64,000 nt of DNA from a virus (taxonomy: Duplodnaviria; Caudoviricetes): the IMG/VR virus record IMGVR_UViG_3300017814_000051, positions 1-64,000 of that record, one strand, 5' to 3'. Of this stretch, positions 1 through 64,000 are shown in pieces (position 1 is the first letter of the stretch; each line of letters begins with the position of its first letter). The position numbers were made by a program, and so were the translations under genes. The notes under the pieces are model-generated. The model saw only the letters and a program-made list of their open reading frames with translations. It was not told the DNA's origin and searched no databases.

Positions 1-305
1 AGGACAACCGGATCAGCGCAGGTCTTCTTTGCGGCCTCGACCTGCTCCAGCACGAATTCGGCATAGCCGCTGGTGCAGTCGTCCATCTCTTCGGAATACC
101 AGGAAAGTCCATCTGTCGGATCGTCTGCCGGGAGCCCCAGCACTTTCTTAAGCTTGAACTCCGCGAGTGCATGAGCATCAGTGCCTTCCGCTGCGTAGTC
201 GCTTCCTTTATCCTCGTAGGTTTCGCAGAGCCGTGCCGATGGCGGACAGTGAATCCATCTGTCAGCGCCGGATGCGGAAAGGATCGCGTGCTGCTTACTT
301 GCCAT
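1..305 (-). CDS. DUF2800-family phage PD-(D/E)XK nuclease, N-terminal part (runs off window)
   Basis: Manual translation from ATG at 305: MASKQHAILSASGADRWIHCPPSARLCE..., homologous to 38303-39433 (MAKHAFLSASASHRWLNCPPSAKLCE). Confidence 0.9.
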   Translation of the reverse strand, partial: MASKQHAILSASGADRWIHCPPSARLCETYEDKGSDYAAEGTDAHALAEFKLKKVLGLPADDPTDGLSWYSEEMDDCTSGYAEFVLEQVEAAKKTCADPVV

Positions 306-633
306 TTCCGATTGCCTCCGAGTCCTTCATAAGGGCTTCATAGTTTGCCGGGTCGATAGCGGAGAGCTTTGTCGCTCCGTATTTCTGGAGCAGGTCACGC
401 ACCTCAGCAGTGTGTCCGGCGCGGGATTTCCCGGCGAGAACGGATCTTACGTCCTCCAGCTTTAATTCCGGCTTGGGTTCTTCTTTTGTAGCAGCAGATT
501 TAGAAGTTTGCTGCTTATCAGAATTGTCTGTACTGGAGAACTGCTGGTAAAGCCAGTCGGCTGCGTCGTTAATAGCGGCAGCAGTACTGCGGAGCTCTTC
601 GATTGTCTGTTTCATGTCTGCTATTTTGCTCAT
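295..633 (-). CDS. Conserved phage protein (often annotated 'rRNA biogenesis protein Rrp5'-like)
   Basis: LEDVRSVLAGKSRAGHTAEVRDLLQKYGATKLS motif; paralogue of 39426-39809; start moved to MSKIADMK behind an AG-rich RBS. Confidence 0.8.
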   Translation of the reverse strand: MSKIADMKQTIEELRSTAAAINDAADWLYQQFSSTDNSDKQQTSKSAATKEEPKPELKLEDVRSVLAGKSRAGHTAEVRDLLQKYGATKLSAIDPANYEALMKDSEAIGNGK

Positions 634-781
634 AGGTTCTTTCTCCTTTCTCGGATTGTCTTTGCTCGGCAAGTATTGAAAGATTTCTTGCCAGTCTTGT
701 GGATACATAGCTGATGGAATTGAGAAGTTTGATTTCTTCGTTGATGTTTCCACCAGCGTCTGCATATGTTCGGTACATCAT
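569..781 (-). CDS. Small conserved phage hypothetical protein
   Basis: GAGGTGA RBS; EEIKLLNSISYVSTRLARNL matches EELIDTLIAISVVAKRLADNL of 39802-39954. Confidence 0.7.
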   Translation of the reverse strand: MMYRTYADAGGNINEEIKLLNSISYVSTRLARNLSILAEQRQSEKGERTYEQNSRHETDNRRAPQYCCRY

Positions 782-820
782 CTGTTCACCTCGCTTTCTG
801 AAGGAGCTTTCCGTGTCCTT

Positions 821-856
821 CAAGTTCCACTGGAGATGAGCAGGCAATTTGAGCGG
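821..856 (-). promoter_or_regulatory. Putative promoter for the element-encoded sigma-like factor (CCGCTCAA-N15-CCAGTG)
   Basis: Same position, 15-nt spacing and downstream GAAAGCGAGGT as the CCGGAAAA-N15-CCTTAG motif of prophage 2. Confidence 0.5.
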
Positions 857-925
857 AGAAAAAATAAAAAAATCCCGACCACCATCCTGATGAGGGACAC
901 TGGCCGGAATTGCTGCGGTTAGGGA

Positions 926-1447
926 TTACTTTCCATCTCTGATTCTTCTTAAATCAGTACGGTACTTCTTCATTTGATCTGCGAAGGTTTTCTGTGGGCG
1001 ACCGAGCTCTCTTGCAATAGCACGGTCAGAGATACCTTCCGGATGATCCATCCAGAGCTGAATAATGGTATCCGCTTCCGGATCAAGTTCGCGAAGGCGG
1101 GCAAAAAGCTGCTCCAATAATATGCGGTCTGAGATGAGTTCCTCTATAGGCGTGTTGTTGTCCGGCAGATAGTCGTACATATTGCCGTTGCCGTCCGGAT
1201 TTGTAACGTCAAGAGAAAGGGTGTCCCCTGCTGCATGGTATTCGCAGCCGATGCAGTCACCATCGCATTTCCATGCATAACGGTAAGGACACATGCACCT
1301 GCCGTGATCCTGTTCCTTGTGACGGATGCGGTCGGCTTCCTTATAGAAAGCGTCGTGCTGTTCTTTTGAGACGGGCACCTTTTCGTCGGTGCTGCGGATG
1401 AAGATGAAATAGGTCTTCTGTTTACTATCGTTTTCATTGCTTTTCAT
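926..1447 (-). CDS. Sigma-70-like (region 4 HTH) phage transcription factor
   Basis: C-terminal ISDRAIARELGRPQKTFADQMKK HTH; SLD motif; Cys cluster CMCP...CDGDCIGCEY; heads the early operon. Confidence 0.75.
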   Translation of the reverse strand: MKSNENDSKQKTYFIFIRSTDEKVPVSKEQHDAFYKEADRIRHKEQDHGRCMCPYRYAWKCDGDCIGCEYHAAGDTLSLDVTNPDGNGNMYDYLPDNNTPIEELISDRILLEQLFARLRELDPEADTIIQLWMDHPEGISDRAIARELGRPQKTFADQMKKYRTDLRRIRDGK

Positions 1448-1449
1448 GT

Positions 1450-1660
1450 TGAAACCTCCCAGTTTCGAGTTGCTTCCCGAACCGGAGGTTTCACTGAAAA
1501 GAGCGCAGTTGACCTGTCGGAACGGGAAATTAATCCGTTTCGATGGCCAACCACGCTCGTAGGTTGGTTTATTCAGTTGTGACCGTTACTTCTGTTCGAG
1601 CCACTCTGCATGCCGGGTGAACATCCATAACGGTGAGCCTTTTAACGCCATGCTCAGGGC
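1450..1660 (-). promoter_or_regulatory. Structured 5' leader of the sigma-like gene (pseudoknot-like motif, terminator-like hairpin, RBS-sequestering hairpin)
   Basis: Perfect TGAAACCTCC/GGAGGTTTCA stem (1450-1493) covers the RBS; long hairpin 1501-1558 followed by U4; GCCCTGAGCATGGCGTTAAAAGGCTC at 1635-1660. Confidence 0.6.
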
Positions 1661-1714
1661 ATCAATTAAATATTTGCGTTCATAAAACATTTGTATCCGA
1701 ACGCTGATAATTTA

Positions 1715-1743
1715 TTGTAAATCGCTTAAAACAGTGATATAAT
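1715..1743 (+). promoter_or_regulatory. SigA promoter of ABC-3C operon 1
   Basis: TTGTAA, 17-bp spacer, TATAAT with extended -10 TG. Confidence 0.7.
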
Positions 1744-1860
1744 TAAAAAGAGTTTTTGTAAGCAGATTTACTGATTCATATTATAGGAAATATGACTGGT
1801 GCAGGTTTTACCGCTGATGACCGTGGTTTGACCTGAAAGGTCAAAGGAGGTTATGCGATC

Positions 1861-2862
1861 GTGTATTTCCATGAGATTGCCGGTGAACTTAAGACATATA
1901 TGAGCCCAACAGAGCGCGGCGGTGAATTTATCATCTGGCTTGTCGGGGAAACTTTGCGCGATCCAATGACTGAGGAAGAAGAGAAACTTGCAGAGAATGA
2001 CGAATACAATCCGATGGCTCCTCATATGTCGTTGAACATGGCCGATCAGATACTTGAGGGCAAATCCAAGTTCATTTCCAAAGCAAGAGCTGGTCTTATT
2101 TGCAGCAGATATGATGGACAGGTTTTTGCAGACGAAATTGATAACCTGTACGACGCCAATAAAGATCACCTGCAAAATTTCCTTGCTGTACGAGGACTGG
2201 ATGTAGAGCGAGATGAACTTGGATCGGCGGTGCAGGATATTCTTGACCAGATATTTCACGGCCTTGCAAAAGGCATTCATGATGTAGATATAGAGCTGAC
2301 AATTCACGATCCGAAGCCAAGCATCAAGAACCTTGCTGCGGATCGCATCTATTGCGAAAATGGGAAACTTTTTATAGACGGAGATGTTATTGAACTGCCA
2401 GTAAAACTGAGCGACGCCCAGATTTATGATTTTGAAGCCGGGTATATATCCGCTCTCTGCGACGCATACGCAGAAGTGCTTTCCAGAGACAATGTAACAG
2501 TCGATGACATTCCGAAGCTCCCTAAGAAATATCAGAAGAACTTTTATGAACAGCGCAAGGCTTATCTCAGCGCCGAAAGCATCCAGCGGTCAATCAGCGA
2601 AGTATATGAGGATGGAAAGAACCAGTTCGATATTCTGAAGGACGATGCGTATAACGGAGTCAAGATCACCTATTATGATGACTTCGATAACGGATACAGA
2701 AGGCTCCTTGAGGTACTGAAAAAGATATCCGATGTTCAGCTAACAAAGTCGAAGTTGTCCCTGATCAAAAACTTGATCGGAAATTTAGAAAGGCTTGGAA
2801 TTGTCCATATCCTGGTCAACGACAAGACGATTACATCGTGGGTAGATCCTTATGAGGAGTGA
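1861..2862 (+). CDS. ABC-three-component (Lamassu LmuA-like) protein: ABC-3C C-terminal domain plus uncharacterised N-terminal domain
   Basis: C-terminal F.EQRKAYLSAES...F..LK...Y.G...GY.RL..V...G.VH.LVND..I.SWV pattern typical of the ABC-3C CTD; first gene of the trio; AAGGAGG RBS. Confidence 0.75.
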   Translation: MYFHEIAGELKTYMSPTERGGEFIIWLVGETLRDPMTEEEEKLAENDEYNPMAPHMSLNMADQILEGKSKFISKARAGLICSRYDGQVFADEIDNLYDANKDHLQNFLAVRGLDVERDELGSAVQDILDQIFHGLAKGIHDVDIELTIHDPKPSIKNLAADRIYCENGKLFIDGDVIELPVKLSDAQIYDFEAGYISALCDAYAEVLSRDNVTVDDIPKLPKKYQKNFYEQRKAYLSAESIQRSISEVYEDGKNQFDILKDDAYNGVKITYYDDFDNGYRRLLEVLKKISDVQLTKSKLSLIKNLIGNLERLGIVHILVNDKTITSWVDPYEE

Positions 2863-3313
2863 GATTTTCAATACGACCTTTGAAAATATGCTGAGAGTAT
2901 TGGTGCTGCTGAATACTCTTAGCGTTCCGATGAATAAGGACAGAATTGCGGCACTTGATTTCATCTGTATTTATGGGAAGAACTGCAAGGTTCTGGACAA
3001 GAACCTTCACGGAGATAATGAATTTGGATTTGCTGAATTCGCAGGAAAGCGTGAAAAAATAACCGAAGCTATAAAGCTTTCGGTCAAAAATAACTTTGTA
3101 AATGTGATTCAGGACAGAAACGGATTCCTGTACAGCATTAATGATCGCGGGAAAGTGGTTGTGAATGATGTTCAGTCACCGTATTCAAAAGCTTATACGG
3201 TCGGAGCAAAGATCGTGAACAGACGGTTTTCTACGTGTACAGATCAGGATATTCTGAAGTTCATAAGTGATAAAGCTTCAAAATCAAGGAGGGCTGGGGA
3301 TGCAGAAATTTAG
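2852..3313 (+). CDS. ABC-3C middle component (MC2-like; LmuC-like)
   Basis: FNTTFENMLRVLVLL...LDFICIYG...NLHGDN motif; overlaps both neighbours. Confidence 0.8.
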   Translation: MRSEIFNTTFENMLRVLVLLNTLSVPMNKDRIAALDFICIYGKNCKVLDKNLHGDNEFGFAEFAGKREKITEAIKLSVKNNFVNVIQDRNGFLYSINDRGKVVVNDVQSPYSKAYTVGAKIVNRRFSTCTDQDILKFISDKASKSRRAGDAEI

Positions 3314-5126
3314 AATTGTAAAACTTCGTGTATCCGGAGCCGGAAAGATTGACGGAGTTGTAGAATTCGACGATGGCCTGAACATTATTCAGGGCAGGTC
3401 AAACACAGGTAAAACGTGGATACTGAAATGCATCTATTATCTGTTTAGCTCTGACAAGAGACCGTTTTCACCGCTTACAGGGTATACGGATATAGAAGGA
3501 GTTTTTGAGACCGAACGATACGGGACAATTACGATTTCCCGAAAGCTGGATGAAACGAGTGCACATGTCACTTCAGATAATCCGGAAGTCGAGGATGGCG
3601 ATTACGAAACGAATTATTCCACAAAGAAGCCTCGCTATCTGAATGACCTATGGATTCACATCATTGGCCTTGATGAGACAATTGAAGTTCCTTCAAGCGC
3701 CAGATATGCGCGTGAAAGAATATCGTGGACGAATATTGCCAACACGTTCTTTGTAGATGAAGACGAGGTAGATAAATCCGAATCCATCGTTATTAAAGAT
3801 CCACAGTACGAGACACCACTAATAGCTTCTCTGTATTACCTTTTGACCGGAGATTATAAAAAGGGCGTTCCAGAGATTTTGAAGCCGGAGGTCGCTACAG
3901 CAAAGAAAAAAGGAATCGTCGACTATATTGAAGAACAGGTTATCTCCCTGAACGGGATGAAGGCCGATTATATAAAACAACTGGAGGCTTTGGAGGGCGT
4001 CGATGTAAAGCAACGAATGCAGGAATTAAACGACTGCATCAAGGAATGCCAGCAGGATACGAATGAACTGCTCGAAGAGAATGCGGCTGTTGTAAAGCAG
4101 ATGACTACCTACCAGAAGGAGGATGCCAATTGTCAGGTACTTCTTGACCGGTATGAATACCTGATCAGTCAGTACAAAGCAGACCTACAGCGAATGGACT
4201 TTATAGCCAAAGGCGAAAAAGCTGTGCAGGCTTTGCCTTCGAATAATGTATGCCCATTTTGCGGTGGTGAGCTTGGCGAGCATGATGACAGTTACATGGA
4301 AGCAATTCAGGCGGAGATTACCCGTATTGCATCTGAGGTTACAGTCATTGCAGCTACGGAAGATGATGTCCGCGAAGAAATGAAAGCAGCAAAAGCAAGG
4401 GTTGATGAGTTACAAGCAAGGCGCGACGAGATAGATGCAGCACTTGAAAAGAAGAGACAGGAGATACAGAGCTACCACGCCAACCTTGATAAAATCGAGG
4501 ATTATACCAGGCTGCAGAGCGGCATCGACTTTGTAAATGACCAGCTTGAAATTCTCGGCATGAAGAAGGTATCGGAGCTCCAGAAAAAGAAAAATCCTCC
4601 TTTGTACCATGCAAAGAAGGAATTTGAAGAATATGTAGGAACCGGATTCAACAGTCTTCTTAATCAGATTCTTAAGGACTGTAATTATCGTTCCGGATAT
4701 GCAAGCTGGGACTTCTCCATTTTTGACATTCTGATGGACGGAGTGCCGAAGTCTGAGGCGCAGGGCAAAGGATACCGGTCTTTTCTGAATTCAGTCGTGG
4801 CATTGATGCTGTATCAGTTTTTCAATAGTGATGACGTCTTCCTTAAGACAGGAATCCTGATGATCGACACTCCGCTTCTGGGTCTGGATGAGAGTGAGGA
4901 TACCCTCGAGGGAGAAACGATAAAGAAAGGACTCTACCAGTACTTCATTGATCATAAGGGAAAGGGACAGGTCATCATCGTAGACAACCTTAATATGATC
5001 CCAGATCTTGATTTTGAGGCACAGGGAGTAAAAGTAACAACATATTATAAAGACGAAAGAGATGGCCATACATACGGCTTTATGCCAAGTTGGAGGAAGA
5101 ATCTTCCTAAGGAGACACGGCAATGA
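3300..5126 (+). CDS. ABC-3C SMC/Rad50-like ABC ATPase (LmuB-like)
   Basis: Walker A GRSNTGKT, coiled coil with CPFCG zinc hook, QGKGYR signature, Walker B MIDTP. Confidence 0.85.
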   Translation: MQKFRIVKLRVSGAGKIDGVVEFDDGLNIIQGRSNTGKTWILKCIYYLFSSDKRPFSPLTGYTDIEGVFETERYGTITISRKLDETSAHVTSDNPEVEDGDYETNYSTKKPRYLNDLWIHIIGLDETIEVPSSARYARERISWTNIANTFFVDEDEVDKSESIVIKDPQYETPLIASLYYLLTGDYKKGVPEILKPEVATAKKKGIVDYIEEQVISLNGMKADYIKQLEALEGVDVKQRMQELNDCIKECQQDTNELLEENAAVVKQMTTYQKEDANCQVLLDRYEYLISQYKADLQRMDFIAKGEKAVQALPSNNVCPFCGGELGEHDDSYMEAIQAEITRIASEVTVIAATEDDVREEMKAAKARVDELQARRDEIDAALEKKRQEIQSYHANLDKIEDYTRLQSGIDFVNDQLEILGMKKVSELQKKKNPPLYHAKKEFEEYVGTGFNSLLNQILKDCNYRSGYASWDFSIFDILMDGVPKSEAQGKGYRSFLNSVVALMLYQFFNSDDVFLKTGILMIDTPLLGLDESEDTLEGETIKKGLYQYFIDHKGKGQVIIVDNLNMIPDLDFEAQGVKVTTYYKDERDGHTYGFMPSWRKNLPKETRQ

Positions 5127-5383
5127 AATTATCATATAAAAAATTATGGGTAAAACTCGTTGAAAGAGATCTCAAGAAAACCGAATTTGCAAGAAAGGCT
5201 GGTATCAGTTCAGCTTCCCTTGCAAAGCTCGGAAAAGGCGCAAATATTACGACAGATGTACTCTTGAAAATCTGTGAGTATTTTGACTGCGATATATCAG
5301 ATATTGTAGAAGTCATAAAAGCAGACGATGATAGCGCGCCGGAGAACCAGAATGAGAAACAGGAGGATAAAGTAAATGGCTGA
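5123..5383 (+). CDS. XRE/Cro-C1 (HTH_26-type) transcriptional regulator
   Basis: SYKKLW...AGISSASLAKLGKGANITTDVLLKIC...DCDISDI; ATGA overlap with the ATPase. Confidence 0.9.
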   Translation: MKLSYKKLWVKLVERDLKKTEFARKAGISSASLAKLGKGANITTDVLLKICEYFDCDISDIVEVIKADDDSAPENQNEKQEDKVNG

Positions 5384-6881
5384 GAAAAATACTGCCAATA
5401 TTGGCTTTGAAAAACAAATCTGGGATGCTGCATGTGTTCTGTGGGGACATATACCGGCATCCGAATACAGAAATGTAATCATCGGATTAATTTTTCTAAG
5501 ATACATTTCTACAGCATTTGATAAAAAATATCAGCAGTTGCTTTCAGAGGGCGATGGTTTTGAGGACGATCCGGATGCCTATCTTGAAGACAACGTGTTC
5601 TTTGTCCCGGTGGAGGCTCGATGGGATAAAATAGCTGCAGCAGCACACAAACCGGAAATTGGTACAACGATTGATAATGCAATGCGTGCCATTGAAGCAG
5701 ACAACAAAAAATTAAAAAATGTCTTACCAAAAAATTATGCCAGCCCTGATTTGGATAAACGCGTTCTTGGAGATGTTGTCGATCTATTTACCAATATGGA
5801 TATGGGGGAAACTGAAGGCAACAGAGATGTCCTTGGAAGAACCTACGAATACTGCATTGCACAATTTGCGGAAAAAGAAGGAAAAGGTGGCGGAGAATTC
5901 TATACGCCGTCAAGTATTGTAAATACGCTGGTCTCGATTTTGAAGCCCTATTCAAACTGTCGCGTATATGATTGTTGCTGCGGCAGCGGTGGGATGTTCG
6001 TTCAAAGCGCAAAGTTTATTCAGGCTCATTCCAGTAATAGAGGAGCCATTTCTATATATGGTCAGGAAGCAAATCCGGACACCTGGAAAATGGCAATTAT
6101 GAATCTAACGATTCGAGGCCTTGACGCGGATCTTGGGCCGTATCATGCAGACACATTTACGAACGATTTACATCCGACATTAAAGGCAGATTTTATTCTT
6201 GCTAATCCTCCGTTTAACTACAGCCCTTGGGGGCAGGATAAACTTATGGAAGATGTTCGATGGAAGTATGGTATTCCTCCTGCAAGTAATGCCAACTTTG
6301 CATGGATTCAACATATGATTCATCATCTTGCGCCAGGTGGGAAAATCGGACTCGTCCTTGCGAATGGAGCACTTTCATCTCAAAGTGGCGGTGAAGGAGA
6401 AATCCGTAAAAAAATCATAGAAGATGATTTGATCGAGGGAATCATCGCTATGCCGACACAGCTTTTCTACAGTGTAACGATTCCTGCTACGCTTTGGTTT
6501 ATTACCAAAGGCAAGAAGCAGAAAGGAAAAACAGTTTTCATCGATGCCAGGAAAATGGGACATATGGTTGACCGAAAACATCGTGATTTTACAGAAGAAG
6601 ATATTCAGAAGCTTGCCGATACTTTTGAGGCATTTCAAAATGGAACACTTGAAGATGAAAAAGGATTCTGCGCAGTTGCGACCTTACAGGATATTGCTAA
6701 GCAGGACTATATTCTGACACCAGGAAGATATGTTGGTATCGAAGAACAAGAAGATGATGGTGAACCATTTGACGAGAAGATGACACGCCTTACGTCTGAG
6801 CTTTCAGATGTGTTTGAAAAATCCCATGAACTCGAGGATGAGATCAGAAAGAAGCTGGGGGCGATTGGGTATGAAATCTAA
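5376..6881 (+). CDS. hsdM: Type I RM methyltransferase subunit
   Basis: GEFYTP, DCCCGSGGMF (motif I), NPPF (motif IV), HsdM N-terminal domain. Confidence 0.95.
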   Translation: MAEKNTANIGFEKQIWDAACVLWGHIPASEYRNVIIGLIFLRYISTAFDKKYQQLLSEGDGFEDDPDAYLEDNVFFVPVEARWDKIAAAAHKPEIGTTIDNAMRAIEADNKKLKNVLPKNYASPDLDKRVLGDVVDLFTNMDMGETEGNRDVLGRTYEYCIAQFAEKEGKGGGEFYTPSSIVNTLVSILKPYSNCRVYDCCCGSGGMFVQSAKFIQAHSSNRGAISIYGQEANPDTWKMAIMNLTIRGLDADLGPYHADTFTNDLHPTLKADFILANPPFNYSPWGQDKLMEDVRWKYGIPPASNANFAWIQHMIHHLAPGGKIGLVLANGALSSQSGGEGEIRKKIIEDDLIEGIIAMPTQLFYSVTIPATLWFITKGKKQKGKTVFIDARKMGHMVDRKHRDFTEEDIQKLADTFEAFQNGTLEDEKGFCAVATLQDIAKQDYILTPGRYVGIEEQEDDGEPFDEKMTRLTSELSDVFEKSHELEDEIRKKLGAIGYEI

Positions 6882-8037
6882 GCTTTCAGATATTTGCCAT
6901 TATGTTAAGGGTAAGGTTGATGTATCAGGTCTTGATAATGTTACCTATATTTCAACTGAGAATATGCTTCCCGATAAGGGTGGAGTGACTGAAGCTGCAA
7001 CCTTGCCAAATACGGCACAGGCGCAGATATATGAGCATAACGATGTCCTTGTATCAAATATCAGACCGTATTTCAAGAAGATCTGGTTTGCTAATCAGGA
7101 CGGAGGATGTTCCAATGATGTACTCGTGTTTCGGGCTAATGAAGGGGTGGAACCTGGTTTCTTGTACTATGTACTTGCCGACGAAAAATTTTTTAATTAT
7201 TCGATGGCAACTTCAAAAGGCACGAAAATGCCTCGAGGAGATAAAAAGACATTGATGGAATATGAAGTTCCTGATTTTGACATAGGTACACAAAGAAAGG
7301 TGGCGAGTCTACTCGGAGAGATTGATGAGAAAATCATAACTAATAATGAGATAAACAAGAATTTAGAGCAGCAACTCGAGTTACTTTATGAAGATCTTTC
7401 CTCTCGTGATTCTTGGCCAATTGTCCCCATTGATAATATTGCTAAAAAAATTGCAATGGGCCCATTTGGCTCAAATATCAAGGTGGCAACTTTTGTTGAA
7501 TCAGGTGTGCCTATCATTAGCGGTAATCATCTACGTGGTTTGTTTCTTGAAGAACCGAGCTTCAACTATATTACAGAAAGACATGCTCAACAATTAAAAA
7601 ATTCCATTGTTTACCCACGCGATATTGTCTTTACTCATGCTGGAAACATTGGTCAGGTAGCAATGATTCCGGAAGGGTGTCGATATTCTTGCTATATCCT
7701 ATCTCAACGACAGTTTTACTTGCGTTGTGATCTATTAAAGGCTGTTCCAGAATATGTGCTATTGTTCTTCCATAGTATTGAGGGGCAGCATGAGCTGCTA
7801 TCGTATGCAAATCAGACTGGAGTTCCTTCAATAGCACAACCGGCTTCCAATTTAAAGAAGATAGAACTACCTTTACCGCCTATTGAAGTTCAAACTGAGT
7901 GGTTATCCACCATCCAGCCGATTATCGACTTATATCAAAATAAGCGTTTAGAATCGTCTGATTTGGCAGCTTTGAGAGATACTTTGCTTCCTCGTCTTAT
8001 GTCTGGTGAGCTGGATGTCTCCAACCTTGAACTCTAA
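6871..8037 (+). CDS. hsdS: Type I RM specificity subunit (two TRDs)
   Basis: Two TRD-conserved-region halves; central INKNLEQQ; terminal LRDTLLPRLMSGELDV; start overlaps hsdM end. Confidence 0.92.
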   Translation: MKSKLSDICHYVKGKVDVSGLDNVTYISTENMLPDKGGVTEAATLPNTAQAQIYEHNDVLVSNIRPYFKKIWFANQDGGCSNDVLVFRANEGVEPGFLYYVLADEKFFNYSMATSKGTKMPRGDKKTLMEYEVPDFDIGTQRKVASLLGEIDEKIITNNEINKNLEQQLELLYEDLSSRDSWPIVPIDNIAKKIAMGPFGSNIKVATFVESGVPIISGNHLRGLFLEEPSFNYITERHAQQLKNSIVYPRDIVFTHAGNIGQVAMIPEGCRYSCYILSQRQFYLRCDLLKAVPEYVLLFFHSIEGQHELLSYANQTGVPSIAQPASNLKKIELPLPPIEVQTEWLSTIQPIIDLYQNKRLESSDLAALRDTLLPRLMSGELDVSNLEL

Positions 8038-8203
8038 GCCGCAACAAGCCTGGCAGGTTCGAGGGCTATCGCCCTCTCACTATCCGGCAGTCGCACGATA
8101 GCATCGTCCGTCAATACAAGTCGCCCCGCTCGTGCAAGCACGACGTGTCGCCTTGATTGCCGTCTGGCCTGCCTGGCTCGTTGCTCACATAAATTCTTGT
8201 TTA
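7352..8203. repeat. 14-bp inverted repeats bounding a putative invertible hsdS TRD2 segment
   Basis: TAAACAAGAATTTA (7352-7365) is the exact reverse complement of TAAATTCTTGTTTA (8190-8203); adjacent tyrosine recombinase. Confidence 0.75.
8041..8184. repeat. GC-rich multi-hairpin palindromic element
   Basis: Ends GCAACAAGCCTGGCAGG / CCTGCCTGGCTCGTTGC pair at 15 of 17 positions; internal stems GAGGGC/GCCCTC, ACGAT/ATCGT, TCGTGC/GCACGA. Confidence 0.7.
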
Positions 8204-8290
8204 ACATGCAACCATAACTCTTGCGAGTGGCAAGAGTTGAAATGAGGGACTGCCACTCCGTAGTCATTCTCTACAATATAAAAAGGAGAA

Positions 8291-18242: not shown

Positions 18243-21065
18243 ATGGTAGATTATGCACCAGGAATGAGAACCATAATTCGTGATGAAGAATGGATGGTTA
18301 AGAAGGTCGAAAAAAATAATATGGGGAATAACGTCCTTTACTGCGTCGGCGTTTCACCACTGGTAAAAGATAAAGATGCTGTATTCTTGACGGACCTTGA
18401 GGATATAGCGGTTGTAGATCCCAAAGACGTAAAGCTGGTGATTGATGGCTCTTCCTATTTTCGCAGGACGCAGCTCTACATGGAAAGCCAATGGAGACAG
18501 CAGATACCTACTGATACAGATTTGCATATAGGAGACAAGGCAGCTATGGATATGATGCCTTTTCAGCTGGTACCTGCTCAGATTTCATTGAGAAGGCCGC
18601 GACAGCGCATCTTGATCGCCGATACAGTTGGACTTGGTAAGACATTAGAAGCAGGCATTCTTATGAGCGAACTGATTGCAAGGGGAAAGGGCAGAAGAAT
18701 CCTTGTTGTTACGGTCAAGAGTATGATGACGCAATTCCAGAAGGAAATGTGGAATAGATTTACAATACCGCTTGTACGATTGGACTCCAAGAAGATCCAT
18801 GACATTCGGGCTAAACTTCCATCAAACTATAACCCCTTTAGCTATTACGAAAAAACAATAGTTTCTATAGATACATTGAAAAGAGATGTGGAATATAGAA
18901 CGCACTTGGAAAAGGCGTACTGGGATATTATTGTAATTGATGAAGCTCAAAATGTAGCTGAGCGCGGAGATCATCAGGCTCAAAGGTCAAGGCTAGCGAA
19001 GCTCCTGGCGGATCGTTCAGATACGATGATCATGCTGTCTGCTACACCACATGATGGCAGGGCAAAGAGCTTTGCATCACTTATGAATATGTTGGATCCA
19101 ACAGCGATTGCCAATCCTGATGACTATACAAAGGACGATATCAAGGGACTCTGTGTCCGCCGCTTCAAAAAGGATGTGAAAGATCAGGTCAGTGGTTCTT
19201 TTCTGGAGAGAAGGATAGAACTAGAACGCTGTAAGGCATCGGCAAAGGAAGAGGCTGCGTTTAACATTTTTTCTGAAATGCAGCTACAGATGGATTTGAG
19301 TAAGACAAAAGCTCAAGGACAGCTATTCAAGACCAGCCTGGAGAAGTCACTCTTTTCAAGTCCGGCAGCTTGCATCAAGAGCATTGATGCGAGACTGAAT
19401 AAACTGAGAAAGAAGTATTTAGATAATGAGATAAAGGATATTCGTGCGTTGGAGGAGTTGAAGACTGCGCTGGAGAATATCACACCGGCTGATTTTTCAA
19501 GATATCAACAGCTGCTCAAACTGCTCAGAGATAAGGAGTATGGCTGGACCGGTGAAACGGATGATCGTGTTGTTATTTTCACTGAGCGTATAGAGACGAT
19601 GAAATATCTGGCTGTAAGACTAAGAGAAGATCTTAGACTTCCGGAAAATGCAATACAGGAGATCTCCGGAGCAATGAGCGATGCTGAACAGCAGACTATC
19701 GTTGAGAACTTCGGACGTGAAGAAGCCCCTATTCGTGTATTGGTGGCTTCTGACGTCGCATCGGAAGGACTGAACCTGCACTATCTAAGCCATAGGATGA
19801 TTCATTTCGATATTCCGTGGTCTCTGATGGTGTTCCAGCAGAGAAATGGGCGTATTGATCGTTACGGGCAGCAGAAGCGTCCAGATATCCGCTATATGAT
19901 GATAGAAAGCAACAATCCGTGCATCAAAGGAGATATGCGGATCATGGAGATACTTATCACAAAGGAGGAACAAGCTCTTAAGAACATTGGAGATCCTGCA
20001 CTACTCCTGGGCAAGTTCTCTATTGAGGATGAAGAATTGGTTGTTTCTAACGCAATCGAGAGCGGATCTGACGCCGATGCCTTCGCTAGTACGCTGGACA
20101 GCGGAGAGACTGAATTTGACCCGTTTGAAGCGCTTATGGCTGCTTCAGCTGACACATCAGAGCCTGCAAAGGTAAAGAATGACGAAACTCTGTTTTCTGA
20201 TTCAGACTATCTGTATCTGGCAATGGCGTATTTGAACCAATCGGAGAGTCATCCAGTCGAGAAGCTGCAGTCTGTTTCAGGAATGGAAGTAACAGTAACA
20301 CCGGATATGAGAAAACGGCTTACAGCGCTCCTACCAGATGAGGCAATGCCGCAGGGCGATTATCTGAGATTATCCGATGATAAGGAATTTTGCATGGACG
20401 AAATGAAGAGAAGCATGCAGAACAATATGGCAGAGACTGCGTGGCCGAAGGTCCAGTATCTCTGGAAACAACATCCACTATTTACTTGGGTGAATGATAA
20501 GGGAGGACTTCTTTACGGGCGTGGAGAAGCTCCGCTGGTAGGTATCCCGGATAACATGGACCCAGAGGAAACAATATTTATCGTAACTGGCAGCATACCA
20601 AACAACAAATCCACACCGCTTGTGGATGAATGGTTTGCGCTTGAATTTGAGAATGGCATGTTTGTGAAAGGCATGTCCATGAACGAGATGCTGAAGCATA
20701 CCGGATTCAGAAGTACGAAGATTCCGAACAGTGCCAGCCTAACAGAGGCAGATATAAAAGCTGCAGAGGATTTGCTTCCAGATGCCGTAAAGCATGCAAA
20801 AGAACATCTTAACGGTTTCTATCATAGCTATCAGGATAAAATCAAGCCGCTACTTGATGAAGAACTGGATAAGTTGGCAGAACTGGAAGACCGTCACAAA
20901 TATTATCAGCTGTCACTGTTTGAAAGTGAGAGAAAGAAGAGCGAGCAGGAACGTATGGTAGATGAGTTATTTGATAAGTTTACGACTTGGGTTACCGATA
21001 CCATGTCGATTCAGAATAATCCTTATATCCGGATTATCGCGGTAATGAAGGGAGTAGCAAGATGA
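18243..21065 (+). CDS. SNF2-family helicase (DrmD-like; ARMADA ArmA-like)
   Basis: ADTVGLGKT, VIDEAQN, SATPHDG, SEGLNL, QRNGRIDRYGQ. Confidence 0.85.
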   Translation: MVDYAPGMRTIIRDEEWMVKKVEKNNMGNNVLYCVGVSPLVKDKDAVFLTDLEDIAVVDPKDVKLVIDGSSYFRRTQLYMESQWRQQIPTDTDLHIGDKAAMDMMPFQLVPAQISLRRPRQRILIADTVGLGKTLEAGILMSELIARGKGRRILVVTVKSMMTQFQKEMWNRFTIPLVRLDSKKIHDIRAKLPSNYNPFSYYEKTIVSIDTLKRDVEYRTHLEKAYWDIIVIDEAQNVAERGDHQAQRSRLAKLLADRSDTMIMLSATPHDGRAKSFASLMNMLDPTAIANPDDYTKDDIKGLCVRRFKKDVKDQVSGSFLERRIELERCKASAKEEAAFNIFSEMQLQMDLSKTKAQGQLFKTSLEKSLFSSPAACIKSIDARLNKLRKKYLDNEIKDIRALEELKTALENITPADFSRYQQLLKLLRDKEYGWTGETDDRVVIFTERIETMKYLAVRLREDLRLPENAIQEISGAMSDAEQQTIVENFGREEAPIRVLVASDVASEGLNLHYLSHRMIHFDIPWSLMVFQQRNGRIDRYGQQKRPDIRYMMIESNNPCIKGDMRIMEILITKEEQALKNIGDPALLLGKFSIEDEELVVSNAIESGSDADAFASTLDSGETEFDPFEALMAASADTSEPAKVKNDETLFSDSDYLYLAMAYLNQSESHPVEKLQSVSGMEVTVTPDMRKRLTALLPDEAMPQGDYLRLSDDKEFCMDEMKRSMQNNMAETAWPKVQYLWKQHPLFTWVNDKGGLLYGRGEAPLVGIPDNMDPEETIFIVTGSIPNNKSTPLVDEWFALEFENGMFVKGMSMNEMLKHTGFRSTKIPNSASLTEADIKAAEDLLPDAVKHAKEHLNGFYHSYQDKIKPLLDEELDKLAELEDRHKYYQLSLFESERKKSEQERMVDELFDKFTTWVTDTMSIQNNPYIRIIAVMKGVAR

Positions 21066-24000
21066 GCATGGATTTAACCGGAATTACCAATCAGAACGAA
21101 TATTACACGAACCATTACTTTTCGTCAATCTTTGAAGAGAATGCAGAAGAAACGATATCCGCATGGAGAGCGGAGGCCAAGGGCAGTGAAGAGATCAGGA
21201 CGCCTTGGGCGCTTCTTAGAGATGTGGCCAGACAATACTATCCTATTCATGATCGTTTTCTGCGATCAAAATTTGATATGCAGACTTTGGTCAACATTCG
21301 CACTTTAGCGGATATGTATCTCAGCGCTCTGGGATATCCGGAAGCGAATCCGGAATGGATTGAGATCGATGACACATTGAATGTGCCGGTATATCTGGAA
21401 ATGACTAAAGCAAACGGTGCTCCCGCATTATGGGTGCTGCTTGCAACATCGGATGATAAAGAGGCTGCCATACTTGATAAGTACTGCTTTGCAGCAGATG
21501 ATATTGAGGAAGGGCTGTACGCTGTTCCTACAGATACACTTACTAATAGCACCAATGAAGATCTGATCACAAAAATCCTGTTTGGTCAGACTGAGCCGCC
21601 GCGTTTTATTCTGCTGATCGGCATGAATCAGATCGCACTAATCGATCGTAATAAGTGGAACGAAAAAAGATTTCTTCAGTTCGAGCTGGAGGATATCTTC
21701 AGCCGCCATGAGGAGTCGACGCTCCAGGCAATGGCAGTTCTGCTGCACAACAACAGCCTCTGCCCGGAAGAAGGACCAGCACTGCTGGATGAGTTGGATG
21801 CCAATTCACAGAAACATGCTGCAGGTGTATCACAGGATCTTAAATATGCGCTTCGAGAGAGCATCGAAATCCTAGGGAATGAAGTGCTTTACGATATGAG
21901 CACACGTCAGGGGCGTGATTTGGAAGAAAATCCAGTGGATGCAGGAGAGCTTACGCTTGAATGTTTGCGATACATGTACCGTATGCTGTTTGTGCTATTT
22001 ATTGAAGCACGTCCGGAGCTGGGATACGCGCCGATCCAGAATCTGACCTATAAGACCGGATATTCTCTGGATAATCTGCGTGATATCGCTGATGACATCC
22101 GTGATGATGTAAAGGAGGTCGGCAGCGGATACTTCCTTCACGAGACACTTTCCAAATTGTATGACCTGATCTACAGCGGCTATCCAGAAACAGAAGAAGA
22201 ACTGCTTAAGTATTCGCAGGAAGACAGCTTGCATGACATGTTTGTTATCGCACCACTTAAAGCACACATCTTTGATCCTGAATATACGAAGATGATCAGC
22301 AGGTCCAAGCTCCGAAATTCCGCCATGCTTCGAATCATAGATCTGATGAGCCTTACCAGGGAGACTGGCAGAAGAAATGACAGGCGCGGGCGTATTTCCT
22401 ATGCAAATCTGGGGATAAACCAGATGGGATCAGTATATGAGGCACTGCTTTCCTACCGTGGATTTATCGCTGAAGATACTCTCTATGAGGTAAAGCGGGC
22501 AGGAGACAGCTTCAATGAGCTGGATGTCGGTTATTTCGTCAAGGAAGAAGAACTGGATCAGTATACAGAAGATGAGCGTGTCCGTTATGAGAAAAATGAT
22601 CCGGACGGAAAATATAAAAAGGGACAGCTCCGCAAATATGAGAAAGGCACTTTTATCTATCGACTGGCCGGGCGCGAAAGAGAGAAGTCAGCTTCTTACT
22701 ATACGCCGGAAGTATTGACGAAGTGCCTGGTCAAGTACGCGCTGAAGGAACTGCTGGAAGGAAAGACAGCCGATGAGATCCTTCATCTGACTGTCTGCGA
22801 GCCTGCCATGGGCTCCGCAGCCTTCCTGAACGAGGCTATTTCGCAGCTTGCAGAAGCATATCTGGACAGGAGACAGAAAGAACGCGGCGAAATGATCCCG
22901 GCCAATGACCGTCTGAAAGAGCTTCAGAAGGTCAAGATGTATATGGCTGACCGTAACGTGTACGGTATCGACCTTAATCCGGTTGCTGTAGAACTGGCGG
23001 AGGTTTCACTGTGGCTGAATACCATCTATGAAGGCGGTTTCGTGCCGTGGTTCGGCACGCAGCTGATCAACGGCAACTCCCTGATCGGTGCCAGAAGACA
23101 GGTCTATCATGAGTCTGCACTTACAACGACATCCAAAGGATTGCACTGGTATGAGAATGCTCCAGAGCGCGTGCCGCTCGGGACAGAACGTAAAAAGAAG
23201 ACCGGGTATGCGCAGATCTATCATTTCCTGCTGGGTGATCCCGGTATGTGCAGCTATTCTGATAAGGTGATCAAGTCTCTTGAGCCCGACAACATCAAGA
23301 AGATGAAGGACTGGAACAAGAAATTCACTGCACCTTATTCCATGAATGATCTTGCAACGCTCAGAAGCTTGAGTGAGGTTATCGATGAACTGTGGGATAA
23401 TCAGATAAAATTACGTCAGGCGGTAGAACATGAAACTCAGGATAAATTGTCTGTCTACGGCTGGGAAGATGATGTAGCAGATTCCCATACTACCATACGC
23501 CAAAAAGACCAGATCTATTCAAAAATATATAAATCTGAACATATGAAGAACGCCGGTCCGTACGCAAGACTTAAGTTTGCTATGGATTACTGGTGCGCGC
23601 TCTGGTTCTGGCCGATCGACAAAGCAGATATGCTTCCGAGCCGCAGCGAGTTTCTCAACGACATGAACCTTATCCTGGTCGGAACTCTCTCCACCAAAGG
23701 GAACAGCAACATGCTGGAGTATCAGCAGCTAAGTCTGTTCCCGACAGAACAGGAGGAGATTGCAATAAAGATCAAGGATCTTTTCCCAGAACAGAACGTT
23801 GTTGATATCGATAATCTTTGCACTCTTTTTCCGAGGCTTGCGTTGGTGAGAGAAATCGCTGAACAGAATCACTTCATGCATTGGGAACTGGAGTTCGCAG
23901 ATCTTTTTAAGGAGAGAGGGGGATTTGATCTTGTAATTGGAAATCCGCCATGGATAAAAATTGAATGGAATGAACAGGGAGTTCTTTCAGATAGTCATCC

Positions 24001-25837
24001 AATGTTTGCAGTGAAAGAGCTTTCTGCTGCACAAACCACTAAACATAGAGAAAATGTTTTGCGAAATCCATATACCAAAGCACAATATTTTTCAGAATAT
24101 GAATCTATTTCAGGTGAGCAGGCTTTCTTAAATGCACTGGAAAACTATTCATTGCTAAAAGGGCAACAGGCGAACCTCTTTAAGTGTTTTCTTCCGCAGT
24201 CATGGACTTTTGGAAGCTCGGTGGGAGTCAGTGCATTTGTTCACCCTGATGGTGTTTATGATGATCCTAAAGGCGGATCACTTAGGAGGCAGTTATACCC
24301 AAAATTAAGAAAGCACTTTCAATTTACAAACGAACTAAAATTATTTGCAGAAGTAGATCATCATATGGGGTTCGGATTGAATATTTATTGTAATAAGCCC
24401 ACGGATACTTTTGACACAATTAATAATTTATTTGCGGCTTCTACTATTGAACAGTGCTATGACAATTCGATTCATGGGGATATACCTGGAATTAAGGACG
24501 AAAAGGGGAACTGGTGCGTTAATGGCCATCCGAATAGAGTTATCAGTGTTGGGAAGAGAGAACTTGAGCTCTTCGCTAAGCTCTTTGATAATGATGAAAA
24601 TTGGAGGCAGGCAAAATTACCTATAATACACGCAAAAAAGATTTTACAGACACTTGAGTGTTTTTCAAAGCAAGAACGCACGTTGGCAAAAGAAAGCCAA
24701 AATATCTATACAACTGAAATGTGGCATGAAGTTAATATGCAGAAAAGTGGGATTATCAAACGGGATATTCATTTTCCAAGTACTGAAATCGAAATGATAT
24801 ATTCTGGCCCTCATATCAGCGTAGCAAATCCATTGTTTAAAGCATCAAGAGCCATATGTAAAAATAATAGTGATTATGACAATATAGATATCTCTCTTAT
24901 AAAAAAACATTATATGCAACGATGCAATTATATACCAGCATGTGATATTAGCAACTATTGTAATGCTATTCCGGTAACTCCTTGGGGAGAGCGTGTGGAT
25001 AGAACATATCGATTGTTTGCAAGAAAAATGCTAAATCAAAGCGGTGAACGTACTTTGATATGTTCAATTGCGCCGGCTGGTACAACGCATATTAATGGCA
25101 TTATTGGGTTTGTCTTTAAAAATGACGGAGACATGCTTTTGTCTAGTGGATTATGGGCATCACTTCCTTATGACTTTTTGATAAAGACGTTAGGAAAGGC
25201 AAATTTGAATTTTGATAGCGCTGCCTCATTTCCAGTGACAACTGGATTGTACAACTCTGAAATTAAAGTTCGGTCTCTACTATTAAATTGTTTAACAGAT
25301 CTTTATGCAAAATTGTATAATCGAAGTTTTATCCAAGAATTTAGAACTATGTCATGGACAAATAAAGATGCAAGACTTGGAAGTAAAGTCTTTACGGATT
25401 TGCCTTCTTCATGGAATATGGACGCACCATTAAGGACAGATTATAGGAGACATCAGGCTTTGGTTGAACTTGATGTATTGACATCTATGGCATTAGGAAT
25501 GACTTTGGACGAATTAATTTCAATATATCAGATTCAATTTCCTGTTCTTCAGCAACATGAAGCTGATACCTGGTACGATACTAATGGAAGAATCGTATTT
25601 ACAAACAATCGTAGTTTAGTGGGAGTAGGTTATTCGCGTTCTGAGTGGGAAAATGGAATCAAAGGTGCTCCTGCTGGGCAGAAGTTTTATCGCACCGTTA
25701 CCGATGATACCATACCTAGCGGCCCAATAGAGCGCACAATCGAATATGTCGCACCTTTTGATTGCTGCGACCGTGTAAAAAATTATGAGACGGCATGGAA
25801 ATTCTTTGAAGAAAAATATAAGGATGCCAATAAGTAA
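21062..25837 (+). CDS. Large amino (probably N6-adenine) DNA methyltransferase (DrmMI/type IIG-like; ArmB-like)
   Basis: SYYTP, EPAMGSAAFL, YGIDLNP, FDLVIGNPPW; C-terminal target-recognition region. Confidence 0.88.
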   Translation: MSMDLTGITNQNEYYTNHYFSSIFEENAEETISAWRAEAKGSEEIRTPWALLRDVARQYYPIHDRFLRSKFDMQTLVNIRTLADMYLSALGYPEANPEWIEIDDTLNVPVYLEMTKANGAPALWVLLATSDDKEAAILDKYCFAADDIEEGLYAVPTDTLTNSTNEDLITKILFGQTEPPRFILLIGMNQIALIDRNKWNEKRFLQFELEDIFSRHEESTLQAMAVLLHNNSLCPEEGPALLDELDANSQKHAAGVSQDLKYALRESIEILGNEVLYDMSTRQGRDLEENPVDAGELTLECLRYMYRMLFVLFIEARPELGYAPIQNLTYKTGYSLDNLRDIADDIRDDVKEVGSGYFLHETLSKLYDLIYSGYPETEEELLKYSQEDSLHDMFVIAPLKAHIFDPEYTKMISRSKLRNSAMLRIIDLMSLTRETGRRNDRRGRISYANLGINQMGSVYEALLSYRGFIAEDTLYEVKRAGDSFNELDVGYFVKEEELDQYTEDERVRYEKNDPDGKYKKGQLRKYEKGTFIYRLAGREREKSASYYTPEVLTKCLVKYALKELLEGKTADEILHLTVCEPAMGSAAFLNEAISQLAEAYLDRRQKERGEMIPANDRLKELQKVKMYMADRNVYGIDLNPVAVELAEVSLWLNTIYEGGFVPWFGTQLINGNSLIGARRQVYHESALTTTSKGLHWYENAPERVPLGTERKKKTGYAQIYHFLLGDPGMCSYSDKVIKSLEPDNIKKMKDWNKKFTAPYSMNDLATLRSLSEVIDELWDNQIKLRQAVEHETQDKLSVYGWEDDVADSHTTIRQKDQIYSKIYKSEHMKNAGPYARLKFAMDYWCALWFWPIDKADMLPSRSEFLNDMNLILVGTLSTKGNSNMLEYQQLSLFPTEQEEIAIKIKDLFPEQNVVDIDNLCTLFPRLALVREIAEQNHFMHWELEFADLFKERGGFDLVIGNPPWIKIEWNEQGVLSDSHPMFAVKELSAAQTTKHRENVLRNPYTKAQYFSEYESISGEQAFLNALENYSLLKGQQANLFKCFLPQSWTFGSSVGVSAFVHPDGVYDDPKGGSLRRQLYPKLRKHFQFTNELKLFAEVDHHMGFGLNIYCNKPTDTFDTINNLFAASTIEQCYDNSIHGDIPGIKDEKGNWCVNGHPNRVISVGKRELELFAKLFDNDENWRQAKLPIIHAKKILQTLECFSKQERTLAKESQNIYTTEMWHEVNMQKSGIIKRDIHFPSTEIEMIYSGPHISVANPLFKASRAICKNNSDYDNIDISLIKKHYMQRCNYIPACDISNYCNAIPVTPWGERVDRTYRLFARKMLNQSGERTLICSIAPAGTTHINGIIGFVFKNDGDMLLSSGLWASLPYDFLIKTLGKANLNFDSAASFPVTTGLYNSEIKVRSLLLNCLTDLYAKLYNRSFIQEFRTMSWTNKDARLGSKVFTDLPSSWNMDAPLRTDYRRHQALVELDVLTSMALGMTLDELISIYQIQFPVLQQHEADTWYDTNGRIVFTNNRSLVGVGYSRSEWENGIKGAPAGQKFYRTVTDDTIPSGPIERTIEYVAPFDCCDRVKNYETAWKFFEEKYKDANK

Positions 25838-25861
25838 ACAAGATAAAGGAGGCTGTGCAGT

Positions 25862-28800
25862 ATGTTACCTTCCATACTTGCCAAGCAATTGGAAAAGGGA
25901 ATCGGGGATTATATTGAGACCACGTTCCCGATGACAAATGAACCTTTCATGGGTTCCATCAGAAAAATGTTAGATACACAGGACTCAGTCTATCATGAGC
26001 CCTATGTATCCGTGCGTCTTCCTTTCCGGGTGGCAGAGAATATGCCGGATTGCTTTAAGGCTATACATCCTGCATACCTTCCATATGTTCATCAGGATAT
26101 GGCTTTTCACAGACTGACGGGAGACGATGGAAGATCTACACTGATCGCTACCGGAACAGGTTCCGGTAAGACCGAGTGTTTCCTGTATCCGATCCTGGAG
26201 TACTGCTATAAGCATCGAGGAGAGAAGGGTATAAAGGCGCTGATCATCTACCCAATGAACGCGCTTGCTACTGATCAGGCAAGGCGTATTGCGGATCTTA
26301 TCTATAAGAGTCCGGAACTTAAGGGAAATGTCACTGCCGGTATGTATGTGGGCGGACATGAACATACTCCTAGCCGTATGATGTCGGAAGATAATGTCAT
26401 TACGGATCACGATACACTTCTGAATGCACCCCCGGATATCCTGATGACGAACTATAAGATGCTGGATTACCTGCTGGTTCGTCCTAAGGATGCCGGTCTG
26501 TGGAAGGACAATGCTCCGGACACACTGAAATATATAGCTGTCGACGAACTGCATACTTTTGACGGAGCTCAGGGAACTGATCTTGCTTGTCTGTTAAGGC
26601 GTCTTAAATTGCGACTTTGGACACCTGCAGGTTATCTTTGCTGTATTGGAACGTCTGCTACGATGGGCTCCAAGGACAATGGAAAGGGCATTATTGAATA
26701 TGCCTCTGAGATATTTGGAGAGCCTTTTGAAGAGAACGCTGTGATCATGGAAGACAGGCTTTCTCCTGCAGAGTTCTTTGCTGGCAGCGGCGTGACTGAT
26801 TTTACGGTTCCGTCAAATGAACAGATAAAGAAGCTTATCGAGCTGGAAAAGCAAGATGATGAGGAAGCCTATATTGCCGAAGCTGCAAAGGCATGGGTGG
26901 AAACCGGAGATATGGATATCACGACTGATGAAGGGAAAATAGGCCTTGTCGAGGATCTGATGCATCACAGCTTTATGCAGGCGATGATCTCCTTCATGAA
27001 GGGAAACTACTATCAGGTTTCCTCTATTATAGAAGAACTGAGTGTGAACTATCCGGTACTGAAAGAAATGGAATATCCGACGGATGCTGTCAATGCGTTG
27101 CTTGCCCTCATATCTTATGCCAGAACTGGATCAGCAGGACACCTGCGTCCTTTCTTGAATGTTCAGGTACAGCTCTGGATGAGAGAACTTCGACGTCTCT
27201 TGGCTAAGGTTTCTCCCAACATGGTCACTTATTCCATCGCGCATGATCTTAACACCCAGCAGGCGAAGCAGTATCTGCCGGTCGTCAACTGCCGTGACTG
27301 CGGTGCTACCGGTTGGACCTCTATATTAAGTGAGCGAGGCAATGCTACGATCACTAGCCTGGAGGCATTCTACAATCTGTACTTCAAGGCGGATGACAAG
27401 ATCGTCATGATGTTCCCGCACAAGGAGAATGACCAACCTTGGGGGTTTATAGAAGCCGGACTGTGCCCAGACTGTCTGCAGGTGAAAATAGGCGAAGATG
27501 CTTCCGGTTCCTGTGATAACTGCGGCGCTGACTTGGTGAGGGTTTTGATCCCGAATCCTATCAAAACAACAGGTTCAAAGAGCCATAAACAGTTCGTGTG
27601 TCCATTCTGCGGATCAAAGCGTGGGATCTCCCTTATGGGTCTGCGGAGTGCTACGGAGATCAGCACCAGCATTTCCCAACTGTTTGCTTCAAAATTCAAT
27701 GATGATAAGAAGACGCTGGCCTTCTCTGATAACGTCCAGGATGCTGCTCATAAGGCAGGATTCTTTAACGCCAGGACCTGGAGGTTTGGATTCCGCAGTG
27801 CGCTGCAGCGTTATGTGGAAGATGGCGGCGCAGGGCAATCGCTGGCGGATTTTACAAAGGGATTTATTGATTACTGGCATGGAAAATTGGATATCGAGAG
27901 TTTTGTCAGTTTTTTCATAGCACCGAACATGACATGGATGCATGCTTACGAGGATATGATCCAGAACCGGAGGCTTGGAAAGGATTCTTTCGCAAAGAAG
28001 CTTGTGTCTGATATAGAGAAGCGTATCTCCTATGAGATCATGCTTGAATACGGTCTTACCAGCCGAATAGGGCGGACACTTGAAAAGTCCGGATGTTCCT
28101 GCCTGGAGTTCCTTACGGAAGAATTACTGGAAATCGCAGGGAACGTCCTAGAGCGTGTGGATAATGAGATCGGTACACTTACCAATACACCGCTTAAGAG
28201 ATATGAACAAATGGTGGCGGGCTACATCAATATCATGCGGCAGAACGGAGCGTTTGACGATGATGCCTTCAGCTTGTATCTGAAGGGAAACGGAAACACC
28301 TATCTACTTTCCAAAGACCGTGTCAGCTGGATGCCTGGAAGGCAGTCAGGACGAAATACGCCGCGATTTATCTTCAAGCAGAACAGTCCTGCAGGAAAAA
28401 AGAACTTCAATTTCGATACTGTAGCTGAGAAAAAGTATACAGACTGGATCTCATCGTGCTGTGATGAGTTCATTATCGAGCCATCTACATTCGTGCAGAT
28501 CAGTCAGATCATCCTGGAAGAGTTTGTGAAGTCGGGGCTTGTGGTGACGATTCCCGCTGCAGCGGATTACGTGGTCTACGGAATTGACAAAAATAAAGTA
28601 TACATAACAGATAAAGTCCTGCAGATGAAGTGTGATACCTGCGGCATCGGCTATTCTGTAGCGGAAGACAACAGAGAATTCTGGGAAGGCGCCCACTGTA
28701 TGAGAAGTGTGTGCGGCGGCTCCTTCGAGGCAGAAGAGAGCGATGAACTGGATTATTACGGCAAGCTTTTTACTTCCGGTGATATCGCAAGAATAAATGC

Positions 28801-31800
28801 CAAGGAACATACCGGACTTCTGGAAAGAGATGACAGAGAGGCCTTGGAAATCGATTTCAAGAGAGACAAGAATAGTCAGAAGCTATGGGATCCAAATATC
28901 CTCTCCTGTACGCCGACACTTGAAATGGGTATTGATATCGGCGATCTTTCTACCGTCATACTATGCAGCATGCCGCCTGCACAGGCGCAGTTCCTGCAGC
29001 GTACTGGACGTGCCGGTCGTAAAGACGGCAACGCCCTGACACTGGCTATAGCTGCGGCAAGACCACATGATCTGTATTTCTATGCGGATCCTCTGGATAT
29101 GATGGAAGGCAGTGTGCAGCCGCCGAAGATCTTCCTGAAGGCATCTGCGGTACTGGAAAGACAGTTTGTGGCATACTGCATGGATTCTTGGGTGAAGAGA
29201 GGCGTAAGTGAACAGTCTATCCCCAAAAACGTAGGAACAATCCTGGGCAAACTGGAAAGCCATCCGATGGACATGTTCCCGTTTAATCTTCTGAATTATG
29301 TCCAGAATAATCTTACGCATCTACTGAACTCATTTATCCAACTGTTCGTGCAGTACCTTGATGATACGGCGAAGCAGGAGCTTAGGGACTTTGCTCAGGG
29401 CGACAGGCTGAAAAAGAGCCCGATGCATATGAGCATACTGGAATCATTTCAGGCTCTTAAGAAGCAGAGGGATTCATTGTCGGGGAGCATTGCCCAGCTC
29501 AAAGATATGGTCAAGGATTTGGAGAATAAGCCCAAGGATTCATCTTATGAGGATGAGATCAAGGAGCTGAAGGCGGAGGAGGCAGCTCTTATCAATGTTC
29601 TGAAGGAACTAAATAAAAAAGATGTCTTCAATTTCCTTTCAGACGAAGGACTTCTGCCTAACTATGCCTTTCCTGAAGCAGGAATCATTCTTAAAGCGAT
29701 CCTGTATAGGAAGGATGAAGCGGAGCCTTCTGAGGAAGATGCAAAGAAGAAATACAAGAAATCTGTTTATGAATACAGTCGTAGCGCTTCTGCGGCGATC
29801 AGCGAGTTCGCACCGAATAACAGTTTCTATGTAGAGGGCAGAAAGCTGACGATCGACCAGATCGATCTGACTAGCTCTCAATCCACCAAGTGGAGGCTTT
29901 GTCCGAATTGTTCGCATGCCCAGATCGAAGAGGCCGGAAAGAATACAGCGTGCTGTCCGCAGTGCGGAAGTCCTGCATGGGCTGATACCGGTCAGGTCAG
30001 AAACATGCTGAAGGTCCAGATGGTGTATTCAAATATGAACTATACGAAGAGCCTGATCTCCGATGATAGCGATGACCGGTCAAACGTTTTCTACTGCAAG
30101 CAACTGCTGGTAGATGTGGACGAAGACCACGATATCTCCAGCGCTTATCAGATGGACAATGAGGAATTCTCATTTGGATATGAATTCGTTAAGAAGGCAA
30201 CTTTGAGAGAGATCAATTTCGGCGAAAGCGATATGGTCGGAGAGAAGCTGTCCGTATCAGGGGTTGAAGATGTTCGGAAGGGCTTCAAGATATGTAAATA
30301 CTGCGGAAAGATTCAGCCGGATCAAGGGAAACCGGTCCATACATTTTACTGCAAGACAAGAAAGATGCCGGCCTTCAGCACAGACCCTTATGAAGAGTGT
30401 CTGTTCCTGTACAGAGAATTCACAACAGAGGCTCTGAGAATCCTCATTCCTGCGACTACCATGGATTCGTCAAATGTAAGAACGGAATCTTTCACGGCTG
30501 CGTTTATGCTTGGCATGAAGGAATATTTTGGAAATGTGGATCATCTCCGAGCAACGGTCAGTGAAGTTCCCGTACCGGATGCGGATTACAGAAAACAGTA
30601 CCTAGTAATCTACGATTCTGTACCTGGCGGTACCGGGTATCTGAAGCAGCTTATGAATGAGAAGAATTCGTTAATCGACATATTCGAGAGGGCGCTTCTC
30701 AAACTGGAACAGTGCGCCTGCAAAGAAGATCCACAAAAGGACGGTTGCTATCACTGCCTGTATGCTTACAGACAGAGTCAAAATATTGGCAATATCTCCA
30801 GAAGTACGGCGTTAAGGATCCTGAGATCCATATTGAGTGGAAAGGATAACCTGACCAAGATAGAGAAGCTTGCCAGCATTCCAGTCAATTCGCTGTTTGA
30901 CAGCGAGCTGGAACGGAGGTTTGTTGAAGCTATCGCTCAGATGGGAAACGAGAATCGGAAGGTGGATATCTCAAAGTCACTGATTTCCGGCAAGGAAGGC
31001 TATATCTTAAAGATCAACGATCAGACCTGGGAGATCGAGCCGCAGGTGCTGCTGGATGCTACACAGGGTGTCACGGTGACCTGCAAGCCTGACTTCTTGA
31101 TCAGCCCTGTTGGCAAGTCTGACAAGCTGCCTGTCACGATATTTACAGATGGATTTATCTACCATAAGGACAAGGTGGCGGATGACACGTTGAAGAGAGA
31201 GGCCATCCGTAGGAGCGGGAGATACCGTGTATGGAGCCTAAGTTGGAGAGATGTGCAGTCCGTTTTTGCCCAGCAGGGTGATTATTATACGCCATCTCTT
31301 GCATACGAAAAGATGCCTTCCGGAGCAAAAATGTATCAGCCTACAGTTAGCGCTGCGAAGGCAGATGCAATCAAGCCGGGGAAGATGTCTGCTATGGAGC
31401 TTCTGATGCGATACCTGGAAATTGACGAATCTGATAAGCTCTTTAAAGCGCATGCCAGGGGAATCGCCCTTTCTCTTCTGGAACCTACAAAGGCTGCAAG
31501 TTCTATAGATTTTGTAAACTGGAATGATGTGACCGCCAAGGTAAACGGACAGACGCATTATACGGAAGATGAGTTCGTACAGCCAGGGACATTCTTTGGA
31601 ACATGGATTCCCCGGAGTGACAATACGCATTTGTATATGTATGCCGGAATACTTGCCTCAAAGATGAAAGCCGACAGTAATGCGCAGGTGTCCGTATGTG
31701 CAGTACTGGATGACCTAAAGAATTCCAGGACTGACAAGTATGAGCAGGAGTGGAACGGCTTCTGGCAGTTCAGCAATGTGATGCAGTTCGATGATCAGTT

Positions 31801-32185
31801 TATAGCTGTGTGTTATTCTGGACTCGATAATCAGGCCTATTCTGCATTGCCAACAGGTAAGGTCGAGACGGCAGCAGAAGATAATGCACCTGCAGAGACT
31901 GCTGCGGAGGCATGGGATGAGATCAAGAGCATGCTATTCGATGATATCAGCAAGAAGGTTGCGGATGAGTGCAGGTACAGAGGCATTCCTGCACCGGAAG
32001 AAGCCGGATATGAGCTTGCTGATGATTCGGGAGAAGTTATCGCCGAGATTGAGCTTGCCTGGACAGAAAAGAAGATCGGATATATGACAGAAGACCAGCA
32101 GGCAGATAAGGAGAAGGCGAACGAAAAGGGCTGGAAGATATTTACGGCATCAGAAGAAATAGATGATGCGTTCAAGGAGGTATAA
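25862..32185 (+). CDS. YprA-like DEAD/H helicase with DUF1998 and a C-terminal restriction-fold nuclease (ArmC-like)
   Basis: TGTGSGKTE, YPMNALATDQ, VDELH, TLEMGIDIG, QRTGRAGR; DSVPGGTG...C.C.....GCYHCL; SELERRF...KPDF...FTDG..YH. Confidence 0.88.
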   Translation: MLPSILAKQLEKGIGDYIETTFPMTNEPFMGSIRKMLDTQDSVYHEPYVSVRLPFRVAENMPDCFKAIHPAYLPYVHQDMAFHRLTGDDGRSTLIATGTGSGKTECFLYPILEYCYKHRGEKGIKALIIYPMNALATDQARRIADLIYKSPELKGNVTAGMYVGGHEHTPSRMMSEDNVITDHDTLLNAPPDILMTNYKMLDYLLVRPKDAGLWKDNAPDTLKYIAVDELHTFDGAQGTDLACLLRRLKLRLWTPAGYLCCIGTSATMGSKDNGKGIIEYASEIFGEPFEENAVIMEDRLSPAEFFAGSGVTDFTVPSNEQIKKLIELEKQDDEEAYIAEAAKAWVETGDMDITTDEGKIGLVEDLMHHSFMQAMISFMKGNYYQVSSIIEELSVNYPVLKEMEYPTDAVNALLALISYARTGSAGHLRPFLNVQVQLWMRELRRLLAKVSPNMVTYSIAHDLNTQQAKQYLPVVNCRDCGATGWTSILSERGNATITSLEAFYNLYFKADDKIVMMFPHKENDQPWGFIEAGLCPDCLQVKIGEDASGSCDNCGADLVRVLIPNPIKTTGSKSHKQFVCPFCGSKRGISLMGLRSATEISTSISQLFASKFNDDKKTLAFSDNVQDAAHKAGFFNARTWRFGFRSALQRYVEDGGAGQSLADFTKGFIDYWHGKLDIESFVSFFIAPNMTWMHAYEDMIQNRRLGKDSFAKKLVSDIEKRISYEIMLEYGLTSRIGRTLEKSGCSCLEFLTEELLEIAGNVLERVDNEIGTLTNTPLKRYEQMVAGYINIMRQNGAFDDDAFSLYLKGNGNTYLLSKDRVSWMPGRQSGRNTPRFIFKQNSPAGKKNFNFDTVAEKKYTDWISSCCDEFIIEPSTFVQISQIILEEFVKSGLVVTIPAAADYVVYGIDKNKVYITDKVLQMKCDTCGIGYSVAEDNREFWEGAHCMRSVCGGSFEAEESDELDYYGKLFTSGDIARINAKEHTGLLERDDREALEIDFKRDKNSQKLWDPNILSCTPTLEMGIDIGDLSTVILCSMPPAQAQFLQRTGRAGRKDGNALTLAIAAARPHDLYFYADPLDMMEGSVQPPKIFLKASAVLERQFVAYCMDSWVKRGVSEQSIPKNVGTILGKLESHPMDMFPFNLLNYVQNNLTHLLNSFIQLFVQYLDDTAKQELRDFAQGDRLKKSPMHMSILESFQALKKQRDSLSGSIAQLKDMVKDLENKPKDSSYEDEIKELKAEEAALINVLKELNKKDVFNFLSDEGLLPNYAFPEAGIILKAILYRKDEAEPSEEDAKKKYKKSVYEYSRSASAAISEFAPNNSFYVEGRKLTIDQIDLTSSQSTKWRLCPNCSHAQIEEAGKNTACCPQCGSPAWADTGQVRNMLKVQMVYSNMNYTKSLISDDSDDRSNVFYCKQLLVDVDEDHDISSAYQMDNEEFSFGYEFVKKATLREINFGESDMVGEKLSVSGVEDVRKGFKICKYCGKIQPDQGKPVHTFYCKTRKMPAFSTDPYEECLFLYREFTTEALRILIPATTMDSSNVRTESFTAAFMLGMKEYFGNVDHLRATVSEVPVPDADYRKQYLVIYDSVPGGTGYLKQLMNEKNSLIDIFERALLKLEQCACKEDPQKDGCYHCLYAYRQSQNIGNISRSTALRILRSILSGKDNLTKIEKLASIPVNSLFDSELERRFVEAIAQMGNENRKVDISKSLISGKEGYILKINDQTWEIEPQVLLDATQGVTVTCKPDFLISPVGKSDKLPVTIFTDGFIYHKDKVADDTLKREAIRRSGRYRVWSLSWRDVQSVFAQQGDYYTPSLAYEKMPSGAKMYQPTVSAAKADAIKPGKMSAMELLMRYLEIDESDKLFKAHARGIALSLLEPTKAASSIDFVNWNDVTAKVNGQTHYTEDEFVQPGTFFGTWIPRSDNTHLYMYAGILASKMKADSNAQVSVCAVLDDLKNSRTDKYEQEWNGFWQFSNVMQFDDQFIAVCYSGLDNQAYSALPTGKVETAAEDNAPAETAAEAWDEIKSMLFDDISKKVADECRYRGIPAPEEAGYELADDSGEVIAEIELAWTEKKIGYMTEDQQADKEKANEKGWKIFTASEEIDDAFKEV

Positions 32186-32188
32186 GAC

Positions 32189-34291
32189 ATGGAGGCAGCA
32201 GCAAAAGTAGCAATATCCGCTGATTTCCTTACGGCATTTGCGGCTTTGCCACGGCAGATCCAAGGGAAGGTCACGGAATTCATCAATAAGTTCCGTAACA
32301 ACCCACAGTCTCCGGGAATCAATTACGAGAAGATCACCGGAGGCATAGACAAGAAAATATGGTCGGTTAGGATCGATGAGACCTATCGTGGAATCACGGT
32401 ACGACAGCCGGAGACCGGAGTCTATCTGCTTCTGTGGGTAGATCATCATGATGAGGCTTATGCCTGGGCACGCAATAAAAAGTGTGAGATCAACCCAAAA
32501 ACAGGCGCCATTCAGGTCTTTGATATCGTAACCACGACTGTTGTGGAGCCTGCAGCACAGGATTTTGTGCTGTTTGCCGAAGCTACGGATGAAGCACTGA
32601 TCGAGCTGGGAGTTCCGGAGGCACAGATCCCATTTGTAAGATCTATTGGTGACGCAAAAGAGTTTTATGCGAAGAGGGGGAGCTTTTCTGCAGATACCTT
32701 CGAGGCATTGTCGTGGGTTGTGGAAGGCATTTCCATCGACGAAGTAATAGAGCTTTTCGACGAGGAAAAACAGGACAGCAATCCTTCAGAGAATCTTGCA
32801 GATGCACTGGAGAGCCCACTGTCATTAAAATCCTTCGTTGTTGTTGAGGGTGAAGATGAGCTTCGCCGCATCATGGCCGAGCCGCTTGAAAAATGGCGTG
32901 TTTTCCTTCATCCGACTCAGAGAAAGATAGTAAATAAAAACTATTCAGGAGCTGCAAGAGTTCTGGGTGGTGCAGGAACAGGCAAGACCGTTGTAGCAAT
33001 GCACAGGGCAAAGCATCTAGCAGCAGAACTGAAGGATAAAGAGAGAATCCTATTTACTACATTTACAGCAAACTTAGCTTCTGATATCAAGGATAATCTT
33101 AGAAAAATCTGTTCATTGGAAGAGTTCAGAAGGATTGATGTAATCAATCTGGATGCATGGGTATCACAGTTTCTAAGGGAGCATGGATATCAGGCGGAGA
33201 TTGCCTATGATGAAAAGGTTGGTAAACTCTGGGAAGAAGCAGTTATGGAAAATGATTTTTCCGGCGAATTCTCGGAAAGCTTCTATGAGGATGAATATAA
33301 CCGTGTAGTTGTCGCGCAGGAGGCCTTTTCACTTGAAAAGTATGCAAAAGTTAGCAGGACAGGGCGCGGGACCAGATTGAACAGAAAAAAGAGAATACAG
33401 ATCTGGAAAGTTTTTGAAACCTATCATAATCTGATGAAAGAAAGACAGGTCAGAGACATTAATACGGCTATGTATGAATGCAGGCTTCTGATTGAGAAGA
33501 CTTCTTCGGAAACCAGGTATAAGCATATTATCGTAGACGAGGGGCAAGATCTGAGTGCCAATGCATTTAGATTGCTCAGGACAATCGCAGGGGAAGAACA
33601 TGAAAACGATATCTTTATTGTCGGAGATGCTCATCAAAGAATCTATAAGAATAAAGCTGTATTGTCGAAGTGCGGTATCAATATTAGAGGTAGGAGCAGT
33701 GTCCTAAGGATCAATTATAGAACGACGGAAGAAATTAGGAAGGCGGCTTTTGCGATGCTTAACGGTATTTCTTTTGATGATCTGGATGATTCCTTTGATA
33801 CCGGTGATCGTTGCCAGTCTCTGACACATGGAACGGCGCCGGAGATAATGAATGCAGCAAACGCAAATGAGGAATTTGATTTTATTCTTGAAAAGGTCAA
33901 AGGACTGATAGACGAAGGTGTGTCGGCTAAGAACATCTGTATCGTTGCCAGGACACATAAACTGCTGGACGATTATATTACTCACTTTACATCATGCGGA
34001 ATCCGATGCTATGAGATTAAAGGAAACAAGGCGGATGATCGTGGACTTGAGGGTGTACGTGTCGCCACGATGCACAGGGTTAAGGGATTGGAATTCCAGT
34101 ATGTATTTATAGTGGCTGCAAACAACAGGATAATACCTTTGGCATCGGCAATTGACTACACGGACGCAGTTAGTGAACAGGAATCGATGACGGCAGAAAA
34201 GTGTTTGCTTTATGTGGCTCTTACCAGAGCACAGAAGGCAGCATATATCAGTGGATATGGGAAGATGTCTGAGTTCCTGCAGACAAAATAG
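32189..34291 (+). CDS. UvrD-like helicase with N-terminal RelE-like domain (ArmD-like)
   Basis: GGAGTGKT, VDEGQD, GDAHQRIY, NYRT, TMHRVKGLEF, LYVALTRA; N-terminal NP.SPG...WSVRI...YR...HHDEAY. Confidence 0.85.
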   Translation: MEAAAKVAISADFLTAFAALPRQIQGKVTEFINKFRNNPQSPGINYEKITGGIDKKIWSVRIDETYRGITVRQPETGVYLLLWVDHHDEAYAWARNKKCEINPKTGAIQVFDIVTTTVVEPAAQDFVLFAEATDEALIELGVPEAQIPFVRSIGDAKEFYAKRGSFSADTFEALSWVVEGISIDEVIELFDEEKQDSNPSENLADALESPLSLKSFVVVEGEDELRRIMAEPLEKWRVFLHPTQRKIVNKNYSGAARVLGGAGTGKTVVAMHRAKHLAAELKDKERILFTTFTANLASDIKDNLRKICSLEEFRRIDVINLDAWVSQFLREHGYQAEIAYDEKVGKLWEEAVMENDFSGEFSESFYEDEYNRVVVAQEAFSLEKYAKVSRTGRGTRLNRKKRIQIWKVFETYHNLMKERQVRDINTAMYECRLLIEKTSSETRYKHIIVDEGQDLSANAFRLLRTIAGEEHENDIFIVGDAHQRIYKNKAVLSKCGINIRGRSSVLRINYRTTEEIRKAAFAMLNGISFDDLDDSFDTGDRCQSLTHGTAPEIMNAANANEEFDFILEKVKGLIDEGVSAKNICIVARTHKLLDDYITHFTSCGIRCYEIKGNKADDRGLEGVRVATMHRVKGLEFQYVFIVAANNRIIPLASAIDYTDAVSEQESMTAEKCLLYVALTRAQKAAYISGYGKMSEFLQTK

Positions 34292-34303
34292 TGAGGTGAT
34301 TTA

Positions 34304-35422
34304 ATGGCAGGTAAAAAGACCTTTTCAGAGGTCCTTCGTAATCCTTATACCGGAGAAGTTATTGAGATAACAGCTACAACTGAAAATGCCCTGCAAAATA
34401 AAATAAACAAGCAGAACAAGATTTGGGAGAAAGAGCAGGCTGAATGGGAGCACCAGCAATATGTAGATGAGCGGTATCAGTATGTTCAGCAGATTGATCA
34501 GGAAAACTGGGAACTGATGAATAACTTAAGGCATCATATGCTCTCGTATATTAGAAGGTGGTCGCCATACTATTATTATGATAGCTTAAAAAGAAAGAGA
34601 AATTATTCTCAGATAGAGGCTCCGCCGACTATAAAAGCAATCTCAAGGGAATTGAAGGTCCCTATAAAAATAGGAGCGTGGGAATTCTTTTCAGAAGACC
34701 GCAAGAAAAAGCGTATCGCCGCAGAAAAGAATGCTCAGCAAGTGTTGAAAAAACGTACACAGGAATACAATGACCTAGCCGTTGCATATGATCAAAAAAA
34801 TGCAGAATATAATTTAAAAATAGATGAACGCCATCAGGAAATGCAAGATGGAAATCAACAGGAAATTACAGATTTTTGTTCGTGGGTAATAGAACAAGAT
34901 TGTGACTTTATGCAAGGATATTATATTAACTTCAAGATAGAAAAATCTCTGCATTATGATCCTGGCTCAAGAATGCTTTCTATAGATGTCAAATTGCCGG
35001 GGATTCGACAAATTCCGGATGTTGAATATTACCAATATGAGGAGAAAAAGGACAACGTCAAGGGAAAAAGAATGACACAGTCGAATTTCAAGGCATTATA
35101 TAATCATATTATATGTGATATAGTCCTACGAATTATCTGTGTCATTTATGAATCAGATGAGTATGAACTGGTTGATAATGTAGTCATCAATGGTTACAGG
35201 ATTTATCTTGACCGAAGCCGGGGAAAACACATAAATGATTGCATTATCAGTGTGAGCCTCAACCGTAAGGATTATAATGATATATACTTGCGTAATGCGG
35301 ATGGGGAGGAAGTCGTCCGCAGAATAAATAATAATGTCTCGGCAGATATGACATCAGAACCAATAAGAGCTTTACCATTATATGATAGCGGAAACCTGAA
35401 TGTGTATTATGTTAGAGGTTAA
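34304..35422 (+). CDS. Protein resembling the N-terminal region of long Mrr-family restriction endonucleases, lacking the catalytic domain
   Basis: LY..IIC.IVLR....IYE.D.....D.VVING......G.....CIISV pattern; ends where Mrr_cat would begin. Confidence 0.5.
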   Translation: MAGKKTFSEVLRNPYTGEVIEITATTENALQNKINKQNKIWEKEQAEWEHQQYVDERYQYVQQIDQENWELMNNLRHHMLSYIRRWSPYYYYDSLKRKRNYSQIEAPPTIKAISRELKVPIKIGAWEFFSEDRKKKRIAAEKNAQQVLKKRTQEYNDLAVAYDQKNAEYNLKIDERHQEMQDGNQQEITDFCSWVIEQDCDFMQGYYINFKIEKSLHYDPGSRMLSIDVKLPGIRQIPDVEYYQYEEKKDNVKGKRMTQSNFKALYNHIICDIVLRIICVIYESDEYELVDNVVINGYRIYLDRSRGKHINDCIISVSLNRKDYNDIYLRNADGEEVVRRINNNVSADMTSEPIRALPLYDSGNLNVYYVRG

Positions 35423-35426
35423 AATC

Positions 35427-35466
35427 ACAGCGGCTTACCAGGAGTGTTCCGGTAGGTCGCTGTTTT
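35427..35466. terminator. Hairpin terminator between the convergent defence and replication operons
   Basis: ACAGCGGCTTACC...GGTAGGTCGCTGT followed by TTT. Confidence 0.7.
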
Positions 35467-35470
35467 GCTG

Positions 35471-37489
35471 TTAGTCTTTCTGATAAAATTGACATTCATA
35501 TCCATCGGCCCGGAGCAGCAGACCGGAGATCCATGGAGGGGTTCTTCCCATCTGTTCACAGACCACGTGGAAATCCACGCCTGGGTTGCATTCGATGATC
35601 AGCTCATCGTGCACATGCCCGACGATAAAGCAAGAGGATAGAGTCTGCATGCTGTAGCAGAGGATATCACGACTGATGGCCTGGACCAGATTCTCTACGA
35701 TCTTCGGACCATAACTTTCAATCCGGGACCAGTGCTTCGTGCTGTCGTTACCCATGTATGTGATGCTTTCGCCGCCGAACTGATTCTCACCTATCCGGGG
35801 TTTTACATAAGAGAGGTGACGGCCAGATGGAAGCTCGGCAAAGAGCATGCCACCTTTCCAGAGGAAGGATATTATCCCGACTTTAGTGGTGATGCGTTGC
35901 TTAATGGCAGTCTTAGCGGCATTGTCGATGTCCCACCAGTATTGAACAATATTCGGGTTTGAGTTCCGCCAGGACTCAACAAGGCCAGGAAGCTCATCCT
36001 CTGAAAGGCCCATGTCCAAGGCGCCCATCGCTTTGAGAGCGCCCACGCTGCCGCCGTAGCCGAGTGCGAGCTCTGCAATTTTCCCTTTTTGTCGAAGTTC
36101 ACCGTTTATACCGTGTTTTTCAACTGGAACTCCAAACATGTGACTTGCACTTTCACAGTAGATATCACCGTTACCCGCAAAGACATCAAGGCGCCACTGC
36201 TCGCCAGCAAGAAAGGATAGCACGCGTGCCTCGATGGCACTGAAGTCTGATACTACATACCTGTATCCGGGTTTTGGAATGAAGCTGGTCCGGATTAGCT
36301 GACTCAGCACGTCCGGGATATTGTCATAAAGCATATCAAGAGATTCATAGTCGCCTTGACGAACAAGCTCACGGGCTTCGGCCAGGTCTGGCATGGAATT
36401 GCGATAGAGATTTTGTAACTGTACAATACGGCCGGCAAAGCGACCGGTACGATTGGCGCCATAAAAACGGAACATCCCACGGCAGCGGTTATCATTGCAG
36501 GCAGCAGTATCCATTGCAACATACTTCTTGATTGAGCTTTTTGAAGACTGCTGACGGAGACGTAGTACTTCAGCTACCATATCAGGGGCTTCTGGTATCA
36601 GCTTAGCGACGTCTTTCTTGCCGAGACTGTTTGTTTCTACATTATTATCTGAAAGCCAGCCTTTAAGCTGCGCGACAGAGTTTGGGTTTTCCAGACCAGT
36701 CTTATTTTTCATTTCCTCAGACAAATGTTCCTGGGTAATTTCACTCATCCGAATGGCATTATCAACAAGCTGCCGATCGATCAGTATGCCGCGATCATTT
36801 ATTTCTTCAGAGAGGTGGTATTCATCCCAGACCAGGTCCGGAACAGGGTAGTTCTGCAAGCGTTTATGGATCTGCATTTCAACCTCGACATCACGCTTAT
36901 TATATAATTTGAAAAGGGCCCATTTATCGGGAGCGTGCTCTGGAAGGTTTCTGTTCCTGCCGCCGTTTATCTTCGTAGGTTTGCAGGGAACACAGAAATA
37001 CCGAATCAGATCCTTTCCCTCTTTAAGTTTCTGCTCGTCTAAGCCAAGGACCACGCCGACCGGTTCGAGAGACTGGGGCAGTCCGTTATATGCTGCAAGC
37101 ACCATGCTGCAGCGCCAGGAGACAGGATTTAAGTAATTTCCGACCGTGTCTTCTGGAATGCTGTAGCGGCAGGGCGTGAAGCCATTATCCGTATTATCGA
37201 GATACTGCGGGTAATGCCGTAACAACCAGGCGGACAAGCAGATGCGTTCAAAGGAAGCATTGAAGCTCCATTTGATCACATCGTCATCTGCGATTGCGGC
37301 GATAAGCTCATCGGGAACTGTGTCTCCGGAAGTAAGGTCATATACGTCAACTGGGCCGTCGTTGATAGAGGCGCCTAGAAGTAAAATTTCAAAGTTGGGA
37401 GACTCGGCATATTTGTAAACACCTGCTTTGACAAGATTTATGTCGCTATATGTTTCCAGGTCCAGCGATAGGGTCTTTATTTTTCCCAA
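35471..37489 (-). CDS. Phage family-A DNA polymerase
   Basis: Exonuclease LDLETYS; RTGRFAG; SDFSAIEARV; RQKGKIAELALGYGG; HVHDE; start refined to TTG after AAGGATGGTGA. Confidence 0.93.
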   Translation of the reverse strand: MGKIKTLSLDLETYSDINLVKAGVYKYAESPNFEILLLGASINDGPVDVYDLTSGDTVPDELIAAIADDDVIKWSFNASFERICLSAWLLRHYPQYLDNTDNGFTPCRYSIPEDTVGNYLNPVSWRCSMVLAAYNGLPQSLEPVGVVLGLDEQKLKEGKDLIRYFCVPCKPTKINGGRNRNLPEHAPDKWALFKLYNKRDVEVEMQIHKRLQNYPVPDLVWDEYHLSEEINDRGILIDRQLVDNAIRMSEITQEHLSEEMKNKTGLENPNSVAQLKGWLSDNNVETNSLGKKDVAKLIPEAPDMVAEVLRLRQQSSKSSIKKYVAMDTAACNDNRCRGMFRFYGANRTGRFAGRIVQLQNLYRNSMPDLAEARELVRQGDYESLDMLYDNIPDVLSQLIRTSFIPKPGYRYVVSDFSAIEARVLSFLAGEQWRLDVFAGNGDIYCESASHMFGVPVEKHGINGELRQKGKIAELALGYGGSVGALKAMGALDMGLSEDELPGLVESWRNSNPNIVQYWWDIDNAAKTAIKQRITTKVGIISFLWKGGMLFAELPSGRHLSYVKPRIGENQFGGESITYMGNDSTKHWSRIESYGPKIVENLVQAISRDILCYSMQTLSSCFIVGHVHDELIIECNPGVDFHVVCEQMGRTPPWISGLLLRADGYECQFYQKD

Positions 37490-37553
37490 TATTGTCACCA
37501 TCCTTAAGTAAAGATACGGGCAGAAGATAGCTCTGCCCGCATCAAGTTTGATA

Positions 37554-37724
37554 TTACTGCTTATCTGTGAATTCATCCGCGAGTTTCTGTTCCTCGCGCT
37601 CTTTGCGCTTTTTTTCCTTGCGATCACTGACTTTTATCCAAATCCAACTGAATAGGGTTCCAAGGCAGATGACCACATTGATTGTCGTGCAGGTTATTAT
37701 AACCTGCTGATATACATTCTGCAT
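37554..37724 (-). CDS. Small predicted membrane protein (56 aa, not in ORF track)
   Basis: AGGAGG RBS; MQNVYQQVIITCTTINVVICLGTLFSWIWIKVSDRKEKKRKEREEQKLADEFTDKQ. Confidence 0.7.
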   Translation of the reverse strand: MQNVYQQVIITCTTINVVICLGTLFSWIWIKVSDRKEKKRKEREEQKLADEFTDKQ

Positions 37725-37737
37725 GTGTTACCTCCTA

Positions 37738-38301
37738 TCAGCTTAAGAAGTCGTCGTCATCGTCTACGTTGAAATCGTCTTCAGCTCTGGACTTACCGCC
37801 GAGAGGTTCACCGTCGCGGATCTTTTGAAGATTGTTCAAGCCACAGGCGATGCCGCGGTTGCCGTTACTGTTAAATGCATAAAGGTTGATGCTGGCTCTG
37901 CCATAGACGCCGCTGTAAACCTCTGATCTATCAAGAATCGGGTTAAGATCTGCATCAACGATTCCAGGTGCTGTACCGGAATTTGCATTTATGAAGTAGC
38001 TATTCGCATAAGCCGGATCGCCGGGACGCTCTTTATCACCGTCACGCAGCGGAGTTTTTATAGTATCAAGTGCTGGTACTACCTTTCCATTGCCTTTAAG
38101 TTTTGATTCGCCTTCCTCATATGCTGCCTGAATTGCGGCCTGAATCTTATTTAAGGTAACCGTGTCAGACTTCGGAATGATGAGTGAAACACTGTACTTC
38201 GGTGTGCCGCCATTGATGGACTTTGGATCCCATACGTTTGCATAGCTGAAGCGTGTGTTAGTTCCTGTGATAACTTTCGTCGGGTTATTAATCTTAGACA
38301 T
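37738..38301 (-). CDS. DUF2815-family phage ssDNA-binding protein
   Basis: RFSYANVWDPK, PLRDGD, VYSGVY, GLNNLQKIRDGEPLGG, acidic tail. Confidence 0.9.
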   Translation of the reverse strand: MSKINNPTKVITGTNTRFSYANVWDPKSINGGTPKYSVSLIIPKSDTVTLNKIQAAIQAAYEEGESKLKGNGKVVPALDTIKTPLRDGDKERPGDPAYANSYFINANSGTAPGIVDADLNPILDRSEVYSGVYGRASINLYAFNSNGNRGIACGLNNLQKIRDGEPLGGKSRAEDDFNVDDDDDFLS

Positions 38302-38302
38302 A

Positions 38303-39433
38303 TTATTTTCCTCCATTGTCATTAAAATCATTTACTGCTGTATTAACTGCCGGTCTCTTGTCAGATTCCGGAACAAGTGCTGGTTTTCCGGGCGGTTTGT
38401 ATATGAGCCCGCCCAGGAGCTCGTTGAATTGATCTTTTCCAAGCATAGTGTTCATGGCAGTTATGCCTATGAGCTTTTGCTCGTATGGATTGTAGCCCGC
38501 TTTTGTGACAACCATAGCTACGGCAGTTTCGTCTGTGTATTTACGGTTGGATCTGCCTTCGACTACTTTCCATCCATTAAAGTGGGTACCGGATTGTGAT
38601 TTTGTCAGGGCATAGTTCTTTATGTCATTTCCCCAAGCAATGAGCTGATCTATCTTGCCAAGAATCGATGCGATCTCAAGCTCGTCAAGGGTATCTGGCT
38701 TAGCAAAGTCATATTTGGCAAGCTCTAAGTTATGTTCAGCTCGCTTTCTGCAGGTTGCTTTCACTTTGCAGAACTGACAGTGATCGCCGGCTTTGAATTC
38801 ACCCTTGCCCTCGTATGCAAGTTTTGCCGTGGGAGCAAGCACCATATTAGCCCAGTTTAATAGGTCTGACTTACTGATGCTCCAGGTAGAAATGTTGTCG
38901 CGTCTTGGCTGGAAGATCGTCATGGTTACACGGTCGACGTCGTAGAGATCACCGAAGGCGTCTATGGCTCCGAGTGCATAACACATCATCTGACTATTAT
39001 TTTCTGCTTCCACCAGGACACCAAGACCATGTTTGTAATCAATGATCTGCAATACCTGATCTGCTAAAATGACGCAGTCACCGGTGCCGAATCCGTTTTC
39101 TACCCAGCGCGAGAAGTCAAGCTGCTGCTCTATGAAGATCATCGGGTCAGGGCAATACTTCTTTGCCGCTTCCAGCTGCTGCAGAACATATTCGCAATAT
39201 TCTTCCGCACAATTTTGCATCTCCATATTGTAGTAAGTAAGATTCTCAGATGGATCTTTAACATCGTGTCCCAGAGCTTTTTCTACTAGGTAGGCACAGA
39301 GCTCATGACAGTCGGTTCCTTCCTGGGCGTAGGAGCTGCTCTGATCTGGAATACTCTCACAAAGCTTCGCGGAAGGTGGACAGTTCAGCCACCTGTGTGA
39401 TGCGGAAGCGGAGAGAAATGCATGCTTAGCCAT
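38303..39433 (-). CDS. DUF2800-family PD-(D/E)XK nuclease
   Basis: HAFLSAS...CPPSA, FGTGD, IIDYKHG, CQFCKVK..CR. Confidence 0.9.
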   Translation of the reverse strand: MAKHAFLSASASHRWLNCPPSAKLCESIPDQSSSYAQEGTDCHELCAYLVEKALGHDVKDPSENLTYYNMEMQNCAEEYCEYVLQQLEAAKKYCPDPMIFIEQQLDFSRWVENGFGTGDCVILADQVLQIIDYKHGLGVLVEAENNSQMMCYALGAIDAFGDLYDVDRVTMTIFQPRRDNISTWSISKSDLLNWANMVLAPTAKLAYEGKGEFKAGDHCQFCKVKATCRKRAEHNLELAKYDFAKPDTLDELEIASILGKIDQLIAWGNDIKNYALTKSQSGTHFNGWKVVEGRSNRKYTDETAVAMVVTKAGYNPYEQKLIGITAMNTMLGKDQFNELLGGLIYKPPGKPALVPESDKRPAVNTAVNDFNDNGGK

Positions 39434-39809
39434 TAGCGATCACCTTTGCTTCCTCAGCTACGGCTGCGTAGTCATTCTCATTCAGATCGCTTAATCGGCT
39501 CACACCATACTTCTGAAGAAGTGCTTTGGCTTCTGTCTTCTTGCCCTGGCCAGATAGACCAGCCATGATACCGCGGACGTCTTCGAAGCTATACTTCTTT
39601 GGCTCGGCTACATTACTAGGGAGCGGGGCGCTTTCTTTCTTCTGTGGAAGGGTGGTCTTATCAGATACCGAGAAGATTGCTTTCATATCGTTAAGTGATT
39701 TGATTACTACTTCTGCACAGGAAAGAATGTTCTTACCAGATTTTATGATTTCATCACCACTTTTTATGATTTCGTCTAAAATCGTTGATAAATCCTTTTT
39801 ATCATTCAT
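39426..39809 (-). CDS. Conserved phage protein (Rrp5-like annotation)
   Basis: FEDVRGIMA...KALLQKYGVSRLSDL; paralogue of 295-633. Confidence 0.8.
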   Translation of the reverse strand: MNDKKDLSTILDEIIKSGDEIIKSGKNILSCAEVVIKSLNDMKAIFSVSDKTTLPQKKESAPLPSNVAEPKKYSFEDVRGIMAGLSGQGKKTEAKALLQKYGVSRLSDLNENDYAAVAEEAKVIANG

Positions 39810-39954
39810 GTTCTTTAGTCTCCTTTGTCTGAATCTGTTGTCTTAGGTTGTCTGCCAGCCGTTTGGCTACGACGCTGATGGCAATAAGAGTGTCAATCAG
39901 TTCTTCATCTGTTCTGTCTGCCAGGCTGGCTATGTCTTTGGTTTTAGCATTCAT
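39802..39954 (-). CDS. Small conserved phage hypothetical protein (50 aa, not in ORF track)
   Basis: GAGGT RBS; MNAKTKDIASLADRTDEELIDTLIAISVVAKRLADNLRQQIQTKETKEHE; homologue of 569-781. Confidence 0.7.
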   Translation of the reverse strand: MNAKTKDIASLADRTDEELIDTLIAISVVAKRLADNLRQQIQTKETKEHE

Positions 39955-39991
39955 TTTTTGACCTCGCTTTCCGAAAGGACTCTCTTGCCTT

Positions 39992-40237
39992 TCTAACTTT
40001 CTAAGGGGCTTAGTGAGAGCTTTTTCCGGGTTTTGTGTAAAACTTTTTTATTTCTTTTCCGGCAGGCTGCTTTCGTGCGCCCTAATTTACTAAGGAAGAT
40101 AGATGAGGTGTTTTCCGGATTACAATCAAAAAAATATCCGGGCCTAAACGCGCATATAAAAGGAAGCGGTTAGACTAGGATATTTTTTTTCAAAAACGCC
40201 GGAAAAACGGAAAGAAAAACTCCTTAGAAAATTAGAG
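39992..40237. promoter_or_regulatory. Three copies of bipartite motif CCGGAAAA-N15-CCTTAGWAARTTAG (two minus, one plus) in the divergent early region
   Basis: Copies starting at 40029(-), 40118(-) and 40199(+), all with a 15-nt spacer and pointing into the adjacent operons. Confidence 0.75.
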
Positions 40238-40276
40238 GATATTGATCTTCTAATAATTGAAAGAGAGGTTAAGCAA

Positions 40277-40627
40277 ATGGAGTTTTTTGGTAATGACCGT
40301 CCTGTCGTTTACATATGTTCACCATTCTCGAGGGACAAAGTAGCTGGATGTGAAAATGCAAAGCGATACAGCAGGCATGCGGTTGATGCAGGAGCGATAC
40401 CGTTCGCGCCGCATCTGCTTCTTCCTATGTATATGAAAGAGGATAGCGAGCGTGGGCAGGCACTATATATGGATATGGTGTTTCTAAGACGTTGTGACGA
40501 ACTTTGGGTATTTGGGCATGACATCACAAGTGGCATGCAGGCAGAGATCGATCAGGCAGGGAAGCTTGGTATGAAGATTCGTTATTTTACTGAGAATTTT
40601 AAGGAGGAGGCGCGTCATGCAATTTGA
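40277..40627 (+). CDS. DUF4406-like (nucleoside deoxyribosyltransferase-fold) phage protein
   Basis: VYICSPF, PFAPHL, CDELWVFG, SGMQAEI. Confidence 0.8.
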   Translation: MEFFGNDRPVVYICSPFSRDKVAGCENAKRYSRHAVDAGAIPFAPHLLLPMYMKEDSERGQALYMDMVFLRRCDELWVFGHDITSGMQAEIDQAGKLGMKIRYFTENFKEEARHAI

Positions 40628-42905
40628 ACTATTCACTGCGAACGGCGCAGGAGATGCTGGTAACTGTAGCTATCCCAACAAGACCGTAGCAAGTGATCCG
40701 GCGCAGCTTGCGGCCGCGGTCTTAAAAGATCATGTCTGCGCTACATATAAGGATAATTACCGCAGCAAGGATAACTTCATACGGTCCTCGCTCGGGGTCT
40801 GGGATTGTGATAATGATCATTCGGATAATCCAGATGACTGGATCACACCGGAGAGCTTGGGAGAGGGGATCCTATCTGAGATTTCATTCGCTACAACACC
40901 GAGTCGTCATAACAACGATTGGAAAGAGAATAAGTCTCCAAGGCCCAGGTTCCATCTTCTGGCAGAGGTCAGCGAGTTTACTGATCCGGATAAGTACAGT
41001 GATATGAAGAAGGCAGTCCAGAAGAAGTTTTCATTTTTTGATGACAATGCTCTAGACGCAGCCAGATTTTTGTTTGGAAATAAAGTCTCACCAGATCAGA
41101 TTTACTGGCATGAAGGTTGGCTTAATATTGACGATCTTCTCGAGGCTGGAGATTACGAAAATGACCCGCCTGATACAGCAACAAACTCCGGTACCATTCA
41201 GGAAGGAAGTCGCAACAAGACCATGAGCCTATTTGCGGGTAAGGTCCTAAAACGCTATGGCGATACAGACAAAGCAAAGGAAGTCTATCTTGACCACTCA
41301 AGGAAATGCGATCCACCGCTTGATGCAGCAGAGCTTGATACCATCTGGAACAGTGCAGTTCGATTCTTCATTAAGAAGGTTGCTACCCAGGAAAGTTATG
41401 TACCACCGGATCAGTATAACGAGGAGTTCGGGGTTGCATCGCTTAAGCCTGAAGACTACTCCGATATTGGAGAAGCAAAAGTTCTTGCAAGGGAGTATGG
41501 CGAGGAGCTTAAGTACACCAGTGCTACAGATTATCTTCGTTTCGATGGTGATTGCTGGAGAGAAGATAAGCAGATGGCAGTTGGCGCTGCTGAGGAGTTC
41601 TTGGATCTGCAGATGCAGGATGCAAAGGACGCAGTGAAGTCAGCAGAGGAAGCTTTGGTAGAAGCTGGTGTTGATAGGCAAACAGTTCGTGATGGCGGTA
41701 AGGCGCTGGAGAAAGCATGTGACACAGAAAAACAGATGAAGATGCTGTTCCGTCTGGTCGGGGCTCAAACATATCTGAAGTTTGTCATGAAGTGCAGAAA
41801 TTATCGTAACCTTGTAAATTTCCAGAACGCAGCAAAACCTATGCTATCCATCAATATGAACGAGCTTGATAAAGACCCGTTTCTCATCAATACACCACAT
41901 GCAACTTTTGATATGTCAAAAGGCCTCGCAGGAGAGCAACCGCATGATCCAGGGGATCTTATTACAAAGATCACAGAGAAGTCGCCGGGACAGGACGGCA
42001 GGCAGCTCTGGGAAGACGCGCTGAATATCTTCTTCTGCGGCGACCACGACCTGATCGATTACGTTCAGAAGACAGTCGGCGTTGCTGCTGTCGGGAAGGT
42101 CTACCAGGAGCACATGATCATTGCTTATGGCGGAGGTGCCAATGGTAAGTCTACATTCTGGAATACGATCTATCGCGTCATGGGAAACTACGCCGGTAAG
42201 ATCTCGGCGGAAGCTCTGACCATGAACTGCAAGAGAAATGTAAAACCAGAAATGGCAGAGCTTAAGGGCAAGCGCCTCATCATTGCATCAGAGATGGAAG
42301 AAGGTATGCGTCTTAATACGGCCACAGTCAAGCAGTTGTGTTCGACGGATGAGATCCAGGCAGAGAAAAAGTACAAGGACCCGTTCGCATTCGTGCCGTC
42401 GCATACGTTGGTCCTTTATACCAATCACCTGCCGAAGGTCGGTGCGAACGACGACGGGATATGGCGCAGGCTTGTGGTAATTCCTTTCAATGCAAAGATT
42501 ACTGGGAAGTCCGACATTAAGAATTATGCCGACTATCTGTTTGCTAGTGCTGGTCCATATATCATGAGCTGGATTATCGAAGGTGCCATGAAGGCAATTG
42601 CAGAGGATTTCAAGATTGCGGAACCACAGATCGTAAAAGATGCCGTTGAAGCCTATCGCGAGGATAACGACTGGCTCGGGCAGTTCATAGACGATTATTG
42701 CGAGATCGGCCTGTCCTATACGGAAAAGTCCGGTGAGCTCTATCAGGCATACCATACTTACAGTTCGATGGCCGGTGAGTATACACGATCCACGACAGAT
42801 TTCTACAATGCCATGATAAAGGCCGGCTTTGAGAAACACAAGACGAATAAGGGCGTGATCGTGATGGGACTGAAGTTAAAAGATGGTCAGGACTTCCTGG
42901 ATTAA
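40617..42905 (+). CDS. P4-family phage/plasmid primase-helicase
   Basis: DCDNDH, RPRFH, PriCT EGSRN, GGGANGKSTF, TNHLP, GIWRRL. Confidence 0.92.
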   Translation: MQFELFTANGAGDAGNCSYPNKTVASDPAQLAAAVLKDHVCATYKDNYRSKDNFIRSSLGVWDCDNDHSDNPDDWITPESLGEGILSEISFATTPSRHNNDWKENKSPRPRFHLLAEVSEFTDPDKYSDMKKAVQKKFSFFDDNALDAARFLFGNKVSPDQIYWHEGWLNIDDLLEAGDYENDPPDTATNSGTIQEGSRNKTMSLFAGKVLKRYGDTDKAKEVYLDHSRKCDPPLDAAELDTIWNSAVRFFIKKVATQESYVPPDQYNEEFGVASLKPEDYSDIGEAKVLAREYGEELKYTSATDYLRFDGDCWREDKQMAVGAAEEFLDLQMQDAKDAVKSAEEALVEAGVDRQTVRDGGKALEKACDTEKQMKMLFRLVGAQTYLKFVMKCRNYRNLVNFQNAAKPMLSINMNELDKDPFLINTPHATFDMSKGLAGEQPHDPGDLITKITEKSPGQDGRQLWEDALNIFFCGDHDLIDYVQKTVGVAAVGKVYQEHMIIAYGGGANGKSTFWNTIYRVMGNYAGKISAEALTMNCKRNVKPEMAELKGKRLIIASEMEEGMRLNTATVKQLCSTDEIQAEKKYKDPFAFVPSHTLVLYTNHLPKVGANDDGIWRRLVVIPFNAKITGKSDIKNYADYLFASAGPYIMSWIIEGAMKAIAEDFKIAEPQIVKDAVEAYREDNDWLGQFIDDYCEIGLSYTEKSGELYQAYHTYSSMAGEYTRSTTDFYNAMIKAGFEKHKTNKGVIVMGLKLKDGQDFLD

Positions 42906-43114
42906 GGTGAAGGTCGGTGCAGGGTGAAACTAAAACCTGTACCAATTTCAGTCCTTGGTGCAGGTCGATGAAGGTCATTTCATAAACCTTCTCAGGCTAA
43001 AAAACAGAAAGGTGCAGGTCGGTGAAGGTCTATATATAAAAGTCCTATAGAGAGAAATTTTAAGAAAAAATCTTATATAGGAGGTTTTAGGTACGAGCTG
43101 CACCGACCTGCACC
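42906..43114. repeat. Iteron-like repeats GGTG(A/C)AGGTC, putative replication origin
   Basis: Three direct pairs (42906, 42957, 43011) and one inverted pair (43095-43114) flanking an AT-rich stretch, directly after the primase. Confidence 0.75.
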
Positions 43115-43140
43115 CTTGAAATAAATGATGGGAGGAAGTC

Positions 43141-43425
43141 ATGCGAGAAAAGGGCATCGAGCAACAATTACGAAGTGAGGTCCGGCGGCGTGGAGGCCTT
43201 TGTGAGAAATGGACATCTGGCAGTTCAGGCTGGCCCGACAGGATATGCTTATTCCCGGATGGGAAGGCAGGTTTTGTGGAGGTAAAGGCACCAGGCAAAG
43301 CACCACGGCCATTACAAATTCATAGGCACGAACAACTAATACGCTTAGGTTACAAAGTTTACATACTTGATAATAAGGAGCAGATCGGAGGAATCCTTGA
43401 TGGAATACAAGAGAAAAAAATATAA
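43141..43425 (+). CDS. VRR-NUC domain nuclease
   Basis: EKGIE, GWPDRI, FVEVKAPG, PRPLQ. Confidence 0.9.
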   Translation: MREKGIEQQLRSEVRRRGGLCEKWTSGSSGWPDRICLFPDGKAGFVEVKAPGKAPRPLQIHRHEQLIRLGYKVYILDNKEQIGGILDGIQEKKI

Positions 43426-44800
43426 ACCACATGATTATCAGAAGTTTGCTACCGACTTCATTTTGCAGCACCCGATAAGCGCTGTGATCTTGTTCCTTGG
43501 GGCAGGCAAGACGGTAATAACCCTGACGGCGATTGAAAGACTGATCTATGACAGCTTTGAAGTCAGCAAGGTCCTGATCGTAGCACCGCTTCGAGTAGCG
43601 AAGGTTACATGGAAAGATGAAATATCGAAATGGGAGCATCTAAAGCATTTGTCATTTGCTATAGCAGTTGGTACGGAAAGGGAGCGCAAGGATGCACTCA
43701 GGCAGAATGCAGATATCACGATTATTAACAGAGAGAACCTGCAATGGCTTATCGAAAAGTCTAAGATGCCATTTGATTACGATATGGTAGTCCTTGATGA
43801 GCTTTCTTCGTTTAAGAGCTGGCAGTCAAAACGGTTTAGGTCTTTTATGAAGGTCAGACCAAAGGTCAAGAGGGTTGTTGGATTAACTGGAACACCGGCG
43901 CCAAATTCCATGATGGATCTCTTCGCAGAGTTCAAGTGCCTGGATATGGGTGAGAGACTTGGCCGTTTTATTACTCAGTATAGAACAGCCTACTTTACTC
44001 CGGATAAAATGAATGGCCAGATCGTGTATTCATATAAGCTCCTGCCTGGAGCACAGGAACGGATTTATAACAAGATCTCAGACATCACAATATCCATGAA
44101 GGCAATGGATCATCTGAAGATGCCGGAGCTGATTTCAAATCGGTACCCGGTTTATATGGAGGACAATGAAAACGCAAAGTATGAAGTAATGAAGCGTGAC
44201 TTGATTCTTCCATATCAGGATGAAGATGATATCACAGCAGTTAATGCTGCTGCGCTTTCTGGAAAGCTATGTCAAATGGCAAACGGTGCGGTCTATTCCG
44301 ATAACGGCGAAGTCGTTCACATCCATGACCGAAAGCTCGATGCTCTCGAGGATATTATCGAAGCAGCCCAAGGACCGATTCTTCTTTGTTACTGGTTTAA
44401 GCACGACCTGGCAAGAATCACGAAACGCTTAGAGAACCTAAAAATTGACTATGACAGGATTTCTTCAGAAGAGAGTATCCGTAAGTGGAATGAAGGACAA
44501 TGCCAGGTCGGCCTTATCCATCCGGCTTCTGCTGGGCATGGCTTAAACTTGCAACATGGCGGAAACGTTATCGTATGGTTTGGACTTACCTGGTCTCTCG
44601 AACTATATGAGCAGACCAATGCAAGACTGTGGAGACAGGGACAGCAGGCGTCAACCGTTGTGGTACAACACATAGTAACTGCCGGAACCATTGATGAGAA
44701 CATACTTGCAGCGCTAGAAAAAAAAGATAAGACGCAAGCAGCGCTTATTGATGCTGTTAAAGCAAATCTTGAACCGGGAGGAAGCAGCCATGAATGCTAA
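43400..44800 (+). CDS. Phage SNF2-family helicase
   Basis: PHDYQ, GAGKT, VLDELS, LTGTP, AGHGLNLQ, QTNARLWRQGQ. Confidence 0.9.
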   Translation: MEYKRKKYKPHDYQKFATDFILQHPISAVILFLGAGKTVITLTAIERLIYDSFEVSKVLIVAPLRVAKVTWKDEISKWEHLKHLSFAIAVGTERERKDALRQNADITIINRENLQWLIEKSKMPFDYDMVVLDELSSFKSWQSKRFRSFMKVRPKVKRVVGLTGTPAPNSMMDLFAEFKCLDMGERLGRFITQYRTAYFTPDKMNGQIVYSYKLLPGAQERIYNKISDITISMKAMDHLKMPELISNRYPVYMEDNENAKYEVMKRDLILPYQDEDDITAVNAAALSGKLCQMANGAVYSDNGEVVHIHDRKLDALEDIIEAAQGPILLCYWFKHDLARITKRLENLKIDYDRISSEESIRKWNEGQCQVGLIHPASAGHGLNLQHGGNVIVWFGLTWSLELYEQTNARLWRQGQQASTVVVQHIVTAGTIDENILAALEKKDKTQAALIDAVKANLEPGGSSHEC

Positions 44801-45212
44801 AGAATATCTGGGACAGGCATATCGTATTGACCAGAGAATCGATAATAAAATTAAGCAGGTGGAATCACTTCATGAGCTTGCGACTAAGGCAACAGCAACC
44901 TTATCAGATATGCCTGTTAACCATTCCAAGAACCCTCATAGCATGGAAGATGTAATTGTCAAGATAGTAGGACTTGAAAATGAGATTAACGCTGACATAG
45001 ACGAGCTTGTTACTACAAAACAAAATATCGTGAGGATCATAAAGAAGGTAGATCCGCAGGATTATCAAACGATATTAGAACAACGATATCTCTGCTTCTA
45101 CTCTTGGGAGCAGATTGCTGTGAACATGAGCTTTAGCATACAGCACGTATTCCGCCTTCATAATTTGGCTTTAAAAGAAATATCTAGAATAATGAAAGAT
45201 GAGAGTAAATGA
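44790..45212 (+). CDS. DUF1492/ArpU-like late transcriptional activator
   Basis: MNAKEYL, ILEQRYL...WEQIAVNM...VFRLH HTH; position before the packaging genes. Confidence 0.8.
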   Translation: MNAKEYLGQAYRIDQRIDNKIKQVESLHELATKATATLSDMPVNHSKNPHSMEDVIVKIVGLENEINADIDELVTTKQNIVRIIKKVDPQDYQTILEQRYLCFYSWEQIAVNMSFSIQHVFRLHNLALKEISRIMKDESK

Positions 45213-45250
45213 GAGAGACTGAGAGTTACACCTTGTGATAGTATTATACT
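45200..45250 (+). promoter_or_regulatory. Putative late promoter with three TGAGAG repeats at 10-bp period
   Basis: TGAGAG at 45200, 45210 and 45220, then a TATACT -10-like box. Confidence 0.5.
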
Positions 45251-45323
45251 AGTGAAAAAGAAGATGAACCTTCGAGGATAGATTCCCCGGAGGTTTTTTC
45301 ATGGGTGAAAGGAGCAAGTGACA

Positions 45324-45704
45324 ATGCCGAGAAAACCAAGGAAGCCTTGTGCCTTTCCAGGATGTCCGAGGCTTGTGGAAAGCGGCAGCAGATACTGCAG
45401 TGAACATCAGAAGGAAGAGGACAGGCGTTATGAGAAGTACGGACGAGACCCACACACGCATCGTAGATACGGACGAGCATGGAAGAGGATAAGAGACAGG
45501 TATGTGTTGGCGCATCCTTTGTGTGAGATGTGCCTAAAGGACGGAAGGTATGTGAAGACAGAAGAGGTTCATCATATCAAGCCGCTCTCAGAAGGCGGTA
45601 CACATGATGATGACAACCTCATGGCTTTATGTAAGTCATGCCATTCTAGGATACATGCAGAACGCGGGGACAGATGGGATAAAAAAGAGACCACTATTAA
45701 GTGA
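45324..45704 (+). CDS. Terminase-associated HNH endonuclease
   Basis: CAFPGC, PLCEMC, EVHHIKP, NLMALCKSCHSRIH. Confidence 0.92.
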   Translation: MPRKPRKPCAFPGCPRLVESGSRYCSEHQKEEDRRYEKYGRDPHTHRRYGRAWKRIRDRYVLAHPLCEMCLKDGRYVKTEEVHHIKPLSEGGTHDDDNLMALCKSCHSRIHAERGDRWDKKETTIK

Positions 45705-45716
45705 TCTCTAATATAA

Positions 45717-45786
45717 CGAGGCAGGTGGGATTTGAACCCACAGCGTTTGCATTTACTCTTATTCTCCAACAGAAGGCATCTACCCC
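45717..45786 (-). ncRNA. tRNA-like structure (degenerate tRNA or tRNA mimic)
   Basis: Acceptor GGGGTAG/CTGCCTC and perfect T-arm GTGGG-TTCAAAT-CCCAC; D and anticodon arms non-canonical; no CCA. Confidence 0.4.
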
Positions 45787-46000
45787 AAACGCAACGCCTA
45801 CCAAGCCAATCTGTTTTTTATCCATATGAGTGTCCTCCTTATCAAAAAGCGAAACGAAACCTACTATAGTTTGAATTACTATGATAGTGAGGCTTGAGAT
45901 GTCAATGGAGAAGTACTTTGCAGTAAAAACTGCAATTGCAATAAGAGCTGTTGCCAAATAAATTCTTATTTATTTTACTACAGAAACTTTAATTGGTAAA

Positions 46001-46092
46001 GGGGGGGGGAGGGGCGATCTTTATCTCTGCAGATGTTCTGAAGGGTAACGGTGCCGGGGTCACGCGCACAAAAATGCCGGTTCAAACGGGGG
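46001..46092 (+). other. Probable cos/packaging region
   Basis: G-rich GGGGAGGGGCG...TCTCTGC...GGTGCCGGGGTCACGCGCACAAAA between HNH and terS, the usual position in HK97-like phages. Confidence 0.5.
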
Positions 46093-46115
46093 ATTTAAGA
46101 AATTGAGGTGTAATT

Positions 46116-46682
46116 TTGGCGAAAGACATGACAAATAGAGGTGGAAGACGCATACGCGCAGGCGATAAACCGGAGGCACTAGCAGATAAAATCAGCAAAG
46201 GTAAACCAGCAACGATTATGGAACTTCCGGTAGCTGAACTTTCTGCTGGCAGCATAGGGGATCCGGCTGATCTTACCGGCAGCGATATGCCAGATCCGAG
46301 CAGCTACCTGTCAGCAAAGCAGCGTGATGGTAAACCACTCGGCGCTGATGAGATATATAGAGAAACATGGAAATGGCTTGAAGACAGGGGCTGCGAAAAG
46401 TTCGTAAGCAATAGACTGGTAGAAGGTTATGCACAAAGCTTCGCAAGATATATACAGTGTGAAGATGCCATAAGCACATATGGACTATTAGGTAAGCATC
46501 CTACAACAGGTGGAGCAATCACTAGTCCGTTTGTTCAAATGAGCCAGTCGTTTCAGAAGCAAGCGAATCTTCTCTGGTATGAGATATATGACATTGTAAA
46601 GCAAAACTGCACGGCAGCGTTCACGGGAAATCCGCAGGACGATATGATGGAGCAGTTGCTTAGATCGAGGAAGGAAAAGTAA
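46116..46682 (+). CDS. Terminase small subunit (P27 family)
   Basis: NRGGRR..AG.KP, ARYIQCE, KHPTTG, SPFV, DDMME.LL. Confidence 0.88.
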   Translation: MAKDMTNRGGRRIRAGDKPEALADKISKGKPATIMELPVAELSAGSIGDPADLTGSDMPDPSSYLSAKQRDGKPLGADEIYRETWKWLEDRGCEKFVSNRLVEGYAQSFARYIQCEDAISTYGLLGKHPTTGGAITSPFVQMSQSFQKQANLLWYEIYDIVKQNCTAAFTGNPQDDMMEQLLRSRKEK

Positions 46683-46951
46683 TGGATACAAAGAAATTTG
46701 AACAAGTTGATATTGAGAAGCTAATTCCATATGCAAGGAATGCAAGGACTCACAATAAGGACCAGATAGCACAGCTTAGATCATCGCTTCGTGAATTCGG
46801 ATTCGTATCCCCGGCTGTCATAGATAGTAGTTACAATATCATAGTCGGTCACGGTAGGATCGAGGCTGCAAAGCTAGAAGGATATAAAACCGTACCATGT
46901 GTTTTTGCGGAAAACCTTACAGATGCTCAGAAGAAAGCATATGTGATATAA
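46682..46951 (+). pseudogene. Truncated ParB-domain DNA modification methylase (N-terminus only)
   Basis: LIPYARNARTH, REFGF, GHGR, LTDAQKKAYVI, then a stop where ADN normally continues. Confidence 0.8.
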
Positions 46952-47009
46952 TTTTTACATAGAGACATTAGATGGATTTTAGTATAAGTAATAAAGGATA
47001 ATAAATAAC

Positions 47010-47852
47010 ATGGAAAAAACAATGTGGGGTAATCCAACAAGCTCATATTTTTCAATTCATTGTGCTAAAAAAGAATATGTAGAAGATTTTATAGAACATG
47101 GATCAGTTAAATTTGGGACCCCATCAGAATGGGTACAAGAGGCAAAGGAAAAAGGTGAGGGCCGTGGAGATTCTTTAGAAGGCTTAATAGCAACATATTG
47201 GTATTTAGATATTGAAAATATGAAGAAGATTGAAGATTACTTTGCTGATCTAAAAATTATTAGAAACAATGTTGATGGAAGAATTTATTTAAAAAATGAA
47301 AGATCTATGGATTTGCCGTGCTTTTGTATATATAGAATGCCAGTAAGCGCTTTTGATTGTCCTGACTCAACTGGTATGCAGAAAATATCAGGAGATGTTC
47401 CGAAAGAATATTTTCAAACTTTTGCAGATAATATTACACCATCATATGCTGATGGATTAAATGATAAAGAAAAGCCGGCATTTTATCTGATTAAAGATTA
47501 TGATGAATTTTTTAGAAGAGTGAAGAAATATATGACGGATAGGGGTGTAAAAGCGCAAGATGTTATTTGTTCTCCAGTAAAGTTTTATAATCTGGAACAA
47601 TATGAAAAGTATGGATGGTGGATGTGCAAAAGCAAATCGCCTCGTGAATTGTTTTGGAAAAGAGATAAATTCGCATTACAGTCTGAAGCAAGAATAATAA
47701 TTAATACTGATGATTTACATATAAAGAAATTACTAAAGGAAGGCCCAATAGAACTAGGGAATATGGAAGATATCGCAGTGCCGGTTTATAAATACTTGTA
47801 TGATGGTATGAGAGTTGAAATGAAAGTTGACGTAGGAAAAGATAATAGATAA
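47010..47852 (+). CDS. AT-rich moron, hypothetical protein (possibly DUF2971-like)
   Basis: Own TGATATAAT box near 46944; KEYVEDF..G, GRGD..EG, FWK..KF..Q.E.R motifs. Confidence 0.65.
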   Translation: MEKTMWGNPTSSYFSIHCAKKEYVEDFIEHGSVKFGTPSEWVQEAKEKGEGRGDSLEGLIATYWYLDIENMKKIEDYFADLKIIRNNVDGRIYLKNERSMDLPCFCIYRMPVSAFDCPDSTGMQKISGDVPKEYFQTFADNITPSYADGLNDKEKPAFYLIKDYDEFFRRVKKYMTDRGVKAQDVICSPVKFYNLEQYEKYGWWMCKSKSPRELFWKRDKFALQSEARIIINTDDLHIKKLLKEGPIELGNMEDIAVPVYKYLYDGMRVEMKVDVGKDNR

Positions 47853-47873
47853 ACATAAGAAAGGGAATGACAC

Positions 47874-48083
47874 ATGCTTACATATAAAGAAATCGAAAAT
47901 ATAGTCGCATGCGCAATGGAAAAGTACAGGAAAGAAAAAGCTGCGACAGGATGGAACAAAGAAGATCTGCAAAATGCCATAGATGATCTCGGCGGTGACA
48001 AGGCGGATCTTTATCGTGCGATGTCTGTAGCGATGGACATTTGCATTGGAAATAAGGAAGAAAACGAACACATACTTTCATAA
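47874..48083 (+). CDS. Hypothetical protein
   Basis: 69-aa ORF with AG-rich RBS followed by a hairpin terminator. Confidence 0.55.
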   Translation: MLTYKEIENIVACAMEKYRKEKAATGWNKEDLQNAIDDLGGDKADLYRAMSVAMDICIGNKEENEHILS

Positions 48084-48106
48084 GTAAATAAGAGAATATC
48101 TTTTCA

Positions 48107-48140
48107 GAGCATCTACCGGAAAACGGCAGGTGCTTTTATT
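48107..48140 (+). terminator. Intrinsic terminator after the moron
   Basis: AGCATCTACCG-GAAAA-CGGCAGGTGCT followed by a T-tract. Confidence 0.65.
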
Positions 48141-48170
48141 ATGTCCATTTTTGGGACAAAGGAGGTGCCT

Positions 48171-49436
48171 ATGAGCATTTTTAGCGGTTTATTCAGATCA
48201 AGGGACAAGCCTGAGAACCGTACAGCGGGAAACGCATTCAGCTTTTTCCTGGGGAACAGCACGAGTGGTAAAAGAGTGACCGAAAGATCTGCGATGCAGA
48301 TGACGGCGGTCTATTCATGCGTCCGTATACTATCGGAGTCGATCGCAAGCCTGCCGATCCATGTCTACAGCTATCGTGAAGACGGAGGAAAAGAAAAGGC
48401 AACGGATCAGCCGCTGTATTTCCTGCTGCATGATGAGCCGAATCCTGAAATGACATCATTTATATTCAGAGAAACGCTCATGACGCATCTGCTCCTTTGG
48501 GGCAATGCATACGCTCAGATCATAAGGAACGGCAAGGGGGAGATCATAGGACTGTATCCGCTGATGCCTAACCGCATGAGTGTTGACAGAGATGATAAAG
48601 GTCAGCTGTATTACGAATATACGCTGACTAATGATGATGCTCCAACAATGAAGGGCAGCACGGTGAGACTGTCACCATCCGATGTGCTGCATATACCGGG
48701 ACTGGGTTTTGACGGACTTGTCGGATATTCTCCTATAGCGATGGCCAAGAACGCGATAGGTCTTGCCATTGCAACGGAAGAATATGGCTCTAAGTTCTTT
48801 GCGAACGGTGCAGCGCCAAGCGGTGTGCTTGAACATCCGGGGACACTTAAGGACCCGGCAAAGATAAGAGAAAGCTGGCAGCAGACATTTGGCGGAAGTT
48901 CCAATGCGCATAAGGTGGCGGTACTTGAAGAAGGAATGAAATACACTCCTATATCGATATCACCGGAACAGGCGCAGTTCCTTGAAACAAGGAAATTCCA
49001 GATAGATGAGATAGCAAGGATATTCAGAGTGCCGCCCCATATGGTCGGTGACCTTGAAAGAAGCACGTTCTCAAATATCGAGCAGCAGTCACTGGAGTTC
49101 GTCAAATACACGCTCGATCCGTGGGTGTCAAGGTGGGAGCAGGCAATAACGAGGTCGCTCTTTACACCGGATGAGAAAAAGAAATACTTTGTAAAGTTCA
49201 ATCTTGACGGACTGCTGAGAGGAGATTATCAGAGCCGCATGAACGGATATGCGGTAGGACGGCAAAACGGATGGATGTCCGCAAACGACATCCGCGAACT
49301 TGAAAACCTTGACCGTATCCCTGAGGAAGAAGGCGGTGACCTTTATCTCATAAACGGAAATATGACGAAACTTGAAGATGCAGGACTGTTTGCGGGGACT
49401 GCGGGAAAGGAGGAGAACACTGATGGGAACAAATAA
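48171..49436 (+). CDS. Phage portal protein (HK97 family)
   Basis: AVYSCVRIL, PNPEMT, LLWGNAY, GYSPI, IARIFRVPP, ANDIRELENL. Confidence 0.95.
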   Translation: MSIFSGLFRSRDKPENRTAGNAFSFFLGNSTSGKRVTERSAMQMTAVYSCVRILSESIASLPIHVYSYREDGGKEKATDQPLYFLLHDEPNPEMTSFIFRETLMTHLLLWGNAYAQIIRNGKGEIIGLYPLMPNRMSVDRDDKGQLYYEYTLTNDDAPTMKGSTVRLSPSDVLHIPGLGFDGLVGYSPIAMAKNAIGLAIATEEYGSKFFANGAAPSGVLEHPGTLKDPAKIRESWQQTFGGSSNAHKVAVLEEGMKYTPISISPEQAQFLETRKFQIDEIARIFRVPPHMVGDLERSTFSNIEQQSLEFVKYTLDPWVSRWEQAITRSLFTPDEKKKYFVKFNLDGLLRGDYQSRMNGYAVGRQNGWMSANDIRELENLDRIPEEEGGDLYLINGNMTKLEDAGLFAGTAGKEENTDGNK

Positions 49437-50178
49437 GTTCTGGAAGTGGAAGAACAGAATAATATCCGATCAGGAGGGTGAAGGCAGCGTTACCGAAAGG
49501 ACGCTGTTTTTAAATGGCACGATAGCCGAGGAAAGCTGGTTCGATGATGATGTGACACCTGCACTTTTCAAAGATGAACTTGTAAGCGGAGAGGGTGACA
49601 TAACTGTATGGATCAACTCACCTGGTGGTGACTGCGTAGCAGCGGCACAGATCTACAACATGCTGATGGACTATAAAGGAGACGTCACGGTAAAGATAGA
49701 CGGTATCGCGGCATCGGCCGCATCCGTGATCGCAATGGCGGGAACGAAAGTCCTTGTATCACCTGTATCCATGATGATGATCCATAACCCGGCAACGATA
49801 GCATTCGGTGACACCGGAGAGATGCAGAAAGCAATATCCATGCTATCGGAAGTAAAGGAATCCATCATAAATGCCTATGAGATCAAGTCAGGCATGAGCC
49901 GGGCTAAGCTTGCAAGGCTAATGGACGAAGAAACATGGATGGATGCAAGGAAGGCCGTGGAACTTGGATTTGCCGACGAGATCTTAAAAAGAGACACGGC
50001 AGATCTAAACGATGAGCCTGCAATGACGGATACGCTGTATTCGCCTGCAAGGGTGACCAACTCACTGATGGATAAGATAGCGGCAAAATGCCGCATCGAA
50101 GGTAAACAAGTAACTGAAGACAAAGTGAAAGCCGATACGCTTATCGCACGGCTCGATCTTTTAAAGAACTGGAGGTAA
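49423..50178 (+). CDS. ClpP-like head maturation protease
   Basis: INSPGGD, AASAASVIAMAG, MMIHNP, ETWM.A..AVELGFAD. Confidence 0.95.
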   Translation: MGTNKFWKWKNRIISDQEGEGSVTERTLFLNGTIAEESWFDDDVTPALFKDELVSGEGDITVWINSPGGDCVAAAQIYNMLMDYKGDVTVKIDGIAASAASVIAMAGTKVLVSPVSMMMIHNPATIAFGDTGEMQKAISMLSEVKESIINAYEIKSGMSRAKLARLMDEETWMDARKAVELGFADEILKRDTADLNDEPAMTDTLYSPARVTNSLMDKIAAKCRIEGKQVTEDKVKADTLIARLDLLKNWR

Positions 50179-50184
50179 CAGGAT

Positions 50185-51378
50185 ATGAATACTATTCTAG
50201 AAATGATGGAAAAAAGGAACGAGGCCTGGGAAGGCGCAAAGGCATTCGTTGAAAGCAAGCGTGACAAAGACGGACTTCTTTCAGAAGAGGATGCCAATAC
50301 CTATGCGGGCATGGAGAAAAAAGTAAAGGATTACGGCGCAGAGATCGAAAGGCTCCGCAGTATGGAGGCTATGGAAGATGAACTGAAGAAGCCGGTCAGC
50401 AAACCAATAATCAGTAAGCCGCTCAAAGAAAATGACGATAAGCCTGAAAAAACAGGTCGTGCGTCTGATGAATACAGAAAGGGCATGCTCATGGCTCTGC
50501 GTTCAAACTTCAAGCATGTCAGCGATGTGCTGCAGGAGGGAGTCGATACGGACGGAGGATATCTCGTCCCGGACGAATATGATTCCAGGCTCATCGATGT
50601 ACTAAGTGAGCAGAACATCATGAGGCAGCTCGGTACGATCATCACCACAAGCGGTGAGCATAAGATAAACATCGCAGCCACGAAACCGGCGGCGCTGTGG
50701 GTAGAGGAAGGCGGTGCACTCACATTCGGTGATGCGACCTTCTCACAGATCATCATGGATGCACACAAACTCCATGTGGCGATCAAGATAACGAATGAAC
50801 TTCTTTATGACAATGCGTTCAACCTCGAAAGCTATATCCTTGACCAGTTCGGCAAGGCTCTGGCTAATACTGAGGAGGACGCATTTTTAAATGGAGATGG
50901 CAAGGGCAAGCCTCTGGGCCTGTTCGCGGAAACAGGCGGCGGTCAGGCTACAGCAGTAACAAGCGGCGCGAATATTTCAGCCGATGACATCATAAGCCTT
51001 GTATATACGCTGAAGCGTCCGTACAGACAGAATGCGAAGTTCATCTTGAATGACCAGACTATTTCATCCATAAGGAAACTTAAGGACAATAACGGCGCAT
51101 ACATGTGGCAGCCGTCAGCCCAGGCAGGCGAACCGGACAGACTCTTCGGATATGAAGTCTACACATCGGCATACGCACCGCTTGCAGAAGCAGGAAAACC
51201 GGCTGTTGCGTTCGGTGACTTCTCTTATTACAACATCGGTGACAGAGGCACTCGTTCATTCCAGGAACTCAAAGAACTCTTCGCAGGCAATGATATGACA
51301 GGCTATATCGCAAAAGAGCGTGTAGACGGAAAACTTATCCTGCCGGAAGCAGTGCAGATCCTGAAGATGAAAGCGTGA
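50185..51378 (+). CDS. Major capsid protein (HK97 fold)
   Basis: DGGYLVP, AFLNGDG..KPLG, LKDNNG.Y.WQP, FGDFSYY, RVDGKL. Confidence 0.95.
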   Translation: MNTILEMMEKRNEAWEGAKAFVESKRDKDGLLSEEDANTYAGMEKKVKDYGAEIERLRSMEAMEDELKKPVSKPIISKPLKENDDKPEKTGRASDEYRKGMLMALRSNFKHVSDVLQEGVDTDGGYLVPDEYDSRLIDVLSEQNIMRQLGTIITTSGEHKINIAATKPAALWVEEGGALTFGDATFSQIIMDAHKLHVAIKITNELLYDNAFNLESYILDQFGKALANTEEDAFLNGDGKGKPLGLFAETGGGQATAVTSGANISADDIISLVYTLKRPYRQNAKFILNDQTISSIRKLKDNNGAYMWQPSAQAGEPDRLFGYEVYTSAYAPLAEAGKPAVAFGDFSYYNIGDRGTRSFQELKELFAGNDMTGYIAKERVDGKLILPEAVQILKMKA

Positions 51379-51432
51379 TGCTAAATGGGCAGCGTCATAA
51401 CGGCGCTGCCATATTTTTTGGAGGTGATGCGT

Positions 51433-51708
51433 ATGTTCGTCACGCTTGATGAAATGAAGAATTATCTGAGAGTGGACCACACTGATGATGACGAACTCAT
51501 AGGACACATCCTTGAATCAGCGGAGCGCGTATGCATGGATATCGTTAGAACGGACGACAGTGCAAAATTCGAGGAAATGGTCAATGCAAGGACTGCGGTC
51601 ATGTATACGGCTGCATATTTTTATGAGCATAGAGAAGAGGCTGATTTCCACGAATTAACGCTGATGCTCAGAAGCCTGTTGTCAGGCAGCAGGGAGGCGG
51701 GATTTTAA
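51433..51708 (+). CDS. Head-tail connector (gp6-like)
   Basis: TLDEMKNYLRVD..DDD.LI, YEHRE. Confidence 0.9.
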   Translation: MFVTLDEMKNYLRVDHTDDDELIGHILESAERVCMDIVRTDDSAKFEEMVNARTAVMYTAAYFYEHREEADFHELTLMLRSLLSGSREAGF

Positions 51709-52040
51709 TGAATATCGCACTTCTCAATACAAGAGTAACATTCCAGAAGCAGCTGACCGAGATTGACGATATAAGTAATCACGTAAACTCATGGACAGAA
51801 TATTTCACATGCGCTGCAACGATCAGCGGTGAGGGCGGCAGTGAATCATATCAGGCGGCTGAGACCAATGAAAAGTCGGATATATGCGTAACTGTGAGAT
51901 GGTGCAAAAAGACCGCTGAAATAAAGTCAACTGAATACCGCGTAATGTTTGACGGAGAAATTTACGACATACTCTCAGTAGATCATTTCAGCTATAAGAA
52001 GGATGCAGTCAAATTCCGGTGCATAAAGGTGAAGAGATGA
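51708..52040 (+). CDS. Head closure / head-tail adaptor protein
   Basis: LLNTRVTFQK, YRVMFDGEIYDI; synteny. Confidence 0.85.
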   Translation: MNIALLNTRVTFQKQLTEIDDISNHVNSWTEYFTCAATISGEGGSESYQAAETNEKSDICVTVRWCKKTAEIKSTEYRVMFDGEIYDILSVDHFSYKKDAVKFRCIKVKR

Positions 52041-52408
52041 AGATAGAAGATCTGGCGGATGCCATTGAGGATGAACTGAATATCTATGCAAAAGGCAGCG
52101 CTGCAGTCGTAAAGAATGCTGTGAAGGATACTGCAAAGGAAATAAAGGATGGCATCGCCGCAGGTGCACCGGTAGGTGTCACCGGAAAATACGCAAAGAG
52201 CTGGAGAGTAAAGAAAACAGCAGAAACTGATACGAGTGTCTCCTATATCATACACGCAAACAAGGATGGATATCGCCTGGCACACCTTCTGGAGTTCGGT
52301 CATGTAAATCGTGACGGTGGACGCACAGACGCGAAAGAACATATTGGTCCTGCAGAGAAGAAGGGTAAGGCATCAATAGAAAAGAAGATAAGGAGCGGGT
52401 TGAAATGA
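52037..52408 (+). CDS. HK97 gp10-family protein
   Basis: APV..TG.Y.KSW, YRLAHLLEFGH, HIGPAE. Confidence 0.85.
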   Translation: MKIEDLADAIEDELNIYAKGSAAVVKNAVKDTAKEIKDGIAAGAPVGVTGKYAKSWRVKKTAETDTSVSYIIHANKDGYRLAHLLEFGHVNRDGGRTDAKEHIGPAEKKGKASIEKKIRSGLK

Positions 52409-52722
52409 CAGTAGCAGAGATACTTAAGGACACAGGCCTTCCGTACGCGTATGACCACTTTGCGGAAGGCGAGTCACCGAAACCGCCCTTTGCCGTGTAC
52501 TACCATCCTGAGAGCACCAATTTCGGTGCAGACAACATCGTATGGTCAAGAGCGGATACGGTCTACCTGGAACTTTATACAGATAAAAAAGATATAGAAA
52601 CTGAAAACATTATAGAAAAAGCACTGATGCAGAATGGGATCTACTGGGATAAGTCTGAGACCTGGATAGATTCGGAAAAACTGTACGAGGTGCTTTATTC
52701 ATTTGGAACGGAGGGATTTTAA
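52405..52722 (+). CDS. Putative tail terminator/completion protein
   Basis: LPYAYDHFAEGE.P.PPF, ELYTDKKD, WIDSEKLYEV; synteny. Confidence 0.75.
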   Translation: MTVAEILKDTGLPYAYDHFAEGESPKPPFAVYYHPESTNFGADNIVWSRADTVYLELYTDKKDIETENIIEKALMQNGIYWDKSETWIDSEKLYEVLYSFGTEGF

Positions 52723-53336
52723 TGTCCGACAGCAATAAGATCACATACGGTCTTTCCAATGTGCATGTATGGCCGATAACATCGGTCACAGCAGATGGGA
52801 AACCGACATACGGCACTGTTATAAACATGCCGGGAGCAATTGAAATGTCACTTTCAGCAGAAGGTGATACCGCGACATTCTATGCGGACAACATATTGTA
52901 CTGGACGGCAGAAGCCAACAACGGATACAGCGGTTCACTTACGATCGCGGAGATGCCGGAAGATTTTGCACAGAAAGTGCTCAATCAGATAAAAGACAAC
53001 AACGGTGTATTGATAGAAGATTCTACAGCGACAGGGACTGAGTTTGCGATGGCATTCGAGTTTGAAGGAGACATCAACAAGAAGAGGATACTGTTCTACC
53101 GCTGCACAGCGGGGAGACCTGATGTTGGTTCATCATCCAAGGAAGACAAGATCGAACCGAACAAGCAGGAGATCTCCATCAAAGCATCACCAAGGCTCGA
53201 TAACCATTACGTGAAGGCAAGCGTTGCGGATGCATCATCCACGGCATATTCGGCATGGTACGGCGCATCACCGTATGAAGCAGTGACGACAACAGTATCA
53301 GCTTCAAAGACAAGCACTTCGACTTCCGGGTCTTAA
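52722..53336 (+). CDS. Major tail protein (phi13 family)
   Basis: YGLSNVH, FYADN, NNGYSG, FAMAFEFEGD, Y.CTA.RP. Confidence 0.9.
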   Translation: MSDSNKITYGLSNVHVWPITSVTADGKPTYGTVINMPGAIEMSLSAEGDTATFYADNILYWTAEANNGYSGSLTIAEMPEDFAQKVLNQIKDNNGVLIEDSTATGTEFAMAFEFEGDINKKRILFYRCTAGRPDVGSSSKEDKIEPNKQEISIKASPRLDNHYVKASVADASSTAYSAWYGASPYEAVTTTVSASKTSTSTSGS

Positions 53337-53352
53337 AGGAGGCATTTAAAGG

Positions 53353-53802
53353 ATGATAAAGAATATTGAGATAGCAGGCAAAGATGTCAAATTCGATACA
53401 TCATTGTCATGGATGTTCCTGTATAAGACACAGTTCGGCAGTGATCCCATAGACATCATCATGCCGGCGATCAAGGCGGCGGTGCCGCTCTTTGAGAATG
53501 CCGGGAATACTTTAACAGCCGCAGATATAGACATGATCACGGATGTGCTTTCAGAAATGAATGTCACTGAAGGACTGCAGCTTATTTGGGCGCTTGCGGC
53601 GAACGCAGAAAAAGATATAGATGAACCTTCTGCATGGTATCACGAATTCGATACGTTCCCGCTTGATGAGATACTCGCCGGCATCGTGCCGGCAATAGTC
53701 GAATCATGCCTAAGTACAAAAAAATTCCAGGCACTGTCTCAGGCGGCAAAGAAGGCAGTGCCGAAGAAGCGAACATCGAGAGCATCCTCACGGCAGGCCT
53801 GA
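53353..53802 (+). CDS. Tail assembly chaperone (gpG-like)
   Basis: Between major tail and TMP; W...FDTFPL; A7 run near the 3' end. Confidence 0.75.
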   Translation: MIKNIEIAGKDVKFDTSLSWMFLYKTQFGSDPIDIIMPAIKAAVPLFENAGNTLTAADIDMITDVLSEMNVTEGLQLIWALAANAEKDIDEPSAWYHEFDTFPLDEILAGIVPAIVESCLSTKKFQALSQAAKKAVPKKRTSRASSRQA

Positions 53803-53942
53803 TGCGGGGTCTTCGTATGAATGATACGAGGACGATGACGCTCGGAATGTGGATAGATTACATCATCGAGTGGAACAGCATCAATATGCCAGACGGAAAT
53901 ACGAACAGGAAGGCAACGCAGGAAGACTTCGATAAGTTCTGA
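53718..53942 (+). CDS. Frameshift extension of the tail chaperone (gpGT-like, -1 frame)
   Basis: Open -1 frame after A AAA AAA (53718-53724) ending MTLGM..D...ATQEDFDKF. Confidence 0.6.
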   Translation, partial: KKIPGTVSGGKEGSAEEANIESILTAGLMRGLRMNDTRTMTLGMWIDYIIEWNSINMPDGNTNRKATQEDFDKF

Positions 53943-53986
53943 TCGTGCTGCCAGCACGATAGATAAAAGGGAAGGAGGGCCAAGTC

Positions 53987-56599
53987 ATGGCTGGAAATAT
54001 AAAAGGTATAACCATCGAACTGAACGGGGACACCACTAAGCTTGATAAGGCTCTCCGTGAAGTGGGAAAAGAAACAAGGACCGTTCAGCGTCAGCTTTCT
54101 GAAGTGGAGAAGGCGCTGAAACTGGATCCTGGGAATACTGACCTCATAAAACAGAAACAGAGACTTTTAGGCGAAGAGATACAGTCGACAAAAGACAAAC
54201 TTGGTATGTTGCGGCAGGCTGACCAGGATGTTTCAAAAGACATGGGAAAGGGGACTGCGGGCGCTGCTGAAAAGCACAGTGAACTGCAGAGACAGATTAC
54301 CGTTACGGAATCCAAGGAAAAGGCGCTTCAGAAAGAGTTCGACAAACTGAAAGGTGTGTCAGGAGACACATTAAAGATAGCCGCAGGATTCGAAAATGCG
54401 GGAACAAAGATCAAGTCGGTCAGTGATAAGGTCGGCAGCATCGGCAAAGGCATGACAAAAGGTGTCACGGCACCGGTAGTCGCAGTAGGTGCGGCAAGTG
54501 CTAAAGCTTTTACCGAAGTCGACGATGCAATGGATACGGTGGTCAAAAAGACAGGAGCATCCGGCAAGTCTCTCGATTCCATGAAAAAGAACGTGGAGAA
54601 CATAGCAACGAGCATCCCCACGACCTTTCAGGCCGCAGGCGACGCAGTAGGTGAAGTCAATACAAGATTCCATCTGACGGGCAAATCTTTAGAGAGCGTA
54701 TCTGCGCAGTTCGTCAAATTCGCAGATATAAACAATGCGGATGTGACGGATTCAGTTCGCGGAGCGCAGATGGTGATGTCAGCGTTCGGACTTAAAACAA
54801 AAGACACAGGCTCACTTCTCGGTGTGTTCACAAGCGTATCGCAGAAGACCGGTGTATCGGTCACTGACCTTATGAACTCACTTGTGCAGAACGGCGCAAC
54901 ATTCCGTGATATGGGACTTTCAGCACAGAATGCCGCTACGCTCCTCGGTAATTTTGAAGCCGCCGGCATCGACTCCAATACTGCAATGGGATCTTTAAAG
55001 AAAGCCATGACGGCATTCCAGAGCAAAGGCATCGATGTAAATAAGGGGCTAAAAGATCTGATAGGCAGTCTGTCAGACGGCAAGGTAACGACAAAGGATT
55101 ATAACTATGCGGTCAGCATACTCGGTAAGAGGGGCGCTGATGCATTCGTAGATATGGCTAAGAGCGGAAGACTGTCGCTTAAGGGTCTGTCTTCAAATCT
55201 GTCTGATTACGGTTCTACAGTTGATGACACATTCAAAGGAACACTTGATCCGATAGACCAGGCGAAAGTCGCGCTCAACAATCTGAAGGTGACGGGCGCA
55301 CAGATATTCACATCGCTTCAGGAGATAATAGCTCCTATGCTTCAAACACTTAATTCTAAGCTTCAGGCGCTCAATAAATGGTGGCAGACGCTTTCACCCG
55401 GTATGCAGCAGGCAATCATAAAGACAATGATGATAGCAGCTGCCATAGGGCCATTGCTTATCGGTGTTGCAAAGATAGGTTCAGCCATAGGCACCATTGC
55501 CGGCGGAATAGGTAATATGATAACCATCGGCTCTAAGATGGCTGCTGTCTTTTCAAACGTAGGCGGCATGGCGGGCATCATGGGCAAGGCAATAGGATTC
55601 ATTACAAGTCCTGTCGGTATCGTGATAGCCGCGATCCTGGCTGCGATAGTAGTAGGTGTACTTCTATACAAGAACTGGGACAAGATCAAGGCAGCGGCTC
55701 AGAAAGTATTCACGGCCATAAAGAATGTCATTGTGCCGGTGATGAACACGATAAAGAATGTGATAAATACGGTATGGAACGGGATAAAATCATTTTTCAT
55801 AACTGTATTTTCAGCCATTGGTAAAGCCGTACTCTTGTATTTCAGCGCATATCTCACAGTTATAAGAACGATACTGAATGTGATAGGAACAGTCGTAAGG
55901 GCAGTATGGCTCGGCATAAAAACGGTGATCACTACCGTTGTAAGATCCATAAAGACTGTTGTGAGTGGTGCATGGAGAGGCATCAAGGCGGTAACTCTTG
56001 CGGTGTTCGGTGCGATAAAGTCTGTAGCAAGGACTGTCTGGAACGGCATAAAGATGGCTGTCCTGACTCCGGTGCGGGCAATAAAATCTGTTGTCACATC
56101 GATCTGGCAGGGGATAAAAAGTGTGACAGTAAGCGTCTGGAACGGCATAAAGAATGCCATAACAAAGCCTATAGAGATTGCAAAGAACATCATAAAGAGG
56201 ATCGTGGATACCATAAAAGGTTTCTTTCATTTCAGAATAAGTCTTCCAAAGATACCAATGCCGCATTTTTCCGTCATACCTTCCGGGTGGAAACTCGGAG
56301 ACCTTCTAAAGGGCAAGATCCCGCATCTTGGCATCAAGTGGTATGCGGAAGGCGGGATACTTAAAAAGCCTATGGCATTTGGCACATCGGGAAACGATAT
56401 CCTTGCAGGAGGAGAAGCCGGGTATGAAGCGGTAGCTCCGATAGATACCCTGAAAGGTTATGTCCGTGATGCCGTGGCAGAGGCAGGCGGCGGCGGTCAG
56501 GTGTTCAATATTTCGATGACAGTGAACGGGGCGAACGACCCGGAAGACTGGGCAGCGCAGTTCGCAAAGAGCCTGAAACGGCAGATGAGGATGGGATGA
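53987..56599 (+). CDS. Tail tape measure protein
   Basis: IKGITIELNGDTTKL start, Ala/Gly-rich hydrophobic middle, periodic W.GIK repeats, WYAEGG...GGEAG.EAV.P. Confidence 0.95.
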   Translation: MAGNIKGITIELNGDTTKLDKALREVGKETRTVQRQLSEVEKALKLDPGNTDLIKQKQRLLGEEIQSTKDKLGMLRQADQDVSKDMGKGTAGAAEKHSELQRQITVTESKEKALQKEFDKLKGVSGDTLKIAAGFENAGTKIKSVSDKVGSIGKGMTKGVTAPVVAVGAASAKAFTEVDDAMDTVVKKTGASGKSLDSMKKNVENIATSIPTTFQAAGDAVGEVNTRFHLTGKSLESVSAQFVKFADINNADVTDSVRGAQMVMSAFGLKTKDTGSLLGVFTSVSQKTGVSVTDLMNSLVQNGATFRDMGLSAQNAATLLGNFEAAGIDSNTAMGSLKKAMTAFQSKGIDVNKGLKDLIGSLSDGKVTTKDYNYAVSILGKRGADAFVDMAKSGRLSLKGLSSNLSDYGSTVDDTFKGTLDPIDQAKVALNNLKVTGAQIFTSLQEIIAPMLQTLNSKLQALNKWWQTLSPGMQQAIIKTMMIAAAIGPLLIGVAKIGSAIGTIAGGIGNMITIGSKMAAVFSNVGGMAGIMGKAIGFITSPVGIVIAAILAAIVVGVLLYKNWDKIKAAAQKVFTAIKNVIVPVMNTIKNVINTVWNGIKSFFITVFSAIGKAVLLYFSAYLTVIRTILNVIGTVVRAVWLGIKTVITTVVRSIKTVVSGAWRGIKAVTLAVFGAIKSVARTVWNGIKMAVLTPVRAIKSVVTSIWQGIKSVTVSVWNGIKNAITKPIEIAKNIIKRIVDTIKGFFHFRISLPKIPMPHFSVIPSGWKLGDLLKGKIPHLGIKWYAEGGILKKPMAFGTSGNDILAGGEAGYEAVAPIDTLKGYVRDAVAEAGGGGQVFNISMTVNGANDPEDWAAQFAKSLKRQMRMG

Positions 56600-56600
56600 A

Positions 56601-59600
56601 ATGGCGAAAAGTAAAAAAAGTAAAAGACCGACCGGACTTTCCATCTCAAGGAACGGGATGGTATTCACGTTCAAGTGGAAGAAAGGCGATACATATAAGG
56701 ACGGGCAGCAGCTTCAGTACAAGATAGGAACCGGAAAGAAGCCGGGATGGAAAGACTTAAGCATAGCAGATACTGCGACCAGCAAGGCAGTATCACTTTC
56801 TGCGGGTAATTATTATCCGGCGTCAGGCAAAAGGACGCTGAGATACATAAGTTTCAGGGTGCGTGGAAATCATGACAAAAAGAAGAATGACAATTTCGGA
56901 TGGAGCGAATGGTCGGATAAAACATTCGATGTCCTTATACCGAAAAGACCGTCATCTGCCGTTTTTGAATTAAGTGAAGACTACAGCAATGTCGGGACAT
57001 TTACATGGGAAGTTGCTGTATCAGATGATGATACGCACATTTTTACAGATACGGAGTATCAGTCACTTATTACTGAGAGCGGTGAAACTGACGGTTCAAG
57101 ACTGTCATGGAACTCATCACAGTCGGGATGGCTTTCAGGGACAGCGGCGGCATCCGGCACAAGAAGCGTTACCGAGGATACTGCTGTGATCGCAGTCGGT
57201 TCACATACCAGATGGATGAGAGTGCGTTCCAGAGGACCGCAGGGCAACAGTGACTGGGTCTATGCGAAGCATACATATTCTGCCCCGCAGACAGCATCGA
57301 TAATATCTGCAGATGCAGCCGTAAACGGTCAGGGCAGCCTTGACATCACAGTGACCTGGACAGCGCCTAGTGACAGCAGGACTCCTATCGATAAGACCAC
57401 AGTGCAGTGGACCATCGTGACTCCGTCTGCCGGGCTATCCTGTCCGGATGATGCAGGCTGGACTGATGCCGATACATCGCGTGATACGAGCGGGACTGAT
57501 ATGGCACGCTTTATGATAGATCAGCTGATTGGTGAGGATAAATGCCTGTTCGTTCGTGTCAATACGTTGCATGATAAGACACTCATATACGGCAAGGCAA
57601 AAATGGTAACAGCAGGAGTGATAAAGGCGCCTTCCATAACAAGTGTGGAGACCGACACTGCAACGAGCAAGGCAGTGGTCACGGCTGCGAATAATTCGGA
57701 GATCCCGGACAGTATCCTTGCGGTATTGTTCAGAGCAGCATCAGATCCTTCGCAGATATACACACTGGGCATTATTGCTCATGGTGAAACAAATGTTACA
57801 GTGCAGTGCCCTGATCTTTCATCTGAAACGGCATATGATTTCGGCATTTATGCGATGCAGGGCACATACGAAACATCAGTTACCGCTGCCGGCATCACCG
57901 TTTACAATACTTCTGCAAATGCAAAAAGCACGGATGTGTGGAAAGGCGGCACCGTACCGCAGGCACCGTCAAATGTGAAAGCAGTCCAGTCGGATACTGC
58001 AAAGACGGTCAGTGTGACATGGGACTGGACATGGGATGAAGCGGACAGCGCTGTCATAAGCTGGTCGGAACATGAAGATGCGTGGGAGTCAACAGATGAA
58101 CCAAGCACATATACGATAAGTCATCTCCATGCAGGTAGGTGGAATATAAGCGGACTCGATACAGGAGTCACGTGGTATGTAAGAGTAAGGCTTACATCAG
58201 GAAGCGGAGAGAACATTATATATGGTCCGTGGAGTGAAGCGGCCAAAGTGGATCTTTCATCAGCACCTGAAACTCCTTCGCTCATACTGTCAGAGAGCGT
58301 CATAACTGAGGATGGAAATGTCACTGCATACTGGGCATATACATCCGGTGACGGTACATCACAGGCATATGCTGAAATTTGTGAAGCTCAGATAAATGCA
58401 GGCGGCATCACATACGGCAAAGTGATAGCGCATACGCTAACGAGCCAGGCAATCACAATAAATGCAAAGGAAGCCGGATGGAGCGCAGGCAATACATACT
58501 ATCTGTGCGTTCGTGTGATATCAGCATCAGGCAGGGCATCAGCAGGCTGGAGTGCTGCAGCGGCAGTTACGGTCGCGCAGCCTTTAATTGCTGTTATCAC
58601 AAAGACCAGCCTGGAAGAGCAGACAGTGCAGGACGATCCGGATGATCCGACCATTACCCATAAGACTTTGGCGCTTACAGTTTTGCCGCTTACTTTGACG
58701 GTGACCGGCGCAGGTGCAGGCGGAACAACCATAGCTGTTATAGAGAGAAGATATGATTATCACATGGAGCGTCCGGACGGGAATGAAGGCGGAGGATTTG
58801 CAGGTGAGACATGCGCCATTTCAGAAGCGAGCGGTGAAGGTGAGATAACGATCAGCGCAGATGATCTTTTGATCCAGCTCGATGACGGAGCGTCATACAC
58901 GCTAATCGTCACGGTAAAAGATTCACTCGGGCAGTCAGCAGCTGCATCGGAGAACTTTGAAGTCCACTGGGCGCATCAGGCAGAAATACCCGGAGGTACG
59001 GCTGTACCGAATAAGGATTCCCTGATCACTGTCATAATGCCTGCTGCACCGGCATCGTATGCTGAAGGTGATGTCTGTGACATTTACAGGCTTTCTGCGG
59101 ACGGACCGGAACTTATCATTTACGGCGGCGCTTACGGAATATCTTATGTCGATCCTTACCCGGCATTCGGAGAAGGGTGCGGTCACCGCATCGTAGACAG
59201 GACCGTCAATGGAGATTACATAACGGCGGATGATCTCGCCGCATGGGTGGATATAGATGAAGAAGCCGGCGATATACTTGATATCAGGAGTACAGTGATC
59301 GATTTTGACGGAGGCCGTGTGGTACTACCATATAACCTAAAACTTGGGAACTCATGGGAGAAGGACTTTGAACGTACAAGGTATCTTGGCGGGAGTATAG
59401 CCGGGGACTGGAATCCAGGAGTATTCAGGAATCTTTCACTTCAGACAGACAGCATCAAAACGAAAGATGAGTCAGTGATACGTGCAATGAGACAGCTTGC
59501 TTCTTTTTCCGGTATATGTCATGTCCGTACACCGGACGGGAGCAGCTTTGCCGCTGATGTCGAAGTAAGTGAGAGCCGTGAATACAATGACCCGGTGATT

Positions 59601-59699
59601 TCTTTCTCGCTTGACATAAAGCAGGTAGAATCAGAGAGCTTTGACGGCATGACGCTTGCACAGTGGAATGCAGTTGTTGCTGCGGAGGGCACATCATGA
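56601..59699 (+). CDS. Large tail/baseplate protein with fibronectin-III-like repeats
   Basis: Repeated P.AP...V.W.W...Y.VRVR...WS beta-rich units; directly after TMP. Confidence 0.7.
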   Translation: MAKSKKSKRPTGLSISRNGMVFTFKWKKGDTYKDGQQLQYKIGTGKKPGWKDLSIADTATSKAVSLSAGNYYPASGKRTLRYISFRVRGNHDKKKNDNFGWSEWSDKTFDVLIPKRPSSAVFELSEDYSNVGTFTWEVAVSDDDTHIFTDTEYQSLITESGETDGSRLSWNSSQSGWLSGTAAASGTRSVTEDTAVIAVGSHTRWMRVRSRGPQGNSDWVYAKHTYSAPQTASIISADAAVNGQGSLDITVTWTAPSDSRTPIDKTTVQWTIVTPSAGLSCPDDAGWTDADTSRDTSGTDMARFMIDQLIGEDKCLFVRVNTLHDKTLIYGKAKMVTAGVIKAPSITSVETDTATSKAVVTAANNSEIPDSILAVLFRAASDPSQIYTLGIIAHGETNVTVQCPDLSSETAYDFGIYAMQGTYETSVTAAGITVYNTSANAKSTDVWKGGTVPQAPSNVKAVQSDTAKTVSVTWDWTWDEADSAVISWSEHEDAWESTDEPSTYTISHLHAGRWNISGLDTGVTWYVRVRLTSGSGENIIYGPWSEAAKVDLSSAPETPSLILSESVITEDGNVTAYWAYTSGDGTSQAYAEICEAQINAGGITYGKVIAHTLTSQAITINAKEAGWSAGNTYYLCVRVISASGRASAGWSAAAAVTVAQPLIAVITKTSLEEQTVQDDPDDPTITHKTLALTVLPLTLTVTGAGAGGTTIAVIERRYDYHMERPDGNEGGGFAGETCAISEASGEGEITISADDLLIQLDDGASYTLIVTVKDSLGQSAAASENFEVHWAHQAEIPGGTAVPNKDSLITVIMPAAPASYAEGDVCDIYRLSADGPELIIYGGAYGISYVDPYPAFGEGCGHRIVDRTVNGDYITADDLAAWVDIDEEAGDILDIRSTVIDFDGGRVVLPYNLKLGNSWEKDFERTRYLGGSIAGDWNPGVFRNLSLQTDSIKTKDESVIRAMRQLASFSGICHVRTPDGSSFAADVEVSESREYNDPVISFSLDIKQVESESFDGMTLAQWNAVVAAEGTS

Positions 59700-60703
59700 T
59701 ATGGAGCAGAGGATTTTCAGCGAGGTTCACAGCATCAGTTGTAGATCCCGTCACGTGGAGAGATATTAAGGATATACGGATAACCGGAGGTAGCATTGAA
59801 CGTAATACTGAAAAAATGATGGAGTCGGCAGATATAAGCATGACAGAACTAATCGGAACCGGTGAAGCCTGGATAAGGATATGGCTCGATGCAAGGCAGG
59901 ATGCAGGAGCATCTGCACATATACCGCTTTTTACAGGGATCACATCGGTCCCCGAAAGAAGTCTTGACGGTACAAGGGAATCATATTCGGCAGAATGCTA
60001 TTCGGTACTTAAGCCAATGGCTGACAGACTGCTGCAGAGAGGATGGTACGCACCAGCGGATGCGGATGGCGCAGCGCTTGCCGCAAGGCTGTTGAGTACA
60101 GGCCCTGCACCAGTCACGTTTGATGCAGGCTCACCGCATCTTGCTGATTCAATAGTGGCAGAAGATGGTGAGAGCGATCTTACTATGGCAGAAAAGATAA
60201 TAACAGCAATCGGCTGGCGTATAAAGATAAGCGGTGACGGCAGGATCCATATATGTGAAAAGGCATCTGAGGTCACTGCCGCATTTGATTCTCTTTCTAA
60301 CGATATCATCGAGATGCATGTGACAGACACATGCGACTGGTATTCATGTCCCAATGTTTTCAGAGCAGTGAGCGGTGATTCTACGGCTGTTGCAAGGGAT
60401 GATGACCCGGAAAGCATCCTGTCCACAATAAAGCGAGGAAGAGAAGTATGGATGGAAGAAACGGACTGCAGTCTTAATCTTGGAGAAACGCTTTCCGCAT
60501 ATGCATTAAGGAGACTAAAAGAGGAGCAGTCCCCATCAAGGACTCTTCATTATGACAGAAGGTATCAGCCTGATGTTTCACCTGGAGATCTTATACGGAT
60601 GCGTTATCCGGGGAACGGTCTGGACGGGACTTTCCGCATCAAAAGTCAGAGCATGGAACTTGGATACGGAGTGAAAACAACGGAAGAGGCGGTGACGGCA
60701 TGA
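59696..60703 (+). CDS. Putative baseplate hub / tail protein
   Basis: ITGGSIER, SADI, DG.IHI, PNV, PDV.PGD patterns; synteny. Confidence 0.6.
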   Translation: MIWSRGFSARFTASVVDPVTWRDIKDIRITGGSIERNTEKMMESADISMTELIGTGEAWIRIWLDARQDAGASAHIPLFTGITSVPERSLDGTRESYSAECYSVLKPMADRLLQRGWYAPADADGAALAARLLSTGPAPVTFDAGSPHLADSIVAEDGESDLTMAEKIITAIGWRIKISGDGRIHICEKASEVTAAFDSLSNDIIEMHVTDTCDWYSCPNVFRAVSGDSTAVARDDDPESILSTIKRGREVWMEETDCSLNLGETLSAYALRRLKEEQSPSRTLHYDRRYQPDVSPGDLIRMRYPGNGLDGTFRIKSQSMELGYGVKTTEEAVTA

Positions 60704-61590
60704 CGGTGAAAAAAGCAAAGATACAGCAGGATATCATTTCGGCAATGGAAGACAGCAGCGCAGGAACCAAAGGCTATGACACAGTAGCAACAGTCAAACG
60801 TGTTGAAGATGATACAGCCTGGGTCCACATCCCGGGAGGGGTGGACGAAACACCGGTGACACTTTCAATAGATGCTAAAGCAGGAGACACCATAAGGATC
60901 AGGGTAGCAGGAGGAAAGGCATGGGTGACGGGCAATGACACCGCGCCTCCTACAGACGATACGACAGCAATAAATGCGAGGATCAATGCGGCAGTGGCTA
61001 AGTTAGCAGCTGAAAATGCTGAGACAGAAGCTGCCGGCGCAAATAAGAAAGCTGATTCAGCAGGGACTGCAGCGGAAAAAGCCGCAGGTGCCGCGATCAC
61101 TGCAGGAAACATGGCATCGTCTGCTTCAGCATCTGCAGCAACTGCATCCCAGGGCGCGGCGAGAGCGGAAAATGCCGCAAACGCAGTGAATGTAAAACTC
61201 ACTGCGCTTATAAGGCAGACAGATGACGGAATAGAAGCAGGAAGGATACCGGATGCCGGGACTCTGCCGGACGGATCTTCCATAACACTTCCTTTGGCGC
61301 TCGTCAACACAGACGGAAGTTTTGATGTGCTTCTTGCGACATACAAAAACAGCGGAGGAACTGTGACTAAAACGTATTCAGTGCGGATAGCATCGTTTGG
61401 GGCGGATGCCGTCATCGGGAGCATCACGGGAGCGCATGCCCACATAGACAGCGACAGCTTCGATATCATAGATGCGTTTGGTAATGTACGTGCAAGCATG
61501 GGCGGCAGCACTCCGATGTTTCAGATAGGAAAGTTCACGTTCATAAACCGTGAAAACGGAAATCTTACACTTAGGCTCAATGAAGGGTGA
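60700..61590 (+). CDS. Putative tail spike/fibre-associated protein
   Basis: N-terminal OB-like ATVKRVE...VHIPGG...GD.IRIRV, Ala-rich coiled coil. Confidence 0.55.
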   Translation: MTVKKAKIQQDIISAMEDSSAGTKGYDTVATVKRVEDDTAWVHIPGGVDETPVTLSIDAKAGDTIRIRVAGGKAWVTGNDTAPPTDDTTAINARINAAVAKLAAENAETEAAGANKKADSAGTAAEKAAGAAITAGNMASSASASAATASQGAARAENAANAVNVKLTALIRQTDDGIEAGRIPDAGTLPDGSSITLPLALVNTDGSFDVLLATYKNSGGTVTKTYSVRIASFGADAVIGSITGAHAHIDSDSFDIIDAFGNVRASMGGSTPMFQIGKFTFINRENGNLTLRLNEG

Positions 61591-61599
61591 TGAATAATA

Positions 61600-63141
61600 A
61601 TGGCTATATACAGTAAGAAAATAAGCATGCCGTATCTGCCACTTATGGCAAGCAGCGCAGGTACGATCTCAAAAGACAGTTATCTGCTTGTGGAAGTGAC
61701 CGGGATAACGGTTAACGACGGATATACGAACGCAAGCATCAAATACAGCCTGTACGCAAAATCTACGACTGCCAGGAGCGTGACTGCTTCCATAAGCACA
61801 ACAAACAGCAGTGTCAGCAAGACGGTAAAAGTGACCACTTCAATGACATGCATCCTGACCGCGACAGAAACAGTTTCAAGTTCGGATATGATAGATGTAT
61901 ACACCGGTGCGACTATTTCATATGAAGTGGCAGGGTCGTATATGCCGACTACCTATGGTGTCAGCAGCATGGCGGATATAATGTCATCGAATTACATACT
62001 GTTCGTTACATTCGGAAAAATGACATCCTATCCCTTTGCAATGAAATACGGGGAAACAGGTACATTCACTTTCAATAAATCATCTTCATATCGACTCGAA
62101 TTCCTTGACGCGTCAGGTGTATCAAGGTACACCGCATCGATAAGCGGTACGAGCGGAAGCGCAGCTGTCCCAGTCAGTGTGTTCTCTACAGTAAAAGCAA
62201 GTCTTAAGACCTGCAAGGTATATGAGATCTACAGCGGGACAGATATCGCGGAGAAGTCGTATAATCTCACAGTGAGTGAAACAGCTTGTTCTTTGTCATT
62301 ATCAGCACTGCGTTCACCTACGGATGCTGATGCTTCGCTTGTGACAGTCTCGGTTTCCGGTGAGTCGGCACTTTCGAGTACATCAAGGACAGTGACCGTT
62401 TATGCGAAGGAAACAAGTTCGGAGGTATGGAATGCTGTAGGAACGATAAACCCTTCAGCATCATCATTCACAGGTGAGACGATGTCGGTCGATCTCGATA
62501 TAAGTTATTCGTGGGATATTTACGGTATATTGAGTGATGGATATACAAGCGCGCAGTCGAATATATTCAGGATATACTCAAAGTCATACATCATGGATGT
62601 GAGGACAGATGGAAAGGGGATAGCCTTCGGCGGTACTGCAGCAACGGAAGATGAAATGTACTGCGGCTTTGGCAGTTTCAGAGCAAACAACGGTTCATTC
62701 GAGGGCAGTCTTTCAGTATCCGGTGACATTAAACCAGGCAGGATAAACGGGATCGCTGATCTAATATACCCTGTCGGTGCCATATATATGTCGGTCAGTT
62801 CCGCATCACCGGCAACTTTGTTCGGCGGAACCTGGGAACAGATACAGGACAGATTCCTATTGTCTGCAGGAAGTTCATACGGGGCAGGATCGTCCGGCGG
62901 CTCTGCGGATGCCGTGGTCGTATATCATAATCATTCGCAAAACCAGCATAGGCATGAGATGCTCGCCAACTGGTCAGACGGTTCCGGGTCATCAAGTGCG
63001 TACACATACCAGACTAACAGAAAGAGTACAGACCGTTACACTTCATATGTGACGGCCACTAACAATCCGACCGGTGTAGACGGTACAGGAAAGAACATGC
63101 CGCCGTACCTGGCTGTGTATGTATGGAAAAGAACAGCATAG
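61600..63141 (+). CDS. Tail fibre / receptor-binding protein
   Basis: GKGIAFG; C-terminal YPVGAIYMS...PATLFGGTWEQI...MPPYLAVYVWKRTA domain. Confidence 0.75.
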   Translation: MAIYSKKISMPYLPLMASSAGTISKDSYLLVEVTGITVNDGYTNASIKYSLYAKSTTARSVTASISTTNSSVSKTVKVTTSMTCILTATETVSSSDMIDVYTGATISYEVAGSYMPTTYGVSSMADIMSSNYILFVTFGKMTSYPFAMKYGETGTFTFNKSSSYRLEFLDASGVSRYTASISGTSGSAAVPVSVFSTVKASLKTCKVYEIYSGTDIAEKSYNLTVSETACSLSLSALRSPTDADASLVTVSVSGESALSSTSRTVTVYAKETSSEVWNAVGTINPSASSFTGETMSVDLDISYSWDIYGILSDGYTSAQSNIFRIYSKSYIMDVRTDGKGIAFGGTAATEDEMYCGFGSFRANNGSFEGSLSVSGDIKPGRINGIADLIYPVGAIYMSVSSASPATLFGGTWEQIQDRFLLSAGSSYGAGSSGGSADAVVVYHNHSQNQHRHEMLANWSDGSGSSSAYTYQTNRKSTDRYTSYVTATNNPTGVDGTGKNMPPYLAVYVWKRTA

Positions 63142-63196
63142 ATCGTTATAGGTGGCTGCCGCAAGGCAGTTATTTTTATGGAAGGAGAACAATAAA

Positions 63197-63622
63197 ATGA
63201 AAGAGTTCTGGGCAATCAGCCAGGCTATATTTACCGGCCTTGGCGGATGGATAGGGTATTATCTGGGAGGATGTGACGGTTTGCTTTACGCACTTATAGC
63301 TTTTGTCGTTATCGACTACATAACAGGTGTGATGTGCGCCGTAGCTGATCATAAGCTTTCGAGCAATGTCGGTTTCAAAGGGATATGCAGGAAGGTCCTT
63401 ATCTTTCTGCTTGTCGGCATAGCAAATATCATCGATACGAAGGTACTGGGACAGCCGGGTGTGCTGCGCACAGCAGTGATTTTTTTCTACATCAGTAATG
63501 AAGGCATAAGTCTTCTTGAGAATGCAGGACATCTCGGACTGCCGATACCGGGGCAGCTTAAGGCAGTGCTTGAACAGCTGCATCACAGGGCAGAGAAGGA
63601 GGGAACGGATGAAGATAAATAA
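63197..63622 (+). CDS. Phage holin (holin_4_1 family)
   Basis: DYITGV, LSS.VGFKGI.RK, NEGISLLENA..LGLPIP. Confidence 0.93.
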   Translation: MKEFWAISQAIFTGLGGWIGYYLGGCDGLLYALIAFVVIDYITGVMCAVADHKLSSNVGFKGICRKVLIFLLVGIANIIDTKVLGQPGVLRTAVIFFYISNEGISLLENAGHLGLPIPGQLKAVLEQLHHRAEKEGTDEDK

Positions 63623-64000
63623 GAAGATAAGCAGGTACAACCAGTCGAGCAGAAACGGCGCGTCCATAAGATATATAGTGATCCATTATGTAGGTGCGAT
63701 CAGTTCCGCGAAAAACAACTGCATCTATTTCTGCGGAGGAGACAGGGAGGCGTCAGCACATTTCTTTGTAGACAGTGAGATCTGGCAGTGCATACCGGAA
63801 TCCAAAGCGGCATGGCACTGTGGCGGAGGTCTTCAGGATACAGGGAATGCAATGAACGGCGGAAACCGCGGAGCAACGCTTCATGGGATCTGTACAAACA
63901 GCAACTCGATAGGCATAGAACTATGCTGCTACAGACATAACGGCATCATCACACCTACTCCTGAATCCATAAAGACCGCAGCCCCGCTCGTAAAGCATCT
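63609..64000 (+). CDS. Endolysin, N-acetylmuramoyl-L-alanine amidase (partial, runs off window)
   Basis: Manual translation: MKINKK...YIVIHYVG...ASAHFFVD...AWHCGG...NSNSIGIELC. Confidence 0.9.
   Translation, partial: MKINKKISRYNQSSRNGASIRYIVIHYVGAISSAKNNCIYFCGGDREASAHFFVDSEIWQCIPESKAAWHCGGGLQDTGNAMNGGNRGATLHGICTNSNSIGIELCCYRHNGIITPTPESIKTAAPLVKH

Follow-up and report, generated by a model that had tools for sequence, protein, structure and literature searches.

Does a Lamassu module placed divergently from the early regulator gene of a temperate phage control that phage, or is it a defence system that the phage carries? The question arises in a stretch of 64,000 nt (the window), positions 1-64,000 of IMGVR_UViG_3300017814_000051, whose full record has 117.5 kb. 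The element is a Ca. Heliusvirales-type prophage, a temperate phage of gut Firmicutes: phage genes flank the cassette (DUF2800, Enc34 SSB, PolA, D5 primase, SNF2, terminase, tail and serine-recombinase genes) and the layout recurs in Heliusvirales records, both of which support its phage identity. The cassette itself is a short (type II) Lamassu/ABC-3C system of the CTD6/MC2 clade accompanied by a small HTH_26 regulator gene. A preliminary description had proposed it as a DNA-sensing genetic switch. The analysis indicates that its likeliest role is that of swappable immunity carried by the phage and expressed from a strong housekeeping-type promoter, and that it is probably not a lysogeny switch; the reading of a phage-carried anti-phage Lamassu cassette, first unit of the prophage accessory operon, is given a probability of about two thirds.

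All five genes concerned (the one at 926-1447 and the four of the cassette) were recovered where they had been described, and the four cassette reading frames are all intact (Table 1). LmuA, LmuC and LmuB match their PADLOC models end to end, therefore the subtype is already catalogued as Lamassu. LmuB is a Rad50/SMC-like ABC ATPase with Walker A (GRSNTGKT), coiled coil (NCBIfam Rad50 coiled-coil matches) and CPFC hook, and both motifs are kept in copy 2; a small middle component lies between lmuA and lmuB, its gene overlapping both neighbours, and LmuA carries the C-terminal docking domain (CTD6). The fourth protein is of the small XRE type, YozG/VanU-like. The previous recognition of an ABC-3C trio with an XRE HTH gene is thus borne out by Pfam, PADLOC and the structural match of the CTD. 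The genes are translationally coupled, with overlaps of 11, 14, 4 (ATGA) and 8 nt at the lmuA/lmuC, lmuC/lmuB, lmuB/HTH_26 and HTH_26/hsdM junctions, respectively. Translation of LmuA starts at GTG 1861, downstream of AAAGGAGG, as homologues support; the peptide MSLNMADQ..., quoted in the preliminary description, is internal and begins at residue 56. In the case of LmuB, ATG 3300, after AAGGAGG, is the most likely start and is preferred over GTG 3267; the PADLOC alignment begins at residue 12.

Table 1. Features of the cassette, its surroundings and its second copy, in window positions
Feature	Position	Strand	Description
Second gene of the leftward early operon	295..765	-	156 aa; phrog_408, function unknown
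"Sigma-like" regulator	926..1447	-	173 aa; Cys4 zinc-type motif and C-terminal sigma region-4-like HTH; phrog_13787, function unknown
Imperfect inverted repeat, candidate operator	1663..1717		overlaps the -35 of the lmuA promoter
Housekeeping-type promoter of the lmuA operon	1715..1743	+	TTGTAA, 17 nt, TG-n-TATAAT
7-bp inverted repeat	1827..1850	+	TTTGACC-N5-GGTCAAA; adjoins the GGAGG ribosome-binding site of lmuA
lmuA	1861..2862	+	333 aa; Pfam CTD6 residues 192-327, E 2e-32; PADLOC PDLC03857, E 7e-92
LmuA domains	residues 1-150; ~160-180; 192-327		8-helix N-domain; small beta-meander; CTD6 docking domain
lmuC, middle component MC2	2852..3313	+	153 aa; Pfam MC2, E 8.5e-36; PADLOC LmuC (PDLC03875), E 3e-48
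lmuB	3300..5126 (ORF open from GTG 3267)	+	PADLOC PDLC03867, E 5.5e-175; Pfam AAA_23
HTH_26 regulator, fourth cassette gene	5123..5383	+	86 aa; Pfam HTH_26, E 3e-17
Downstream cargo, same operon	5376..9827	+	hsdM, hsdS, tyrosine recombinase, spare hsdS piece (type I R-M)
IS21	9933-12193		cuts off the downstream cargo
Copy 2	13596..18228		regulator (-), then lmuA2, lmuC2, lmuB2, HTH_26 (+); Pfam and PADLOC matches

The short type II systems LmuACB of Vibrio cholerae (DdmABC; PDB 9NXX/9NY5) and Salmonella enterica (9HQX/9HR5) serve as comparators. They share with this cassette the lmuA-lmuC-lmuB order, a Rad50-like LmuB with coiled coil and CxxC hook, a small middle component and the LmuA docking/tetramerisation domain (Z 10-11); the CTD aligns with 9nxx_A at Z 11.2 (rmsd 3.4, 133 aligned residues) and with 9hqx_A at Z 10.2. 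However, the head of LmuA is here an 8-helix domain instead of a Cap4/PD-(D/E)xK nuclease, a fourth, translationally coupled gene (HTH_26) is present, and the system has a fixed place in one prophage lineage, divergent from the early regulator gene. The Lamassu catalogue of PADLOC/DefenseFinder assigns this head no function and covers neither the HTH_26 gene nor the phage context. Lamassu is known from prophage hotspots, and all of its components are required (bioRxiv 10.1101/2022.05.11.491447). The cassette is a catalogued system, and its location, a prophage defence hotspot, is of a known kind. Two features are puzzling: how tightly the cassette is tied to the regulator gene, and the apparently non-enzymatic character of the LmuA head.

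Regarding the first of them, the trio is indeed divergent from the early regulator gene of the phage. The name "sigma-like" stands for this gene as far as a sub-threshold match to region 4 is concerned: the comparison with TIGR02937 gave E 0.002 and 17.8 bits (cutoff 42.9), over residues 55-168 only. A complete sigma-70 family factor was rejected, as region 2 went undetected and the region-4 match lies below threshold; at E 0.01 neither Sigma70_r2 or r4 nor any other Pfam family matched. The family alignment (A5) shows four invariant cysteines, C51, C61, C65 and C68, and conservation of the C-terminal HTH; the members (166-222 aa) consist of Cys4 plus this HTH. That the gene heads the early operon is known by synteny alone, the window beginning inside the operon: in at least nine related loci a regulator homologue is followed by a p156-like gene, DUF2800, Enc34-type SSB, PolA, D5 primase and SNF2, and homologues of the 295..765 product (52-82% identity) sit between the regulator and DUF2800/SSB/PolA in loci L001-L021.

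The region between both operons contains a promoter-like site with 10 of the 12 consensus positions and an extended -10, and related loci, aligned upstream of the gene, keep both its -35 and its TGnTATAAT. Within the imperfect repeat that overlaps it, a TTTGCG..(C)GCAAA-like palindrome (1673-1686) is conserved among the 10 related loci aligned upstream, and a similar one, TTTGCGGATACAAA, is found upstream of copy 2 at about 14477-14490. The repeat next to the ribosome-binding site keeps its arms in 9 related loci while the loop varies, and could form an RNA hairpin or serve as a site for a protein. From this promoter the accessory operon would be read divergently from the early regulator gene, continuing unbroken from the cassette into the type I R-M genes; the cargo was assigned from Pfam N6_Mtase, HsdM_N, Methylase_S, Phage_integrase, rve and IstB_IS21. 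More aptly, the "slot" is the head of the lysogeny-expressed cargo operon of the prophage.

The content of this position is swappable. Three diverged Lamassu+HTH copies occupy equivalent positions in the 117.5-kb record, and copy 2, at the head of a DISARM-like operon, shows identities to copy 1 of 27% (LmuB), 35% (CTD) and 59% (HTH), whereas the LmuA heads of the two copies show no detectable homology or alignable similarity. Such unrelated heads correspond to the effector swapping typical of defence systems. In other Heliusvirales relatives the regulator and the early operon stay the same and the cargo is different (HTH_17 and R-M, or AAA_13 ATPase sets); NatCom_11393 has HTH_17 plus R-M and NatCom_11578 has HTH_26 plus a DISARM-like set, both without Lamassu. 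Therefore the switch of this lineage cannot depend on Lamassu. LmuA (82-86% identity) and LmuB (about 72%) are better conserved than PolA and DUF2800 (about 60%), as is expected for exchanged cargo against a phage backbone. The relatives without Lamassu, the unrelated head of copy 2 and the defence or resistance genes that follow the cassettes all speak against the genetic switch initially proposed.

The survey of neighbourhoods nevertheless upheld the link with the sigma-like gene family. It is kept in nearly every related locus examined, including those with an LmuB only 26-29% identical, and the divergent arrangement has persisted where the phage genome was rearranged (element 2, phiStag1) and where the whole ATPase/CTD set was exchanged; the linkage is tighter than random cargo would predict. 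Neither of two findings that the preliminary description named as refuting, a toxic fold of the head and absent linkage to sigma-like genes, was obtained, and by these tests its idea was not refuted. The layout recurs in the streptococcal lambdaSa04-like phages phiStag1 and PhiSdyV1524-fexAoptrA: divergently from a "sigma-70 family" gene run the genes of an effector, a middle component, an ABC ATPase and a yozG-like XRE protein, with variable cargo behind them. The N-terminal helical domain of LmuA is found again in their effector (HMM E 1e-8 to 1e-9). CTD6, MC2 and LmuB are replaced there by CTD11, a MafI-like middle component and a DUF2326 ATPase, and an HNH-like zinc module lies between head and CTD.

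On these grounds it could be thought that the Lamassu sensor is wired into the control of lysis-lysogeny or cargo, the released non-enzymatic head acting on transcription rather than killing, with the DNA of the divergent promoter region or the Zn/sigma-4-like regulator as its target. The linkage across two regulator types, three ATPase clades and rearrangements agrees with this proposal, as do the recurrence of one head with different sensors in the phage lineage, the lack of catalytic-type conserved residues or a toxic fold in that head, the degenerate HNH-like module of the CTD11 versions, which suggests binding rather than cutting, and the fact that the slot showed no repressor of the CI type equipped with a domain for cleavage or oligomerisation. 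However, apart from the relatives that lack Lamassu, no DNA-binding fold was detected in the head, no direct-repeat array was found in 1440-1870, and the type of head does not follow the type of regulator: phiStag1 combines a regulator of the copy 2 type with a head of the copy 1 type, and copy 2 has that regulator type with an unrelated head. Besides, in an Adlercreutzia locus this type of LmuA occurs although neither a regulator nor an HTH_26 gene is detectable there, and the linkage may reflect the common descent of one mobile-element family instead of function. Control by Lamassu is thus considered unlikely. The broader version, in which the lineage (Heliusvirales and streptococcal lambdaSa04-like phages) would plug one head into interchangeable ABC-ATPase DNA sensors, so that DNA ends feed into a phage control circuit (the Zn/sigma-4-like regulator, the promoter region or HTH_26) and not into cell death, is equally doubtful; if true, a defence-type sensor would choose between prophage silence, induction and cargo expression.

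The second puzzle concerns the head itself. AlphaFold2 models LmuA residues 1-152 as eight helices with pLDDT 94 (87 for the full protein), in agreement with the former view of a helical N-terminal half without recognisable effector motif; no nuclease, protease, TIR or SIR2 features were detected in that half. The fold comparison returned no known toxic effector fold and no solved-fold match in the PDB (Foldseek E > 1), the best VIA alignment being with a membrane transporter (Z 4.8, rmsd 6.2), and Pfam has no family for the head. Only N50, P51, G67 and A77 are invariant among homologues; none of the invariant positions is acidic, basic, His, Cys or Ser. The suggestion that released LmuA is a DNA-binding regulator finds no support here, as structure comparison matched the head to no DNA-binding fold, HTH and wHTH included. 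This head is combined with three docking/sensor sets (CTD6, CTD11 and CTD10) and also exists as a stand-alone 194-aa protein adjoining an AAA_13 ATPase, and fused to a 961-aa helical protein without CTD; its combination with three sets is the behaviour of effector modules. In CTD11 relatives the HNH-like zinc module beside the head lacks the first catalytic His, and LmuA of copy 1 has only a beta-meander at that position. A toxic output of the head is assumed; no experimental test or measured defence phenotype of this subtype was found in the literature.

Taking the cassette as phage-carried defence, a mechanism can be proposed by analogy with published Lamassu structures (PMC12663957; bioRxiv 10.1101/2025.03.14.643221). 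In the lysogen, LmuA would be kept monomeric and inactive by an LmuB2-LmuC complex. When a phage or plasmid enters, its DNA ends or replication intermediates would trigger the release of LmuA, and oligomerisation driven by the CTD would gather the heads. The 150-residue helical head would be the output, which is the weakest step. Because it has no conserved catalytic-type residues, the multimerised head probably binds or sequesters a cellular or phage target instead of acting by catalysis.

A head of this kind could also be an adaptor that recruits separately encoded effectors, such as the restriction or DISARM-like enzymes encoded downstream, with HTH_26 coordinating both layers. R-M-like modules follow the cassette in many loci, often with overlapping genes (hsdM here, DISARM-like genes in copy 2, HsdR-like, Dcm/Eco29kI and methyltransferase genes elsewhere), and the stand-alone and fused forms of the head, as well as its lack of catalytic residues, would fit such a role. 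Nevertheless, the cargo is too diverse for one partner (lactococcin-972/ABC transporter, IS, optrA/fexA, surface proteins) and the domain HMM found no second copy of the head in neighbouring genes; recruitment is considered very unlikely. Even less credit is given to the idea of a Lamassu that has lost its enzymatic effector and persists either as a remnant with a DNA-binding or regulatory role or as selfish cargo with no part in defence. The apparently non-enzymatic head, the degenerate HNH-like module of CTD11 relatives and the bare beta-meander at the equivalent position here could be seen as signs of decay, but all four frames are open, the ATPase motifs and hook are retained, three paralogous copies are kept in one record, and no other protein of the region is as well conserved as LmuA, which shows 75-99% identity across more than 300 clusters that span several phyla.

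The Lamassu family is present in about 10% of prokaryotic genomes. If the head is truly non-enzymatic, an SMC-like sensor of DNA ends would signal via binding and not through a nuclease or NADase, and the identification of its target would add a new output class to this defence family.

The defence reading leaves the role of the fourth gene to be considered. No repressor gene of the usual CI/ImmR type was recognised: the sole HTH protein of the divergent operon is the 86-aa HTH_26 of the fourth gene, and none of the operon's genes gave a match to S24, ImmA or another C-terminal domain. Neither a promoter nor a repeat of its own precedes the HTH_26 gene, which overlaps lmuB. Its homologue follows LmuB in all related loci with enough flank, except that of Adlercreutzia, and it may serve the phage or the cargo rather than Lamassu, because it is more conserved between copies (48-59%) than any Lamassu protein (26-37%). 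Most likely it would autoregulate the cassette/cargo operon, with the palindrome at 1663-1717 and the inverted repeat at 1827-1845 as candidate sites, and it could double as prophage immunity regulator. The arrangement resembles lambda cI-rexA-rexB and other defence genes of prophage immunity regions, which the lysogen transcribes together with a small HTH regulator, in a single transcript whose promoter points away from the early lytic operon. However, the HTH gene is here the fourth and not the first, the defence unit is Lamassu and not RexAB, and the candidate regulator, unlike cI, lacks an oligomerisation or cleavage domain.

As regards R-M C-proteins, the HTH_26 gene overlaps hsdM here and precedes R-M-like genes in many loci; in others it precedes transporters, IS elements or resistance genes. 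The cargo behind the cassettes includes type I R-M, DISARM-like genes, Dcm/Eco29kI and optrA/fexA. The promoter and HTH_26 may govern the expression of clinically relevant prophage cargo, because streptococcal phages with optrA/fexA and surface-protein genes have this four-gene layout at the head of their cargo region.

The plus-strand interval 1861-5383 holds four genes, each of them overlapping the next one, which encode a Lamassu set (LmuA, LmuC and LmuB) followed by a small HTH protein. The overlaps are of 11 nt between lmuA and lmuC, 14 nt between lmuC and lmuB (assuming that lmuB starts at ATG 3300, which is preceded by AAGGAGG) and 4 nt (ATGA) between lmuB and the HTH gene, which in turn overlaps hsdM by 8 nt. 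The start codon of lmuA is GTG 1861, preceded by AAAGGAGG; the LmuA peptide quoted in the preliminary description is internal and does not correspond to the N-terminus. LmuB has the Walker A motif GRSNTGKT, matches to Rad50-like coiled coils and, at the coiled-coil apex, a CPFC motif; the LmuB of the second cassette of the window (copy 2) keeps all of these. The simplest account is that this is a catalogued Lamassu subtype, carried by the prophage as exchangeable defence cargo. The cassette would head a lysogeny-expressed accessory operon of the prophage, with the small HTH protein as the putative regulator of this operon. By homology with the Lamassu systems described (PMC12663957; bioRxiv 10.1101/2025.03.14.643221), LmuB and LmuC would sense DNA ends and then release LmuA, and the freed LmuA would oligomerise via its C-terminal docking domain (CTD).

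Features of the Lamassu cassettes, their control region and the adjacent cargo (positions in the IMG/VR record)
Feature	Position	Strand	Remarks
Regulator gene, copy 1	926-1447	-	173 aa; divergent from lmuA
Imperfect inverted repeat	1663-1717		overlaps -35
TTTGCG..(C)GCAAA-like palindrome	1673-1686		conserved in about 10 related loci; similar block before copy 2, about 14477-14490
Predicted promoter into lmuA	1715-1743		TTGTAA, 17 nt, TG-n-TATAAT
7-bp inverted repeat TTTGACC-N5-GGTCAAA	1827-1850		directly before GGAGG of lmuA; arms conserved, loop variable in relatives
lmuA	start 1861	+	333 aa; Pfam CTD6, residues 192-327; PADLOC LmuA PDLC03857, 1-332 on 1-327 of 327, E 7e-92
lmuC		+	Pfam MC2; PADLOC LmuC, E 3e-48
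lmuB		+	AAA_23-type ABC ATPase (Pfam); PADLOC LmuB, E 5.5e-175
Fourth gene		+	Pfam HTH_26
istA (IS21)	9933-11456		directly after spare hsdS piece
istB (IS21)	11453-12193		
Truncated lspA	12214-12507		beyond IS21
CopZ-like gene	12657-13157		beyond IS21
Copy 2	14660-18228		Lamassu and HTH set
Copy 3	109795-113351	-	outside window; LmuA 112320-113351 (same head domain), LmuC, LmuB, then HTH
Regulator gene, copy 3	113854-114378		174 aa; divergent from copy 3; heads p156-like, DUF2800 and SSB genes

The 117.5-kb record (G000), whose first 64 kb make up the window, contains three diverged Lamassu and HTH sets, each of them divergent from a regulator gene; with the set at 109795-114378, one record thus has three paralogous cassettes. 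The identity between copies is 26-29% for LmuB, 30-37% for LmuC, 33-35% for the CTD and 48-59% for the HTH protein. NatCom phages that share the regulator and the layout have been classed as Ca. Heliusvirales (de Jonge et al., PMC11283538). The Heliusvirales and Phi1207.3 papers do not mention this module.

The N-terminal domain of LmuA (residues 1-150, here the head) had been described as apparently helical and devoid of any recognisable nuclease, protease, TIR or SIR2 motif, and this was borne out by structural modelling and fold searches. AlphaFold2, with 28-33 homologues, gave a pLDDT of 87 for the full protein, and the head alone reached a pLDDT of 94 and a pTM of 0.88, with eight helices. 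The C-terminal part of the model aligns to the solved LmuA structures 9nxx_A (Z 11.2, rmsd 3.4, 133 residues) and 9hqx_A (Z 10.2). For the head, no match to a solved fold was obtained by Foldseek (E > 1) or VIA (best hit a transporter, Z 4.8, rmsd 6.2; others at most 3.4), and the ESM Atlas search returned nothing usable. The ACP/PCP and HhH-glycosylase hits (Z 2.4-3.4, Foldseek E > 2) are helical-bundle noise, and the motif G-x-R-x-IS-KK-x-A, which by eye resembles an XRE HTH tail or HhH, is without backing in any fold search. LsoA, the single match in the profile search of PDB sequences (whole-sequence E 1e-4), is attributed to chance, since its best stretch covers 36 residues with an independent E of 0.42. 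The multi-stretch matches to P0168 and P0176 in the representative search are spurious, these being FG-GAP repeat proteins.

When homologues as distant as about 20% identity are compared, N50, P51, G67 and A77 are the only invariant residues of the head; because catalytic-type conservation is absent, this pattern favours a head that would act by binding. The head is modular; its partners are CTD6, CTD11 (in versions with an added HNH-like zinc module from which the first His is missing) and CTD10. In NatCom_9287 it forms a stand-alone protein of 194 aa, with an AAA_13 ATPase and HTH_26 alongside, and it is also the N-terminal part of a 961-aa helical protein. In the search for longer homologues the matches listed were taken up by close LmuA relatives, and no new architectures appeared among them. 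The domain is present in copy 3 and in the streptococcal phages phiStag1 and PhiSdyV1524 and absent from copy 2, whose head has a weak PADLOC match to HamA/DUF1837 (E 0.009); in the profile-profile comparison of copies 1 and 2 only the CTDs aligned, the heads not being detectably related.

Fifteen genome loci, together with several metagenome loci, encode LmuA at 75-99% identity; their sources include Clostridia, Peptoniphilaceae, Fusobacterium and Mobiluncus. In the loci with enough flanking sequence, LmuB is followed by HTH_26 and a homologue of the regulator is located divergently upstream, with two exceptions: L018, which has a deletion, and an Adlercreutzia island, where LmuA is 43% identical. 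The cassette is also kept in two islands adjacent to guaA/AraC, where the regulator is reduced to a 133-aa remnant. Downstream of the HTH gene, the cargo is variable and includes type I R-M, HsdR-like, Dcm/Eco29kI and DISARM-like genes, lactococcin-972/ABC transporter genes, IS, optrA/fexA and surface proteins. Two streptococcal phages (OQ418408.1 and PP091924.1) share the layout of regulator, ABC-3C (CTD11, MafI-like, DUF2326) and yozG-like HTH, and the cassette directly precedes optrA/fexA or surface-protein genes. Between the window and loci L001-L021, LmuA is 82-86% and LmuB about 72% identical, versus about 60% for the backbone proteins PolA and DUF2800. The Lamassu proteins are thus much better conserved than the replication proteins. 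Near-identical LmuA sequences occur in Bacillota, Fusobacteriota and Actinomycetota records, and this suggests a recent exchange of the cassette.

The position divergent from the regulator has other occupants in lineage members that share the regulator and the early operon: HTH_17 and R-M in NatCom_11393; two unknown genes, HTH_17 and an AAA_13 ATPase in NatCom_35866; and an AAA+/subtilase pair, HTH_26 and a DISARM-like set in NatCom_11578. AAA_13 ABC-ATPase sets occupy it in the Heliusvirales phage loci L024 (PV036420.1, 17095-20832) and L032 (PV036449.1, 16114-20239). Each of these two sets combines the ATPase with a small HTH protein and with two unknown small proteins, the first protein of one set being a lone LmuA head domain, and they look like undescribed three-component relatives. 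The preliminary description had proposed that the Lamassu sensor may control prophage induction or cargo expression, with released LmuA acting as a DNA-binding regulator. This proposal came through two of its own refutation tests (a toxic fold in the head; no linkage to sigma-like genes), but it is considered improbable in view of these lineage members devoid of Lamassu, the unrelated head of copy 2 and the failure of the fold searches to detect a DNA-binding fold in the head.

The protein encoded at 926-1447 belongs to no Pfam family, and its sigma-70/ECF match is sub-threshold and restricted to the C-terminal part (E 0.002; 17.8 bits vs a cutoff of 42.9). In an alignment of ten relatives, C51, C61, C65 and C68 are invariant and are followed by a conserved HTH resembling sigma region 4; sigma region 2 was found neither in this alignment nor in the proteins at 926-1447 and 13596-14237. 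One relative has sub-threshold Sigma70_r4 matches and another one PHROG 'sigma factor' matches at about 1e-5. Because of the sub-threshold match and of the four cysteines with a sigma-4-like HTH, the family (166-222 aa) is taken to be a Zn-type plus sigma-4-like regulator, as opposed to a complete sigma factor. There are two regulator types, phrog_13787 and phrog_2513, of which the latter corresponds to the gene annotated as 'sigma-70 family' in phage phiStag1; an ABC-ATPase cassette is always divergent from them. In related loci the regulator is followed by p156-like, DUF2800/PD-(D/E)xK, Enc34-type SSB, PolA, D5 primase and SNF2 genes; by synteny, the regulator thus heads the early operon, inside which the window begins. 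The predicted complex between the LmuA head and this protein scored 0.00 against a mark of 0.32 in a run without controls, which speaks neither for nor against an interaction.

The promoter predicted into lmuA is strong and of the housekeeping type, and no comparable site was found into 926-1447. The TTTGCG..(C)GCAAA-like palindrome, which is part of the imperfect inverted repeat, is a candidate operator for HTH_26; the recognition helices of the HTH_26 proteins of copies 1 and 2 are nearly identical. The TTTGACC-N5-GGTCAAA repeat may act as a hairpin in the RNA or as a site for a protein. Direct-repeat arrays are absent before lmuA, and no k-mer of at least 8 is common to the three intergenic regions of the record.

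After the HTH gene the operon continues with type I hsdM, hsdS, a tyrosine recombinase and a spare hsdS piece, and IS21 ends it. As hsdR was not found among the scanned ORFs downstream, a loss of the restriction arm is possible.

Element 2 of the record includes genes for terminase and tail proteins, and at its end are three large serine recombinases in tandem (534, 522 and 351 aa; 64724-82822, outside the window). Beyond these, GmrSD, an HTH-Dcm methylase, a Z1-domain protein, an NgoFVII-like endonuclease and a NACHT/SNaCT14 protein form a further defence cluster within the same interval.
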